From: a virus
Lineage: Duplodnaviria > Heunggongvirae > Uroviricota > Caudoviricetes
Virus record (IMG/VR): IMGVR_UViG_3300035520_000350
Coordinates: 96,466 to 160,465 of that record
Strand: one strand, 5' to 3'
Length of the DNA: 64,000 nucleotides
Shown here: one piece after another, positions 1-64,000 of the stretch
Numbering within the stretch: position 1 is the first letter of the stretch
How the letters are laid out: each line of letters opens with the position of its first letter
The notes under the pieces: generated by a model
Seen by the model: only the letters and a program-made list of their open reading frames with translations
Database searches by the model: none
What the model was told of the DNA's origin: nothing
Translations under genes and position numbers: made by a program

Positions 1-213
1 GAGTATAGTACTCGTAGTTGCAGTATAATCACTTATATCTGTTCTAAATGTATCACTGAACAGAGTCTTTATTACTCCATATAAGTCTATATAGAGATTA
101 ATCTCTGTTGCTTTAGACCCCTGATACATATAGTACATTAACTCGGTTAATCGGTTGTACTTAATGAAGTAAGAGGTCAGTATAGTCTGTACTGATGCAA
201 TAGGATTACTCAT
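1..213 (-). CDS. Partial CDS running off the window edge (MSNPIASVQTILTSYFIKYNRLTELM...INLYIDLYGVIKTLF); possibly PIN/5'-3' nuclease-like N-terminus
   Basis: Read by hand and absent from the ORF track. Its ATG at 213 overlaps the stop of the 206..619 ORF and the frame is open to base 1. The hydrophobic strand plus Asp (NLYIDL) is only a weak functional hint. Confidence 0.6.
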   Translation of the reverse strand, partial: MSNPIASVQTILTSYFIKYNRLTELMYYMYQGSKATEINLYIDLYGVIKTLFSDTFRTDISDYTATTSTIL

Positions 214-619
214 TTAACAACAACTCCCTTGCATCAAAGAATGCTCCATTGCTATCAGAAGTATCAGACTCATCATAAAGATGCTCTACTACATCTCTAA
301 AGTCATCTCTTTCTTTTAACTTAAGAAGACATTCCTTAGTATCTCCAAATCCAGCCTCAATAAGACCAGATACACAGTTACTAGGACCATCTTCTGTTAA
401 GAAGACTACTCCTTTACTAGGAGTTTCTCCTTTCTCCGGATCTACTCTCCATCTACGTAACTCAAAGTGAGCTTTCTCCGGATCTTTCTCTGTAGTTGCA
501 TCTTTGCACCACTGTACTTTTCTTAATGCAATAAACTGAGATCCTTTCTCATCAATGATTTGATCGTATCCATCATGAAGAAAGTATATCGGTTCAAATG
601 CTTTCTTTTCACTTTCCAT
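206..619 (-). CDS. PC4/YdbC-like ssDNA-binding protein
   Basis: FELRRW...SKGVVFLTED resembles the PC4-family YDxRxW...KGITL motif; GGAGG RBS upstream. Confidence 0.55.
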   Translation of the reverse strand: MESEKKAFEPIYFLHDGYDQIIDEKGSQFIALRKVQWCKDATTEKDPEKAHFELRRWRVDPEKGETPSKGVVFLTEDGPSNCVSGLIEAGFGDTKECLLKLKERDDFRDVVEHLYDESDTSDSNGAFFDARELLLNE

Positions 620-649
620 TTTAAGTATCCCTCCTAAAAATAAAAAGAT

Positions 650-677
650 GAGGGGTGACTGTTTCCAGTCACCCCTC
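650..677 (-). terminator. Intrinsic terminator after the 696..1463 ORF
   Basis: 12-bp stem GAGGGGTGACTG/CAGTCACCCCTC followed by a T-run on the minus strand. Confidence 0.7.
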
Positions 678-695
678 CGCCGCTCGCGATTCTTA

Positions 696-1463
696 TTATC
701 TGATGATATTCATTCCCTGGTTCGGCGATACACCTAAAGTGTTGCACATAGAGTTAACCTCATGCTCGTCTACCCGCTTAATGGACAGGAAGTAATCAGT
801 GACTACGCCGTTACCCATGAAGTTACCGGTATACTGCTGCGGAACTGTGTTCTTCGGATACACGCCATAAACCTTAGCGCTGCCATCTTCGTTTGTAGCA
901 CCATAGATCTCTGTAGCCAGAGCATTCGGATCGATGAACGATACCTTGCTGTAGTTGATCGCAGGCTGCCCATAGAAAGCCTGACGATATACAACATCGG
1001 ACATAACCTTGTCACAGTGCAGTGTCCCATCCTTCTTGATCATGTTCGGGGACACAAACTTAACCAGTGCTGACGCGGCTGCCTCGGTAAGATAGAACCG
1101 ATCTCCCTGCCGGTTTCTGCTGTCGTTCAGACGGATACGTCTTACGGTTTCATTCTTAAGATCACCATTCTTGTCAGGAATCACACGTGTAACGGCTGCT
1201 ACCCGACCATCATCAGTCGGCTCTGCCTCTGCGTGATTGAAGAACAGTGAGATGCTTCCTACACCCTGCTGGTTTACTTCGTAGATGCAACCCTCGAAGT
1301 CGATGAATACGGATCTAAATAAGTCCGAAACCAGTTTGCAGAAATCTGTCGAGCGGATGAATTTTTCCTCAACGATGCCGTTGAACGGTACGTGTTCCGT
1401 CACGTTGATCTCAAATTTCTTCTTCGCTTCCTTGTTCGTTTCAACTTTGTTCTCGTTACTCAT
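696..1463 (-). CDS. Hypothetical phage protein
   Basis: 255-aa ORF with AAGGAGG RBS; no motif recognised. Confidence 0.75.
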   Translation of the reverse strand: MSNENKVETNKEAKKKFEINVTEHVPFNGIVEEKFIRSTDFCKLVSDLFRSVFIDFEGCIYEVNQQGVGSISLFFNHAEAEPTDDGRVAAVTRVIPDKNGDLKNETVRRIRLNDSRNRQGDRFYLTEAAASALVKFVSPNMIKKDGTLHCDKVMSDVVYRQAFYGQPAINYSKVSFIDPNALATEIYGATNEDGSAKVYGVYPKNTVPQQYTGNFMGNGVVTDYFLSIKRVDEHEVNSMCNTLGVSPNQGMNIIR

Positions 1464-1546
1464 TTTAGAGTACCTCCTTTAAATAAGAATTTTATTAGAT
1501 AGAAGATCTAAAGAAGATCTTATATCGCTATTATAATATATGAGCA

Positions 1547-2569
1547 CTACTTATTTTGCTCTTTGTACTTATCGAAGATTCTTAACCTGAATGTATTAGC
1601 TAAGTACTCCTTTTCTTTCTGTATAGAGATATCTTGTTCAAGATATGCTCCATCTATTCTATATACCATTAGGTATAGCTTATCTTTAGAATCTCTTATA
1701 AGTACATAGTTTTCGTTTCTATACTCAGCAAGATCTATATCGTAACCATATTCACTAATAATACAGTCTACTATATTGATCTGGAATGTAGAAGAGAAGA
1801 ACTGTAAAAGATCAGATGGAAGAGAGTAATATGACTGCTCTGCCTCATCTTTCTTTTCTATGATGTAGTTATCTATTTCAAAATCTACATCTGTGATTCC
1901 GAAAGATTGATCTACATCTATCCAGAAGTTATTCTGTTCAAGTAGTAGCTTGATATCGCTACACCAACCTTTATCTGCTTTCTTTAACTTAAGTACCGGA
2001 TTGTTAGTAGCATCTACATGCTTCTCGTATAACTTTCTAAGCACGTCGTTAAACTTTATAGTGTTTACACACTCTAATACAGTATCTAATGTATCGTCGT
2101 AGTAGATATTAACCATATCAGAGTAAAGTATCTCGTTACATGCTAATAGTTCAGCATAGTTTATATTAGTAGGACATGTTCTGTCTGATACAGATACACC
2201 TACCATACCATGATCATACTCTTCAGATAAGAGAGTATAGAAGAAGTCTGTAACAGACTGTCTACATATTACACATGGTACATTCATACCAGCCATAGCA
2301 TCAGCTCTTCTAAGAAGAGTTACTACAACATCATTGTTATTATTGATAGATACAGTAGAGAAGGATATAACACCTATTGATTCCAGTACACTATATCCCT
2401 CTTCTCTAAGTTCCCGAACTAATTTTTTTGTGTTATTACCTTCTGAATCTGTAACACGTACTTTCTCAGGACTATATATTCTAGTGATTCTTACTATATC
2501 AAAATTGCCATCTTCTCTTTCTTTAAATAACTTACAGCCAAGTAAAGTATTGGCATTCTGTTCACTCAT
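1547..2569 (-). CDS. Hypothetical phage protein
   Basis: 340-aa ORF with AAGGAGG RBS and an ATATATTATA box upstream (2615-2624). Confidence 0.75.
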   Translation of the reverse strand: MSEQNANTLLGCKLFKEREDGNFDIVRITRIYSPEKVRVTDSEGNNTKKLVRELREEGYSVLESIGVISFSTVSINNNNDVVVTLLRRADAMAGMNVPCVICRQSVTDFFYTLLSEEYDHGMVGVSVSDRTCPTNINYAELLACNEILYSDMVNIYYDDTLDTVLECVNTIKFNDVLRKLYEKHVDATNNPVLKLKKADKGWCSDIKLLLEQNNFWIDVDQSFGITDVDFEIDNYIIEKKDEAEQSYYSLPSDLLQFFSSTFQINIVDCIISEYGYDIDLAEYRNENYVLIRDSKDKLYLMVYRIDGAYLEQDISIQKEKEYLANTFRLRIFDKYKEQNK

Positions 2570-2715
2570 GTCTAACCTCCTTATTATATCATAAATTATT
2601 GACTAAGTTAAAGCTATAATATATGAATACTTAGCAAATTAGACTTAGATAGACTCTAAATCACATCTATTAGAAAGAACTTTCTAATAATTTAATAAAA
2701 GGAGGTAATCTACGT

Positions 2716-3843
2716 ATGATTTACGGATCGTTAGCTAAGAACTTAGCTAATTCTAGTGGACGATATAATGTAGTATCAGAGAGTGATGCTATATTAGAGT
2801 ATCTACAGAACGAAGCTAGTACTTACAGTAATATCGTCTTCAACGAGTCTTATATAGACGAAGAAGAGAGATTAGTTGCTGAAGCTAAACTTGAAGCTTT
2901 AAACGAAGCAGTAAGTGGAGCTATCATTGCAGCTATTATCGCTCTACTCGGAGTTGTATTAGTCATTATCGGTAAAGCTACTGGATTGTTCAAGAAGGCT
3001 GCTGAGAAGATTAAAGATATCGGTGATAAAAAGAAAGAGAAGGACGGCGGAACAAAAGAGTTCACCAAAGAGCAGATCGAGCAGATAGAGGCATTAATCA
3101 AGGAAGAAGCAGATAAACTTGATTATGCTCATAAAGATAAGATCACTGGATATTGCTCTGTTGATTTCTCTAAGGACGTTAAGATTGAGGGATCAGCAAA
3201 GAACTTCATTAATGATGGTCCAGCTCTGTTCAAAGTTCTTTTAGAGTATGCTAAGCAGTTATGTGGTATATCTACCAATGCAACTGTTGAACAGGCTAAC
3301 TCTGTAATTGATCCGGTTTTAAAGAAGTTGAACGAACTTAAAGATGACTATGATAAAGCCGGTATTATAAAGAGTAAGTTTGAAGATAAGAACAACTTCT
3401 TTTTAGACTACTGGATTGAGCATCAGGTGAGTCACAATGAGGCTAGAGTTACAATAGATAAGTATGCAGAGCAGGCTCTTTATTATTCAAAAGCTTTAAC
3501 AGTTGAACGGAAAACTGAAGATGAGGCAAGAAAGCTTGAATCGTATATGAAGCAGAACACCAAAGAGCTGATTGCTAATATGCAGCCGTCAAAGCATGAG
3601 AATAACAAAGATTATTCCACTGTAGCTCATAATTTGAATACTTGCTTTGGAACAATGAAGAATACGATTGAATTATATCGTTTGATCACCAAAGAATGGG
3701 TAAAGGTTGAGAACTTCAGATTCAGGATCATGGTCATCTATGCTACTAGAGGCAAAGGTGGTAGCAAGAAAGATGAAGACACTAAGGAAGATACCAAAGA
3801 GAAAACCGAAACAGAAGAGAATAAGGAGGAAGATAAGAAATGA
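2716..3843 (+). CDS. Putative internal head (ejection) protein, paralogue 1
   Basis: MIYG-start propeptide with VSE/LxE sites (VSES, FNES, LNEA), then a hydrophobic helix (AVSGAIIAAIIALLG); N-terminal ~90 aa shared with paralogues 2 and 3. Confidence 0.6.
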   Translation: MIYGSLAKNLANSSGRYNVVSESDAILEYLQNEASTYSNIVFNESYIDEEERLVAEAKLEALNEAVSGAIIAAIIALLGVVLVIIGKATGLFKKAAEKIKDIGDKKKEKDGGTKEFTKEQIEQIEALIKEEADKLDYAHKDKITGYCSVDFSKDVKIEGSAKNFINDGPALFKVLLEYAKQLCGISTNATVEQANSVIDPVLKKLNELKDDYDKAGIIKSKFEDKNNFFLDYWIEHQVSHNEARVTIDKYAEQALYYSKALTVERKTEDEARKLESYMKQNTKELIANMQPSKHENNKDYSTVAHNLNTCFGTMKNTIELYRLITKEWVKVENFRFRIMVIYATRGKGGSKKDEDTKEDTKEKTETEENKEEDKK

Positions 3844-5108
3844 TCTATGGACAGTTAGCTAAAAACATGTCCTCCACTAGGGGGGGGGTAGTAGTATCTG
3901 AAAGTGATGCTATTATAAAGTTCTTACAACAGGAGTCGAATGAGTATAGAAATTCTGTACTTAATGAATCGTACTTATCTAATGAAGAGCGGATAGTGTA
4001 TGAAGCTAAGATAGAGGCTTTAAACGAAGCCGTTACGGGTGCAATTATAGCGGCTATTGTAGCCGCTGTAGGTGCACTCATTGCTTTGGTAGCTAAAATT
4101 ATTTCTACTTTATCTTCAGGACAGCAGAAGTTGTCATCTGCAGCTTCTAAAGCTGTCAATTCTAGTACCAAATCATCAACTTCCACTAACAGTAATAGTT
4201 CTACTGGATCTGGTACTAGTAATACCTCTGGAAGTGGCAACAGTTCAAAATCACAGTCAACTACCTCTAGAAAATGGGGTCAGTTATCTTCTGATGAAAA
4301 GAATAAGGTTTTAACAAAAATTCTTTCTGATAGCAAACTGAAGGGTGTCAGTACAATTGATTTTACTCAAGTAATTAACTGTGGCGCTATGAGAGAGTTA
4401 TGTGAAGCAGAGAAAATATTAAACGATATTGTCAATAATCAAGATAATTACACTCCTGATGAATTTGAATCTAAACAGCAGGAAGCTTTATCTAAAATTA
4501 AATGCTTAAGTAGTCAAGATTTAGAAGACATTGCATCTGTAGACACTAGTGGAGACATAAATGAACTATATAGAATTGGAGATCATGCTATTATAAATAA
4601 AAGCTATCAGAAAGCATTTGATGACAATGCTAAAAATCTGAATGGTGATCCCAAGCTTGCTCTTACAAAAATCTATAATGATAATCTTGTGAATATCGAT
4701 TCAGTATTCTCTAATCCAGATCAATACAAGTCATCGTTAGATAAATTATATAGTGCCTCTATATCTAAATTGAAGGTAGTTCAATCGGATCTTAAGGAAT
4801 TAGAAGGACTTACAAAGAAAGAGGAAGCATATATAAAAGCCAGAACTGAAAAGGATATTGAATATTATAAATCAGTCAATGCTGAAATAGAAGATGAAAA
4901 TGGACATAGTAGAAAAATGACTGAAGATGATTTCAATGATATACGAAAGGCAAACACTGCAGCTATGAAGATTGTCAAAACTATATTAAGCAGATACGGA
5001 AAAACATTATCAGGATGGCAGACTATAGAGAATGCAAGAACATCTATTATAGTTCAAATAGTTATAGCAAGTGTAAATCCAGAAAAATATCTTAAGAATG
5101 AAGATTAA
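3840..5108 (+). CDS. Putative internal head protein, paralogue 2 (in frame through a G9 tract)
   Basis: Same propeptide and hydrophobic helix; Ser/Thr-rich linker; G9 at 3880-3888 read as AGG GGG GGG GTA. Confidence 0.6.
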   Translation: MIYGQLAKNMSSTRGGVVVSESDAIIKFLQQESNEYRNSVLNESYLSNEERIVYEAKIEALNEAVTGAIIAAIVAAVGALIALVAKIISTLSSGQQKLSSAASKAVNSSTKSSTSTNSNSSTGSGTSNTSGSGNSSKSQSTTSRKWGQLSSDEKNKVLTKILSDSKLKGVSTIDFTQVINCGAMRELCEAEKILNDIVNNQDNYTPDEFESKQQEALSKIKCLSSQDLEDIASVDTSGDINELYRIGDHAIINKSYQKAFDDNAKNLNGDPKLALTKIYNDNLVNIDSVFSNPDQYKSSLDKLYSASISKLKVVQSDLKELEGLTKKEEAYIKARTEKDIEYYKSVNAEIEDENGHSRKMTEDDFNDIRKANTAAMKIVKTILSRYGKTLSGWQTIENARTSIIVQIVIASVNPEKYLKNED

Positions 5109-5114
5109 AAGTTA

Positions 5115-5139
5115 GTACCAGAGTAATATACTCTGGTAC
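5115..5139. terminator. Bidirectional terminator between convergent paralogues 2 and 3
   Basis: GTACCAGAGT/ACTCTGGTAC stem with an A-run on the left and a T-run on the right. Confidence 0.65.
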
Positions 5140-5145
5140 CTTTCT

Positions 5146-6692
5146 TTACGCATACTCTGGATATGGATCTTCTACATCTGCAAACTCTTTAGGATAACTC
5201 TTCTTATACTCAAGATAGATATCTTCAGTTATAGCTTTTTTAGCATGTCTATTGAACGAGCCAACGAAAGCATTGACATATCTGAGTCTAAAGTTCTCCA
5301 ATGCAGTCCATTCATTAACAAACTGAGTGAAGTTAGTTACAGCATTCTTCTCCACATAGAGCATATCCTGTAAGAACTTCTCTTTCTCTTTTTGATATTG
5401 TTCTTTATACTTTTCAGGATTCTTTTCCATGTCTTCAATTTCATCACTAATTCTTCCTTCTCTATCACCAAACGTATCTTTCTGGTATTTATAAGAAGCT
5501 ATTCTTAATTCGTAACCTTTATCGTAGTAATCTGCATTATAATTATTTTTCTTCAAAGAATTAAGATATCTTTTGAAAGCTTCAATATCTTTTAAATATT
5601 TCTTTTGCAAAGATTCTGCTATTTCAAATATTTTACCTTTTATAAAACCATCATAATGCATAGCAACATAATCTATACTACTATCACAATCTTCATTGTA
5701 TATTTTTCGTAGAAAATAATCAATACCATGTTTCACATCGCTTCTATTATAACTCAATGCAAAGTTATAATAATCGTGGTTAAAGAAAACACTAGTAGGG
5801 TTATTCACATCATATTTTAGACTAGATACCATTATTCCTTTATTAAAAGGCTGATTTTGGATCGGGCTTTTATCTTTATTATCTTCTTCTGATACACTGA
5901 CCTCAGTAATCTTTTTCATCATTCGATTTATTGCATTTTCGTTAAGATTAGATGTAATATCAATACATGAGAATCCCTTATATTTATCAGATTTGGGTAG
6001 TTCATCCTGCATTTTTAGCTTATTTCTTATAAACCATTGTTCTTTTCCATAAAAGAATCCACCCTTACCAAATTTTTTGAAGGTTTCTTTTATAGTATTT
6101 TCTATTTTGGATTTATATTCATCTAGTATTTTCTGCTTATTTAATTTGAACTTTTCTTCTGCAACTTTCTTAACTTCTTCCTGTGCTCGTTTCCATTTCT
6201 CATCCTGTTCTCGTTTCCACTTCTCTTCTTGTTCTTTCTTTCGTTTCTCATCATCTTTAGATGAAGAAGATGCATTGGATGAATTAGAGGTCTTATTATT
6301 TGAGGATGAAGAAGTATTACTGGACGATGATTGTTTATTATCTTCTGCAGGTGGTTTAGTATTGTTAGATACCTTCTTGATATTCTCTTTTACTTTCTCT
6401 CCACCTTGTCTCATCATAGATACCAGTTTTACTAATATTGCCGCAAGAGCAGTTAAAGCGGCTATTATAGCTGCTATAATAGCTCCGGTTACTGCTTCTT
6501 GTAATACTTCATACTTTGCTTCCATAACAAGTCTTTCTTCTTCTGTTAAGTAAGACTCTGTGAGAATCATATTACTGTATGAATCTCGTTCACTCTTTAA
6601 GCATTCTATAATAGTATCCGCTTCAGATACTACTACCCCCCCCCCCTAGTGGGTGAGGAGGCTAAATTTTTTGCTAATTGTCCGTAAATCAC
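5146..6692 (-). pseudogene. Internal head protein paralogue 3, frameshifted at a G11 tract
   Basis: GGAGG RBS and GTG at 6692 give VIYGQLAKNLASSPTRGGG then TAG. G9 or G12 would join this to the 5146..6570 ORF (VVVSEADTIIE...LTES...LQEAVTGAIIAAII). Confidence 0.7.
6636..6646 (-). repeat. G11 homopolymer inside the paralogue 3 coding sequence
   Basis: 11 C on the plus strand; same CCACTA-Gn-TAGTAGTATCTGAA context as the G9 in paralogue 2. Confidence 0.9.
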
Positions 6693-6734
6693 AATGATTA
6701 CCTCCTTATAATATTTTATATAAGTGTTCTATTC

Positions 6735-6745
6735 GGGGGGGGGGG
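6735..6745 (+). repeat. G11 homopolymer in the divergent promoter region
   Basis: 11 G between the late-type promoter of paralogue 3 and the start of the early array. Confidence 0.9.
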
Positions 6746-6806
6746 TAATTTAGTTTGTATTATGATAGACACTTCTCTATAATAAAACTATAAGGAGGTA
6801 GTAACT

Positions 6807-7334
6807 ATGGAATCTATGGCAGTAGATACTCTGAAACAACGTCTTGTATCTAATGGTCATACTTTAGATGAAGCAGAGAAGATAGCTACAGAAATAGCTT
6901 CTATACTTGATTTGGATAGCGGAAAACCATTGTTTAAAGAAGATTATGGTTATACAGCAGAAGAACTAAGTTTACTCAACTCTGAAGACTTTACTATAAG
7001 TGAAAAGGAGTTATCTGAGTTATTCTTAAAGTATACCGGTTGTACTGAAGATCAGGCTAAGTATGTATCTAGTAGACTAATGACACATCCAGAAATACTT
7101 AAGAGTGTAGTTGATAACATAAACAATTACAAAATAAGCTTAGCCGGTGCAACAGGTACGATATTTGTTAATTTCATACCTTATATAAGAGAGAATGATC
7201 ATTATGCGGTATATGTGTTGATCGGATATGGTAAGCTGGGAGAATATGGAAAACCACATTGGTACACCATATATCAGGATGGAAGAATCAAATATAGTAA
7301 TGATAAAGATATGAGTGCTATTAATAGGAGGTAG
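6807..7334 (+). CDS. Early-array protein, CTxxQA-domain family
   Basis: KYTGCTEDQAKYVSSRL; N-terminus homologous to the next gene at DNA level. Confidence 0.75.
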   Translation: MESMAVDTLKQRLVSNGHTLDEAEKIATEIASILDLDSGKPLFKEDYGYTAEELSLLNSEDFTISEKELSELFLKYTGCTEDQAKYVSSRLMTHPEILKSVVDNINNYKISLAGATGTIFVNFIPYIRENDHYAVYVLIGYGKLGEYGKPHWYTIYQDGRIKYSNDKDMSAINRR

Positions 7335-7340
7335 ATAACT

Positions 7341-8252
7341 ATGGAATCTGTGACAGTAAATACCTTGAAACAACGTCTTGTTAATAAAGGTTATACTTTA
7401 GATGAAGCGTTAAGGATATCTGTAGATATAGCTTCTATACTTGATCTAGATGCCGCTGAGTTTAAAATGGATGATATTAGTACAAAGTGTGGTATAGATA
7501 AAGAAATATGGATCAGAGCAGACATACCAAATATTACAGAAGAAGATTTAACAGAACTGTTTTCAAAGTATGCTAAATGTGATGTAGAAAATGCTAAGCT
7601 TATAGCAAAGCATCTTATAGAATATCCTAAAGATGTACTTGATACTGTAGCTACCGCATTGATCAATCATAAGATAAACTTAAGAAAAGCATATGGTATA
7701 TCAATTGTAACTGCTAGTAGAAATAAACGATCTGTTACGCTCTGGTATTGTAACGAAGGAAGAAAAGACAGAGTTATAAAATATACGTTTTATGATAACG
7801 GAACATGGATAGGTAGAGAGGAAATTATGCACGGTATAATGGAATTTAATAATACCACTATTATCAGAAACCGTATTGTAAGTATTGGTTATTCAGAGGA
7901 TGAAGCTCAAAGAATCAGTGAAGAAATAGCTCATATACTTAAAGGTAAAAATATTGAACTGCTGAAAGATAATGGTAATGACGCACAACTTGATGAAGTG
8001 CTAAGTTTAGTTAATGCTAAGGACTTTAGTGTAGACGAAAAGGAATTATCTGACCTGTTCTTAAACTATACTGGTTGTACCGAGGATGATGCTAAGTATG
8101 TAGCTACAAAACTTATTGACTATCCTGTAGATGTAATCAAAGCTGTTATATCGTTAGTATACAATTTTAGAATGAATCTCAGTTTTGTGTGGGTGAATGG
8201 CTCATCAGCACCATCTACACTTGAAATAAGTTATTTATTAAAGGAGGAATAA
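7341..8252 (+). CDS. Early-array protein with two CTxxQA-domain copies
   Basis: KYAKCDVENAKLIA and NYTGCTEDDAKYVATKL; internal tandem duplication. Confidence 0.75.
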   Translation: MESVTVNTLKQRLVNKGYTLDEALRISVDIASILDLDAAEFKMDDISTKCGIDKEIWIRADIPNITEEDLTELFSKYAKCDVENAKLIAKHLIEYPKDVLDTVATALINHKINLRKAYGISIVTASRNKRSVTLWYCNEGRKDRVIKYTFYDNGTWIGREEIMHGIMEFNNTTIIRNRIVSIGYSEDEAQRISEEIAHILKGKNIELLKDNGNDAQLDEVLSLVNAKDFSVDEKELSDLFLNYTGCTEDDAKYVATKLIDYPVDVIKAVISLVYNFRMNLSFVWVNGSSAPSTLEISYLLKEE

Positions 8253-8253
8253 G

Positions 8254-8331
8254 ATGAGTAACTTTAGTGACAAGTATGACTATTACTGGTCTAAGCTTGA
8301 TTTTGAGAAGGAACCGGAAGACGATTATTAA
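8254..8331 (+). CDS. 25-aa small ORF (MSNFSDKYDYYWSKLDFEKEPEDDY)
   Basis: AAGGAGG RBS; lies just before the terminator hairpin at 8341-8367; below the ORF-track cutoff. Confidence 0.45.
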   Translation: MSNFSDKYDYYWSKLDFEKEPEDDY

Positions 8332-8397
8332 AGAATGACTAACCCCAGACTATAATAGTCTGGGGTTGTATTTCGTTAAAAGATCCTGGATAGAGTT

Positions 8398-8407
8398 ATA
8401 TATTATA
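8398..8407 (+). promoter_or_regulatory. ATATATTATA early-type promoter box (example)
   Basis: Also at 1541(-), 2624(-), 40153(-) and 63603; one-mismatch copies at 54979, 57229 and 61045; resembles the phiKZ early TATATTAC box. Confidence 0.55.
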
Positions 8408-8455
8408 GATATGAGTTGAAACTCAAAAATCTATAATAGAAAGGAAGAAGAAACA

Positions 8456-9082
8456 ATGGATTTAAGTATTTTCAAATTGGAGAACGGCTTGGAGGACCTT
8501 GTTGAGGGAGTACTGGAGAAATTGGATATGGAGGATGAAGAGATCTATCATATCCTTACCAGTTCTGAAAATGATGAGAGAGGGGATATTAATCTTATCA
8601 TCAAAATTTCAAATATGGTGATTGAAAAATTGACTTCTGATCTTACTGATGAGGAGGAAAAGAATATCATCTCTAATTACTATGACGTTATATGCCGCAA
8701 TGTTGTTAGAAGTTACTTGATAAGAACGTCATATAAGTGTTTTAATTCTGATAAGTCAGAAGACACACGTATTAGCTATCTGTATTACGCTATACTTTGG
8801 TTAGCAGATTGTAACAATACAGATTTGGCTAAGTATTTGTCAATTAATCTAATAAGCAATAATCAATTGCTTCCAATTTTATTCATTAATTTGTTTAGCG
8901 GAATGGTTAATATGACAAACTGTGAATCTGTTATGATTGATAGAATGGATGATACATTTATTATCAAGACAGAACGAAATGACAGAAGGGGATTAGGAGT
9001 TTATAAGCACTGTGATTATATGTTTGAGCTTGTTACGTACACTCCTAGTGCTTGCAATATGTTTATAAGCCAATATAACTAA
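8456..9082 (+). CDS. Early-array protein, CTxxQA-domain family (divergent)
   Basis: IYHIL N-terminal motif, LADCNNTDLAKYLS, C-terminal KHCDYMF. Confidence 0.7.
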   Translation: MDLSIFKLENGLEDLVEGVLEKLDMEDEEIYHILTSSENDERGDINLIIKISNMVIEKLTSDLTDEEEKNIISNYYDVICRNVVRSYLIRTSYKCFNSDKSEDTRISYLYYAILWLADCNNTDLAKYLSINLISNNQLLPILFINLFSGMVNMTNCESVMIDRMDDTFIIKTERNDRRGLGVYKHCDYMFELVTYTPSACNMFISQYN

Positions 9083-9096
9083 TGGGAGGCAGAATA

Positions 9097-9687
9097 ATGC
9101 ATAAAGTTATTCTTAGAGCATTTAATATAGATGCTGTGATTAAGAATGTTATTGAAGAATTAGAACTAACAGATCAAGATATCTATCGTATTCTCACTAG
9201 TTCAGAATCAGAGGGTAAAGCTGGAGTATTCAATCTTGAGAGCAAAGTTACAAAAATGGTACGTGATAAACTGAGAGGGAAGCATTTTATCACTCCTCTT
9301 GAATGTCTTGATAATGTAGAAATGTATTTCTTAAAGACATCTTATAAGTGTTTTAACGCTGATGAGATGGGAGAAGCATATCACTATCTATATTATGATA
9401 TACTATGGCTTACAGGTTGTAGTTATTATCATCAAGTTAGGGATTTGTCAAAAGAGTTATTGGAGCATAAGACAATACTTCCTAGTTTGTTTGATAATTT
9501 GTTTCACGGAGCGATAGATCTTGTAAATTGTTTAACAGTTACTGTTGAGACAGATGATGTGGATGAAGCAGTCATTATCAGAGCTGTACGGAAATATGAA
9601 AACTATGATTACAGTAAATACTGTGATTATGTATTCGATCAGAATAGCGATGAGAATACTATGACCATCAATATGTACAATAAGTAG
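9097..9687 (+). CDS. Early-array protein, CTxxQA-domain family
   Basis: IYRIL, LTGCSYYHQV, IDLVNC, KYCDYVF; start moved to the ATG after GGGAGG. Confidence 0.7.
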   Translation: MHKVILRAFNIDAVIKNVIEELELTDQDIYRILTSSESEGKAGVFNLESKVTKMVRDKLRGKHFITPLECLDNVEMYFLKTSYKCFNADEMGEAYHYLYYDILWLTGCSYYHQVRDLSKELLEHKTILPSLFDNLFHGAIDLVNCLTVTVETDDVDEAVIIRAVRKYENYDYSKYCDYVFDQNSDENTMTINMYNK

Positions 9688-9701
9688 GGAGGGAAGAAAC
9701 A

Positions 9702-10340
9702 GTGGAAACAGCTATGATTGAAACAACTTACGACTTCAATACTATGGTAGAGAAGATCGTTACAGAAGATTTGAAATTGACACCTAAGGAAGTGTATCGT
9801 ATCTTATCCGGTGATGCTGCTATGAGTTGGATTGAGCTTATCACCAATGTTACATCGGCGCTTCTTGACAAGGTAGAATGTAAGGATGAGGAAGGGAAGC
9901 GGAACTGGATATGCTACTATGAGACTGTTGCTACAGATGTTGCTAAGAGATATCTGTTAAGCATGTCTTTTGATGAGTTCAATGCCTCTTATTATAAGCA
10001 GGCATACACTTATATGCAAAGAGCATTTATGATATTGACTGGATGTACCTATGAACAGGCTAATGATCTTACAGACAGTTTTATTGAACTCAGAGATATT
10101 CATGCTTGTTTGTTTGATCATTTGTTTAGTAGAAACATTAATCTTTGTAACTGTAAAGAGGTTAGATTTGAAATAGCAAGAGGACTTTCTCCGAATCTTT
10201 ATATTATCAGAACTGTACGTGATAATAAAAATTGTAATCTTAGCAAACATTGTGATTATTGTTTTAAAGAAACCAAATCAAATCGCAATATGTTTATAGA
10301 TATGTATAGTTCAGATAAAGAAATGGAATCGGAGGTATAA
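9702..10340 (+). CDS. Early-array protein, CTxxQA-domain family
   Basis: VYRIL, LTGCTYEQANDL, INLCNC, KHCDYCF. Confidence 0.7.
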   Translation: METAMIETTYDFNTMVEKIVTEDLKLTPKEVYRILSGDAAMSWIELITNVTSALLDKVECKDEEGKRNWICYYETVATDVAKRYLLSMSFDEFNASYYKQAYTYMQRAFMILTGCTYEQANDLTDSFIELRDIHACLFDHLFSRNINLCNCKEVRFEIARGLSPNLYIIRTVRDNKNCNLSKHCDYCFKETKSNRNMFIDMYSSDKEMESEV

Positions 10341-10344
10341 AGAG

Positions 10345-10929
10345 ATGACTGCTGAATTTGATGTAAGGTTCTTGATAGAGAATATTGGCAAAGCATGTAA
10401 ATCAATGTTCTTGGAACCATCGAATATATACGATATCATAGTTGATGATGATATTGATAAATTTAGAGTATTCCTTGTTAACCGCATCTTTACTGCTGTA
10501 GAATGGTTCTATCAGAATTTTGCTACTACTGTTTGCGCGTCTGAGATCGAATATATAAAGAGAGTTATACGTAAGTATTGCTTTAAGCAGACTTATGAGT
10601 ATATGATGTCATCAGGGGTAAAGGAAACTAAGTGGATAGCTCAGTTATTCATCAACCAAACTGGATGTACCCAAACTCAGGCGAACTTTCTTGCAGATGA
10701 ACTCTTTGAGCATAGAGAGTTTCTTAAAGCAGTGATCACACAAGTTCTCACTGGTAATATAAACTTAGAGGACTGTGATATTCAAGTAGATCGTATACTC
10801 GGCAAACGTAAAGCTTTTATTATTCAGTCAAATCGAAAAGATAGAGAGATTTGTCTGTGTAAGTACTGTGATTACATCATTAACTATGATCCAAACATTG
10901 GAATGGTAGTAAGATACCAGGTAGTATAA
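10345..10929 (+). CDS. Early-array protein, CTxxQA-domain family
   Basis: QTGCTQTQANFLADEL, INLEDC, KYCDYII. Confidence 0.7.
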   Translation: MTAEFDVRFLIENIGKACKSMFLEPSNIYDIIVDDDIDKFRVFLVNRIFTAVEWFYQNFATTVCASEIEYIKRVIRKYCFKQTYEYMMSSGVKETKWIAQLFINQTGCTQTQANFLADELFEHREFLKAVITQVLTGNINLEDCDIQVDRILGKRKAFIIQSNRKDREICLCKYCDYIINYDPNIGMVVRYQVV

Positions 10930-10943
10930 GGAGGTGATACAAA

Positions 10944-11543
10944 ATGCTATTAACTTCAACTTGCATCATTGAGTTGACAAGCAAATATATTGAGGAAAAG
11001 GGATATTTTAGTAGTGATATCTATCTCATACTGACTAATGAAGTAGAGCATCTTACTATAAAGGAGTTGACTATAGATATCATGAACTACATTTCTCAGG
11101 AGCTTCAGAAGTCTCATAAGAAGTGGTATAAGCTTAACTATACATCTTCTAAGATGTTTATCAAGAAAACTGTGAAAGAATACTTGATCAAATTGACTTA
11201 TCAAGACTTTAATCCTTATGAGATTAACAGTGCTAGAGAGTATGTAAACTTGTGTTTTAGAGTGTTTAGTAATTGTACTAAAGAGCAAGCTGAATATCTC
11301 ACTACTAATATAATGGAGCAAACTAGAGATATTATAGTATCTGTAGTAGATAATCTGATCTGTGGTAATATTTGTCTCTGGAATTGTAAAGAAATAACAG
11401 TAGTAGTTTTTGATGAACTTGATGAAGTTATGATAGTGGCAGAAAGAGATAGCGCAAAATACAAGTTGCAGATCAACAGATATTGTGATTATATTTTCTT
11501 TCATAATGATCATAGTACTATGATAACTAGGCAACATAAGTAA
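10944..11543 (+). CDS. Early-array protein, CTxxQA-domain family
   Basis: IYLIL, FSNCTKEQAEYL, ICLWNC, RYCDYIF. Confidence 0.7.
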   Translation: MLLTSTCIIELTSKYIEEKGYFSSDIYLILTNEVEHLTIKELTIDIMNYISQELQKSHKKWYKLNYTSSKMFIKKTVKEYLIKLTYQDFNPYEINSAREYVNLCFRVFSNCTKEQAEYLTTNIMEQTRDIIVSVVDNLICGNICLWNCKEITVVVFDELDEVMIVAERDSAKYKLQINRYCDYIFFHNDHSTMITRQHK

Positions 11544-11557
11544 GGGAGGTAATAAGA

Positions 11558-12334
11558 ATGGGATTAGAAGTAACGGATTACAACATTAGAAAGACAGCTT
11601 TGTATATTGTTAAAGACGCTCTGTTTGAGTATCCTATTGAAGCACTGTTTTATGCTATAGAACATGATTACAGTGTTATAATTGATGATACTGTAACAAG
11701 TCTGGTAAATAAATGTACTGATACCTTAAGGGAGAGTTTTCCGCAGTTCCAAGGCGTTATTTATACTATAACGTTTGATAAACTTATTAGAGAAGAGATC
11801 TATAGCAGATACTGTGATAGTGTTGAATACTCTGATGATAAAGGAGAGAAGGAGAAGTCTATTGTTTTCCAGCTTAAGATGACGGATCATGAATATAAAG
11901 CTATCGTTTCTAAAGATATGCTTTCTAATAATCATGCTGATGACGAGGCATTTGAAATTTTTGAAGATATTAAGTCAAAACTTAAGAGTGGTAAAACTAC
12001 ATTAATAGACTGTGAGTCATATCTTTCATCTGCATTTAGTGATTACGCTTACTGCGATGATGAAATTGCTAATTTCTTGGCATCTAAGATAGTTAAACTT
12101 TCTCCGAAATTGTTCTGCAATGTATATGAATCATTGTTAAAAGATAAAGTGTTTCTTGGATATAAGAATGTACAGTTTCTCTATAACAAAGATAGATATG
12201 ATATATGCCAGATTGTAGCTTACAAACTTTTTATAGATGGTGGTAAGGCTAAGCTTTATGATCAAGCGGAAATCTTTACTTTCACCAGCAATGACTTGTT
12301 CATCAATAAGTTTGACAACTTTTTGGCAGAGTGA
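11558..12334 (+). CDS. Early-array protein, CTxxQA-domain family (divergent)
   Basis: YAYCDDEIANFLASKI. Confidence 0.65.
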   Translation: MGLEVTDYNIRKTALYIVKDALFEYPIEALFYAIEHDYSVIIDDTVTSLVNKCTDTLRESFPQFQGVIYTITFDKLIREEIYSRYCDSVEYSDDKGEKEKSIVFQLKMTDHEYKAIVSKDMLSNNHADDEAFEIFEDIKSKLKSGKTTLIDCESYLSSAFSDYAYCDDEIANFLASKIVKLSPKLFCNVYESLLKDKVFLGYKNVQFLYNKDRYDICQIVAYKLFIDGGKAKLYDQAEIFTFTSNDLFINKFDNFLAE

Positions 12335-12374
12335 ATAGCTCTGCCTTTTTATTTTGCTTAAAGGAGGAGAAACA

Positions 12375-13088
12375 ATGCAGGAAACTGACAACGTTAAAGA
12401 AAACAGCTACACAAGAAGGATAAAGGCGTACAACCTAACTATACTAAACGAGCTTCTTGTTAAGGCTGGTTGTACGTCTACACAGGCTTTAGATTTGGCT
12501 TTAAGAATTGATGACTTTACTCATTATGACGACGAAGAGTTTGAATCCATCATAGATTTGTTAAAGTCAAAGGAATCTGATCTTATAGACTTGAAGTCAG
12601 ATCTGATACAGACTGAATGCCAAGACGGTATAATATCTATAGAGTGTTATACTGCTCTTTATGAAGTAGGAGGATACTGGAAGAGAGCATATGTAATTCA
12701 ATCAGGTACTCTCTTTGCTTCACGAGGATTCTATTGTAGTGTTCTGGATCACTATAAGAGTATCAATCTCAACGATTGGGAGTTAGTTGAGATAATAGTG
12801 AGAAGAACTAGATGTGATATATTAGTCGCTCAGTATATCGTAAGTAGAATCAGAACAAGCGGCTTAAGCGTAAGTGTCGTAAAGCAGTTCATAGACACTA
12901 TAGTAGATGAGAAGATAATGCTTAATGATTATAGTGATATTGCCGTTGATACATCTGATAACTGCTTAACCATTAAGTGTTATATGGATGATTACGATTA
13001 TTACAAAATCAATGAGTACGTAACAGCATATAAATTTAACGGTGAAGACAAAGTATGTACCGTTATCAAACCAAAAGGTGGTGAATGA
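12375..13088 (+). CDS. Early-array protein with two CTxxQA-like copies
   Basis: KAGCTSTQALDLA and RTRCDILVAQYIVSRI; start moved to the ATG after AAGGAGG. Confidence 0.7.
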   Translation: MQETDNVKENSYTRRIKAYNLTILNELLVKAGCTSTQALDLALRIDDFTHYDDEEFESIIDLLKSKESDLIDLKSDLIQTECQDGIISIECYTALYEVGGYWKRAYVIQSGTLFASRGFYCSVLDHYKSINLNDWELVEIIVRRTRCDILVAQYIVSRIRTSGLSVSVVKQFIDTIVDEKIMLNDYSDIAVDTSDNCLTIKCYMDDYDYYKINEYVTAYKFNGEDKVCTVIKPKGGE

Positions 13089-13089
13089 T

Positions 13090-13527
13090 ATGGATGAATC
13101 AAATTTAGAAAGTAAAGTAGCGGAGCCTACACTTCGTGAATCTGTGAAGATGGCATTAGATTATTTACCGAAGCTTCTCGAAGAAGAAAAAGTACGCGGA
13201 TCTCTTTTAGAGATTATGACACCTGATACAGAGAAGAAGATTAAAGAGCTTAAGATGCTATTCGAGTTAAAAGCTAAGTGCACTGAAGCTCAAGCTGATG
13301 AATTGGCTTATGATGTAGTGTTAAAATTTCCGGCTTACATCGATAGTGTATTTAAAGCATTGAAGGAAGATAGATTAGACTTATCCGATTGCTCATATAT
13401 CAGACTTAGTCAGGGTTTATGTACCTCAATATCGATATTGTGTGTTCATGATCATTCTTCTTATGATTACTACGCGATATCGATAAATCCTGATGACAAT
13501 GTGATACTAAATAGATGTAAGTTTTAA
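13090..13527 (+). CDS. Early-array protein, CTxxQA-domain family
   Basis: KAKCTEAQADELA, LDLSDC. Confidence 0.7.
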   Translation: MDESNLESKVAEPTLRESVKMALDYLPKLLEEEKVRGSLLEIMTPDTEKKIKELKMLFELKAKCTEAQADELAYDVVLKFPAYIDSVFKALKEDRLDLSDCSYIRLSQGLCTSISILCVHDHSSYDYYAISINPDDNVILNRCKF

Positions 13528-13551
13528 TAAAGAATATGGAGGAAGATAACA

Positions 13552-15744
13552 ATGAATGAACAGGACGAAATCAAAGTAACAGGAGAGAAACTTAAGGATG
13601 AGATGTATCATCATATGGATCAGATGGTGATGTATTTCATTTACAAGCATCTTCCGGAACTTGTTAAGGAGGGTAAAGTGTATGGCACTCTTGCTCAGTT
13701 TTCTACAAAGGAGGATGGTACTAAAGAGAAGATAGATTACAAGAGTGATGAGGAATATTTCGGCATCATGTATCCTTCCAATAAGGTAGATGCTAATTTT
13801 AGATCTACCAACTTTTCCGGTGAAATGTTAGGTATTGATGTACTTAAGAAGCGTCGAGAAGAGTTAGAAGTTTTAGTACGTGACAATGGAGATTGTGACA
13901 CTGAGATGGCTAAGTATATCGCTGATACAATTTTCGATAAACACTTCGGGTTTGTACATTTCATCATGGAAAAGCTTGAAGCTGAGGAGCTGGATTTCTC
14001 TGACTGGGTAGCGGTAACAATTCAGCAGGATGAATCGAATGAAGATACTATTCGTATCATCGGTATTGATACCGAGCATCATCTCAGAAGTTACGTTCTT
14101 ACGGTTACTATCAATACAGCCGGTACAGAAACAGAAGAAAAAGAGGAGGATTCTGCTTCTGAGGTTTGTGTGGAAGAAGATTCTGAAACCTTAAAGAAGC
14201 ATTTGAAGCAGGCTGCTATCAATAAGGCTTATGATGAAGAAGATGCTGAGTTTATTGCTTCTTGGTTCATGAGCTTTATTAATGCTCAGTGTAGCACGAC
14301 CTATCTTAAGGATGCAATGGATCTGTACGATCACAAGACCACTAGAATCAACGATATATCACTTGATGATGCGGCAATGATTGGTGATCTTGCCGGATGG
14401 TTTATGTTAGAGGCTAACTGCATAGACTTTCAGTCTTATTATTTAGCCATTAATTTTGTTATAAGATTTCCTGAATATGTTGATACTATCTGCAAGGCAT
14501 TAAACAAAGGTAGTATTGATTTGTCTAACTGTCGTCAGGTTAGCATTGAGTTAGCTAATGGACATCAAGGAATAATGCTGGATTATATCCGTAACAACGC
14601 AAGAAGTGGATATTATCTTATAAAGAAGGGCCAGGACGATATCTCCAGATCAGTTGATTTTGCTAAAGGTGCAGATCCTGTGGATAACAATGATACAACA
14701 ACTACTGATGATCATAGAACTGAAATGCATATCGGAGGATTCAGCAAAGAGTATGCAGAGTATATCAATGATAAAGCTAACAATAAAAAGCCTTTCAATG
14801 AATATAGCCTCCAGAAAGAGTTTGAAAAATACACCGGATGTACTAAAGAGGTAGCTGAACGTCTTGCAAAAATAGTGTTGTATAACTATACTGAGTTTGA
14901 GAGTAGTGTTCGGATTTATATGAAGGGTGGTAATATAGATTTATCAGGACCAGGTAAGATTGGATCTTATTATGATGAAGGCTCTGATTGCTTTATTATA
15001 AATTATAAGCATCCAAACGGAGCTAGAAGAACCTATTCATTCTCTAAATATCCAGGTGAATCAACAGTTATTGAATATGATCAGAGTAGTAGTCTTACTA
15101 CATTGTTTGAGCAGAAAGCCAAGTGTACTCCAGAACAAGCTAAATATTTAGCTAGTGAAATTGGAACGAAGTATCCCGAGTTCATGGAAAGTGTTGTAAA
15201 AGCATTAGTTGAAGGTAAGATTGATTTGACAGAAAGTGCTTATTTAAGTATTAAGCACCACGATAATCCAAACATCGTAATCATCAGTTATGGTAATTTC
15301 AATCTTATTCCTAGGAATGGGTATTACTATATAACAAAAGATCCTGATACTTGTCTATGGCAGGATTTAACTCCTGTGGAGTTAAAGTTAGCTAAAGATA
15401 CGAATGATACAGTTGTAGTATCAACAACTGATCAGGAGTCTAAAGTGGAAAATTATTCTGATATCGCAGATTTATTTGTATCCTACACAGGTTGTACTGT
15501 TGAGCAAGCTAGAGATATAACAACTCAACTTGTGAAGAATCCTAAGATATTAGAGAACGCAAAGAATCGTGTTATTAAAGGCTTCGTTCATCTCATGGAT
15601 TACAGTGGGATCAGAGTTGTTCAATATTCAAATGATGTTGTGATGCTTCAGTGTTTTAGAGAGTTCAATGGTGAAGAAAATTATGACATCACATTTGAGT
15701 TTACCAGCTCTGATTATCCGAATGACTTTCATAAGAAATTCTAA
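13552..15744 (+). CDS. Early-array protein with about five tandem CTxxQA-domain copies
   Basis: GDCDTEMAKYIA, ANCIDFQSYYLA, YTGCTKEVAERLA, KAKCTPEQAKYLA, YTGCTVEQARDIT. Confidence 0.75.
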   Translation: MNEQDEIKVTGEKLKDEMYHHMDQMVMYFIYKHLPELVKEGKVYGTLAQFSTKEDGTKEKIDYKSDEEYFGIMYPSNKVDANFRSTNFSGEMLGIDVLKKRREELEVLVRDNGDCDTEMAKYIADTIFDKHFGFVHFIMEKLEAEELDFSDWVAVTIQQDESNEDTIRIIGIDTEHHLRSYVLTVTINTAGTETEEKEEDSASEVCVEEDSETLKKHLKQAAINKAYDEEDAEFIASWFMSFINAQCSTTYLKDAMDLYDHKTTRINDISLDDAAMIGDLAGWFMLEANCIDFQSYYLAINFVIRFPEYVDTICKALNKGSIDLSNCRQVSIELANGHQGIMLDYIRNNARSGYYLIKKGQDDISRSVDFAKGADPVDNNDTTTTDDHRTEMHIGGFSKEYAEYINDKANNKKPFNEYSLQKEFEKYTGCTKEVAERLAKIVLYNYTEFESSVRIYMKGGNIDLSGPGKIGSYYDEGSDCFIINYKHPNGARRTYSFSKYPGESTVIEYDQSSSLTTLFEQKAKCTPEQAKYLASEIGTKYPEFMESVVKALVEGKIDLTESAYLSIKHHDNPNIVIISYGNFNLIPRNGYYYITKDPDTCLWQDLTPVELKLAKDTNDTVVVSTTDQESKVENYSDIADLFVSYTGCTVEQARDITTQLVKNPKILENAKNRVIKGFVHLMDYSGIRVVQYSNDVVMLQCFREFNGEENYDITFEFTSSDYPNDFHKKF

Positions 15745-15759
15745 GTAGAGGAGTATATT

Positions 15760-16068
15760 ATGGACGATATCAATATTCCAGCATTAATAATTGAGATGCT
15801 GTTAATAGTCGTACTTGGATTATTTGTTCAGTATGGCAGTTATATCTTTAGAGACGAATGTCTACACAATAAGCACACTAAAGATTTCATTACGAAGAGA
15901 CACAAACTTCCAAGAATACTGTTTTGCTGTATTTATATTCCTCTGGAATTAGTCATATCTTTTATGGCTATTCCAGAGGTAACTAATCCACCATATGCAA
16001 ATGTAGTATTATGGGCTTGTATCAACGTCTTTGTGATGCTACTGGTATGTATAGTAGTCACTTATTAA
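15760..16068 (+). CDS. Small 3-TM membrane protein, paralogue A
   Basis: Three hydrophobic segments; VVLWACINVF shared with the next gene. Confidence 0.65.
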   Translation: MDDINIPALIIEMLLIVVLGLFVQYGSYIFRDECLHNKHTKDFITKRHKLPRILFCCIYIPLELVISFMAIPEVTNPPYANVVLWACINVFVMLLVCIVVTY

Positions 16069-16093
16069 AAAGAGTAGAGGAAGGAAAAGAAGT

Positions 16094-16402
16094 ATGAGCA
16101 TTAATTCTGATATAGTTGTTATGATCGCAACAGTTGTTGAAGTGGTTCTTATGCTTGTATTGTATTGTGTTTCAACACGCACAAAAGATATCTTTGGAGA
16201 AGATCAGTATATGATAACTAGATCAGGTAATAGTATTAAGAAACTCAAGTTATCAAAGGTTGTTTTTAAGATTTCATATGCTATGATAGAACTTGCAGTG
16301 TCTTATCTCTCTTTGCCTGATAGTAAAGGTGACCATACAAATATTGCAGTGTGGGCTTGCATCAATTTAGTGGTATTAGCAATTACCATTATTGGCATTT
16401 AG
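16094..16402 (+). CDS. Small 3-TM membrane protein, paralogue B
   Basis: IAVWACINLV; also 102 aa. Confidence 0.65.
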   Translation: MSINSDIVVMIATVVEVVLMLVLYCVSTRTKDIFGEDQYMITRSGNSIKKLKLSKVVFKISYAMIELAVSYLSLPDSKGDHTNIAVWACINLVVLAITIIGI

Positions 16403-16421
16403 TGAAAGGAGGTGTGAAGAT

Positions 16422-17342
16422 GTGAGTAGTAATGATGCTATAAATGCATTACTTCGCTATACTCGATCCAATTGCTCTGAACAACCTGTAGATATACTAA
16501 CAATTGATGTGATGCTCCGTATTGGAGAAGAAGTTATTAAAGATCCTTCTAATAATGATAGTCTTGTTAGAGCAATAGAGGCTATTGAATATGATAATAC
16601 AGTTCAGTTCAATAAAGCGGTAGAGGAACTTGAAATAGCTTGCAGTGATAAAGCATTGGAATTAATTGAAGAAGCTGAGAAGTCTGTTCGTGTTAAAGGA
16701 AATCGTAGTTACAGTATTGTCTTTGAACACATTATCAGACTTTCATTACTTAAAGCATACGTAGATATATCTGACAATTATGATTTCATGAAATCTACTG
16801 CGGATTTTCTTAAGAAGTTGTTTGAGCATAAACCTAAGAGTAGAGAAGAGAGATATAGTGAAGAGCTTGATGAGAGAAACGAAGAGTATCTGAAAAAAGC
16901 AGTATCACTTGAACTGGCAAGACAGAATGATAATGTAATGTACAAGATGGTTAAAAAGTTTTCAAAGTATAATAGAGGATCTGATGTTGCTTCATTGAAA
17001 GACATTAGAGATCTGCTGTATGCTACAACCGGTTGTACTATGAATCAGGCTAAGTATATCGCCAGTTCTCTTGTAACAGAATACAGTAATTTAGTCGATA
17101 TTGTTATAAAGCATGTATCAGATGGAGATGTAGAGCTTTGTGATTACGATGTTATTGTAATGAATTCAAATGATACTAAACATACGTTGATCATGCAATG
17201 CTATTATAATAATGGAAGCTCCACTGAAGATTGTAGATATATCTTCACAACAGACAAGAGGCTAAAGTCAATTCAAGGTGAGTTTAAAAGAGTAGCTAAT
17301 GAAGAACGACATTGGAAACCAAAAAAGAAGGAGGAACAATGA
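16422..17342 (+). CDS. Early-array protein, CTxxQA-domain family
   Basis: TTGCTMNQAKYIASSL; GTG start after AAGGAGG. Confidence 0.7.
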   Translation: MSSNDAINALLRYTRSNCSEQPVDILTIDVMLRIGEEVIKDPSNNDSLVRAIEAIEYDNTVQFNKAVEELEIACSDKALELIEEAEKSVRVKGNRSYSIVFEHIIRLSLLKAYVDISDNYDFMKSTADFLKKLFEHKPKSREERYSEELDERNEEYLKKAVSLELARQNDNVMYKMVKKFSKYNRGSDVASLKDIRDLLYATTGCTMNQAKYIASSLVTEYSNLVDIVIKHVSDGDVELCDYDVIVMNSNDTKHTLIMQCYYNNGSSTEDCRYIFTTDKRLKSIQGEFKRVANEERHWKPKKKEEQ

Positions 17343-17348
17343 CAGTAT

Positions 17349-17702
17349 ATGAGTAAAGAGATTAATGAAGAAATCTATCAACAGATGTTGGGCTTGGCTA
17401 AAGAATGCATTCATGATTATAGCACGGTGGAAGCCTTTATTACTATTATAAATGATGATTCACGCAAACTTGATGATATGGTCAGTAAAATAGAAGAAGA
17501 TTGTGTGAAAAAAGCTGATAAACTGTATCCAGATACATTTAGAGGAGTAGATTCTGGCATTGTTTTCAATTATATCATCAGAACAATCTTGCTTAATTCG
17601 TTTGTTTATACTACAGAAAATACAAAATCTTATGTGCCAAATCCAGTTGTTGAAAGGATCAAAACTATAATGCCGATTCTTATAAACCAAAATAATATGT
17701 AG
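17349..17702 (+). CDS. Early-array protein, N-terminal helical module only
   Basis: Resembles the N-terminal helical part of neighbouring array genes; no CTxxQA motif. Confidence 0.6.
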   Translation: MSKEINEEIYQQMLGLAKECIHDYSTVEAFITIINDDSRKLDDMVSKIEEDCVKKADKLYPDTFRGVDSGIVFNYIIRTILLNSFVYTTENTKSYVPNPVVERIKTIMPILINQNNM

Positions 17703-17754
17703 AAAAAGACAGAGAGTTGAGCCTAGCTCAACTCTTTTGTTTTTAGAAAGGTAG

Positions 17755-18486
17755 GTGAAAATAATGGTAAAATATGATATTTATTCTCCAGTTTATGAAG
17801 CTATCAAGACTACTATATGGGATAATTATTCCTGGAGTAATATAGACAAACTCATTATATCTGATGATGTTAGAGGTCTTGATAATCTCATAACAGATAT
17901 AGCTATAAAGGTGAAAGAGAAACTTAGCACTCACTACTTAGCTGATGATATAGTTGAAATGACTAGTATGATTTCGTTATGTAACTCAGTACGTAGTTAT
18001 ATCTTCTCTAGATTCATAGAAAATAATGTCAATAGTATTAATAAAGAAATAATAGATGCTTCTAGGAAGTTAGGAGCGCTTTCTGAGGAGGAAAGTGTAA
18101 GTAATGTCTATGATAAAGCATTTGACGTTAATAAATTTTATAGTGTATACGAGAAACTCTTAGAGTCAGAGAAGAAGTTTGAAAACGTTAGAGAAGATGA
18201 GTTATGCGATCTGTTCAAGAAGAAGACTAAGTGCTCTCAAGATCAAGCATCCTATTTAGCGAGAGAATTGATTAAATATCCGGCTATCTATAATACTTTG
18301 ATTGATGCTTTATATAAAGGCAAATTGAAGGATATAGGATTACTACAAGCATTGTATGTGGTAGTACCATTTGCACATGACTCTGAAACACATGATATCG
18401 TTTGCATTGATGTAGTTGTTTATAGTAAAGGATATCATAGAGAAGTATATATGTTTGGCAAGACTACTATGCTTCATTTCAAATAA
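17755..18486 (+). CDS. Early-array protein, CTxxQA-domain family
   Basis: KTKCSQDQASYLARELIKYP. Confidence 0.7.
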   Translation: MKIMVKYDIYSPVYEAIKTTIWDNYSWSNIDKLIISDDVRGLDNLITDIAIKVKEKLSTHYLADDIVEMTSMISLCNSVRSYIFSRFIENNVNSINKEIIDASRKLGALSEEESVSNVYDKAFDVNKFYSVYEKLLESEKKFENVREDELCDLFKKKTKCSQDQASYLARELIKYPAIYNTLIDALYKGKLKDIGLLQALYVVVPFAHDSETHDIVCIDVVVYSKGYHREVYMFGKTTMLHFK

Positions 18487-18503
18487 CGCAGGAGGTATAA
18501 ACA

Positions 18504-19313
18504 ATGGCAACAGAACAGGAATTAAAAGGTTATGTCAGATCAATTGTTGCAGAAGTACTATGCCAGTATCACAAACAAGTGATAGATGAAGTGATATATT
18601 CTGATGCAATTGATCAATTAAGTTACTTGATCGGTAATATGGTAAGTATCTGTGTAAACACTGCTAAGGAAAGATATCCAGAACTGGCTGAAGAGAAAAT
18701 GCTGAGACTTATCTTTGATCAGTCTATACGGAACAAGATATACCAGTCATATTATCAGCCCGGTGACGAAGAAGATGGGTTATCTGATATAGCCAGAGCT
18801 ATCAGTTTAATCTATTCTGACGAAGGATCAATGCGTTCTAATCCGGAGAAGACATCAGATGAAGCTACAGAAGAGACAAATACTGCATCAGCAGATGAAT
18901 GCAATGAAATAAGCGTAGATTATCTCGAAAGAGCCAATGCAGTTATGCTTCATAATGAGAGGATTTATAACAACGTTGATAAGCGATCGTTATATACATT
19001 GCTTAAGAAACATACTTCATGTACTGATAGTGTAGCTGATTATCTTTCCTCTGAGTTGATGAAGTATCCGGACGTTCATACTAACTTCATCAAGTGCTTA
19101 TTATCGGATGATATGATAGACATATTTTATAGTGATCATAATGTATTCGTATACGCTATCAACAGCTTAGAGTGTAGAGATAGCTATGTATTCAATATAG
19201 TGGTCACTAAAGAATGGGGTGGTAAGAGACACAAGTATGTGTATTCTTTAAGCAAAACGCAATTCTATTGCTTCTCTAATGATAGTGATAGAAGCTATAA
19301 AGATTTCATGTAG
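18504..19313 (+). CDS. Early-array protein, CTxxQA-domain family
   Basis: HTSCTDSVADYLSSELMKYP. Confidence 0.7.
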   Translation: MATEQELKGYVRSIVAEVLCQYHKQVIDEVIYSDAIDQLSYLIGNMVSICVNTAKERYPELAEEKMLRLIFDQSIRNKIYQSYYQPGDEEDGLSDIARAISLIYSDEGSMRSNPEKTSDEATEETNTASADECNEISVDYLERANAVMLHNERIYNNVDKRSLYTLLKKHTSCTDSVADYLSSELMKYPDVHTNFIKCLLSDDMIDIFYSDHNVFVYAINSLECRDSYVFNIVVTKEWGGKRHKYVYSLSKTQFYCFSNDSDRSYKDFM

Positions 19314-19319
19314 AATTAA

Positions 19320-19344
19320 GGGTAGGAGAGTATATCTCCTACCC
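19320..19344. terminator. Bidirectional terminator ending the early array
   Basis: GGGTAGGAGA/TCTCCTACCC stem followed by a T-run. Confidence 0.7.
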
Positions 19345-19354
19345 TGTTTTATTT

Positions 19355-21559
19355 TTACTTCATTACTTTGATAAGATCTTTTATTAAAGCTCCTGTATAC
19401 TTCATAGTATGCTTATCCACCATAACTGTCTTGTTATAGTATTCTGAGTTCTTCATATATTGTTCGAAGTCAAAGTTCTTCTCATAGTTCTGTACGATCT
19501 TCATATACTTCTTAAAGTCATTGATGACTCTAGCTCTAAGATCAATAAGATCTTTATAGTCTTCATCTTCCTTATCCATCTTACTGATCTTCTTCTCTAT
19601 AATGGAATTGATATAGAATAATCTAGCAAGCTGATGCTTAATACCTTCTATATTGTTTTCGCTATATGCTGTAAGAAGTCTATGACTCTCCTGATATTCC
19701 ATTTCTAAGTCTCTAGGTAACTCTATAAAGAGATTACCACTCTTACCAAATCTTACTGGTAAAGGCTTAGCTTCTACAATGATAGCAGTAGGAGTAAGTA
19801 AGTCTCTTATCTCACATAAGATCTCATCTACATCTTTATTTTTTGTCTCTACATAGAATGATTCTAATGTGAAACCTTTAAAGATATCACTTACTGCTTC
19901 ATCTACTGGCTTTACCAATAAACCATCAGGAAATAGTTTACTAGATAAGAGATTTCCTATCTTACGTTTTACTACACCGGGTTTATACTTAGCTACAGAA
20001 CCATCGTATACAGTAAACAACTTAGGATTAGAGTTAGTATGTTCAAAGTCTCCTGGAGCTACTATATTACTAGGCTTACCAGTGAGGTCTAAGTTTACTG
20101 TCTTAAGTACACTGTCTACAAACTGACTACAAATCATACTAAGATTATATGCTGTATCCTCACCTTTATTGATTACTAACTTGAAGATATTCTTAATAGC
20201 ATATGTAGTTTTATCTACATTCTTCTTGTAGTACTCAATAACCTTAGCTAACTTCTCCTTTACCTTAGGTTCTACAAAGAATGTAATGACCTTAAGGTTA
20301 GGATCTTTAGCTTTCTTATAGAAGCTTAAGTTCTCTATAGAGAAACCAGATTTACCAGTAGGATCTTGAAAGTTGAAACTAAAGATATGATCCAGTTTTT
20401 CATCAAGAGATATACCAGCGTGAGACCATCTACTATGAGTCCAACCTCTGATTACTTTACTCACCACTCCACCATGATTGATAAGAGTAATATAGATAGG
20501 CTCTAACTTGATTATTGGATTTATTGCTTCATCTAAACAATCATACTTAGATATATCTATAATCTGTAACTTCTTGTTCTCATTGAACCATTTGATCTGT
20601 CTTTCTCTGGCATATGCTCTACTAGCTTCATTATAACGTACACAAGGGTTCCATCCTAACTCTATGATCTTATTAGTATCTCCTTCTCTTATAGCATTAC
20701 TAATATCTTCATGGAGTTTGGTACTGGATTCACTAATGTATTTATATGGATCTACATCATATCCAAAGCCTCTCATCTCTTCTGGAGTGAACCAGTGTGT
20801 AACCATAGGGACATCACTACTATAATCGCAAAATCCGTTATTTGCCTCTTCTATTTGATCGTAAAGACGTTCGATTACAGCGCTCTCAAAGAGTGTACCA
20901 GTAGGTTTATCCCATTCCTCAAGTAGTCTACGTTTTAATCCCAGAGCATCAGATGATTCTATTTCTTTCTTTATATCAGATACATACTCAGATAAGGTTC
21001 TGTCGGAGTAAGGAATAGAGAAGTTCTTCTCTGCTTCTATATTAGCATACTTATTCTTCATGATCTGATACATATTGTATACATCATATCCCCAGATAGA
21101 GGTAGAGTATTCATTAGAGAATCTCTTAATATCACTCTGAAGATTAGTAAAGTTTTGGTACTTCTTATCTAAATCTTCTTCTGTATAATCTGGTTCATCA
21201 TCTACCATCCAAGGATTGATAATAACTACTCCTTGTTGAGCAGATAACTGAGCTACTTTCTCTGCTTTTCTTAAGTTACTATTAGAATCATCTTCTGATA
21301 ATGCTTGTTTGAGTTTAGTATAAAACTCATCTACATTAAAATTAGCAGATTCATTAGTACTAGTAATCTTATCACTAGCAGAGGTAATGTTTCCCTTTAA
21401 GAGATTGTATAACTCAGTATTAGTTCTACCATACTTAGCAATACAACATTCATCAGATCTCTTTCTCTGATCATATGTCATAGATTGCCAGTTCTTCATA
21501 TCACTATTAAGAGAATCAAGATCATCAAAGGTAACGTTTATCACATTCTCATTATCCAT
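19355..21559 (-). CDS. Putative virion protein with a permuted papain-like (YaeF/YiiX) domain
   Basis: SRWSHAGIS...SMICSQFVDSVL His/Cys order of permuted NlpC/P60; xxES cleavage-like motifs. Confidence 0.6.
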   Translation of the reverse strand: MDNENVINVTFDDLDSLNSDMKNWQSMTYDQRKRSDECCIAKYGRTNTELYNLLKGNITSASDKITSTNESANFNVDEFYTKLKQALSEDDSNSNLRKAEKVAQLSAQQGVVIINPWMVDDEPDYTEEDLDKKYQNFTNLQSDIKRFSNEYSTSIWGYDVYNMYQIMKNKYANIEAEKNFSIPYSDRTLSEYVSDIKKEIESSDALGLKRRLLEEWDKPTGTLFESAVIERLYDQIEEANNGFCDYSSDVPMVTHWFTPEEMRGFGYDVDPYKYISESSTKLHEDISNAIREGDTNKIIELGWNPCVRYNEASRAYARERQIKWFNENKKLQIIDISKYDCLDEAINPIIKLEPIYITLINHGGVVSKVIRGWTHSRWSHAGISLDEKLDHIFSFNFQDPTGKSGFSIENLSFYKKAKDPNLKVITFFVEPKVKEKLAKVIEYYKKNVDKTTYAIKNIFKLVINKGEDTAYNLSMICSQFVDSVLKTVNLDLTGKPSNIVAPGDFEHTNSNPKLFTVYDGSVAKYKPGVVKRKIGNLLSSKLFPDGLLVKPVDEAVSDIFKGFTLESFYVETKNKDVDEILCEIRDLLTPTAIIVEAKPLPVRFGKSGNLFIELPRDLEMEYQESHRLLTAYSENNIEGIKHQLARLFYINSIIEKKISKMDKEDEDYKDLIDLRARVINDFKKYMKIVQNYEKNFDFEQYMKNSEYYNKTVMVDKHTMKYTGALIKDLIKVMK

Positions 21560-21561
21560 TC

Positions 21562-23517
21562 TTACTCACCTCCCTTATCTTCTATCTTTTCAAAGTAGAA
21601 TAACTTTGTGATAGTAAGAATTATAGCTTGTCTTCCATCTCTCTCCTGTAACTCTGCCGCATAATGACCACCATCGAAACTATTATTACGATTTAAAGTA
21701 TTGATGATCTCATCAATTGTTCTCTGATCACAACCGTCTCTTAAGTACCCAAAGACAAATGATGTATTGGATAACTTAATAGGAGCCTTGCAAAAGTTAA
21801 TATTTACAAAAGCAAAACTATCCATTCTACACCATTCACAAATATGACGAGCATAATCATATGCTTTCTGAATATGATCATCTGTAACATCTTCTATTGG
21901 TTGCTCATGATATACCCAGTCTTTAGCAGACTCAGTAAGTACAGATGATTCTGTTGCTATAAGTATATCGTTCTTAGTCTTACAATTAGGACATATTGCA
22001 TATCCCAGATTGCCTTTAGAGAGATTCCAGTCAGGATGTAATCTCTTTACCCTATCATAGTCTGGATCTTTAGGGAATCTTACTTCTACTTCTTTAGAAG
22101 TCCTTCCGCATTCTTCACACTTATAGTTCTGAATAGTGATAGAGTTTTCATGCACTGGTCTAGTCCCGATATAGTTCTCTATAAGTAATGATAAGTACAT
22201 CTGTACATCATTGTTCTGCTCTATAAGAAGATTAGATACTTTAGATTCATCATACTTAGTACCAGTAAGCAGATCGATCTTACTGCCATCTACTGATTCA
22301 GTTATAGCTCTACCATAGTTTCTTGAAGTATACTGCTTAGTAATCTTAGATAGTTCATCTATCATTCTGTACATATCAACAGTACTTTCAGCCATAGGTT
22401 CAAACTTAATCTGATCATTAGTATACAACTTCTTACCAAAGACACTCTCATAGATAAACTTATTATCTATGAAGGTATCAATATGATCCTTAATAGCAGA
22501 CTCAAATCTAGCTTTAACTCCTCTTACTTTATAGAGATCATATACAGTATCCTCTAAAAGACTTCTATTTCCTTTACGGAGTTTACCCTCTCCATCTCTA
22601 TAGAATATAGAGTCAAAAGTAGGACTATCACTTACAGCAAAGTCATCATCTCCAGAGAATACATTATTCTTCTGATAGTTAATGACGTATACGTCATCAC
22701 TATGAGTCATAGGCATCATACTCTGTATACCAGCAAACATATTTTCATTGATATTGATGACTCTTTCTCCTGACTTCTCTACAAGTTGTAACTTAAGATC
22801 ACTCATAGTTGCTAATAACTGACTAAAGTCATTATCGGTTAATCTCAAATAATTGTAATCAGTATGCTTTATAATATGATCTTCCTTAGCAATCTGCTTA
22901 GCTCTATACTCCGGCATGTTTCTGTTATTAGGTCTATCTCCGCCATCCTTAACCTCAATGATAAGATTGTAAGGGATGTAGTAGATATCAGAGATATACC
23001 AATGAGTCTGTCCGTTGAACTCATACTCCATACTAGGACCAGGGCAAGCAATATCTATAGACTTACAGTTCAATACCTTATCCATAAACTCTAATGCCTG
23101 TCTTTCATAGTTGCCAGTATAAGTCTTTATAGTTCCATCAGAGAACTTATATCTACCAGAGATACTTCTATTAGCAAGCATCTTCTCCTGACCTTCTACT
23201 GTCTGAGTAATCCTAGTAACTCCTGTCTTATTCATCATATTGGTTTCAAAGTTCTTTACAAAGCTGTCATGACATGCTTTCTTACCACATTGTCTATCGT
23301 ATCTACCTTTATCTTCGTCCCATCTAGTTGGACCACCACATTCAGTACACTTTCCATTATAGTCCATATTGTTAGGATAGTTTATAGCATTGAATGCTAC
23401 TCTCATAGGTGTAAAACCTTCGGGTATCATATCTTCATGCTTATCTTCAATATGTCTAACAAGATCTTTTCTCTCCTTACTTACTCCGCAGTAAGGGCAT
23501 TTATATCGTTTTGGCAT
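21562..23517 (-). CDS. C2H2 Zn-finger plus TnsA-like PD-(D/E)xK nuclease plus Zn-ribbon protein
   Basis: YKCPYC...HIEDKH; YISDIY...LIIEVKDGG; CEECG...CPNC; ATES/LTES motifs. Confidence 0.55.
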   Translation of the reverse strand: MPKRYKCPYCGVSKERKDLVRHIEDKHEDMIPEGFTPMRVAFNAINYPNNMDYNGKCTECGGPTRWDEDKGRYDRQCGKKACHDSFVKNFETNMMNKTGVTRITQTVEGQEKMLANRSISGRYKFSDGTIKTYTGNYERQALEFMDKVLNCKSIDIACPGPSMEYEFNGQTHWYISDIYYIPYNLIIEVKDGGDRPNNRNMPEYRAKQIAKEDHIIKHTDYNYLRLTDNDFSQLLATMSDLKLQLVEKSGERVININENMFAGIQSMMPMTHSDDVYVINYQKNNVFSGDDDFAVSDSPTFDSIFYRDGEGKLRKGNRSLLEDTVYDLYKVRGVKARFESAIKDHIDTFIDNKFIYESVFGKKLYTNDQIKFEPMAESTVDMYRMIDELSKITKQYTSRNYGRAITESVDGSKIDLLTGTKYDESKVSNLLIEQNNDVQMYLSLLIENYIGTRPVHENSITIQNYKCEECGRTSKEVEVRFPKDPDYDRVKRLHPDWNLSKGNLGYAICPNCKTKNDILIATESSVLTESAKDWVYHEQPIEDVTDDHIQKAYDYARHICEWCRMDSFAFVNINFCKAPIKLSNTSFVFGYLRDGCDQRTIDEIINTLNRNNSFDGGHYAAELQERDGRQAIILTITKLFYFEKIEDKGGE

Positions 23518-23625
23518 GTTGTCACCTCCTAAATTATTAATAAGTTGAGGTACATGGTATTAGGTGAACTTATAATTAATCTGTAAAGTTTTACAAGAAA
23601 AACTAAAGTATAATTTGGAAGGAGT

Positions 23626-24012
23626 ATGATAATAATGGCTGTTAAGCAACGTGAATACTTACTCACTACAAATAAATTTAAGGAACCAGAAGTTAAAGAC
23701 GGACAAGAAGCAGTTGGATTACTTCTTCTAAGACTTATAATAATGGAACCTGGAACTAATCCTTTGCATCCAGATATGGGTATAGGAATATCTGACTATA
23801 GGTATACTATGGACAAGACAGAAGAACTAAGAAAGAGAATTGAAGATCAGATCACTAAGTATCTTCCTTACTTTTCTGATTGTAATGTAGCTCTTATCTA
23901 TTGTCCAGATAAGACAGTAAACGTAGAAATATCAGTAGGTGAAGTAACTTACGTTTATGAGTCTTCTAGTTCTCCTAAGCCTATATTGTTAGAGGATATA
24001 TCAAGTAATTAA
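23626..24012 (+). CDS. Baseplate wedge subunit, T4 gp25-like
   Basis: PGTNPLHPDMGIGI resembles the gp25 PGExxxxPxFG motif; size and context fit. Confidence 0.6.
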   Translation: MIIMAVKQREYLLTTNKFKEPEVKDGQEAVGLLLLRLIIMEPGTNPLHPDMGIGISDYRYTMDKTEELRKRIEDQITKYLPYFSDCNVALIYCPDKTVNVEISVGEVTYVYESSSSPKPILLEDISSN

Positions 24013-24032
24013 TTTAAGGAGGTTTTAAATTT

Positions 24033-26003
24033 ATGGATGGAAATACTGTTAACACTGGCAAACCGGTAAGACGTACAACAGCAAAACCTAAGAAAGAACC
24101 GATGATCCCGGGTATTACATTGGATTCTGATGAAGCATCTGTAGCTATGGCTACGAAAGCTATCGAGAGAAACCAGAGAGTATCTATGATGACCGGAAAG
24201 AAGTCAGAAAGACCGGCTGGATCAAGAGAGGTAGTAAGCATCTCCGATATTGCTCCTGAACCGGAAGATAAGGAAATCCCGGGAGTTACTCTTCTTGAGA
24301 GCCCTCAGAAGGAAATCCTTAAAGAAGGTGGTCCATTTGATCAGTACGTTGCAGAGAAGAAAGCTGAGATGATTGAAAGAATGGCTCAGGAAGAGGCAAA
24401 GAGAGAAGTAGAAGAGGCTGAAGCTGCTGAGGAAGATGAGCAGGAAGAGTACGCTGATGATGAGTACGATCCCAATGAAGAAGGACAGGAAGAGTATGAT
24501 CCGGATGAGGCAGATATCTTAGCTTCTCAGAAAGATGAAGCAGAAGATGCAACTTATCTTAACTTAAAAGCTGTGGTAAGAGATGACGACGATGAGTATG
24601 CTCCTACAGATGATGATGAACCGTCTGATGATTACTCGGATGACGAAGAGTATTCTGATGATGAGGAATACGCTGCTGACGAGGAGGAGAATCAGGCTGA
24701 GGAAGAAGATCATACAAAGCCGTTCTATCAGGCAGCCGCAGAAGCAGGATACAAAGATGATTATCAGTATCCGGAGTCTTATGAGAATCTTCCGATGGAT
24801 GAAGACGAGTCGGCTCCTGAGGAGACCAAAGAAGAGAATACTTCTCTGAAGAGAGAATCTGATCATGAAGTAATCAAAGGTAAGAAGATTAAGTTTGTTA
24901 CCAGTGATGATTCAGAAGATACAGAGAAAGAGATTGAGAAGGATTCTGAACTTCCGACAGATGATGAGAGATTGGAAGAGCTTAGATCTCAGATTACTGA
25001 GAAGCTTAAGCCTGTTTCAAAGAAGTTAAGTCTGCAGGGATGGACTATTGCTAATAAGGCTACTACATCCAACAGAATCTTTGATACAGAGGTAGCATCG
25101 GCAGGTAAGTGGGTTCTTCCGGCTACTGGAATCTGTGTTGAGATGAGAGAGATCTCTGGCCAGAAGCTTGAGTATCTGAGAGAGAACATGAGTCACAATC
25201 CTACAGCGGCAAGAAACAGACTTAGAGTTCTGTATGATCATATCACTACTCCTAAGCCACAGAGCTTTGAAGCTTGGACTAAGAGTATTGCATTTGCAGA
25301 CTATGATCATCTCTTCATGCCGGTATACCTTGCAGCATTTGCAGATTCCAACTACATGCCGCAGACATGTGTTATTGAACAGAACAAGGTAGCACGTAAA
25401 GATACTGGATGTGGTAAGATGTTCTTAAGTGAGAACATTGATATCATGAAGTGTGTAAAGTTCAAGGATGATGAATCTAAGAAGAAGTTCTGGGATCTGT
25501 ATGATTCAGATCGTACTAACTCTGAAGGGTTATATTCATCCGCTGTTATTCCGGTGTCGGATAAGTTCTCCATTTCTTTCTGCGAGCCGTCTCTTTACGG
25601 AGCATTGCTTGAGGCTGGTACTTACGGTGCCGAGTTTAGCAAGAAGTACAACAACGTTATTTCATTCATGCCGTATATTGATAAGATCTACTGGATGGAT
25701 TATAAGAACAAGAAACTGGTGGAAGTATCTTATCAGAAATTTGAGAACAATGCTTCTAAGACTGCTAAGGCTAAGGTCATCAGATATTCTAAGGTATTTG
25801 ATACTCTTACTACAGATGAGTATACAAACGTTGCAAGTATCATCAATGCGATCAATGAGAAGAGTGATTGGTTCACTTACCAGATTCCGGAGATGACATG
25901 TCCGGAATGCGGAAGAACAATTCCGGCTGAAGATATCACCGCGAGCGGTTTGGTTTTTACACGGCATCGGTTGGGGATTTTAGCCAATTCGTCGATAAAT
26001 TAA
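24033..26003 (+). CDS. Baseplate-hub/tail assembly chaperone (T4 gp26-like C-terminus) with a long acidic N-terminal region
   Basis: Follows the gp25-like gene; CxI...CG and terminal CPECG...F motif. Confidence 0.5.
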   Translation: MDGNTVNTGKPVRRTTAKPKKEPMIPGITLDSDEASVAMATKAIERNQRVSMMTGKKSERPAGSREVVSISDIAPEPEDKEIPGVTLLESPQKEILKEGGPFDQYVAEKKAEMIERMAQEEAKREVEEAEAAEEDEQEEYADDEYDPNEEGQEEYDPDEADILASQKDEAEDATYLNLKAVVRDDDDEYAPTDDDEPSDDYSDDEEYSDDEEYAADEEENQAEEEDHTKPFYQAAAEAGYKDDYQYPESYENLPMDEDESAPEETKEENTSLKRESDHEVIKGKKIKFVTSDDSEDTEKEIEKDSELPTDDERLEELRSQITEKLKPVSKKLSLQGWTIANKATTSNRIFDTEVASAGKWVLPATGICVEMREISGQKLEYLRENMSHNPTAARNRLRVLYDHITTPKPQSFEAWTKSIAFADYDHLFMPVYLAAFADSNYMPQTCVIEQNKVARKDTGCGKMFLSENIDIMKCVKFKDDESKKKFWDLYDSDRTNSEGLYSSAVIPVSDKFSISFCEPSLYGALLEAGTYGAEFSKKYNNVISFMPYIDKIYWMDYKNKKLVEVSYQKFENNASKTAKAKVIRYSKVFDTLTTDEYTNVASIINAINEKSDWFTYQIPEMTCPECGRTIPAEDITASGLVFTRHRLGILANSSIN

Positions 26004-26047
26004 CCAGTGTACTTTCAGTACTAAAAGGTAGAGCAACTATTGGTGAA

Positions 26048-26257
26048 TTGATGACATTACCCAACAGAATCTTCCATACTTTGTATCATGACTATTACCT
26101 TTATGAAGAAGCTAAAAGGAAACATGAAGAAGCGGAAAAGAATAAAGGTAGTTCAAATAGCAGCAATAAGAAGGTAAGAAACCCTTTGAATGATATGGCT
26201 GGCATAAGTATGGAAGATATTGAAGATGAGTTAGAAGATACGATTGCGGAAGGATGA
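26048..26257 (+). CDS. Putative chaperone T-segment, probably reached by a -1 frameshift from the upstream gene
   Basis: The -1 frame is open from 25931; no clear RBS; G GTT TTT at 25952-25958. Confidence 0.45.
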   Translation: MMTLPNRIFHTLYHDYYLYEEAKRKHEEAEKNKGSSNSSNKKVRNPLNDMAGISMEDIEDELEDTIAEG

Positions 26258-26263
26258 TATACG

Positions 26264-26587
26264 GTGGATAATAAAGACAGAGTAGAATATGCACACTCTA
26301 TCAATATTGTTGGACCTATGGATTACAACTCAGCATTTATTAACTATTTTGATCAACTAATGGGAGTATATGGCTATATCCAGCCATGTAATTACCAGAT
26401 TGATATAGTGAGTTCTGAGAACAATGTACTTGTCTTAAACATCAAGTTTATTGACGATGGGTCAACAATAGAGATATTCAATATATTGAACTCCTCCGAT
26501 AGAGTTATGCAGATATATGGTAGAGTCTTTAGATTTAACGTCTATCATATATCACATGATACATTACAATTACAAATAGCAGAATAA
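26264..26587 (+). CDS. Hypothetical protein
   Basis: 107-aa ORF in the tail/baseplate operon. Confidence 0.65.
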   Translation: MDNKDRVEYAHSINIVGPMDYNSAFINYFDQLMGVYGYIQPCNYQIDIVSSENNVLVLNIKFIDDGSTIEIFNILNSSDRVMQIYGRVFRFNVYHISHDTLQLQIAE

Positions 26588-26664
26588 AGAGTGTATAGTG
26601 GAGCTAGATGTAACTAGCTCCACTTTTTACATCCTAGTAATTCAAGAAAGGAGGAGATATATCA

Positions 26665-28897
26665 ATGCTTGGATATGAAAGTGTTATAGCAGAGATAGAT
26701 AGACTAGTATCTCTAAATGGAGTAACTGAGCTACTTGAAATGACAAACGATATCTTAGAAGATGCTGTACTGACTGAAGTTGAGTATAATAAAGTAGTAG
26801 AGCATCTTAAGTTAGAGATATTAGACATTGACAAGTTTGTCGTAAAGAACGATTGTAAGCAAGTTACTAATCCAGTATTCTATATCAGGAACAATATTCC
26901 TACAGATGATGGTTTACTATCTAATGCTATCTTCGGAATTACAAGAGATGATAGAGCAGGGATCTATGCTTATATTGACTTAGGAGGATGGTTTATAGAT
27001 CCTTCTTGTTATAAGACTTGGATTAGAATGGACTCTCACATCAAAGATGTAATACATGGATTGGATACTTATATTGTTAATGAAGACGGAGAGATAGTTC
27101 CTGATCCAAAAGGATCTAATGGTATTGACTTTATCAAGAAGAATATCAATAAGATTAAGTTTAGATCTACAGAGTCTATTAAGAGAGATATTAAGATTCA
27201 GTACCTAGAGAAGAACAAAAATAGTATGTTTATCAATAAGTACTTAGTAGTACCACCTTTCTATAGAGATACCAATACCGGAAGGAATGGTTCTGTAGGA
27301 GTAGGTGGTGTAAACGTATTATACCGTAACTTAATCTTAGCAGTACAAGCTTTAAACTCTACACAAGATTATGGTTTCGATAATACTGGAACTCTAAGAG
27401 CTAGAGTTCAGGAAATCTTATTATCTATTTATGACTGGTTCTGCGGTAATACTAATGCTTCTATGTCAGTAGATCCTGGAGTTGGTATTGCTGGTAAGAA
27501 GGGTGTACTCAGAATGGCTAATATGAGTAAAACCACTAACTATTCTTCTAGAATGGTTATTGCTGCACCTGAACTTAAAGCAGAAACAGTAGACGATATG
27601 ATGGTTACACAAGATCGTACAGCTTTACCATTAGCTGCTTGTCTAGCTAACTATAGAAACTATATCATCTTTAATGCTAAGAGATTCTTTGAGAATGAGT
27701 TTATTGGTAATGACCAGTATCTTATCGTAAGAAAGAATGGTAAGAGAGAGTACGTAGCTATGAAAGATCCTTTAATAGAATTCTCTGATGAGAAGATTAA
27801 AAGAGAAATGGATAGATTCTTGCATGGCTATAACAATAGATTTGTTCCAATAGAAGTACCACTGGAAGATGGTTCTACTGTATATATGGCATTCAAGGGT
27901 AAGTTTAACAAACCCGGAGATGGTCAAGAGTCTATATGTAATAGAAGACTTACTTGGTGTGATGTATTCTACATATCAGCAGTAGAAGCAGTTCATGATA
28001 AGAATATTCTCATCACAAGATATCCAATACAGATTGAAATCTTAAGACCTGTTGCATAACCTAAACCGAAAGGCATGGTATGAAAACCCATCTAATGCTG
28101 GAAGAAGATAATGCTCTCTAGCCTTTATCATAAAGGAAACGAAAGTTAGAAATAAGTAGAGAAGATTTCTATATGCTGAAAAGCTAAGTAGAAAATATAA
28201 TTCTTCAATCAGCAGCGAAGTTAAACTGCTATATTAGTTTAATGCGCTCACAGATCATCGAAAGCTAGAAACTCTTCATTATCAGAAATGGTTAAACGTG
28301 AAACTCGGGAAGAGTTGAAAATAAGGTATAGAGATATACACGAAGCGAGTAGAGTAAAGCCTTAGTATATTATTATTATTAAGGTACGGCATCCTGATAT
28401 CAAGTAAGTCCGTTTAAATTGAAATGGTGGGGCTGATATAATATGGTAATAGTATTATATTCTAGCGTGATATGATCGGCATAAGTAAAGATATGTGAGA
28501 TAGATATTTCAATCAGATAACAACTAAGGTAGTTGTTTCTTCTACTAAAGAAACAGAACCTATGTATATAGAAGGTACGTATTACCCATACTACCCTAAG
28601 ATAAGAGATGAAGATATTGGTAGTAATACCGGTAATAAGTTCGTAGATACACTTAAAATGTCTAACCTGTACTTAGCGGGTATGGGGGGGGATTACGATG
28701 GCGACACCGTTACTGCTAAGTCTCCTTATACTATTGAAGCTAATCAGGAGTTAGATGAGTTTATGAACTCTAAGGCTAACTTTATTGACTTAGGTGGTAA
28801 TAATATTAAGCTTGTCAAGGCTGATACTGTACAGGCTTTATATTCACTTACTAAGGTTATAGATAAGTCTCAACTTAGTGATCCTATATTTGAGTAA
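26665..28897 (+). CDS. Multisubunit RNA polymerase beta' N-terminal subunit, spliced (exons 26665-28028 and 28498-28897; 587 aa)
   Basis: GLLSNAIFG; the junction gives ITRYP-I-DRYFNQ; catalytic GGDYDGD in exon 2; the joined frame is continuous. Confidence 0.85.
28029..28497 (+). mobile_element. Group I intron 1 (ORF-less, with P7-P3 insertion) in RNAP beta'
   Basis: 5' exon ends in U and the intron ends in G. IGS GTTGCATA pairs with exon TATCCAAT (U-G). P AATGCTGGAA, Q AATCAGCAGC, P7 GATCA/TGATC. Confidence 0.85.
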
Positions 28898-29035
28898 CTA
28901 CTATGAGAGGTGTACTTAGTTACACCTCTCTATTAATCTCTCTTATCATAAACTATACTAGTGATGTAAAAATCTAAATTTACATCATAGGAAACACTAT
29001 ATTAACCCAAATACATAAGACGAGGAGGTAAGTTA

Positions 29036-29227
29036 GTGACTCATGTTAAGAAGATATTTCAAAGAGCGTAATATACTAAGAAGAGGTACTTAGTTATTAC
29101 ACTCTTATGCAAAACAAGAAAACCGTTAACCGGAATAAGACTTAGAATAGAATGGGGTGATAAATCTGATCCATTTGCATACAGTGCTTATCATAGAACA
29201 GGCTCTATTACTATTCCACATCGTTAA
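29036..29227 (+). pseudogene. 63-codon ORF with an internal TAA at 29069
   Basis: AACA-N6-TA promoter, GAGGAGG RBS and GTG start; the frame stays open for 51 codons after the stop. Confidence 0.4.
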
Positions 29228-29268
29228 TCACAACACAATAAAATATAACTCGAAGGAGGAATGAAAAT

Positions 29269-30066
29269 ATGGCACTTGGTGACCAGAGTAATTACACAGA
29301 AAGATCAAAGGTGTTTGATCCTAACTGCTATAGCAGAATGAGGATCAAGAATAGACAGGGGTACAGAGTAGACTTCAGTTATGGAAGTGGGCTCCTGAGA
29401 ATCACGGTCTCTAAAGAGACTCAGAACTACAGATATGATGAAGTAGGAAGAATCAATCTTAGTGCTACAAAGGCTAAGATGCTTATTGTTCTTCTGGAAG
29501 ACTTCATCAATAAGATGAAGAATGGAGAACCGATCGATCCTAAGGCTGCTGTTGGAGTAAACAGTGGAATGGGGGATACAGTAAACTTTATCGGTTTTAA
29601 AGTAACCGGAAACAAACCGGAGATCCCGGAGCATTCATTTATCATCGGAAAAGTAACGCAGACCGGCGTTGTAGAGAGTACCAGTGAATTTGTCTTTGAG
29701 ACAGATTATGATTACGCTTTACAGTGGAGCAACATTGAGAGCATGGATGTAGAAAGACAGTATTTCCAGTTCCAGGGAATTACAAACATTCTTGACGTTC
29801 TTAAAGAGTTTGCAGCTTCTTCCGGCGGTGCTATCGGTGCTTCTGTATGGGATACTGGACGGTATGAGATGAACCGGTTATCCAAGAAGATTGATCCGAT
29901 TCTTGACAAGCTTGGTATTGAGAGAAGAAAGGAGAGTGATAACTTCTTTACAAGACAGGGAGTTGCTATGAACCCTCCGCTTCCACCAAAGTCATCTACC
30001 AAGTCATTCAATGACATTGAAGGAATGGTTGGCGGTGATGATCCATCTTATGGTCTTGAGGATTAA
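29269..30066 (+). CDS. Putative single-stranded DNA-binding protein
   Basis: Beta-rich core, Pro-rich linker and acidic tail (DDPSYGLED); function inferred. Confidence 0.35.
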   Translation: MALGDQSNYTERSKVFDPNCYSRMRIKNRQGYRVDFSYGSGLLRITVSKETQNYRYDEVGRINLSATKAKMLIVLLEDFINKMKNGEPIDPKAAVGVNSGMGDTVNFIGFKVTGNKPEIPEHSFIIGKVTQTGVVESTSEFVFETDYDYALQWSNIESMDVERQYFQFQGITNILDVLKEFAASSGGAIGASVWDTGRYEMNRLSKKIDPILDKLGIERRKESDNFFTRQGVAMNPPLPPKSSTKSFNDIEGMVGGDDPSYGLED

Positions 30067-30069
30067 AGA

Positions 30070-30780
30070 ATGGTAAAGAACATATTGCCGGGCTCGGTAT
30101 CAACAGGAGACTCTATGTCTCCTTTGATACCTTTTGATATGATTGTTGATACTGATGTGGGTCTATTAAGTCTTATCTTTAAGTCTTATATGGACCCTAA
30201 GATATTCAACAAGAGTTTCTTTGTTGGGAAGACAGTAAACGAGTTGGTACATGTTTTATATGATAGGAGTATGAGAAACCCATTGTATTTATGTGTCAAC
30301 GACGATTATACAAATTCTTGTGACAGTCTATATAATGAGTTTATGGAAACAAAGTATTCAGAGATATTGAATCTATCAGTGATTACTGAGTTCTATAGAC
30401 TAGTAGGGGCTTTTAACAATGAGTCTGATATAAGAACAACTATAGTCTGTAAAAGACAAGAAGAGATAGACCTCTTAAAGCGGTATCATAATACTGAACG
30501 TGCTAAGTTTGTTTTATCTAGTACTATGTCTGAAACAGATATTAAGAAACACAATCAGTTTTACTTTAAGGATGTAGAAGATGCTACACCTTATGCAACG
30601 CTTTTAAAAGGTAAGACTATTTACTTTGCTAACTATGGGTTTAATAGAAACGAAATGGGTGATCTTGTAGATAACCCTATAGTTCCTGTACTCAATGCTA
30701 GTAATGTAATAAACCTCATTGAGGTATATAAGTTCAAGAAGAAAGAAGAGGAGGACGAGGAAGATGACAGTAACAACTGA
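30070..30780 (+). CDS. HAD-like protein
   Basis: LIPFDMIVDTD resembles HAD motif I. Confidence 0.35.
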   Translation: MVKNILPGSVSTGDSMSPLIPFDMIVDTDVGLLSLIFKSYMDPKIFNKSFFVGKTVNELVHVLYDRSMRNPLYLCVNDDYTNSCDSLYNEFMETKYSEILNLSVITEFYRLVGAFNNESDIRTTIVCKRQEEIDLLKRYHNTERAKFVLSSTMSETDIKKHNQFYFKDVEDATPYATLLKGKTIYFANYGFNRNEMGDLVDNPIVPVLNASNVINLIEVYKFKKKEEEDEEDDSNN

Positions 30781-32581
30781 AGACTTGGAACGACTTAATT
30801 CTCTTGCTATGCCTAAGCTCGAATGCATTAACGAGACTACAAGTATTAACACAAACCGGGACAATGTCGTATCAGAAGAGAAGTTACAGAATATCTATCT
30901 CAAGACGTTAAGAACGATCGCCGGGTACTTGGCGAACACATTTGGTCCTATGGGATCAAACACGAAGCTTATTCGTGGAAACAATGCTGAGACAGTAGTG
31001 TCTGAGTATACAAAGGATGGACATAAGGTACTTAAACATATCTTATTCTCGAATCCAATTGAGATGTCAATCCAGGCTGAGATGGTTGATATTACTCACC
31101 ATGTAGAGATGGAAGTAGGAGATGGTACAACATCTGCTGTTATCTTATCTTCTAAGATATATGAGTATCTTGTAGCTCTTATGGAAGAGAAGACTTATCA
31201 GCCATACCAGATCATCTATGCTTTCAAGAATGCGGTATCACACATTCAGGAGTTGATTCTTTCTAAAGGAACTACTCCTACTCTTGATGATATCTATGAT
31301 ATTTGCTTTACCTCTACAAATGGTAATAAGGAGATCTCGCACAATATCAAGAGTATCTACGAGCAGTATGGACTTGATGTACAGATTGATGTTTCAATCA
31401 GTACAACAAAAGAGAATATGATCAAAGTGTACGATGGTCTTACGGTTACAGAGGGATACTCTGATCCGGCATACATCAACAACAGAAAAAATGCTACCGC
31501 TGAGATTCACAATCCGAACATCTATGCTTTCCTTGATCCGGTAGATACAATGGACATGATTTCATTGTTTGAAAAGATCATTATGGAAAATATTATCGAA
31601 CCAATTCAAACCGGAGAACAGTGTGTTCCAACAGTAATCATCTCTCCGAAGATGAGCCGGGATATGAGTTCCTTGATGCAGACAGTAGTAGAGATGATGC
31701 ATCAGGCTGCTGACAATCAGAAACCACCGCTTCTTGTAATCACTGATATCAGTGGATCTGACGAGGGTATCTATCTTGATATTGCTCGTTTATGCGGTTG
31801 CAAGTATATCCGGAAGTATATCGATCCGGAGATCAAGAAAGCTGATGAAGCTAAGGGATTAGCAGCTAGTATTGAGAATGTCTGCAGCTTTGCAGGACAT
31901 GCAGAGCTGGTAGTATCTGACATTGGCAAGACCAAGTTTATCAATCCTGCTAAGATGCTTGATGAAGAGGGTAATCCATCAGCAGACTATACCTCTCTGA
32001 TTAACTATCTCCAGTCAGAACTTGACAATGCAAGAGCAAATGGAGAAGATTCAAGATCAGTCGGTAATATCCGTAAGAGATTACGTTCTTTGAAAGCTAA
32101 TATGGTTGAGTTTCTCGTTGGTGGTATTACTATCGCTGACAGAGATGCAGACCGGGATCTGGTTATTGATGCAGTAAAGAACTGTGCTTCCGCTATTGAG
32201 AATGGTGTAGGAAGAGCAGCTAACTTTGAAGGCTTTATTGCCTCTGCTGAGTATGCAGCTAAATTGCTTCCAGAAGGATACAGTAGCGATCATAAGTATT
32301 CTCTTGCCGAGAAGATCGCTCTTATTATCTTCCATTCATATGAGGAGACTCTTGAGATTCTCTTTGATACATCAACGGCTGATCTATCATCGGATCAGAT
32401 CATTAAGGAGTGTATTTTCTATGACGCTCCAATGAATCTCCGGACCAATTCATATGATGGATCAGTAAAGTCTTCCATCATGTCAGATGTGAAGATCCTG
32501 GAGGCTATTTCAAAGCTCATTACAATTATGGGTACGTCCAATCAGTGTTTACTTCAGGCGCCACAACTCAATACCTACTAA
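30764..32581 (+). CDS. GroEL-like phage chaperonin
   Basis: TFGPMG, TKDGHKV, VGDGTTSA, VGG...DAV motifs; start moved to ATG 30764 after GAGG. Confidence 0.9.
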   Translation: MTVTTEDLERLNSLAMPKLECINETTSINTNRDNVVSEEKLQNIYLKTLRTIAGYLANTFGPMGSNTKLIRGNNAETVVSEYTKDGHKVLKHILFSNPIEMSIQAEMVDITHHVEMEVGDGTTSAVILSSKIYEYLVALMEEKTYQPYQIIYAFKNAVSHIQELILSKGTTPTLDDIYDICFTSTNGNKEISHNIKSIYEQYGLDVQIDVSISTTKENMIKVYDGLTVTEGYSDPAYINNRKNATAEIHNPNIYAFLDPVDTMDMISLFEKIIMENIIEPIQTGEQCVPTVIISPKMSRDMSSLMQTVVEMMHQAADNQKPPLLVITDISGSDEGIYLDIARLCGCKYIRKYIDPEIKKADEAKGLAASIENVCSFAGHAELVVSDIGKTKFINPAKMLDEEGNPSADYTSLINYLQSELDNARANGEDSRSVGNIRKRLRSLKANMVEFLVGGITIADRDADRDLVIDAVKNCASAIENGVGRAANFEGFIASAEYAAKLLPEGYSSDHKYSLAEKIALIIFHSYEETLEILFDTSTADLSSDQIIKECIFYDAPMNLRTNSYDGSVKSSIMSDVKILEAISKLITIMGTSNQCLLQAPQLNTY

Positions 32582-32697
32582 TCGTAGGAGTTGTTTGTCA
32601 TATTTTAATTCCTTTCCTAAGACGAAGTACTGCGGGAGAAATCCCGCAGTATCTAGTCAACTCAGGAGTAATATCTTTTTGAAAGGAGACAAAGCAA

Positions 32698-33486
32698 ATG
32701 ACATTTGATGAGTACATTACGAATCCTATGGGAAAAAGTAATGCAGTTTTGTCTGCGGCAGTAAGAGAGGCTCAGAGGAAGATATATTCCACTAAGTTTA
32801 ATAACGTACTGCTAAGAGAAAATGGGCGTATAGATTACTATATGTATAAGGGGAAGGATGGTTCATACTGGATTCACATTAAGGTTCCATCTGAGGTAGT
32901 TAATAACTTCTACTACGACGTAGTAATGAAGTTTACTGCTTCTGCTGGTATAGCCGCATCAGCAGCTAAGTTAGATAAGTATCAAGTGGAGTTCTATTCT
33001 AATGATCCTGCTTTTGTATATACGTATGCTTATGTATTTCTTAGAAAGGGTCTATTCATTAAGGAATTGGCTTCAAAGATGTCTAAGAAAGCATTAAGAA
33101 CACCGGCTAAGGAGAAGAACCCAGAGAACTCTGTTGGCTATGTAAAGAGTTTATACTTCGCTTACTTATTCATGGTCAATAGAGATCTTTTCAGTAAGAT
33201 CAAGTATGTAGGTGCTCCTGATCTTGATAAGAGAACTTTATTATCTCGAATTGAGGATGCAGATATTAAGGTTCAGAAACGTCAAGATGAAGGAGAGAAG
33301 ATCTCAAAGAAGAAACAAGATACTCTATCTAAGAGTGATTATAACAAACTCAAAGCTAGTGGAGCATCTGATGAATCTTTAAGTGGAGTCAAAGTGGCGA
33401 CAACAAAGAAAGTAGGAGTGGTAAAGAATACTGCTCTTAATAGGAGTAAAACAAGCAATAGGACAAAATCCGTAAAAAGGTTCTAA
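32698..33486 (+). CDS. Hypothetical protein with a basic C-terminus
   Basis: 262-aa ORF with GAAAGGAG RBS. Confidence 0.7.
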   Translation: MTFDEYITNPMGKSNAVLSAAVREAQRKIYSTKFNNVLLRENGRIDYYMYKGKDGSYWIHIKVPSEVVNNFYYDVVMKFTASAGIAASAAKLDKYQVEFYSNDPAFVYTYAYVFLRKGLFIKELASKMSKKALRTPAKEKNPENSVGYVKSLYFAYLFMVNRDLFSKIKYVGAPDLDKRTLLSRIEDADIKVQKRQDEGEKISKKKQDTLSKSDYNKLKASGASDESLSGVKVATTKKVGVVKNTALNRSKTSNRTKSVKRF

Positions 33487-33532
33487 GGTTATAAACTATA
33501 TTGTTGAATCTTGGAAGGGAGGATGTTACGAC

Positions 33533-35497
33533 ATGCAACCAATTAATATCATTAAGGATGATCAGCCATATCAGAAACCACCGTTTATAGACGATTGGGT
33601 TCCTGAGATTGAGTCTGATATTATATTCAGGAACGTTAAGCGCTATTTCATAGCGCCAGTGTCTTCTTTTTGGAAGACGGAACAGAGTGTCGGATTAGAT
33701 ATGTTTGATCTGGCAACAAAGAAGTGTTACAACTCTCAGGAAATGAGAGAGCATATGTGTCATTATCTCAATTACTTTGAGAAGTTTTATGACAAAGATA
33801 AGGAATATCTTACTATACTCTGTCGTATCAAGTTCATGATAGGATATGGTAACGGTTATAACAAGAATAGTTTTATATACGATATAAGACGGTACATATT
33901 ATCTGAAACATTAGTATCTAAGGTTACTTTAATGGTCGAGGATAATTATCGTCTTACATTGAACTATAAGTCTATCAACAATCCGGCATTACAATACACA
34001 GATCAACATGCTAAGATGCTTATGCTTATGAGTATGCTGATGAATATGTGTATTCCGATGCTTACACATTTTGCCTATGTAAACAAGATTACAGATATTG
34101 ATAGCTTCTTGCTTGAAATATATGATTACATCATCTATATCGATCCTTCTGTGGATATCTATAGCAAGATGTATGAAACTTGTATTACGAATGTATCTAA
34201 GAATGAGCAGAGGAACAAAGGCTTATGGATGAAGCAGGATATTAGAGGATTAGACACTGTAATCCATAGTGATAACTCCTTAGACAATATTGTGCTTAAT
34301 ATCATGCCTAAGTATACATTTAGACAGAATGTGATCAACTTCAACTTTACTTCTATCAACAACAACACTGGTTTCCAGGTTATTGATATAGAGTATGAGT
34401 TTTCATATATCCCACTCTCTAGTTCTAAGAGAGATGAGGATAGCACAAGTGAGTTCGATTAAGAATGAGTCGCATAGCAAAGTGGTGACACAGCTATGAA
34501 AACCTATCTAAAACTGGGAGAGCTTACACTATAAGTGTATGACAATCAGTTACGAAGATCTGTAGTGATACAGATAAGTGTTCAACGACTATCCAAAGGT
34601 AGACACCCACATTTATGAGAAATCATATGAATACTAGCACTAACACTCACGGTGCAATATTAGTAGGTGGATTGAATATAAGGTATAGAGATATACACGA
34701 ACTGAGTAGAGTAGAACCTAAGTTATTGAGGTTGGTAATGAAGTGAGATTAGCTTCATGTAATATCCATTAAATCGAAACGGTAGGGTTACTCGTATTAT
34801 GGTAAAAGTAATACGAGAATATGAGATAGTCTCGCCATATAGGTAATACCTATAGAAGTTCATAAGAGAACTGTACTAGAGATAGCTATCTAGTATGAAG
34901 AGAGCGAAATTCGAAGCGACATTGACCAAACAGAATGAACAGATCTATCTCCAGAACAAGGTTAACTGCTTTGGAACTAATGAAGTTATAGATTCTGTCT
35001 ATGGTCCATTTGATAACAATGAGGTTAACTTCTATCTTCATGAGTTATCTGATGATTCTGGTAACTGTATCAATGGATTCCAGAAGCAACTTATCTTCAA
35101 TATCTTCTATAAGTATTTTGGAGATAGTAGCAGTATCAACGCTATTAATAAGGTAGATTACATCAAGCTTATGATAGCAGCAAGAAAGATTCTACAGAGC
35201 CAATATATGATAGTCTTACCTTATATTGTTTCATCTAAGGTAGAAAAGTTGGTTGGTAGAAAGACAGTAAACAAAAAGGAAATGACCAAGCTTGAATCAT
35301 CTAAGTATTATCCAATGGTGGTCAAGAAGTATCAAAACGAAAAGATTATAAGACAAATCTTATCTACTATAGCAACCATCATCTCCAGTGATTTCAGGAT
35401 TGTAGATTTCAAAGATCTCAGCCTGAATGGTAGATTGATAGAAACTGTTCCGGATATGATTATCGAAGAATACTTGATGTATACTTTACTAATATAA
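33533..35497 (+). CDS. Spliced protein (exons 33533-34459 and 34907-35497; 505 aa), probably the non-virion RNAP promoter-specificity subunit (AR9 gp226 / phiKZ gp68-like)
   Basis: Junction DEDSTSEFD-KFEATL is in frame. The functional call rests on size and on lying two genes from the chaperonin, as gp226 does from gp228 in AR9 (recalled); no alignment was run. Confidence 0.55.
34460..34906 (+). mobile_element. Group I intron 2 (ORF-less)
   Basis: P AAACTGGGAG, Q AATCAGTTAC, R TTCAACGACTA, S GAGATAGTC; U/G junctions; three P9 hairpins. Confidence 0.85.
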
Positions 35498-35564
35498 AAA
35501 AGAATGTATAGTGGGAGATAGCAACTCTATCTCCCACTTACGTTTGTTACAAAGGAGAAAGATT

Positions 35565-35939
35565 ATGGCACCAATATTTGAAGTTTTCTGTAAGTTATAT
35601 TCACTGTTTTTGATAGTTATAGTTGTATACAAAGTATACCACAACATAACTAAGAAGCATATGAACTTAAACTTCTTGTGGAGAATAGGAGTAGTATATA
35701 CTGCTTTAGGTGCAATATTTGGATTCTTGCAGATAGGAGACCTCTTATTTAACTCTATAATGAGGAAATCGATCACAGGATCAGAGTTTGCAATACAAGT
35801 AGTTTTATTCTTAGCAATAGGATACTTGACTGTAGCTGAGTACATAGTAGTAGAAGTACTTATAAGTATTGAGAAAGAAAGGAGAAGAAATGAAGAAAAG
35901 AAAGGACAGAAGAAACCTTGTATTAAAGGTAAGCGATAA
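35565..35939 (+). CDS. Small multi-TM membrane protein
   Basis: Three hydrophobic segments and a basic tail; ATG after AAAGGAG. Confidence 0.6.
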   Translation: MAPIFEVFCKLYSLFLIVIVVYKVYHNITKKHMNLNFLWRIGVVYTALGAIFGFLQIGDLLFNSIMRKSITGSEFAIQVVLFLAIGYLTVAEYIVVEVLISIEKERRRNEEKKGQKKPCIKGKR

Positions 35940-36132
35940 GTTAGATATCGTTATAGTGGTTTTGTTTGTAATCCTTTTAGTAGCAGGATCTATCTTGGAT
36001 AGAACCAAGTATGAGAACATAGCTGGTGTTATACTTATGGTATTAGCAGTATTCGCTGTTATCTATATCATATCAGCAGTAGTAATGCTAATACAAATTA
36101 TAAGGTATTCTAAACACAATAAAGATAAGTAA
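35890..36132 (+). CDS. Small 2-TM membrane protein
   Basis: Basic N-terminus and two hydrophobic segments. Confidence 0.6.
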   Translation: MKKRKDRRNLVLKVSDKLDIVIVVLFVILLVAGSILDRTKYENIAGVILMVLAVFAVIYIISAVVMLIQIIRYSKHNKDK

Positions 36133-36146
36133 AGGAATATGACATC

Positions 36147-37220
36147 ATGAAGAATCAGAAGAACCAAGCAACACGTATGTTTAGTGAGAACTTTAAGAAT
36201 TTCTTACTGAGCGGTATACCAACAGCAAAAGTGGTATCAGGAGGAAGTCATGTAGCATGTAGATGTTTTGAATGTGGAGATTCTAAGAAGGATTCTAGAT
36301 CTAAGCATCTTTACATCAGTATGCCTACTGACAATGATCCACCGTTATACTATTGTCATCTATGTAACTGCTCTGGTGTAGTGACATATAGAAAGTTGAT
36401 AGATTGGGGTATATATGATCCCGATATAGCAACAGATTTGTTAAGTCACTATATAGGAGTAGGTAATTCTTCTAAGGTTAGAAGTATTGGTAAAGATAAG
36501 GTCTATTACTTAAGGAATGATTATATGTATGACGACTATAGATCACACCTTAAGATGACTTATATCAACAATCGTTTAGGTACTAATCTTCAACCAGAAG
36601 ACTTTATGAGACTTAAGGTAGTCATGAATTTACATGACATATTGGAAATAAACAATATAACTACCTATACAAGAGAAATTTCTATAGTCAATGACTTGGA
36701 TAGAGCATTTGTAGGCTTCTTATCATTGGATAACGGATTTATTATATTCCGTAAACTGGATGATGAGTTAGTCTACAAATCAATAGACCATAGATATGTG
36801 AACTATAGAATCTTTGATAAGGAAGAAACTAGTCAAAGGTTCTATGTAGTTCCACAGGCAGTAGATTTACTTTCTCCTTATAGAATTAAGCTTCATATAG
36901 CAGAAGGCGTATTTGATATACTCTCTATATATCTTAACGTGAGAAAGCAAGAACCTGGTATATACTCTACTGTATGTGGATCTAACTACTCATCCATTAT
37001 ATCTTACTTCATGATAGAGAAGCAGATTCCTAATCTGGAGATACATCTATATCCAGATAATGATCAGCCTAATAAGAAGATGAAGGATATAGTAGATAAG
37101 TTTAATCCATATCAAGTCCCTATCTATATCCATAGAAATATCTCACCTCATGAGAAGGATTTTGGAGTATCATCAGATAGAATAGTAGAAGTAGTAGAGA
37201 AAGCTAATATTTGGATATAA
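36147..37220 (+). CDS. DNA primase (Zn-binding plus TOPRIM)
   Basis: CFECGD...YYCHLC Zn finger; IAEGVFD and YPDND TOPRIM motifs. Confidence 0.8.
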   Translation: MKNQKNQATRMFSENFKNFLLSGIPTAKVVSGGSHVACRCFECGDSKKDSRSKHLYISMPTDNDPPLYYCHLCNCSGVVTYRKLIDWGIYDPDIATDLLSHYIGVGNSSKVRSIGKDKVYYLRNDYMYDDYRSHLKMTYINNRLGTNLQPEDFMRLKVVMNLHDILEINNITTYTREISIVNDLDRAFVGFLSLDNGFIIFRKLDDELVYKSIDHRYVNYRIFDKEETSQRFYVVPQAVDLLSPYRIKLHIAEGVFDILSIYLNVRKQEPGIYSTVCGSNYSSIISYFMIEKQIPNLEIHLYPDNDQPNKKMKDIVDKFNPYQVPIYIHRNISPHEKDFGVSSDRIVEVVEKANIWI

Positions 37221-37267
37221 CTCACTTACTTCAACATCACTATAATCTGATGAAAGGAGATGAGTGA

Positions 37268-38491
37268 ATGGGAAAGTTTATAAATACTCAATATAAACAG
37301 ACTGTTGATAGTATATCTTCATTCTCTACAGATCTATTAAACAATAATCTGTACAAGTTCAATGATAAGAAGCCTACCAAAGTTAGATACTGGAATATAA
37401 ATAAAGATATGTCTACTCTTGATCAAGGGTCTAAACTTGCAATGGATGAGATTGGTGATCAATCTCCATTAAGATTCAATCAGATAGATGATTTGTTTAT
37501 GTTTGGTTTGCCTAGAATTGAACTTAATCTTGAGAATGGAGATTACGGTCTTGAAGCAGAAGAGATCTCTGGAGAGTGTTTTATAATGCCAAACATTATA
37601 GAACCTATTCCTGGAGATTTCTTCCAGATAGACTATATACCAGAAGGTTATCTGTTTAAAGTAACTGGAGTAGATAGAGATACTATAGTCACTGGATCTA
37701 CAGTATGGAAGATAGCTTATAAGCTTGATAGAGTAAGTGATACTGAGATAAAGAAGAATGTAGTGAAAGAGTTTATTGCTTTAGATGTACAACAGGGTAC
37801 GAACTATAAATGTATCGTAGAGAAGAAAGAGTACCTTAAAGCAGTAGAATTGGATGAGCTTGGATCTCGTCTTAAGAAGTACTACATCGATTTATTTTTT
37901 AAGGATTCAGTACAGACGTTCATCTACAAGTATCTTAATGAGTCTAATATGTATGATCCATTCTTGATAGAGTTCATGATTAGGAATGGTATACTTATTA
38001 ACTCTAGCTCTAAGTATACTCATGTGGAACATCAGACACCACTGTCTAATACGTTTGCTATAGACTATGATAGAACTTTCTATAAAGCATTTGAAGATAG
38101 ATCTATTAAAGAACTCTCTTCTTCTGTTTATGTATCTCAAGCTAAGTTTATAGATAGTATGATAACAGTTTTTCACTCTATGTTTGATGCTTACTTTGAA
38201 CTTGATTATAAACCTGTAGTCGGTATAGCTCCCGGTCCATTCAATGCTAGAGACTATATAGAAGTATTCCCACAAGATCTTGTGTATGCTATATCTGATA
38301 ACACTGAGATATTTGAAGAGGGTAAACTATATCAGAATATCTTCATCAAGTACTTCAATGGTAAGGATATAGACAAGAAAGACCTTGAAAACATCAACAA
38401 TATCAAGTATGACAACGCAAAAGAGATCTTTTACATGCTTCCATTGATCATTTTTGTATTAGAATACTACACGAAAAAGTTACTAAGTTAA
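37268..38491 (+). CDS. Putative virion structural protein
   Basis: 407-aa ORF behind a late-type promoter; function inferred from context. Confidence 0.5.
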   Translation: MGKFINTQYKQTVDSISSFSTDLLNNNLYKFNDKKPTKVRYWNINKDMSTLDQGSKLAMDEIGDQSPLRFNQIDDLFMFGLPRIELNLENGDYGLEAEEISGECFIMPNIIEPIPGDFFQIDYIPEGYLFKVTGVDRDTIVTGSTVWKIAYKLDRVSDTEIKKNVVKEFIALDVQQGTNYKCIVEKKEYLKAVELDELGSRLKKYYIDLFFKDSVQTFIYKYLNESNMYDPFLIEFMIRNGILINSSSKYTHVEHQTPLSNTFAIDYDRTFYKAFEDRSIKELSSSVYVSQAKFIDSMITVFHSMFDAYFELDYKPVVGIAPGPFNARDYIEVFPQDLVYAISDNTEIFEEGKLYQNIFIKYFNGKDIDKKDLENINNIKYDNAKEIFYMLPLIIFVLEYYTKKLLS

Positions 38492-38565
38492 CATTAGGGT
38501 AAAATCCAGAGGGTTTATAGAACCCTTAGTGGACAATCTTTAAATCCAAAAGGAGGTAAATTGAA

Positions 38566-39225
38566 ATGAGTGATTTTCAGTCCGTTTTTGATAATGCGGG
38601 AGAAGTAGATGATGAATTCGATGCTATGTTCGGCGGAGAAGAAGATGGATCTTTGATCGATAATGTGTGTGGTTTCAACGAAGCCGGTGAATGTGAAACA
38701 GACTTTGATGAGTTACATCAGACGCAGGGTGATGCAGATCCGGATGACATTGCAAATGATCTTCGTGTCGATGATGAGACAGACAATGCACCAAAGGGTG
38801 CTGAAGGATCAGATTCTGATCCGGTAATTGACCTGGCTATGGGTGAGTGCGGCGAATTCAGTGATACCGGTGTTAAGGGTTCTACGGAAGCAGATGACTT
38901 CTATAAGGACTACAACGAGCCGGAAGATACATCTGCATTGACTGGAGAAGGTCCGGATGTTAAGATGGATAACGAGGACATAGAAGGTGAAGCAGATAAG
39001 ATCATTGAGGCAGCCTGTGGTTCAGCTAAAGAGTGTTCCACCAAAGAGGGTGGAGAAACCTCTGATGACGACAATGACATTGATGTGAACGATGATATGG
39101 ACTCGGTTATGGGCAGCATTGACAGCGGTGACGACGATGATCAGACTCCGGTAGGAGAGTCCGGCAATGGATACGAAGAGGGAGATTCCGACCTTATTGA
39201 TCTTGTATCCGGGGATGACGATTAA
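38566..39225 (+). CDS. Highly acidic protein (possible head internal/scaffold protein)
   Basis: D/E-rich; FNEA, IIEA and VGES motifs; late-type promoter. Confidence 0.55.
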   Translation: MSDFQSVFDNAGEVDDEFDAMFGGEEDGSLIDNVCGFNEAGECETDFDELHQTQGDADPDDIANDLRVDDETDNAPKGAEGSDSDPVIDLAMGECGEFSDTGVKGSTEADDFYKDYNEPEDTSALTGEGPDVKMDNEDIEGEADKIIEAACGSAKECSTKEGGETSDDDNDIDVNDDMDSVMGSIDSGDDDDQTPVGESGNGYEEGDSDLIDLVSGDDD

Positions 39226-39248
39226 GATCGGTAGGAGGTAGAATAGTT

Positions 39249-39827
39249 ATGGCACTTGCAGAAACTTATATGTACACTGTTATTCCTCGTAGACCGATTA
39301 AGAACATTGTCAAAGGCAAGGTTATCTTTAAGGCTACAAATCTTTCCTTAACTAAGGAAGAGGTATTACAGTGTATGAAGTACGGCGCTGTATATAGAAA
39401 GTTCTATATGCAATCTGATCCGGAGAGAGTTACTCCGTCCAATCTTGATAGATTGCATAGATCTGAGCATATCAGCGAAGAACAGTATAAAGCTATCTTG
39501 GAGAAGGAAAAGGACACGGTAGTGGGTGCTTCAGAAGAAGTCTCTGGTACTGACGACAATCCTTCTCCTGATAACACAGAGGAGTCTTCTGTTGAAGATA
39601 CTTCTGTAGAAAACGAAGGACCTGCCGATGAAGCTGAAGATGATGACAATACGGATGAAGAGTCTGCATCTCAGGATGATAAAGAAGATACTTCTGTTCA
39701 GAAAGAGTCAGATTCAGATTCTGAGAATGAAGCTGCTGAATCTGTAAAGTCATCTTCTAAGTCTGGAAAAAAGAAAAACCGGAATAAGAAGAACGGTAAT
39801 TCTAACACTGAGAATACTAACAAGTAA
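39249..39827 (+). CDS. Hypothetical protein with an acidic then basic tail
   Basis: 192-aa ORF with GGAGG RBS. Confidence 0.65.
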   Translation: MALAETYMYTVIPRRPIKNIVKGKVIFKATNLSLTKEEVLQCMKYGAVYRKFYMQSDPERVTPSNLDRLHRSEHISEEQYKAILEKEKDTVVGASEEVSGTDDNPSPDNTEESSVEDTSVENEGPADEAEDDDNTDEESASQDDKEDTSVQKESDSDSENEAAESVKSSSKSGKKKNRNKKNGNSNTENTNK

Positions 39828-39906
39828 AAAACAAATAGAAGAAGGGATCGGATGTGGATATTATATCCACATCCGATTATGCTTTGTGCACTAATGAATA
39901 GAAAAA

Positions 39907-40074
39907 TTATGGTGAACGTTTAGAGCGTCTTCGATTCCTTCTACGACTCTCCACTCCGTACGTTGAATGTTCGTCCATCCAATCGTCGTCGTCTTCCTTT
40001 TCACCCCCACATTTACTTAGCATGAAGATCAATTTTTCAAAAATTGACTTACAAACACTAATAATGGTCTTCAT
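39907..40074 (-). CDS. 55-aa small protein with amphipathic N-terminus, DDDD patch and Arg-rich tail
   Basis: GGAGG RBS; MKTIISVCKSIFEKLIFMLSKCGGEKEDDDDWMDEHSTYGVESRRRNRRRSKRSP; absent from the ORF track. Confidence 0.55.
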   Translation of the reverse strand: MKTIISVCKSIFEKLIFMLSKCGGEKEDDDDWMDEHSTYGVESRRRNRRRSKRSP

Positions 40075-40170
40075 CTTAGTATCCCTCCTGTTACTACTTT
40101 TTCTCTGACTTCCCCTTCCACGAGTCAGTCATTAGTACAAGTATATAATATATGACAGAAGGGTTTGTGA

Positions 40171-40779
40171 TTACCGTTCACATACGGTATACAATATCTC
40201 CTCTACTATCTTTCTAGTATTATAGTTCAGATCACCTTTTTCTTCATCTGCATCTTTCTCATACCAATCAAGTATATTACTCTTGAAATGATAAGACATA
40301 GCTTGCCAATCACAAATCATGTGAATAATAGCACCTAAAGTCATCTCTTTAGGATCGTTATTTTTCTGAAATTGATTATTTTCAACTTTCCAGTATTTGG
40401 CATGGTGGTTATTGTTCATGAAGTGATGTTCCCATGCTTTATTGCACATATTCTCTATATGATCCTTATATACTGGATCTGCGTTCATATTATCCTCCTC
40501 TTGCTTAGTTGGATAATACTTAGTTCTATAGGCTGGAAACTCTTCATCACCCATCTTACTTGCATCATGTTGTGATACATCATCTTCTATACTCATTATC
40601 GCTTCTTTCATCTCTTCATTAGAGATACTATCTGTCTCTATCTCATCCATTCTAGAAACAAAGAGATTCTGGTAAGCTTTCCTTACGTTAGCCAGATGAT
40701 CTTCAATATACTCCATGTACTCTTTTTCTTTTTTGACTACTTCTTCCGCTTCATTATACTCTTCTCTCAATACTACCAT
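40171..40779 (-). CDS. HD-like metal-binding protein (DUF5662-like)
   Basis: HDASK, WEHHFMNNNHH and HMICDWQAM motifs. Confidence 0.6.
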   Translation of the reverse strand: MVVLREEYNEAEEVVKKEKEYMEYIEDHLANVRKAYQNLFVSRMDEIETDSISNEEMKEAIMSIEDDVSQHDASKMGDEEFPAYRTKYYPTKQEEDNMNADPVYKDHIENMCNKAWEHHFMNNNHHAKYWKVENNQFQKNNDPKEMTLGAIIHMICDWQAMSYHFKSNILDWYEKDADEEKGDLNYNTRKIVEEILYTVCER

Positions 40780-40838
40780 ATAATATACCTCCTTTGAAAA
40801 TATAAGAGGTGTACATAGTACACCTCTTTATCTACCAG

Positions 40839-42008
40839 TTATCCATGATATTGAGGATCATCTAACTCATCGTAGTTGAAGAATAATCCATACTGTCTTC
40901 TATCTATAATTTTCTTCTTAGAGAGAATCTCTCTTAACTCTCTATATCTCATAGCCAGATCTCTCCAACGTTTTACCTCTGCTTCTGATAAACCGTCTGT
41001 ACTATAGATATACTCTTCAAGAAGATTAATCCTAGTATTGATCTGTCTGAGAGCATAGAATGCTTCCTCTTCTGTATCAGCATTCTTTACTCTGATAGTA
41101 AACTCATATAGATCGTCTTCAATAGCTCTAAGACCATTTCTCTTTAAGTTATTGAACAATCCACCAGATTTTGCTTCTCTTAAGATCTTAGCAGATTCTA
41201 TTACTATATCAGAGTCTATTCTTTGAAGAGACTCTATAGTCTTCTTAGTTTCTGCAGCTAACAACTTAGAACCAGTAAGTTGCATAGCATCCTTAAGAGT
41301 ATCAATAGCAGATGGTCCATTGTGCTTTACGTCTTTGTAAACTCCAAAAGCCCACTTTATAAGCACCAAATTAGGTTCTTTCACAGTGCTTCCAATTCCA
41401 AAAACGCTTGTTCTGACCTTCATCAGTGCAGTCATTAAGGAATCGCGTAAATCTGCAGAATTGATGAATTGATTGGATAATACATCCTCTACATCTTCTT
41501 TGTACATAGATGAAGTAATCTTAGATAAAGCATCTTTAATAGCAAAGATAAGTATCTGAGAATAGTTTACTGAATCCTTAATACTGATATTCTCATCTTC
41601 ATCAGCAATATAAAGATCAATAATACTTCTTACTTCATTGATAGGTGCAGCGTTGTTGATCATAGAGCTTACTTCATTTAAGACATAAGCTGATAACTCT
41701 TCTGCTGTCAACCCAATACTCAATAACTTAGAGTCTATCTCTACAGAGTATCTATTGATTACAATATCATCATCCTTAAAGAGTATATTGATAAGATCTT
41801 CAGGTGTTATAGTCGGGTTAATCATAACACCAAAGAATACCTTATCAGTATTCTCAGTATACACTACATCATAACAAGTTCTGTTAGGAAATAGTTCATT
41901 AAGGATATTTCTGATACTCTTAGTATCTACAGATACTGTATCACCAGATGTACTAGCAGCAAATGCAGCATTGAGTTTATCTCTAACTAACTCTCCTACT
42001 ATAGCCAT
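40839..42008 (-). CDS. Putative virion structural protein downstream of the capsid gene
   Basis: VIESAKILREA cleavage-like motif; head-gene context. Confidence 0.55.
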   Translation of the reverse strand: MAIVGELVRDKLNAAFAASTSGDTVSVDTKSIRNILNELFPNRTCYDVVYTENTDKVFFGVMINPTITPEDLINILFKDDDIVINRYSVEIDSKLLSIGLTAEELSAYVLNEVSSMINNAAPINEVRSIIDLYIADEDENISIKDSVNYSQILIFAIKDALSKITSSMYKEDVEDVLSNQFINSADLRDSLMTALMKVRTSVFGIGSTVKEPNLVLIKWAFGVYKDVKHNGPSAIDTLKDAMQLTGSKLLAAETKKTIESLQRIDSDIVIESAKILREAKSGGLFNNLKRNGLRAIEDDLYEFTIRVKNADTEEEAFYALRQINTRINLLEEYIYSTDGLSEAEVKRWRDLAMRYRELREILSKKKIIDRRQYGLFFNYDELDDPQYHG

Positions 42009-42063
42009 AGTATACGTTTCTCTCCTTTCTTCTAAATTACTTCGAAGTTTAAACGATAAAAAT

Positions 42064-42099
42064 ATATTGGGGTAGGTCTTTGTGGACCTACCCCAATAT
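42064..42099 (-). terminator. Terminator after the major capsid gene
   Basis: 15-bp stem ATATTGGGGTAGGTC/GACCTACCCCAATAT with a T-run on the minus strand. Confidence 0.75.
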
Positions 42100-42119
42100 C
42101 AAGCTGCGATCATTCAATA

Positions 42120-43871
42120 TTAAGCTTCAACTAATCCAGTAGGATTAAGGATCTGGATACGTCCCTGTACCGGCTGGTACTCAACGAACTTCCAATCCTC
42201 GTAAGCATGGATTGCCGGAAGAGCCGGGTTCGCAATGTTTCTGATCTCGTTAGAGATGTATAACTGGTAATCATAGATTCTGTAGATGATACGATCCGTA
42301 TTGCGCGGGTTCAGAAGAACCATAAGCTGGTTGGTACCTCTCATCTTGTCGGAACCGATGAAGTTGTATACTCTCTTATCAGCGGTATTGACGATAGTCT
42401 GGGTATAATCCAGAGTAACCGGTCCAATGTTAGCCGGAGCCTGATAACTGTACTCCTTCGGAGTAATCTTACGAACGATTTCCGGATCACCAAAGATAGT
42501 GATTGTCATGTTCGGATCATTCAGCACCTGAAGCATCTTGGTAACATAGCCGTCCAGGAAATCCATGAACGTCTTATGTCTCCATTCAACATGATCCAGT
42601 GCGTATCCGTCACGCGGAGCAAAGTCGAACTTACCCCAGAACGAGGTTCTTTCATCCATTCTCTTATAGCTGTTGTCCAGCTCCATCTTGATGTGATCGT
42701 CTTTGTAGTTGGACATAGCGTTCTTGAACATGCCCATCAGCTTAGTAAGCTGATTTACGTTGTACATAGCAGCCAGGTCCTTTACCTCTCTCGGGCTGAT
42801 GGTCGTATTGATCGGAATGTTTGTCGGAATCTCAACAAGGTCGGTATCAACTTTCCACTTAACCTGGCAGGTCTCAAGCATAGCATTGCTTGTATCCAGT
42901 TTTGCGGAAAGCTTAACTGCCGTGATCTTTCCATAGGTAGCGGAGATGTTGAACTTGTTCTTGTTCATAGAGCCGGAGATCGCTTCTTTGATCTCTACCT
43001 GCTTCGTAGCTCCGTCTACTTTCTGCTTGCAGTTAATGGTAAGCGGCTGCATAACGGTTCTTTCAAAATGATTCGGTCCGCCGTAGTTCGGTGTAAACCG
43101 GATATTCGTATGGAACCATACGTCCGTGGTCTTCTCTTCATCTGCAATCTGTCCACCCTTCTCAATGAAACCATCATCATCCGGAAGAATGTCACCTGCT
43201 TCGATCACAACATTCTCAACCTTTACAGCGGAGATGTATGTATCGATACCAAGACTGTCAAGAGAAGTACCGCCGAGTTCTCCGAGGATATCATTATCCT
43301 CCTCTGTCTGCGGAAGTGTAAGCTCAAAGTCCTTCATCGGGTTTGTAGCATCAATAGCAGCCGTCATCTTGTTCTGATCCAGGAACATATCCAGCTCTTC
43401 TCCTTCCGGAGTCACAAGGATACGTCTCTCAAGAGAGATAGTAAACTTCGGCTGTACTGCGGTCACTTTCTGGATACCGCCTTTGTCGAATACGTTGTTC
43501 ATAAGAATAAGCTTATGGATAGGCAAAGCCATACCAACGACCGGATTGTACTCTGTAAGAGGTGCGTGCTCAAACATAGCATGGCAGTCGTTCTCAAACT
43601 GCTCCTCCATCATCTCCTGGGAATCTTCGATGTCATCCGGTTCCAACTCGCTGTTGTTCGTATCAACAGAGTCCTCTACAAAGAAACGCTTCATGGTCTC
43701 TTTGGTAGAAGCCCGGCGCATAACCTTAGTCGGCTCTTCAAAGATATCTGTACCATCTTCGTTCAGAATATGGGTTGCGGTCTCACAAAAAGCCTTTGCA
43801 AATGAATATAATGGGTCCTTCCGATAGGAAGTACCTGCGACAGTATTCTGTCTAGTTCCACCAATAGGCAT
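42120..43871 (-). CDS. Major capsid protein (probable)
   Basis: 583 aa; strong high-expression codon bias; acidic N-terminal propeptide; own late promoter and terminator; close to the prohead protease. Confidence 0.7.
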   Translation of the reverse strand: MPIGGTRQNTVAGTSYRKDPLYSFAKAFCETATHILNEDGTDIFEEPTKVMRRASTKETMKRFFVEDSVDTNNSELEPDDIEDSQEMMEEQFENDCHAMFEHAPLTEYNPVVGMALPIHKLILMNNVFDKGGIQKVTAVQPKFTISLERRILVTPEGEELDMFLDQNKMTAAIDATNPMKDFELTLPQTEEDNDILGELGGTSLDSLGIDTYISAVKVENVVIEAGDILPDDDGFIEKGGQIADEEKTTDVWFHTNIRFTPNYGGPNHFERTVMQPLTINCKQKVDGATKQVEIKEAISGSMNKNKFNISATYGKITAVKLSAKLDTSNAMLETCQVKWKVDTDLVEIPTNIPINTTISPREVKDLAAMYNVNQLTKLMGMFKNAMSNYKDDHIKMELDNSYKRMDERTSFWGKFDFAPRDGYALDHVEWRHKTFMDFLDGYVTKMLQVLNDPNMTITIFGDPEIVRKITPKEYSYQAPANIGPVTLDYTQTIVNTADKRVYNFIGSDKMRGTNQLMVLLNPRNTDRIIYRIYDYQLYISNEIRNIANPALPAIHAYEDWKFVEYQPVQGRIQILNPTGLVEA

Positions 43872-43955
43872 AACCTTTATCTCCTTTCATAAGATAATTT
43901 TTGTAAGTTTTAGCCTAGATTCCACCATGAAGCGGAAATTTACGGGCTAATCTTT

Positions 43956-43967
43956 TACAATAATGTT
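43956..43967 (-). promoter_or_regulatory. AACA-N6-TA late-promoter motif (example, upstream of the capsid gene)
   Basis: Also seen at 6728(-), 28993, 37233, 38490, 47489(-), 47515, 49734, 50397(-), 54860, 58730 and 63578(-); matches the AR9 late consensus. Confidence 0.7.
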
Positions 43968-44001
43968 ATTGTTTGTAAAGTTTAACAGAAGATTTAATAT
44001 G

Positions 44002-44715
44002 TTACTTTGAGGCGTTATCCTTCTCTTTCTGCTTATGTAACTCCTCCACAGTGAGTCTGATACCATTGAGTATTGATAAGTATCTATTGAAAGTAATATC
44101 GTTCTCTATATAAGAACTCTTATCATAGACATTCATCAAATAGTAACTGATATACTCTTTGAGATCATACATGATGGTCAGTATTCTCTTGATAACAGGC
44201 TTGAAGTCTTCATTAGAGTCATCAGTAAGCTGGTTAAACTTTTCAATCAAAGCATTACACTTACCATATAGCTCAAAGAACATTTTCTTGAGTGTAGAGA
44301 TCTTTCTCTGCTTCTCGCTATCAGATAGAGTCTCAAACAAGTCTCTATCTAAAGCTTTCTCTTCAGTATCAGTATTCTCATCACCCATAGAGTCATCAGA
44401 AGTATCACCACTATCGTCTGTATTATCATCTCCGGTATCATCATTATCATCCTGATCTGGTTCTGTATCTATATTGTAGTCATCATCTTCTGAGTTCTTA
44501 TCATCTTCCTGATTGTTATCATCAGTATTTTCATCTGATGCATCATCATTCTGATCATTGTTATCCTCAGTAGAGTCATCATTAGCATTATCATCACCAG
44601 TATCAGTAGTATCTGTATCTCCTCCTGTATCTGCATTGTTATCTGTAGCAGAAGCATTGTCATCTTCTCCATCTTCAAACAATACATATCTTCTTCTCAT
44701 CAGTTCCATAGACAT
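44002..44715 (-). CDS. Asp/Asn-rich low-complexity protein (possible scaffold/core)
   Basis: About 100-aa D/N/T tract after LFE; immediately upstream of the capsid gene. Confidence 0.55.
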   Translation of the reverse strand: MSMELMRRRYVLFEDGEDDNASATDNNADTGGDTDTTDTGDDNANDDSTEDNNDQNDDASDENTDDNNQEDDKNSEDDDYNIDTEPDQDDNDDTGDDNTDDSGDTSDDSMGDENTDTEEKALDRDLFETLSDSEKQRKISTLKKMFFELYGKCNALIEKFNQLTDDSNEDFKPVIKRILTIMYDLKEYISYYLMNVYDKSSYIENDITFNRYLSILNGIRLTVEELHKQKEKDNASK

Positions 44716-44733
44716 CTAACCTCCTTTCTCTTA

Positions 44734-47448
44734 TCAATCATTGCCACCAGCAACACCTATATTAGAATCAGGCATTAAGTCCTTACCAATTCTGGTATTG
44801 TACTTGATTCTCTGATACTGTCTCTGTAAGTCCTTCTTATAAGTAAGAAGCTTACGATACTTCTTCATATTGTCATTACGTTCTGCTATAGATATCTCTT
44901 TCTCTACTACTTCAAGTTCTGTAGTAATCTCATCAAGTAAGAGTAATCTCTCTTTCTTAGTAAGATGCTTAGACATAGCTACACCACCAACAACAGTTGC
45001 TGCAGAAGCAACAGGGTTTATAGCAGTAAGACCAGCAATAGCAATACCAAACTTGATGCATCTAGAGAATGAAGGAATAATAGAGCCCTTAATGATAGCT
45101 TCTCTTCTATCACTTACTAAAGCATTCTTACAAGAGGAGTATAATCTATTGAACTCCATATCAAGAGTCTTAGACCATTCCTTCTCTTTACTACTAAGAT
45201 CTTTCATCTTAGCCTTAATACCATTAGCGTATAACTTAAGGGAAGCAAGGTTTACGCCAGAGAAAGGATTATGAGGATCTTTCTTACCAGATTCATCTGG
45301 TCTATCCATCTTAACCTTATCATCTTTCTCATCCTTATCAGGAATCTTCTCCTTTATTTTATCCTTGATAGATTTCTTATTATTCTCTTCTTCTTTCTTC
45401 TTATTGATTGCCTTCTTCTGTTCATCAGACTCCAATAAGGAGAGAATAATATTACAAGCTTCCATCTGCAACTCTAAAGGAGCAGACTGATAGTTCCAGT
45501 TATTGATCTTACCATTGATATTACTGGATTCTGTATAAGAATCATTTACATGACTCTCTACATAGAGAGTATGCATATGAGCTATATCCTCTGTACTAAT
45601 AGGATCTACATACTGAGAAGCTTCTATAATAGAAGAGAATCTCTCTGCATCAATGTCTTTGATACTAGACTCTATAGTAGATACAATACTTCCATATGCA
45701 TCTACATCAAACGAATCACATATTTTAGCCATCTCATCAAGTTCAAGTGTTCTCATCATGTCTTCATCAGAGAATGTATCATTCTTTTCTTCTTCCTCAT
45801 CATTAGAAAGAATGACAGTAGAATATCCTTCAAGATGCACTTCTACCGTATCAGGATTTACTACATAGTATGCCTTAATCTCTGAATCTTCTCCAAAGAC
45901 ATTCTTGTTTAACTGCTCACATACCTCTGTCATTATATCATGCACCTGATAGAAGTCTGATTCATCAAGTATCTTATAGCTACATACACAGATATCAGAG
46001 GTATTATACTCAGTAAGAGTTCCTAATACTTCGGTCTCCTTTAGTATCTTCTTCCTAATAGGAGTGATCTTACCAGCTATCTTATCCATCAACTTCTTGC
46101 CTTTACCCTTGATGAACTTATCCGCTTCTACAGCAGCACTGATAAGATTCTGGAACTTGAATACCTTGAACTCTTCTAAGTAATATGCATGAGATTTAGG
46201 AGAGAATACCGCTTCAATCATTAAGTTTCTTCTATTGATTACTTCATCAGTATAGCATACATCTCTGATATTAGCTATCTTCTCTATAGAAGAACTATAG
46301 CAATCCTTAAGAGCTATAAGCTTAGATACTCTTTCTTTATCTGGATAATCTGCAAGATCTACATCAATAGCTTCTATTGCATTGTTGTAGTGCATGATGA
46401 GAGTATCAAGTTCATCTCTAGTATATAGCCATGTATCGTTCTTCATCTGGGACATTACATTCTTCGGTATAGTATTGAGTATCTCTACTATCTGCTTGAT
46501 ATCGTAATCATCTGTAAGCATATAGTCCTTAATGAAGAGAAGTATATTGCCAAACGTATTAACGAACTCTTCTCTCTGATGAATATACCCAATAGGCATA
46601 GTTCTTATAACAGCACCAAAGTCTTTATCTAAGTCCTTATCCTCAGACTTGATAAAGTTATTGAGCATATTAATGATGGTAGGTACATAGTCAATACTAT
46701 CCTCATATAAGTAACCTACCATGCCAAGATCAGTATCGTTAATCATAGAGCACTCAGCCAGTACATTCATACAAGCATATCTATCATTACCAGATAAACC
46801 TTTCTTAGTAAGATAATACTCAGTAACGTACTTTACTAACTCCTGAGCATTATACTTAATCCCATGCTTCTGTAATACATAAGAAGTTTCCTCAAGACTA
46901 GTAGCAAGTTTCTGACATGGGCTAAACCCTACAGAGTTCTCGTCTACAATACTGCAGATCTTAAGAGAAAGTCTATGAGTGCCTTTTCCTTTATAAGACT
47001 CTACTACAGAATCTATATCAGACTTCTCCTGCAAATAAGCATGATCATTGAGAATACAATCACATGACTTATATTGCTCTACAGCGTGTTCTATCATAGA
47101 ATTCTCATGAAAACTCATAGCGTATCTAGGAAGAATATGACTTACCCATTCTACGTTCTTTATATAAGGAAGAATCCTATCAGTAAATTTCTCTGTAAGA
47201 GATTTAGCATACTTAGGATCTTCCTCTTCTGCTATAAACTCTAAGCAATACTTATAGTAAGTATTAGCATTAGACGGATTCATGCATTCAGAAAAGAATC
47301 TATCCACATCTCTCTGTCTAGTATTAGAGTTCTTTTTGGTAGATTCTACTGCTCTTTCTAAATACAACTTACAATCATGACTATCGTATTCAGAAGAAAC
47401 TGATTTGGCTCTTCGTTCAACCAAACCATAGTCTACATGATGTCTCAT
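44734..47448 (-). CDS. Large putative virion protein
   Basis: 904 aa; many xxES/xxEA motifs; late promoter; hydrophobic C-terminal segment. Confidence 0.6.
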   Translation of the reverse strand: MRHHVDYGLVERRAKSVSSEYDSHDCKLYLERAVESTKKNSNTRQRDVDRFFSECMNPSNANTYYKYCLEFIAEEEDPKYAKSLTEKFTDRILPYIKNVEWVSHILPRYAMSFHENSMIEHAVEQYKSCDCILNDHAYLQEKSDIDSVVESYKGKGTHRLSLKICSIVDENSVGFSPCQKLATSLEETSYVLQKHGIKYNAQELVKYVTEYYLTKKGLSGNDRYACMNVLAECSMINDTDLGMVGYLYEDSIDYVPTIINMLNNFIKSEDKDLDKDFGAVIRTMPIGYIHQREEFVNTFGNILLFIKDYMLTDDYDIKQIVEILNTIPKNVMSQMKNDTWLYTRDELDTLIMHYNNAIEAIDVDLADYPDKERVSKLIALKDCYSSSIEKIANIRDVCYTDEVINRRNLMIEAVFSPKSHAYYLEEFKVFKFQNLISAAVEADKFIKGKGKKLMDKIAGKITPIRKKILKETEVLGTLTEYNTSDICVCSYKILDESDFYQVHDIMTEVCEQLNKNVFGEDSEIKAYYVVNPDTVEVHLEGYSTVILSNDEEEEKNDTFSDEDMMRTLELDEMAKICDSFDVDAYGSIVSTIESSIKDIDAERFSSIIEASQYVDPISTEDIAHMHTLYVESHVNDSYTESSNINGKINNWNYQSAPLELQMEACNIILSLLESDEQKKAINKKKEEENNKKSIKDKIKEKIPDKDEKDDKVKMDRPDESGKKDPHNPFSGVNLASLKLYANGIKAKMKDLSSKEKEWSKTLDMEFNRLYSSCKNALVSDRREAIIKGSIIPSFSRCIKFGIAIAGLTAINPVASAATVVGGVAMSKHLTKKERLLLLDEITTELEVVEKEISIAERNDNMKKYRKLLTYKKDLQRQYQRIKYNTRIGKDLMPDSNIGVAGGND

Positions 47449-47569
47449 AACACCTCTCTCCTTTCACTTTGTTAGATTATTCTATTGTTAAACCCCACTA
47501 AAATAGTAGACCTTAACATCTTCATAAATATGAAACTTGGTATTTTAAAGACGGAAAGGAGATAATATT

Positions 47570-48391
47570 ATGATTCCAAAGAAAATTGGATATATTATCT
47601 GTGAATCTGGCATTACCTCAGCCGAGGTAACCAATGTAGTCGGTACTAAAAATGGAAAGATAGTAGCCGAAGGCATTCTCCAGACAGCAGATGAAAGAAA
47701 TAGAAATGGACGATTCTACCCTAAGGAAGAATTGTTCCCACAGCTTACAGCTCCTAGAACTCTTGAGCTTTTAAATGCAGGATACTTAAGAGCAGAGTTA
47801 GGACATCCATTGTCTAAGGAGTTAGTAAGACAACAGACTATCGATGATAGTAGAACATGTGCTAAATTCCTTAAGTTATGGACAGAAGGAGACAATGTCT
47901 GGGGAAGATTTACTGGAACAAACAATGACTACGGTAAAGCTTTCATGGCTGACTTAGCAGATGGAGATAAACCAGCATGGTCCTTAAGAGCATTAGGCTC
48001 TATTGAGAATACTAGAAGAGGAGCAGAGGTAAGGAACCTTAAGGTTATTACTTGGGATCAGGTAATCTATCCTTCTCATCCGGGAGCATATACTCAAAGA
48101 ATTGTATCAGAGTCTGCAGGAGATAAAGATTATGATACAGAAGGAAAGTCTCTTGTCATTCCACTTACCAATCAGGAGGTTCTGAACTATATCAGATCAG
48201 AGTCTGCTAATCTTAAGTATATGAGAGAAAGCTTTGATTTCATGTATAAGGATATTCAGATTAATGAAAACAACTCTACTGTTACTCTTACTGGAGCAGA
48301 TGGAGATATCATGGTCATCAATCTGGAGAATTATATCCATAATGAGATCATGAACTATTGCTCTGATGTATCGTCGTACTTTGAAAAGTAA
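47570..48391 (+). CDS. Prohead core protease (T4 gp21-like)
   Basis: NRNGRFYP, AELGHP, WSLRALGS and TWDQVIYPSH motifs. Confidence 0.9.
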   Translation: MIPKKIGYIICESGITSAEVTNVVGTKNGKIVAEGILQTADERNRNGRFYPKEELFPQLTAPRTLELLNAGYLRAELGHPLSKELVRQQTIDDSRTCAKFLKLWTEGDNVWGRFTGTNNDYGKAFMADLADGDKPAWSLRALGSIENTRRGAEVRNLKVITWDQVIYPSHPGAYTQRIVSESAGDKDYDTEGKSLVIPLTNQEVLNYIRSESANLKYMRESFDFMYKDIQINENNSTVTLTGADGDIMVINLENYIHNEIMNYCSDVSSYFEK

Positions 48392-48414
48392 AGAGAGAAT
48401 GAGGTGATACCTTT

Positions 48415-49203
48415 ATGGCAGCTAGTAATAAGATGACCGACCTACTCAATAAGATAGAGTGGAGACTCGGTCTTATACCGCTAACACCTCACTTACCAGA
48501 GACACTAAACAAATCAGCATGGGCTAAGATTATAGAGGAGGATACTCTAGTTACGTTCTCTAGATACTTCTATCACAAGATAAGATTTGAAGTTAATGAT
48601 AAGACTACAAATCAAAGAGTAGAGAATGGTATTAGAGTATACTATATTAAAGATGAATACTTACAAGGATTGAAGTTATTGGGGGTAAGTGATATAGACT
48701 GGAATGACTTTAGCGCTCAGAATTTATCAGTAGCACAGACAGGAGGTTATGGATACTATACTCCTAACTATATAGGTTGTCCTGCTTGTGAGTTTAATAC
48801 TATAATGGGATATCAAATGATGGCTGATCTACAGAGTTTGTACAATCAAGGAATATACATTGACTTTGATTATCCCAATAAGCTAAAGCTTACAGGAGCT
48901 GGTGGAACTACAGTAAACTTAAAGAGGTTTGTTGTAGATCTATTAGTACAGCATCCTAATCTTAATACTATCTCCCCTACAAAGATGGAAACCTTTGAAG
49001 CTTTAGCTCAGGCTGATGTAGCTAATTTCTTACAAAAGAACTTGAGATATGTAGATGGATTGGAAACAGTCTACGTAAACATAGATCTTAAGCTTGGAGA
49101 GTTAGAACAAGAAGCGGGTAAGCGAGACAATATTATCGATGAAATGAAAAACTCCTATGTATCTGCAGCGAACGATAATATTCCATATATTTTGACGGTA
49201 TAA
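48415..49203 (+). CDS. Putative neck/head-completion protein
   Basis: Follows the protease; size and ending resemble T4 gp13-like proteins (recalled, not aligned). Confidence 0.4.
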   Translation: MAASNKMTDLLNKIEWRLGLIPLTPHLPETLNKSAWAKIIEEDTLVTFSRYFYHKIRFEVNDKTTNQRVENGIRVYYIKDEYLQGLKLLGVSDIDWNDFSAQNLSVAQTGGYGYYTPNYIGCPACEFNTIMGYQMMADLQSLYNQGIYIDFDYPNKLKLTGAGGTTVNLKRFVVDLLVQHPNLNTISPTKMETFEALAQADVANFLQKNLRYVDGLETVYVNIDLKLGELEQEAGKRDNIIDEMKNSYVSAANDNIPYILTV

Positions 49204-49242
49204 GGAAACTTGAGGTAGGGTTATTATAATCCTACCTCTTAT

Positions 49243-49722
49243 TTGTATTACTATAAGGAGGCAGATATATGGATAAAATACTTCAGTGGAGACGTATACA
49301 CATCTAAAGACGAGATCAATATCATCTTTAATCCAGTAGGAGTTAGAGATAACAAGTATGGATTTATTAAGAAGGTAAAGAAACTATACCCTGATGCATA
49401 TAAGGAGTATAATGAAAGAGTCTGGATGTATTCTGCTCGTGAACTATTGGGAGATATCCAACTAGTCTATGTAGACAAAGAGAAATTTATATTCAATGCA
49501 TTCTGTAAGGAAAAAGATGGTAAGATAAACAAACTTGCTTATACTAAAACCTTAGTAGAGATATGTAATCTATGTCATGAATATCAAGCTTCTCTAGGTA
49601 TAGAGTATGCTTTAGGTATACAAGAAGAACCAGAGAGAAAGTGGTTAATAACTATACTTAAAGAAACCTTTAAAGATGTAGATGATGTAGAAGTAAGAGT
49701 GTATGATAGATATAGAAAGTAA
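49243..49722 (+). CDS. Degenerate macrodomain (Poa1p/DarG-like) protein; the best ATG (49269) is out of frame
   Basis: IKYFSGDV...IIFNPVG...VKKLYP...LGDI...IFNAF; the RBS-paired ATG carries one extra G. Confidence 0.5.
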   Translation: MYYYKEADIWIKYFSGDVYTSKDEINIIFNPVGVRDNKYGFIKKVKKLYPDAYKEYNERVWMYSARELLGDIQLVYVDKEKFIFNAFCKEKDGKINKLAYTKTLVEICNLCHEYQASLGIEYALGIQEEPERKWLITILKETFKDVDDVEVRVYDRYRK

Positions 49723-49925
49723 CAAAACTCTATAACATATTTGTAAGGGTTACTTTGCCGAGTGCCTTAACAATTTCCATTGTGTTCTTGCTTTAGGACA
49801 TTTCCCTCCGGACCCTGGACAAGTCCGGAGGGACCTCCACCTTTTTATCGAAATCTGAAATTAAAGCCTGTGGATTAACAACCCACAGGCTTTATGCTGT
49901 TCTGATCCGGTCACGCGGTATCATA

Positions 49926-50330
49926 CTACTTAACAGACTTTGCTGCTTTGATGTAGTCTTTCTGAGCGATCTTACTGATCTTATTCGCTTTGTTCCCGTA
50001 TTTAGCCATGATCTTGGCAATAAGGGATTTCTCTTTCTTCCGGTTGTCTTTCAGCTTCTTCCAGAGCGGATCGTTGTTCTGCTTAGCCAGCTCAAATGCG
50101 GTCAGCTTCTCTCTACGCTTCAGGTCATCAGCCTTTCCCAGTCTCATTAATGTAGGCTTCTTAAATACGCCTTTCTCAAGCAACGCCTGTGCTTCAGGGG
50201 ACGCACAGAACTCTTTAATCTGTTCATCTGATCCTCTGGAGATATCATCGTATAAGAATTTCTCTACAAGAGCTGTCATATCTACATTTTCGGTTACAGA
50301 ACCGATAACGTCACTACCATAGATACTCAT
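49926..50330 (-). CDS. Small putative head protein with a Lys-rich C-terminus
   Basis: MSIYG start, VTE/LLE motifs, late promoter. Confidence 0.6.
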   Translation of the reverse strand: MSIYGSDVIGSVTENVDMTALVEKFLYDDISRGSDEQIKEFCASPEAQALLEKGVFKKPTLMRLGKADDLKRREKLTAFELAKQNNDPLWKKLKDNRKKEKSLIAKIMAKYGNKANKISKIAQKDYIKAAKSVK

Positions 50331-50522
50331 AGTATAATTGCCTCCTTTTAAGATTATTATTTGTGAGCTTTATAAGCTCTTGAATTACAATAATGTTAAA
50401 GATTACTAAAACGAGTAGAATCATATTACAAGTTGGACATAGTAGTAATAATGGGATTGAAAGGAGATCATTGGGAAATAACCTATAAAGGTATTATAAG
50501 AAAAGAAAGGAGACAAAATTTA

Positions 50523-53500
50523 ATGGTTATAACAGATAGTCCAACCATACAGGCATATAAGAAGAATATGTCTGATTGTATTCGATTGTTGTTACCTAAT
50601 GTATCAGATGATGATCTACAACCAGTATTAGACTACTCAATAAAGAAACGTTTTAAAAATTCTGGTTGTAAGGTAGTTAATTCTTATACTAATAAGACTA
50701 CTGATATGACTCTCTTAGCAGTATCAGACTACATCAACCAAAGAGAGCCTATAGTAACAGCTTTCGGAACTATGTTTAAGCATCATGGAAAGGTACCTAA
50801 TCCTTTAGCCGTTGTTGTACAAGGATTCCTTGATCAACGTCAAATAGATAAGGGAATGATGTTTAAGTATCCAAAAGGTTCAGAAGACTTTGAGAAATAT
50901 AACCTGCTCCAGTCCTTAACTATAAAGGTCCAGGGACATATGGGAAGTGATTCTCATATACAAACTGTCTTAACGGCTGGAAAGCTCTAATGACTAAATG
51001 GCTACAACGTAATGAGAGATCATAAGCGTGAATGCAACCGAAAGGTAGAAAGAATATTTAGTATAAGTATATGGTGATAGTAAGCCTAAGTACTTTAATA
51101 ATGAGTAATCAGCAAGGAAGCCTATATTTGATTATGTAGGAATCTTCAACGACTATCGAAAGGTAGACAACCATATAGTAGAAATACGAAATAGATTGGA
51201 GCTTAAATTTGGAATCTAGGTGGTTTGAGAATAAGGTATAGAGATATACACGAACTGAGTAGAGTAGAGCCTGTATGGTTAGTATTAGAGTGATATTAGC
51301 TCTATGTAAAATCTATTGAATCGAAAGAGACAGTATCTCTGTGATATGACAACAGTATCACAGAGATAAAAATATAGTCTAGAAACGTGGACAAGATAGA
51401 CGCCAACGGTACGGAATAATGCTATATTGGTATTATATAACTGCCGCCCTAGCTCGAAAGGGTTAGGTGATAAGATCAAGAAATTTTCTGGGAAGGGCTA
51501 ATGATCTAAATGCCTTATTATAAGGAAGCGAAAGCAAAAGGTAAAGGTTTAGATATGGTATATGGTGATAGTAAGCCTAAGTACTTCCGTTACAATGTCC
51601 AATCAGCAGCCAGCCAAATATTGTAAGATATTTGTAGGTTCATCGACTAAGAATTTTTTGGCGTCGGCTATCATGATTGATAGCTTTCTGTAGGGTACAA
51701 GCGTACTCGAAACCTGGTCTACCTAAGTGAGAATAATCTCATATGGTAAAGATATAGTCAGTGCATAACGAGAAAAACGTTAGAAGGTTGGATGTAGCGA
51801 ATCCGATCGTAACAAAGCAGATCTATGGCGTACTTGGAATGTATACGAGTCTTGTATACAATATTAACGTCGCTACTAGTGTTACTAGTTCTGGTAGAAG
51901 TCTTGTATCATCTATGACAATGTTCTTCGAAAGCTTCTTAGCGAATAACGTTAAGTTTGGAAGTGTTAATGAGGTTCTTACCTTTATAAAGAACGTAATG
52001 AGTGAGAAACTGAATAGAAGATATAACGACAGAGTAGTATTAGACCATAATGTAACAGTAGTAGATTGTTTCGTTAAGGTAGTAATGAGTTGTGGTTATA
52101 GATGGATACCAAACAATAATGAGTTAGAGGTTATATGGCAGGCAATACAGAACTTATCTCAGGAGGATATCAATAGAGTTTACTATAAGAATAACTTGTA
52201 TGAGTTCATGGAAAATAGTACATTAAGAAGAGCTATTGAGACAATCATGAAGAATCTTGATGAGCCATTCATGAATCCTAATAAGCCACCGAAGAATGTA
52301 ATTCCTATGCTTGATGAGTTAACTGAACTCATGAGAGAGTATGTGTATTATAGGTATATGTATATTGACAGAACAGACAGATGTGACAATATGATCAAGT
52401 CAGTTACATTAGTATCAGATACAGATAGTACCATTATATCTCTTGATGCTTGGTATAGATATAATCTTGAACACCTTAAGGATATAGACTTTCCAATTAA
52501 GAAAGTAGCAGAAGATGCAATATATCAGATAGAGAAGGATGAGTTTGGTGACATAACAGATGGCTCTAATAAGGTTATCGAAGATATAGAGACTAAGTAT
52601 GATTACGATTTCTTCTCTGATGAGTTGATTGAGCTTAAGCATACTACTAATCCATTAATAGTACTTCCTCAGGATAATATAAGGCATAGTATCCTAAATA
52701 TCTTAGCTTATGTATTAGATAAGCTTGTAAACGACTATATGATGAAGTATTGCTTCAACAATAACTCATATAGAAGCGATGATATAAGAAAGTGTAAGAT
52801 CATAGCTAAGAATGAGTTCTAGGGATTTAAAATTATATTTGATTCTTATCTTCTTTATAAAATAACTTTCTAAAGGAGACATAAGAATATGAAAATTTAT
52901 AAAGCAGTTGAAAGATTGGACCTTCAAAGACCTGTACAATTAGTTAGACCAGTTACAGATTATAATGGTAATATTGTCAATAATCTATGCATATCTGACA
53001 ATTGTGAGTTATATGATATAGATGAATATAACTCACATGATTATTTCGGAGATTGTCCTCAAGCTAATATAAAAGTTCGTGAGGATAGTAATGGACGTTT
53101 ATATTCAAATATAAACATTGATCCAGAGTGTCCTAAAAGAACACAACATCTAGCAAGAGTAATGCTAAAAGCTTTTGATGAAGAGGATCATAGTAAAGAA
53201 TTTTATGATACAGTGCAAGCAGATCATATAAATCCATCAATACCTGTAAGTAATCAGTTAGATAATTTAGAGTGGGTTTCTCCTGCTGAAAATATGTATA
53301 GAGCTGGACAAAGAGGCGTTATGATAAAGAAGTATGATAAGGAGCTCGTAGGTGAAATATGTCAAATGATTTGTGACAGAGTTCCGAGAAAAGAAATTAA
53401 AGAGACTCTTGGTGTAAATGGTCAATTGATAGATGATATAAGATCAGGAAGATCTCATAAAAGTGTATCAGAGTTATATCTAGATAAAGGTTTTGAGTAT

Positions 53501-54796
53501 AAAGTATATTCAAAAGAAGAAAAAGCTATGAAAGATCAATAGCTGATGAGATCTGTAAACTTTTAGAGAAAGGATATAGGAACTGTGATATAGTAAGAAT
53601 GACTGGAGCTGATCATAGATTTATATCTGCAATCAGTTGTAGACAAGCTTATAAACACGTTTCAAGTAAATATAATTTTTAAATCGTATCCATAGGAACT
53701 TGCATCAGGATGGTAAACTGATGCTGGCAACCACCCTAATTGACTGGGAATAATCGACAATAGATATAAACTACAACGTGGTTGGAAACGACGAGCGTGA
53801 ATGTTCTAAAAATTATATCTTTAGATTAGATCAGCAAGGAAGCCTATATTTAATTATATGGGAAATCTTCAACGACTATCGAAAGCTAGATAATCATGCA
53901 GTAGAAATACGAAATAAAGAGAAATCTTTAGGTGATTTGAAAATAAGGTATAGAGATATACACGAAGTGAGTAGACCGAAATAACGGCTTAGGTACATCC
54001 GAAAGGGTGGAAAGAGGTGGGTCCTCCATAGAAACTTGGTAACAGAGTTTCAAGGAATATAATATAGTCTAGCGTAAAATAGACGACCGCTGTATTTCGT
54101 CGTCTTCTGATGACACCTGTTAAGAAGTCTTACGCTACACTACAGGAAGTTCAGGAAGGTAATAGAGTTCCGGAAGATGAGCAGCTTGATATCAAAGGTA
54201 TTGCTTCTATGGCTAAGTCTTCTATGTCTGAAAGTACGAGAGAAGCTCTTAAGAAGATATTGTATGAGGATATATTGAATACTCCTAGTATAGATCAGTT
54301 TAAGATAATTAAGCATGTTGCTGTACTAGAGAAGAAGATCATCAACTCTTTGTATGATGGTTCTAAGGAGTTTTATAAACCTGTAACTATCAAGGCTGCA
54401 TCTTCATATCAAGATCCAATGAGGATACAAGGCATTAAAGCATCTATAGTATGGAATGCATTGAGAGATGAATCATTAGAGGCTATCAATCTTGATGAAA
54501 GAAATGCTGTAGATATAGCTAAGGTAAAGATCAATCCTAATACCTTACTTGATATAAAGGATAAGCATCCTGATGTATATGAGAAAGCAATGAAGCTAAT
54601 GGAGCAGAAGGCTTTCAAAGGAGGTATTGATAGTATAGCAATTCCTCTTAATGTAGCAGTGCCCGATTGGTTACTTGATCTTATTGACTACAATACTATC
54701 GTAAACGATAACGTAGGTGGTTTTGTATATGACAGTGTTGGAATCAAGAGATTTGGTAGAACTAGGGTAAACTATACTAATATCTTACAGCTATAA
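50523..54796 (+). CDS. Family-B DNA polymerase (polymerase-domain subunit), spliced: exons 50523-50916, 51388-51410, 51821-52820, 54093-54796 (706 aa)
   Basis: Splicing restores LLQSL-DKIDANG-IYG (motif B) and KNEF-LFRRLLMT; SDTDS (motif C) is in exon 3; the exons sum to 2121 nt. Confidence 0.85.
50917..51387 (+). mobile_element. Group I intron 3 (ORF-less) in DNA polymerase
   Basis: P1 GTCCT/GGGAC with U-G; P10 GTCCA/TGGAC; P3 ACTGTCT/AGACAGT; R TTCAACGACTA; S ATATAGTC. Confidence 0.9.
51411..51820 (+). mobile_element. Group I intron 4 (ORF-less) in DNA polymerase
   Basis: P TTCTGGGAA, Q AATCAGCAGC, R TTCATCGACTA, S AAGATATAGTC; ends in G before ATC TAT GGC. Confidence 0.85.
52821..54092 (+). 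mobile_element. Group I intron 5 carrying an HNH homing-endonuclease gene in the P1 loop
   Basis: Exon GAGTTCT pairs with IGS GGAACTT (~53696), which lies after the ORF; P, Q, R and S elements present; ends in G before TA TTT CGT. Confidence 0.85.
52889..53542 (+). CDS. HNH homing endonuclease (I-HmuI-like); a second HTH repeat continues in the -1 frame
   Basis: QADHINP...NQLDNLEWVSPAENM; own AAAGGAG RBS. Confidence 0.85.
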   Translation: MKIYKAVERLDLQRPVQLVRPVTDYNGNIVNNLCISDNCELYDIDEYNSHDYFGDCPQANIKVREDSNGRLYSNINIDPECPKRTQHLARVMLKAFDEEDHSKEFYDTVQADHINPSIPVSNQLDNLEWVSPAENMYRAGQRGVMIKKYDKELVGEICQMICDRVPRKEIKETLGVNGQLIDDIRSGRSHKSVSELYLDKGFEYKVYSKEEKAMKDQ

Positions 54797-55012
54797 AAAC
54801 ACTAGAAGTAGTACTGTGATACTACAGTACTACTTCTTTACATTACACTAACGCTTTTAAACATAAAAGTAAATCGTGATAATAATCAAATCCGACAGTA
54901 TCGGTTGTTTATATAGACAGATGTCTGCAGCCAAAACACTAGAGTGTAAGATAAAAGTATACATCATTAGAAATAATGATATACTATATAAATGCATGAA
55001 AGGAGAAACTTC

Positions 55013-55165
55013 ATGGCTAAAGAAGTAGGAATGATTTGTGAACAGGGAGACATGGGACTTTTCTATGATCCGTTGAGCGAATCAGACCAGAAAACTTATG
55101 AACAGCAGAGACAGAAAGAAAACAGACGTAAGTCTAACTCTGCAAGTAACGAGGAGAACAAGTGA
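55013..55165 (+). CDS. 50-aa small ORF
   Basis: GAAAGGAG RBS; MAKEVGMICEQGDMGLFYDP...; absent from the ORF track. Confidence 0.55.
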   Translation: MAKEVGMICEQGDMGLFYDPLSESDQKTYEQQRQKENRRKSNSASNEENK

Positions 55166-55213
55166 TGTTTTACATCACTTGTTTTTCTTTGATTTGTCGA
55201 GGAGGAAAATATC

Positions 55214-56107
55214 ATGACAAACGAATTACTATTAACGAGGAGCAACACAACACAAAGAATCAGTACCAAGCAGGAAACACTTATGAGGAACATGTTTCTT
55301 ATGAAGATCTTCTGTGTTTTCTGCTTAGTCATCGCTGCATCTGCTTTTATAGCAGGAGGAAATAATGCCATTAAACTTGCTGAGGTTGAAGCCGATTATA
55401 ACAAACTTGAATCTGATAACTTGGCTTTGATCAATCAGTACAACGAACTGTATGCTACATATGATGGACTGTATACTGAATATGTAACAAATGTTGAGTA
55501 TGCCTACTCATGTGAGGATACTATTATCGGACTGAATGAACTGGTAAACGAGTTAGACGAACAGTCTCAGAGTTTAGCAGAGTCCAATGAAGAGTATTAT
55601 CAGACAATTCAACAATATCAACAGAGAGAAGAGTTGTTTGACAAATACGAGTATTGTATTATTAGACAAGATGAAGGTACTCGTACTGATATCACTTATG
55701 ACCAACTAATCAACTTAGAGGAGGTGGCAGAAGAAAAGAATATAGATGTAGATCTTGTTCTTTCAATATGTATGGTTGAGTCAGATGGTGATGAGACTTG
55801 TACTAGTACTACATCAACAGCCAGAGGCTATGGACAATTCTTAAGTGGAACTGGTAAGTTCGTATATGAAGACTTAATGAATGGAGATAGCTATAATCAT
55901 AGTATGGCTCTAGATGGTGACACTAATTTAGAAATGATGGTATACTACTTGGATTATCTTATAGATAAGAATAACGGTAATCTATATGCATCATTAAAGA
56001 ACTATAGAGGTAAGGGTGGGAATGTTCTTACTAACTATATCAAACGAATAGATAGCTACTTAAGTAGCACCGGTAAAAGTGTTGCGTCTATAGATGACGA
56101 ATATTGA
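55214..56107 (+). CDS. Membrane-anchored coiled-coil plus lytic transglycosylase (SLT-like)
   Basis: N-terminal TM helix, coiled coil, then ICMVESDG...TARGYGQF...ASLKNYRG. Confidence 0.75.
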   Translation: MTNELLLTRSNTTQRISTKQETLMRNMFLMKIFCVFCLVIAASAFIAGGNNAIKLAEVEADYNKLESDNLALINQYNELYATYDGLYTEYVTNVEYAYSCEDTIIGLNELVNELDEQSQSLAESNEEYYQTIQQYQQREELFDKYEYCIIRQDEGTRTDITYDQLINLEEVAEEKNIDVDLVLSICMVESDGDETCTSTTSTARGYGQFLSGTGKFVYEDLMNGDSYNHSMALDGDTNLEMMVYYLDYLIDKNNGNLYASLKNYRGKGGNVLTNYIKRIDSYLSSTGKSVASIDDEY

Positions 56108-56304
56108 TAACAGTCCTTAGGACTTTTAATATAAAATATTACAATTGAATATAACTGAGTGGAGTTAGATCCTATTAAAACTGATAGAGGTATAAGCCAG
56201 AGGTGTTACATTGACACCTCTGGTTTTATGATATTACGTACTTTTATTTTTACACAGTCAACCACCTATTAGTAAGATAAATAACAGAGAAGAAGGTATG
56301 TGTT

Positions 56305-57183
56305 ATGTTTGAAAGCTTAATGAAGTTAGACGATGACTTTGGTCAGAAAGAAGTAAAGAAGTCTATACCTAAGTTTATAACAGTAGAACTTAGTATGGGT
56401 ACTCTACTCGCACAGTTGAGTGATATATCATCATTGTCTGATAGTATGATACAGGATATTATCTATAGACAGTATGATGTCATATTAAACTATGATATGT
56501 TTTTAGCAAGTAGCGAGTCTAGAGCAGTAGCTCAAGGATTATTCACTAATGAAAGATTCTTGAGTAATCTTGTAGCATGTGCTAATAACCTTGATTTGAA
56601 TGAGCATCAGGTTATATGCTGTAACAAGTTAGCATACGATTACATTGCTTTGCATTCAGCTACTGATTGTAATCAGGTTATAAGAGACTTGCTTATGGAG
56701 CTTAGCTTTAGGGTTAATCTTAAGACAGTATTAGCATTGTCTTCTATTATAGGCTTAGATAATGCTAAGTACTTAGCTATGCTTAGGAAGTCTTCATTCA
56801 AAGAGAATAAGAACGTAATGAGGGTTAATAGATTCCTCATTAAGTCTGGTTTAGAGTTGATAGAACAGAATATGATAGATATCTATTGTAAGATGTTTGA
56901 TAGTGTTTCAATACTGTTCACTACTACAATGTTTAGCTTACCTGAACCAGATTATACGAAATTAGAGCTCTTTAGATACGAAGAAATGTCAAAAGCGATG
57001 ATAGATCTGATTGACAGTATGCCTATAGCTGAAATGAAGATTGTGTTATCAAATTACGCTAGTTCATACTCTATAGGAGGAGAACCTAAGGTAAGGTTCA
57101 GTATGAAGAATATACATGAATCATATATAAGAATCAATAAAGCTATAGAAGAATTGCTTGAAGACGGGATTATTGTACCATAA
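56305..57183 (+). CDS. Hypothetical protein
   Basis: 292-aa ORF. Confidence 0.7.
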   Translation: MFESLMKLDDDFGQKEVKKSIPKFITVELSMGTLLAQLSDISSLSDSMIQDIIYRQYDVILNYDMFLASSESRAVAQGLFTNERFLSNLVACANNLDLNEHQVICCNKLAYDYIALHSATDCNQVIRDLLMELSFRVNLKTVLALSSIIGLDNAKYLAMLRKSSFKENKNVMRVNRFLIKSGLELIEQNMIDIYCKMFDSVSILFTTTMFSLPEPDYTKLELFRYEEMSKAMIDLIDSMPIAEMKIVLSNYASSYSIGGEPKVRFSMKNIHESYIRINKAIEELLEDGIIVP

Positions 57184-57271
57184 TATGGTGGGTATAGGTG
57201 AAAAACCTATACCCACTTATTTGTAATAATATACTATAAATTTATAGTAACGAAAGGAAGGTATAAAAGTT

Positions 57272-58099
57272 ATGATATATGGAAACTTGAATGAAGAAAC
57301 AACGAAGAAAGAGGAGGACAAGAAAGTGAATAAGGAGAGCACAGAGCAGATATTAGAAGACTGTATTAATATCATTAACTCTATTGGTACACAAGAGATC
57401 AGTGATGAAGAAGTAGAGAAAGGTATCTATGATATGAGACATGAGGACTTCAATAAGTTGATTCAGTCTTGTGGATTGTCTCAGTTGATTATAGAGAATC
57501 TTGGTACTACAGAACCAACAACAGAGGAAGTTTATGCTTTACTTGATGAACTTGGCATTACGGTAAGTAGCGATAACCCTTATCATGTAGCAGTACCAGT
57601 GATTTTAAATGAAGCTGGCACAGAAAGTGATATTGAAGCTTTACTGGAATCTGCTAAGAGCGAAGCTAATAAATATCTGAGCAGTATTAAAGTTCAATAT
57701 GAGCATATGCTCAAATATAGATTCCAAAATAATGAAAGACAAGGAGCATCGTGGGCTGATACCATTAGAAGAGAGCAACTTTATAGAGTTGATAAGCTCG
57801 GTATTTCAAATAGAGGAGTTTATAATAGGATAATGGCTGGATTAGATGATGCATATGATGAAGCACGTTCAGAAGCCGCAGCAGAAACTAAAATGAGTAT
57901 AGACAAGTTTCCTAAGGACATTCCTCCTTTATGGGATGACATAAATAATCTGAACGATGATGATGAATTCTTGAGGACATTCCTAATTAGATATGCTAAT
58001 AAGAATTCTTCATCTACTATGGATTATTTGGAGAAATCATACGGAGATAAGGAGGACTGGGATGAGAGATGGGAGGACGAAAGATTTTATGATCTATAA
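57272..58099 (+). CDS. Putative head protein (MIYG start; LNE/LLES motifs)
   Basis: MIYGNLNEE, ILNEA, LLESA. Confidence 0.55.
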   Translation: MIYGNLNEETTKKEEDKKVNKESTEQILEDCINIINSIGTQEISDEEVEKGIYDMRHEDFNKLIQSCGLSQLIIENLGTTEPTTEEVYALLDELGITVSSDNPYHVAVPVILNEAGTESDIEALLESAKSEANKYLSSIKVQYEHMLKYRFQNNERQGASWADTIRREQLYRVDKLGISNRGVYNRIMAGLDDAYDEARSEAAAETKMSIDKFPKDIPPLWDDINNLNDDDEFLRTFLIRYANKNSSSTMDYLEKSYGDKEDWDERWEDERFYDL

Positions 58100-58691
58100 T
58101 GATTTCTATGATATGTATAAGGATGATATTGCTAAAGGAGAAGTATCTCAAAAATGCATGAAGGATTTTCTAACAGTAATGGAAGAAGATCTCAACCCAA
58201 GTGAACTAAGTTTTGCAATGAATAGTATTAATAGTTTGATAATCAAGCTAGTATACTTCATTACCAATAATGCTTATCAAACAGATGAGCAAATAAGAGA
58301 AGTTGTAAGAGCTCAATCATTAGCCAGTACTGTTGTGGATGATAAGTGGTATGATAATCTTATTAAAGAATCAGTAACTCCAGATAAAATCAAAGAGAAG
58401 TTTATGGATGCTTTCAAAGGTGTCAGCGGTTTAAGAAATGCTCCAGGATATCAATCTCATTCTTGCGATGAGTTAGGTGATGAGTGGTTTGACTATAAGT
58501 ATCTAATAAAGAATTCAAGAGATTTAATGATAATGTATGCTAGAACTAACGAAGCTAAGTTTTATCTTAATATAACAGAAAACCCAGTTCCAATGTATGA
58601 AGATAAGATTAAAGAATGTGAATCTCTGATAAAGGAGTACAAAATCTATATAGAGGAATACAATAGAAATGCCAAAGAGGGTAGGACTTAA
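58089..58691 (+). CDS. Hypothetical protein (MIYN start, IKES motif)
   Basis: Start moved to the ATG after GGAGG. Confidence 0.6.
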   Translation: MIYNDFYDMYKDDIAKGEVSQKCMKDFLTVMEEDLNPSELSFAMNSINSLIIKLVYFITNNAYQTDEQIREVVRAQSLASTVVDDKWYDNLIKESVTPDKIKEKFMDAFKGVSGLRNAPGYQSHSCDELGDEWFDYKYLIKNSRDLMIMYARTNEAKFYLNITENPVPMYEDKIKECESLIKEYKIYIEEYNRNAKEGRT

Positions 58692-58768
58692 GTCCTACCC
58701 TTATCCTAAGTGTTTATTTCTTACTCCAGAACACTATAATAATTATGATGTAAGGAGGGTAAGAAATA

Positions 58769-59962
58769 ATGGGCTATGATAATGTGACATCTGTTATAGT
58801 TACTAAGCTATATCCTAAAGTAGCTACCTCAATGGAAAAGAATACCAATGCTTTGAAGAAAGTTATATCTGACTTTATAAATAAGAACTATGACTTACTG
58901 TATGCTACAGCACCTTATGATAGAATCTATTTCAATCAGAATGATATAGATGCTATCTTTAAAGCATTGAAGATAACTGAGAAAGAAGTTATAGATATTA
59001 TGGAGGATACATTCTTCTGGAATGAACCCTATAATCCTCAGTGTGCTAAAGAGCCTTATGTAGAAACACTATTAATGTGTATAAGGTATCTTCTTATAAA
59101 AGGAAAGAGAAAAGATGCTGAGATAGTAACTATATACTTAGCATTCTCTGGTAAGTTATATGCTTCAGTACATGGTTTACTATTCCCTTTAGCTCCACCG
59201 TCTAAGTACCCAGCAGTAATGGATTATGTGGTGAACAATATGCTTACTGAGAAATTCGATCTTAGAAAGTATGGTACTGTATTTGGAGCTATAAGATCAT
59301 TGTGTATGACTTGGTTAGATACTTATGGTGAGGAGCTTAAGTCTACATCTAACAAGATAAACGATGATAGATGCGGCAAACTGATTCAGCAATTGAGAGA
59401 TAGAGAAAGATCATTCTTGTATAATATTAGTAATCTCTATTATAATGCATATGAGAATAAGCTATACTTAAACTATGAGACAGACAACTTAGAGAGTGGA
59501 GCAGAGTTCCGTATAACGGATAATGATGCTCAAAGAGCTGCTAGATATACTGAGAATGCAGTAAACTATCTAGTATCTAATTCTGTATCTCTTCAGTTAT
59601 GCAACAAGTGTAAGGATCAGAATATTAAGGCTACTGAGATAAAGGATATCATGGAAGCCATAGTAAGTAACAACGATAACTTACCTGCATTGAGAAGAGT
59701 TATCAATATCCTTATATGCGACTTTATGAGAAACTATAGTGGTAAACCTATATCATCTGTAGAGTTTATCTCTCATAGTATTAAGGCTAAACCTAATACC
59801 AAGGATAAGTATATCATAGAGCTTAAAGAAACAATAGCAGGATGGTTGGATGAAAACTCTGAGAACTATAGAAGACGTAAGAGTAGAATCTCAACTCAGA
59901 ACTCTTATCAAAAAGCAATACTTATGTATATAGTACTGGTTATAAACCAGACATCAAAGTAA
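58769..59962 (+). CDS. Putative virion structural protein
   Basis: 397-aa ORF behind a late-type promoter at 58730. Confidence 0.55.
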   Translation: MGYDNVTSVIVTKLYPKVATSMEKNTNALKKVISDFINKNYDLLYATAPYDRIYFNQNDIDAIFKALKITEKEVIDIMEDTFFWNEPYNPQCAKEPYVETLLMCIRYLLIKGKRKDAEIVTIYLAFSGKLYASVHGLLFPLAPPSKYPAVMDYVVNNMLTEKFDLRKYGTVFGAIRSLCMTWLDTYGEELKSTSNKINDDRCGKLIQQLRDRERSFLYNISNLYYNAYENKLYLNYETDNLESGAEFRITDNDAQRAARYTENAVNYLVSNSVSLQLCNKCKDQNIKATEIKDIMEAIVSNNDNLPALRRVINILICDFMRNYSGKPISSVEFISHSIKAKPNTKDKYIIELKETIAGWLDENSENYRRRKSRISTQNSYQKAILMYIVLVINQTSK

Positions 59963-60033
59963 ACAATAATGTGAGAGTGGTTTTACAATCACTCTCACTT
60001 TTTATTAATTTTTATAGAAGGGACTTAAGAAAT

Positions 60034-61023
60034 ATGATTAGAATGGAAGACTATGGATACTGTTTAGAGGAGTACTTATATTCCTTAGAGAATGGGGAAG
60101 TTAAAGAGATTAGCTATACCCAGCATGATGATAAAGGAAATGATATACTTACAGCAGGAGTAGAAAAGAGAGATGGTCAATGCTATCAGTCTGTTGTAAA
60201 ATGGTCTCAGAATAGTATTGATAATGAAAGTCATGGATATCTTAACCATGAAGTACCAGAGATGAGACTGTTCTTTGATTATCTTAATGATGAGAATAAG
60301 AAGTTTAAGTTTGAAGATATCACTGTATATAGTTATGAGAATGCTCCTGTACAAAATAGAGACGAGTATTCTATATATCCTATTAAGGGAAGAGATGATA
60401 TTGAGTTAAGCATAGATAGGAATAACGTAGCTGTATGCGATGAGAATAAGGTAATCAAAGTATACGGTAGAAATTCATATGGTAATCCAGACTTTGGTAG
60501 ACCATATGAAGAGATTAGGATATTTGATCCAGATGTGGTAGTACATGAGTTATATTCCTATATGGAAGTAGCTGTAGTAAGTGAAATGAAGAAGCTTAGT
60601 AATAGTTTCTACTATTCTTTAGCTCAATCTCCTATAGATGTCTTACAGAAGAAAGTAACTAAGTATAGAAACTGGGATAGAAACAAAGAGTGGAAGATAG
60701 TATATGATAACGACAATATGGTAGAAACAGTAAGCTCTTTATATAATCTTCTTTCTAGAAGCGAATCTGTTACTAAAGAAACAGATGATAGAAGTGAAGT
60801 GTGTGAGATTAAGGATTCTATATATCCTACTCTACTTACTCCTAATCATAAAGATCTTCTATATCCATTCCAGCAGTTATGGACTCATGATCATATGGAA
60901 AAGGATGGTTATGGTAATATAGTAGAGTTTGAAAGATTAATATACTTCATAGATAAAGATAAGTTAGATGATCTTCATAGGATACTGGATAAAGATGTAG
61001 ATAAGCTAATGATTGGTAATTAG
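60034..61023 (+). CDS. Hypothetical protein
   Basis: Start moved to ATG 60034; about 329 aa. Confidence 0.65.
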   Translation: MIRMEDYGYCLEEYLYSLENGEVKEISYTQHDDKGNDILTAGVEKRDGQCYQSVVKWSQNSIDNESHGYLNHEVPEMRLFFDYLNDENKKFKFEDITVYSYENAPVQNRDEYSIYPIKGRDDIELSIDRNNVAVCDENKVIKVYGRNSYGNPDFGRPYEEIRIFDPDVVVHELYSYMEVAVVSEMKKLSNSFYYSLAQSPIDVLQKKVTKYRNWDRNKEWKIVYDNDNMVETVSSLYNLLSRSESVTKETDDRSEVCEIKDSIYPTLLTPNHKDLLYPFQQLWTHDHMEKDGYGNIVEFERLIYFIDKDKLDDLHRILDKDVDKLMIGN

Positions 61024-61057
61024 TAAAAGTGTAAAATTTGGATCACATATTATAGAA

Positions 61058-61432
61058 GTGTAATGAGAGATAGAAAGCAGCAATTCCAAAAGTGAATAAC
61101 GCTTATGCATAGTTGGTGGCAATACCGGCTCGGAGCGAAGGGTTAGACATGTATGGAATCCCGACGGCAAGGGGCCACAGGTTAGTATATCTCTCGTTGC
61201 ACTATGGACCAGTTAAAGAAAGGGTGGCTGGTAGGAAGTGAGGACACCCCAAGAGAATCCAGTCAAGCTTGCATACTGGTGACTGCCTGAAGTACCTATA
61301 CGGAAAGTATGGAGGAAGGGAATATGAATGCGAGCAAAACAAAAAGCAACGGAACCTTGCTCAGGTTCCGTTGTGAGTAACAAGTAATGCTGAGCAATGA
61401 CCTGAGGGAATTGAAAACTCCCTCCGGGTCAT
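61058..61432 (+). ncRNA. Candidate unassigned structured RNA
   Basis: GC-rich intergenic island with a 15-bp long-range helix (61058-61072/61188-61202), a GNRA hairpin and two strong terminal hairpins. Confidence 0.55.
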
Positions 61433-61444
61433 TCAGTGTGTGTT

Positions 61445-62083
61445 TTATTTTTTGAATTCAATGTATATAGATGCTTCATCATCTAAAGTACTTATCTTAA
61501 GCAATGCTGGAAGAGACGATATCATCTTGTCTTTCATAAGATCCTTCTTTATTTTTTTCACTATCTTACTTAAAGCTACTTTAATTGGTTTAGAACCTTC
61601 GTACACAAGTATAGTAATAGAAGAAGGAGTCTCTTGACTAACATGACTAACTAACTTAGGAACGTTTCTATTCTTATCATATCCATCATAGTTTACATTA
61701 CCATAGATCTTTATAACAGAATCAATATCCTTACGGATTATATTCCTAGTAGAGTTATCTCTGTTATATCTTGTAACAATCTCTTTAGTTCTAGCAGTGA
61801 TGATATTCTTAGCATCAGTAATCTCTACACTAAGATCCTCAACTTCTACACTATAAGATTTGTTCTTCTTTCTTAGTAATCCCTCACTTACTACAGACTC
61901 TTTAAATGGAACAGTACCAAAGTACTTACCACAATCAGTGCATAAAAATACAGGTTCTCCTTTTAAGAATACCTTTACATCTGCTCCACATTTAGTACAC
62001 TTCTTTGGGACTTCATCACCAGAGTCATTTATATATGCAATCTCAGATAAAGCTTCTTTATTGGCTTCGCTTACTCCTGTTGA
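61445..62083 (-). CDS. Start-less 212-codon frame (Zn ribbon CTKC/CTDC), probably a frameshifted extension of 62071..63537
   Basis: Open in the -1 frame from TCTTTTC (62088-62082) to TAA at 61445; no in-frame ATG or GTG until far into the frame. Confidence 0.65.
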   Translation of the reverse strand, partial: STGVSEANKEALSEIAYINDSGDEVPKKCTKCGADVKVFLKGEPVFLCTDCGKYFGTVPFKESVVSEGLLRKKNKSYSVEVEDLSVEITDAKNIITARTKEIVTRYNRDNSTRNIIRKDIDSVIKIYGNVNYDGYDKNRNVPKLVSHVSQETPSSITILVYEGSKPIKVALSKIVKKIKKDLMKDKMISSLPALLKISTLDDEASIYIEFKK

Positions 62084-63537
62084 AAAGACTCTTTAAGTAA
62101 AGCATTACTTGGATCAAGAATCTTAAGAGCTTCTTTAGCATCCTTAAGTATAGCTTTAGCATCAGCGCTAGTAAACATAACATCGTTTTCTGCAGACCGT
62201 TTGGAGATATTTACTATTACTCTTCCTAACTGATTTACTACAAAGTCTTTATCCTTAGTATTGAGATACTTGCCACCTATCTTAACGATAGATAAGATAG
62301 ATCCTTTATACCCCTTTCTTTCTCCAGTAAAGAAGAAGTCTGTGGTAGCAAGATTAGAAGAGAAGAAGAATCTAACCTGAGAACTCTTCTGTTTATCAGT
62401 ATACTCCTTATCTTCTACAATAGTCTTAAGCTTCTTAGCCATAGCAGGACTGTTTCTCAACATATCTTCCTGACTTGGCATAAGATCTTTATTGATCTTC
62501 TTGCCGCCACCAAATATTACCTCTTTCAATGTTTCTTGTAATACTGTTTTCTCTCTATCATAGAAATCTCTATCCAGACATGACTCATATCTGAATCCAT
62601 TGTCTATTACATCTCCTCCTACTCTAAGAATAGCAGTAGAGAACTCTACCATAGATCTTCCACAGCATTTCTCTATAGTCTTCTGGTTATTTACATATGA
62701 TCCACAATATGCATTGGTAACCATTTCAGAGAAAGCCGGAAACAGTTCACAAGCAAAGTGAGTTCCTGAACCATAGAACCAGTTCCACTTATCTACAAAT
62801 ACATCAGTACTCATACCTTTTGTTTTAAAAGTACTTGTAATGCAGTTAAGTAAAGTATCTATATTGATAAGATCTTCATCGTTATAGTAGATTTCCATTG
62901 CGTTGATATCTCTCTTCTCTATACCAGATACTTTTGCAGCTAAGTTCTTTATACTTGTATCTTCTCTATCAAGACCAAGTAAACTTACCTGGAAATACAT
63001 AGCTAAGATATAAGAGATCTTCTTACGATTCTCTGCATAACCATTAAGTCTTAAGTAATCAAAGATATGACTGGCTAATGCTACAAAGCATTCTGTGCCA
63101 CTCTGAATGATAGTAGAGTTATTGGTAAGTCTTATTGGTTCATTAGAGTAAACGATATTAGTCATAGCAGACATAAGATAAGTACAGAATACATCTATCT
63201 TATTGCATACCATGTAACCGTTCTTCTCTGTAATCAAACCAGTACAGTCAATAAACACCTTAACTGCTCTATCTGTCTTTACATCCTTACATGCAAAGAC
63301 TTTAAAAGATGACGGCATGGGTTTACTATAAATACAGAGTACTACATCATCTCTTACAAGCACTCTTGATAATACAGCACTGGTCTGTCTTCGTTTTACA
63401 TCTTCAGTGATTCCTAAGAAAGCTTCAGAACTTTTGTCTATTCTATCTGCTTTCATAACGTATTCAAGGATTCCTCTTTCATAGTTAGGGATTCTTGTAT
63501 ACAGATATGAATTAGCGAATGTCTTAACACCATTCAT
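62071..63537 (-). CDS. Putative virion protein
   Basis: 488 aa; late promoter at 63578; RYES, LQE and LKES motifs. Confidence 0.65.
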   Translation of the reverse strand: MNGVKTFANSYLYTRIPNYERGILEYVMKADRIDKSSEAFLGITEDVKRRQTSAVLSRVLVRDDVVLCIYSKPMPSSFKVFACKDVKTDRAVKVFIDCTGLITEKNGYMVCNKIDVFCTYLMSAMTNIVYSNEPIRLTNNSTIIQSGTECFVALASHIFDYLRLNGYAENRKKISYILAMYFQVSLLGLDREDTSIKNLAAKVSGIEKRDINAMEIYYNDEDLINIDTLLNCITSTFKTKGMSTDVFVDKWNWFYGSGTHFACELFPAFSEMVTNAYCGSYVNNQKTIEKCCGRSMVEFSTAILRVGGDVIDNGFRYESCLDRDFYDREKTVLQETLKEVIFGGGKKINKDLMPSQEDMLRNSPAMAKKLKTIVEDKEYTDKQKSSQVRFFFSSNLATTDFFFTGERKGYKGSILSIVKIGGKYLNTKDKDFVVNQLGRVIVNISKRSAENDVMFTSADAKAILKDAKEALKILDPSNALLKESFQQE

Positions 63538-63662
63538 TAGTAGTTTACCTCCTTTAACGTAATCATTACATAGATGTTCCGGATATGTGTTTTGGTTGAA
63601 TTATATATTATAAAACCGGTAACCAATTAATAAGCTTTAAGATAAAGGAGGAATCTTAAACA

Positions 63663-64000
63663 ATGAAGCAGCTATATGGAGTAATAGCTCACTTTAAGAA
63701 AGACAAACAATCTAAAAGGGATTTTGTCTACTATGTAGAAAACAAGGAGGAAGCAATAGAGAAGTTTAATCAAGACTTATTCCAGAGAAATCAGTTAGAA
63801 ATTGAGAAGGTTTTACCGGTAGATATACAGAATACAGTTATCCGAAGATATTATAGGGACAGACATGGCTTATGCGTACCGATGGATGGTGTAGATCAGT
63901 ATCCTATCAGTATTGTACCTAACTATTATGATACAGAGGATTTTGTACTAACAGCTAAGTCTGCTATTTCATTTTATGAAAATCAGCTTGCGGCTAATCG
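63663..64000 (+). CDS. Partial CDS running off the window
   Basis: AAAGGAGG RBS, ATG at 63663, open to the window end; ATATATTATA box at 63603. Confidence 0.7.
   Translation, partial: MKQLYGVIAHFKKDKQSKRDFVYYVENKEEAIEKFNQDLFQRNQLEIEKVLPVDIQNTVIRRYYRDRHGLCVPMDGVDQYPISIVPNYYDTEDFVLTAKSAISFYENQLAAN

What the first reader, a model, noticed from the sequence alone, without database searches (positions are those of the whole stretch)
61058..61432. Unassigned ~370-nt structured RNA with its own early-type promoter
Seen: a GC-rich intergenic island starts 4 nt after ACATATTATA. GTGTAATGAGAGATA pairs with TATCTCTCGTTGCAC over 15 bp, including G-U wobbles, a pattern typical of RNA-level selection. Inside are ATTCCA/TGGAAT and AGTTGGTG-GCAA-TACCGGCT; then ACCAGT/GCTGGT, AGTCA/TGACT, ATAC/GTAT and two long hairpins (~61347-61373, ~61396-61432) before a T-run. 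A GGAGG plus 18-codon ORF (MNASKTKSNGTLLRFRCE, ATG 61324) runs into the first hairpin. I could not match it to tRNA, tmRNA, SRP, RNase P, 6S or a riboswitch. Inference: a new phage ncRNA, ribozyme or regulatory leader.
Basis: partly seen in the sequence, partly recalled or inferred. Interest (0 to 1): 0.7.

Follow-up and report, generated by a model that had tools for sequence, protein, structure and literature searches.

The report
Two-domain early RNA, jumbo phage
An uncultured giant phage carries an inserted gene for a folded RNA of about 275 bases that matches no catalogued family; its front half looks like a docking handle for the phage's own Ro60-like ring protein and its back half holds two pseudoknots, but expression and function are untested.

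Summary
The genome is a 243-kb AR9/PBS1-like phage. The promoter fits the AR9 early consensus, which puts +1 at G61060. The folded core runs 61060-61335. Hairpin 61347-61373 is the terminator of the convergent minus-strand gene, so the 18-codon ORF running through it is probably incidental. Nine of ten syntenic relatives have only a 30-50-nt terminator here, so the unit is an insertion. No Rfam, tRNA, tmRNA or 6S match. Only two alleles were found; their 7 differences break no pair (p about 0.01-0.03), and there is no covariation or expression data. New lead: GCAGCAATT follows the closing stem. It resembles the stem+ACAGCAA handle of RNAs beside DUF2828 (Ro60-like) genes, which this genome encodes (chance about 3e-4, post hoc; spacer 4 nt rather than 0-3). 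Best reading: a Y-RNA-like, handle-plus-pseudoknot early RNA (0.4). The scan has noted handle RNAs and stand-alone early RNAs in other phages; I found no sequence link to them.

The parts
61023..61059 (+). Early (virion-RNAP-type) promoter cassette; core TATTAT at 61048-61053, then 6 nt, then G+1
   Evidence: AR9 early consensus TATTAT-(6N)-G (PMC5312081). Ranks 6th of 43 genome-wide motif hits, 36 of them intergenic. From -37 to about +17 it aligns with a paralogous promoter at genome 175.1 kb and one in G002.
61060..61200 (+). 5' domain: closing stem P1 (61060-72/61188-200, 13 bp), asymmetric bubble, interrupted rod 61083-61159 capped by a GCAA tetraloop (61119-22), small hairpin 61160-73
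   Evidence: Fold z -4.4; helices listed; the allele change at 61199 turns a U-G pair into U-A.
61077..61085 (+). Candidate handle motif GCAGCAATT, 4 nt after the 5' strand of P1
   Evidence: 11.2 bits on a matrix trained on 18 handles from four other phages (training range 10.3-19.5). One of only 2 sites in the genome with that score and a stem of 8 or more Watson-Crick pairs.
61208..61249 (+). Pseudoknot 1 (H-type): S1 61208-13/61227-32, S2 61222-26/61245-49, purine-rich loops of 8 and 12 nt
   Evidence: Predicted by helix inspection. The allele change at 61233 adds a G-C pair to S1. No covariation.
61259..61335 (+). Pseudoknot 2: S1 61259-63/61275-79, 3-nt loop, 8-bp S2 61267-74/61328-35. 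Its long loop holds hairpin 61286-61320 with a GGAAA loop and a possible bulged-G motif (AGTA 61291-94 opposite GAA 61315-17)
   Evidence: 3 of 300 shuffles match its pseudoknot energy. S2 appears, at 7-8 bp, in all 8 near-optimal folds shown. The bulged-G motif is inferred from sequence.
61311..61380 (+). SD (61311-15) and 18-codon ORF (61324-61380); probably incidental or a remnant
   Evidence: SD duplex -10.0 kcal/mol against -11.6 to -13.2 for neighbouring genes. The SD is partly paired, and the second half of the ORF is the minus-strand terminator.
61337..61374 (-). Intrinsic terminator of the convergent virion gene (12-bp hairpin, T-run on the minus strand); the ancestral content of this slot
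   Evidence: Relatives carry only a 32-50-nt hairpin here, several also starting with an A-run.
61396..61453 (+). Imperfect hairpin 61396-61433 followed after about 10 nt by a T-run: likely end of the primary transcript (about 385 nt)
   Evidence: Not called by the terminator scan because the T-run is displaced. Inferred.
59971..61023 (+). Flanking 350-aa ORF of unknown function (context only)
61445..63537 (-). Convergent virion structural gene (488 aa) with an out-of-frame 212-codon extension (context only)
   Evidence: phrog_21032; extension.

Best explanation
A stand-alone, recently inserted early RNA gene of an AR9-like jumbo phage that works by binding protein, most likely as a Y-RNA-like partner of the phage's own Ro60-like (DUF2828) protein. 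Shown from sequence: early promoter, folded + strand core, insertion, and DUF2828 gene plus handle modules in the same genome. Inferred steps: (1) the injected virion RNA polymerase starts at G61060 minutes after infection and stops near 61445, reading through the opposite gene's terminator; (2) the 3' tail may be trimmed back to pseudoknot 2 (about 61335); (3) P1 buries the 5' end and, with the adjacent GCAGCAATT, forms a divergent handle that docks on the Ro60-like ring; (4) the rod and the two pseudoknots are the cargo, resisting nucleases and tethering or decoying a second factor, as Y RNA tethers PNPase to Rsr. The second factor is unknown; a host nuclease or defence protein is the guess.
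For: Promoter. 30 of the 32 best early promoters drive an ORF of 40 or more codons within 187 nt (median 46); this one does not. Folding. Seven allelic changes break no pair and two improve pairs; simulated chance 0.008 over the core, 0.025 within the variable block. Insertion. DUF2828 over the Pfam cut-off at genome 66 kb. Handle modules 2-3.5 kb from it and beside homologues in four of five fetched phages. The handle matrix was trained without this genome. It scores the site within the range of the genome's own modules (8.4-17.7 bits), and the chance of such a site within 6 nt of a fixed stem end is 2.6e-4. The 111-nt insert is within the 40-123 nt seen in handles, and one natural GCAGCAA handle exists (L206:8889). 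Y RNA tethering: PMC4201824.
Against: The spacer is 4 purines, against 0-3 nt in all 19 handles examined; with a spacer of 3 or less the best stem is only 4 bp. The first letter is G (1 of 19). The motif was noticed after trying many families, so the p-value is post hoc. The RNA lies about 92 kb from the DUF2828 gene and has no tRNA-like cargo. Handle-DUF2828 binding is itself only inferred from co-location. There are only two alleles and no compensatory double change. The substitution rate in the core (7/276) is no lower than in the flanking genes.
Confidence: 0.4

Rival explanations
1. A stand-alone early ncRNA that binds some other protein and has nothing to do with Ro60. For example, a counter-defence decoy whose tandem pseudoknots mimic a type III antitoxin, or a scaffold for a phage protein.
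For: The same promoter, folding and insertion evidence. Two consecutive H-type pseudoknots about 50 nt apart share the S1 core CCAGT/CTGG. CptI is a 45-nt H-type pseudoknot from two repeats (PMC4627078), TenpI repeats can be non-identical (PMC12283969), and phage RNA mimicry of ToxI is known (PMC3475682).
Against: The units are not sequence repeats. PK1 has an 8-nt first loop (1 nt in CptI), PK2 has a 48-nt loop with an inserted hairpin, and the 141-nt 5' domain is left unexplained. No toxin partner was identified.
Confidence: 0.25
2. An orphaned or peptide-coding translational switch: a 264-nt structured leader whose last pseudoknot hides the SD and start, with the downstream gene lost or reduced to 18 codons.
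For: SD and AUG sit at normal spacing inside PK2. Nearly all other early promoters lead to genes.
Against: The leader would be longer than any other early leader here (maximum 187 nt). Half of the ORF is the ancestral terminator of the opposite gene. There is no riboswitch match.
Confidence: 0.13
3. A non-functional or decaying remnant, or not transcribed as a discrete RNA.
For: It is absent from the slot in all close relatives and was not found elsewhere. The core is not better conserved than the flanks.
Against: Intact consensus promoter, strand-specific folding, 11 G-U pairs, and all 7 changes compatible with the fold.
Confidence: 0.1
4. A ribozyme or intron-derived catalytic RNA.
For: Ornate features: GNRA tetraloop, two pseudoknots, possible bulged-G motif. 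Earlier notes report several group I introns in this genome.
Against: No hit among 4227 Rfam families up to E 10 other than three chance matches. The group I P7 strands would be in the wrong order, and neither pseudoknot has the P3/L3 of HDV-like ribozymes (inspection; own knowledge).
Confidence: 0.06
5. The 5' domain is a 6S-like open-promoter mimic that sequesters host RNA polymerase.
For: Closing stem, asymmetric bubble with a small 3' hairpin, and a 77-nt interrupted arm. The phage has its own polymerases.
Against: RF00013 finds nothing at E 10. The closing stem is 13 bp and the domain 141 nt against a 187-position model. The 3' domain is unexplained.
Confidence: 0.05

Closest known systems
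Bacterial and phage Y RNAs (YrlA, RF02553; Yrn1) with Ro60/Rsr (PMC4201824), and the unpublished stem+ACAGCAA handle RNAs noted by this scan beside DUF2828 genes
   Same: A stem joins the ends of the domain, a CAGCAA motif lies just 3' of its 5' strand, the insert is variable, and a DUF2828 gene is in the genome.
   Different: No tRNA-like domain and no Rfam match. The spacer is 4 nt and the motif starts with G. It has its own promoter 92 kb from the gene and an extra 130-nt pseudoknot domain outside the closing stem.
Dictyostelid Class I RNAs (PMC7919456)
   Same: A terminal stem with a conserved motif next to its 5' strand and a variable remainder.
   Different: Those are eukaryotic, 42-65 nt long with a 6-bp stem.
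ROOL and GOLLD RNAs (PMC5737381)
   Same: Intergenic structured RNAs with pseudoknots and no known function; GOLLD often lies in prophages.
   Different: ROOL averages 581 nt with six multistem junctions; this core is 276 nt with no Rfam match.
Type III antitoxins CptI/TenpI and phage pseudo-ToxI (PMC4627078, PMC12283969, PMC3475682)
   Same: Tandem H-type pseudoknots with purine-rich loops.
   Different: Not repeats, different loop sizes, no toxin gene, and an extra 5' domain.
AR9 early transcription units (PMC5312081) and PeSL cassettes of T4-type phages (PMC2839356)
   Same: Promoter consensus and +1 spacing; an accessory unit bounded by a shared promoter sequence and terminators.
   Different: The payload is a structured RNA, not an ORF. 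Recombination through the promoter is inferred only.

Membership tests
stem+ACAGCAA handle RNA (DUF2828-associated) | Closing stem of at least 6 bp around a variable insert of 40-125 nt | tested here: met
   P1 13 bp, 111 nt between motif and 3' strand
stem+ACAGCAA handle RNA (DUF2828-associated) | ACAGCAA motif, usually followed by TT | tested here: inconclusive
   GCAGCAATT, 11.2 bits, low end of the training range; G variant in 1 of 19 handles
stem+ACAGCAA handle RNA (DUF2828-associated) | Spacer of 0-3 nt between stem and motif | tested here: not met
   4 nt here; 0-3 in all 19 handles
stem+ACAGCAA handle RNA (DUF2828-associated) | DUF2828 gene in the genome or nearby | tested here: inconclusive
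   Present over the cut-off, but about 92 kb away
stem+ACAGCAA handle RNA (DUF2828-associated) | Binds the Ro60-like protein | not testable with these tools
   Needs a pull-down or gel shift
Y RNA (YrlA) | tRNA-like D/T domain; match to RF02553 | tested here: not met
   No hit
tmRNA (one- or two-piece) | tRNA-like domain with T arm and CCA; covariance-model match | tested here: not met
   ARAGORN none; RF00023 none at E 10; no SmpB in the genome
6S RNA | About 190-nt rod with a long closing stem; match to RF00013 | tested here: not met
   closing stem 13 bp
ROOL / GOLLD / OLE / HEARO | Size and covariance-model match | tested here: not met
Type III antitoxin RNA | Tandem repeats upstream of a ToxN/CptN/TenpN gene | tested here: not met
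   The two pseudoknots share only the S1 core; the downstream gene is convergent and structural
Type III antitoxin RNA | Neutralises a cognate toxin | not testable with these tools
   Needs a kill/rescue assay
Retron msr-msd | a1/a2 repeats with branching G, DNA-level msd hairpin, adjacent reverse transcriptase | tested here: not met
   A G follows P1, but the arm is rich in G-U pairs. The only RT is 68 kb away, beside a DGR-like repeat pair.
AR9-type early transcription unit | TATTAT-(6N)-G promoter | tested here: met

The most novel reading that the evidence does not exclude
The phage's Ro60-like protein has a long, chimeric RNA partner encoded far from its gene. A handle module was recruited to an early-promoter cassette and fused to a tandem-pseudoknot cargo. 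This would show that the handle is a portable tag that loads non-tRNA cargo, perhaps a counter-defence decoy, onto a phage Ro60 ring within minutes of infection.
Probability: 0.3. Interest if true: 0.75.

Novelty: new variant of a known kind. Interest (0 to 1): 0.5.

Why it matters
Structured RNAs of lytic jumbo phages are barely charted; dRNA-seq of phiKZ predicted only one sRNA, which was not confirmed (PMC8244752). This unit is small, self-contained and absent from sister phages, so it is easy to test. If the handle reading holds, it gives a direct binding test for the widespread but undescribed DUF2828/handle-RNA system and extends Y-RNA-like particles to pseudoknot cargo. If not, it remains an RNA fold of no known family, supported by only two alleles.

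Tried and rejected
Homologue hunting led nowhere beyond a second allele. Tried: BLAST of phage and plasmid collections; five pattern scans of IMG/VR, which returned only the same contig or chance 15-mers; one metagenome scan that hit a palindrome inside an unrelated ORF; a genome scan whose 13 hits were chance; covariance models over related contigs, AR9, LPJP1, phiR1-37 and BpSp; and 401 Lachnospiraceae-family and 399 same-class genomes. Most relatives are held only as 10-22-kb loci or partial contigs, so absence elsewhere in their genomes is not shown. The models came from two near-identical sequences and are insensitive. My errors: model R2 and the structure were misregistered and were not used; one search had P2-P6 and P8 off by one, corrected. 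Considered and dropped: permuted tmRNA (its GAC-like motif varies between alleles; no T arm or CCA), T-box, SRP, RNase P, group I/II intron, HDV-like, pistol and twister ribozymes, retron. Antisense action on other early leaders is also dropped: the P1 3' strand pairs best in cis, -18.9 against -14.5 kcal/mol at most in trans. The exact AACAGCAA in the other allele's small hairpin loop has no closing stem and scores 2.9 bits, so it was not counted. The supplement of the viral structured-RNA catalogue PMC10690425 is not held, so overlap with it is unchecked.

Full report
Setting. The window lies in a 242,978-nt virus record, 99% complete and 36% GC. The conserved 397-aa gene upstream has its closest named relatives in PBS1, AR9, LPJP1 and phiR1-37, so this is an AR9-like jumbo phage. 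The element sits in a 421-nt gap between a 350-aa ORF (ends 61023, +) and the 3' end of a convergent virion gene (61445, -).

Observation. The stretch folds far better than shuffles (z -5.65). Split up, the 5' domain 61060-61200 gives z -4.4 on + and -1.9 on -; the core 61060-61335 gives -2.9 and -0.4; the 3' part 61336-61445 gives about -6 on both strands. The core is therefore an RNA-level, + strand structure (11 of 77 pairs G-U), while the 3' part behaves like terminator hairpins. None of 694 genome windows of 141 nt, including 34 GC-matched ones, folds as well as the 5' domain. The 130-nt pseudoknot region alone is not significant as a nested fold (z -1.1), as expected if pseudoknots carry it.

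Promoter. AR9 early promoters read TATTAT-(6N)-G+1 (PMC5312081). A matrix built on this genome finds 43 sites, 36 intergenic, with this one ranked sixth. This places +1 at G61060. Of the 32 best sites, 30 lead to an ORF of at least 40 codons within 187 nt (median 46); this one does not. The cassette from the upstream stop codon to about +17 aligns with a promoter at genome 175.1 kb and one in a sister phage. The 5' strand of P1 is thus the phage's ordinary leader sequence, and the 3' strand has come to pair with it.

Anatomy. The 5' domain is closed by P1 (13 bp). It holds a 10-nt unpaired strand, an interrupted rod ending in a GCAA tetraloop, and a small hairpin. Pseudoknot 1 follows (61208-61249; 6 + 5 bp). 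Pseudoknot 2 (61259-61335; 5 + 8 bp, 3-nt first loop) has a long loop containing a hairpin with a possible bulged-G motif. Three of 300 shuffles equal the pseudoknot score. Hairpin 61347-61373 is followed by T's on the minus strand only. Nine of ten relatives have nothing in this slot but a 32-50-nt hairpin, including L015 (88% identical in the 397-aa protein); the tenth (L009) has 301 nt unrelated to this RNA. That hairpin is therefore the ancestral terminator, and the RNA gene was inserted in front of it. The 18-codon ORF runs through this terminator, which makes it more likely incidental.

Variation. Only two alleles were found, in six contigs besides the window's own record. The seven differences all fall in 61163-61233. 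Five are in unpaired positions, one turns U-G into U-A in P1, and one adds a G-C pair to pseudoknot 1. Random placement of the same changes breaks no pair in 0.8% (core) or 2.5% (block) of trials. This is modest support. There is no two-sided change, and the substitution rate is not lower than in the flanking genes.

Known families. Rfam gives nothing at gathering level and three chance matches up to E 10. Single-family searches for 6S and tmRNA are empty with working controls, and ARAGORN finds no tmRNA. The only reverse transcriptase belongs with a DGR-like repeat pair 68 kb away.

The handle lead. Earlier notes described stem+ACAGCAA modules beside Ro60-like genes, including in this genome, and I tested the link. 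The genome encodes DUF2828 over the cut-off, with an array of such modules 2-3.5 kb away. Homologues are annotated as Ro-like RNA-binding proteins in mycobacteriophages. In five other fetched phages, 19 sites with a closing stem were found beside the gene in four: 17 ACAGCAA, 1 GCAGCAA and 1 TCAGCAA (probably chance), mostly followed by TT, with spacers of 0-3 nt. A matrix from 18 of them, none from this genome, recovers the array modules (8.4-17.7 bits) and scores 61077 at 11.2 bits. Only this site and one array module combine that score with a stem of 8 or more Watson-Crick pairs, and the chance of such a site within 6 nt of a given stem end is 2.6e-4. Against this, the spacer is 4 purines, the first letter is G, the gene is 92 kb away, and I arrived at the motif after trying many families. 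One defining feature is not met, so I do not file it as a member. A hybrid origin, in which the promoter leader replaced the 5' strand and spacer of a handle module, would explain the deviations but is inference.

Mechanism. The most likely reading is an early, protein-binding RNA: the handle docks on the phage's Ro60-like ring, and the rod and pseudoknots are a nuclease-resistant cargo that tethers or decoys another factor, by analogy with Y RNA, Rsr and PNPase (PMC4201824). I put this at 0.4. A protein decoy unrelated to Ro60 gets 0.25, an orphan translational switch 0.13, an inert remnant 0.10, a ribozyme 0.06 and a 6S mimic 0.05. That it is a real structured RNA gene of some kind I put near 0.85.

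Verdict. A real, accessory, uncatalogued phage RNA with one concrete and testable lead, limited by two alleles and no expression data. Interest 0.5.

Noticed in passing
window 61445-62090 (-): The 488-aa virion gene ends shortly after TCTTTTC, and another frame stays open for 212 codons with a four-cysteine zinc ribbon. The same TCTTTTC junction and split occur in L002, L004 and L196; L008 and L009 have the homologous tail fused in frame, and L015 has it as a separate 585-aa ORF. Candidate programmed -1 frameshift.
   Followed up: partly
window 56107-56305 and whole genome: The close relatives (L002, L004, L005, L006, L008, L009, L015, L019, L023, L026) have a tubulin (PhuZ-like) gene between the SLT-type gene and the 292-aa gene. 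It is missing here, and tblastn finds no tubulin anywhere in the 99%-complete genome; the second strain (L187) also lacks it at this site.
   Followed up: partly
genome G000 225418-226026, 226668-226794, 228804-228930 (outside the window): A 554-aa reverse transcriptase with a 127-nt repeat pair at 79.5% identity: a diversity-generating retroelement.
   Followed up: partly
genome G000 181413 (outside the window): A second strong early promoter with no SD-led ORF of 40 codons within 600 nt by my criteria; possibly another RNA unit or a missed gene.
   Followed up: no
L009:12428-12728: The same slot holds a different 301-nt insert with several hairpins in this relative.
   Followed up: no
L009:8200-8480: Tandem repeats of about 48 nt, nearly free of C on one strand, in an intergenic gap.
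   Followed up: no
L206:8889 (Salmonella phage ph2-2): A natural handle variant reading GCAGCAA among ACAGCAA handles downstream of the DUF2828 gene.
   Followed up: yes
window 57272-58099: This 275-aa ORF carries a DUF29 hit in the source annotation; the second strain has an extra 200-210-aa gene in this variable slot.
   Followed up: no
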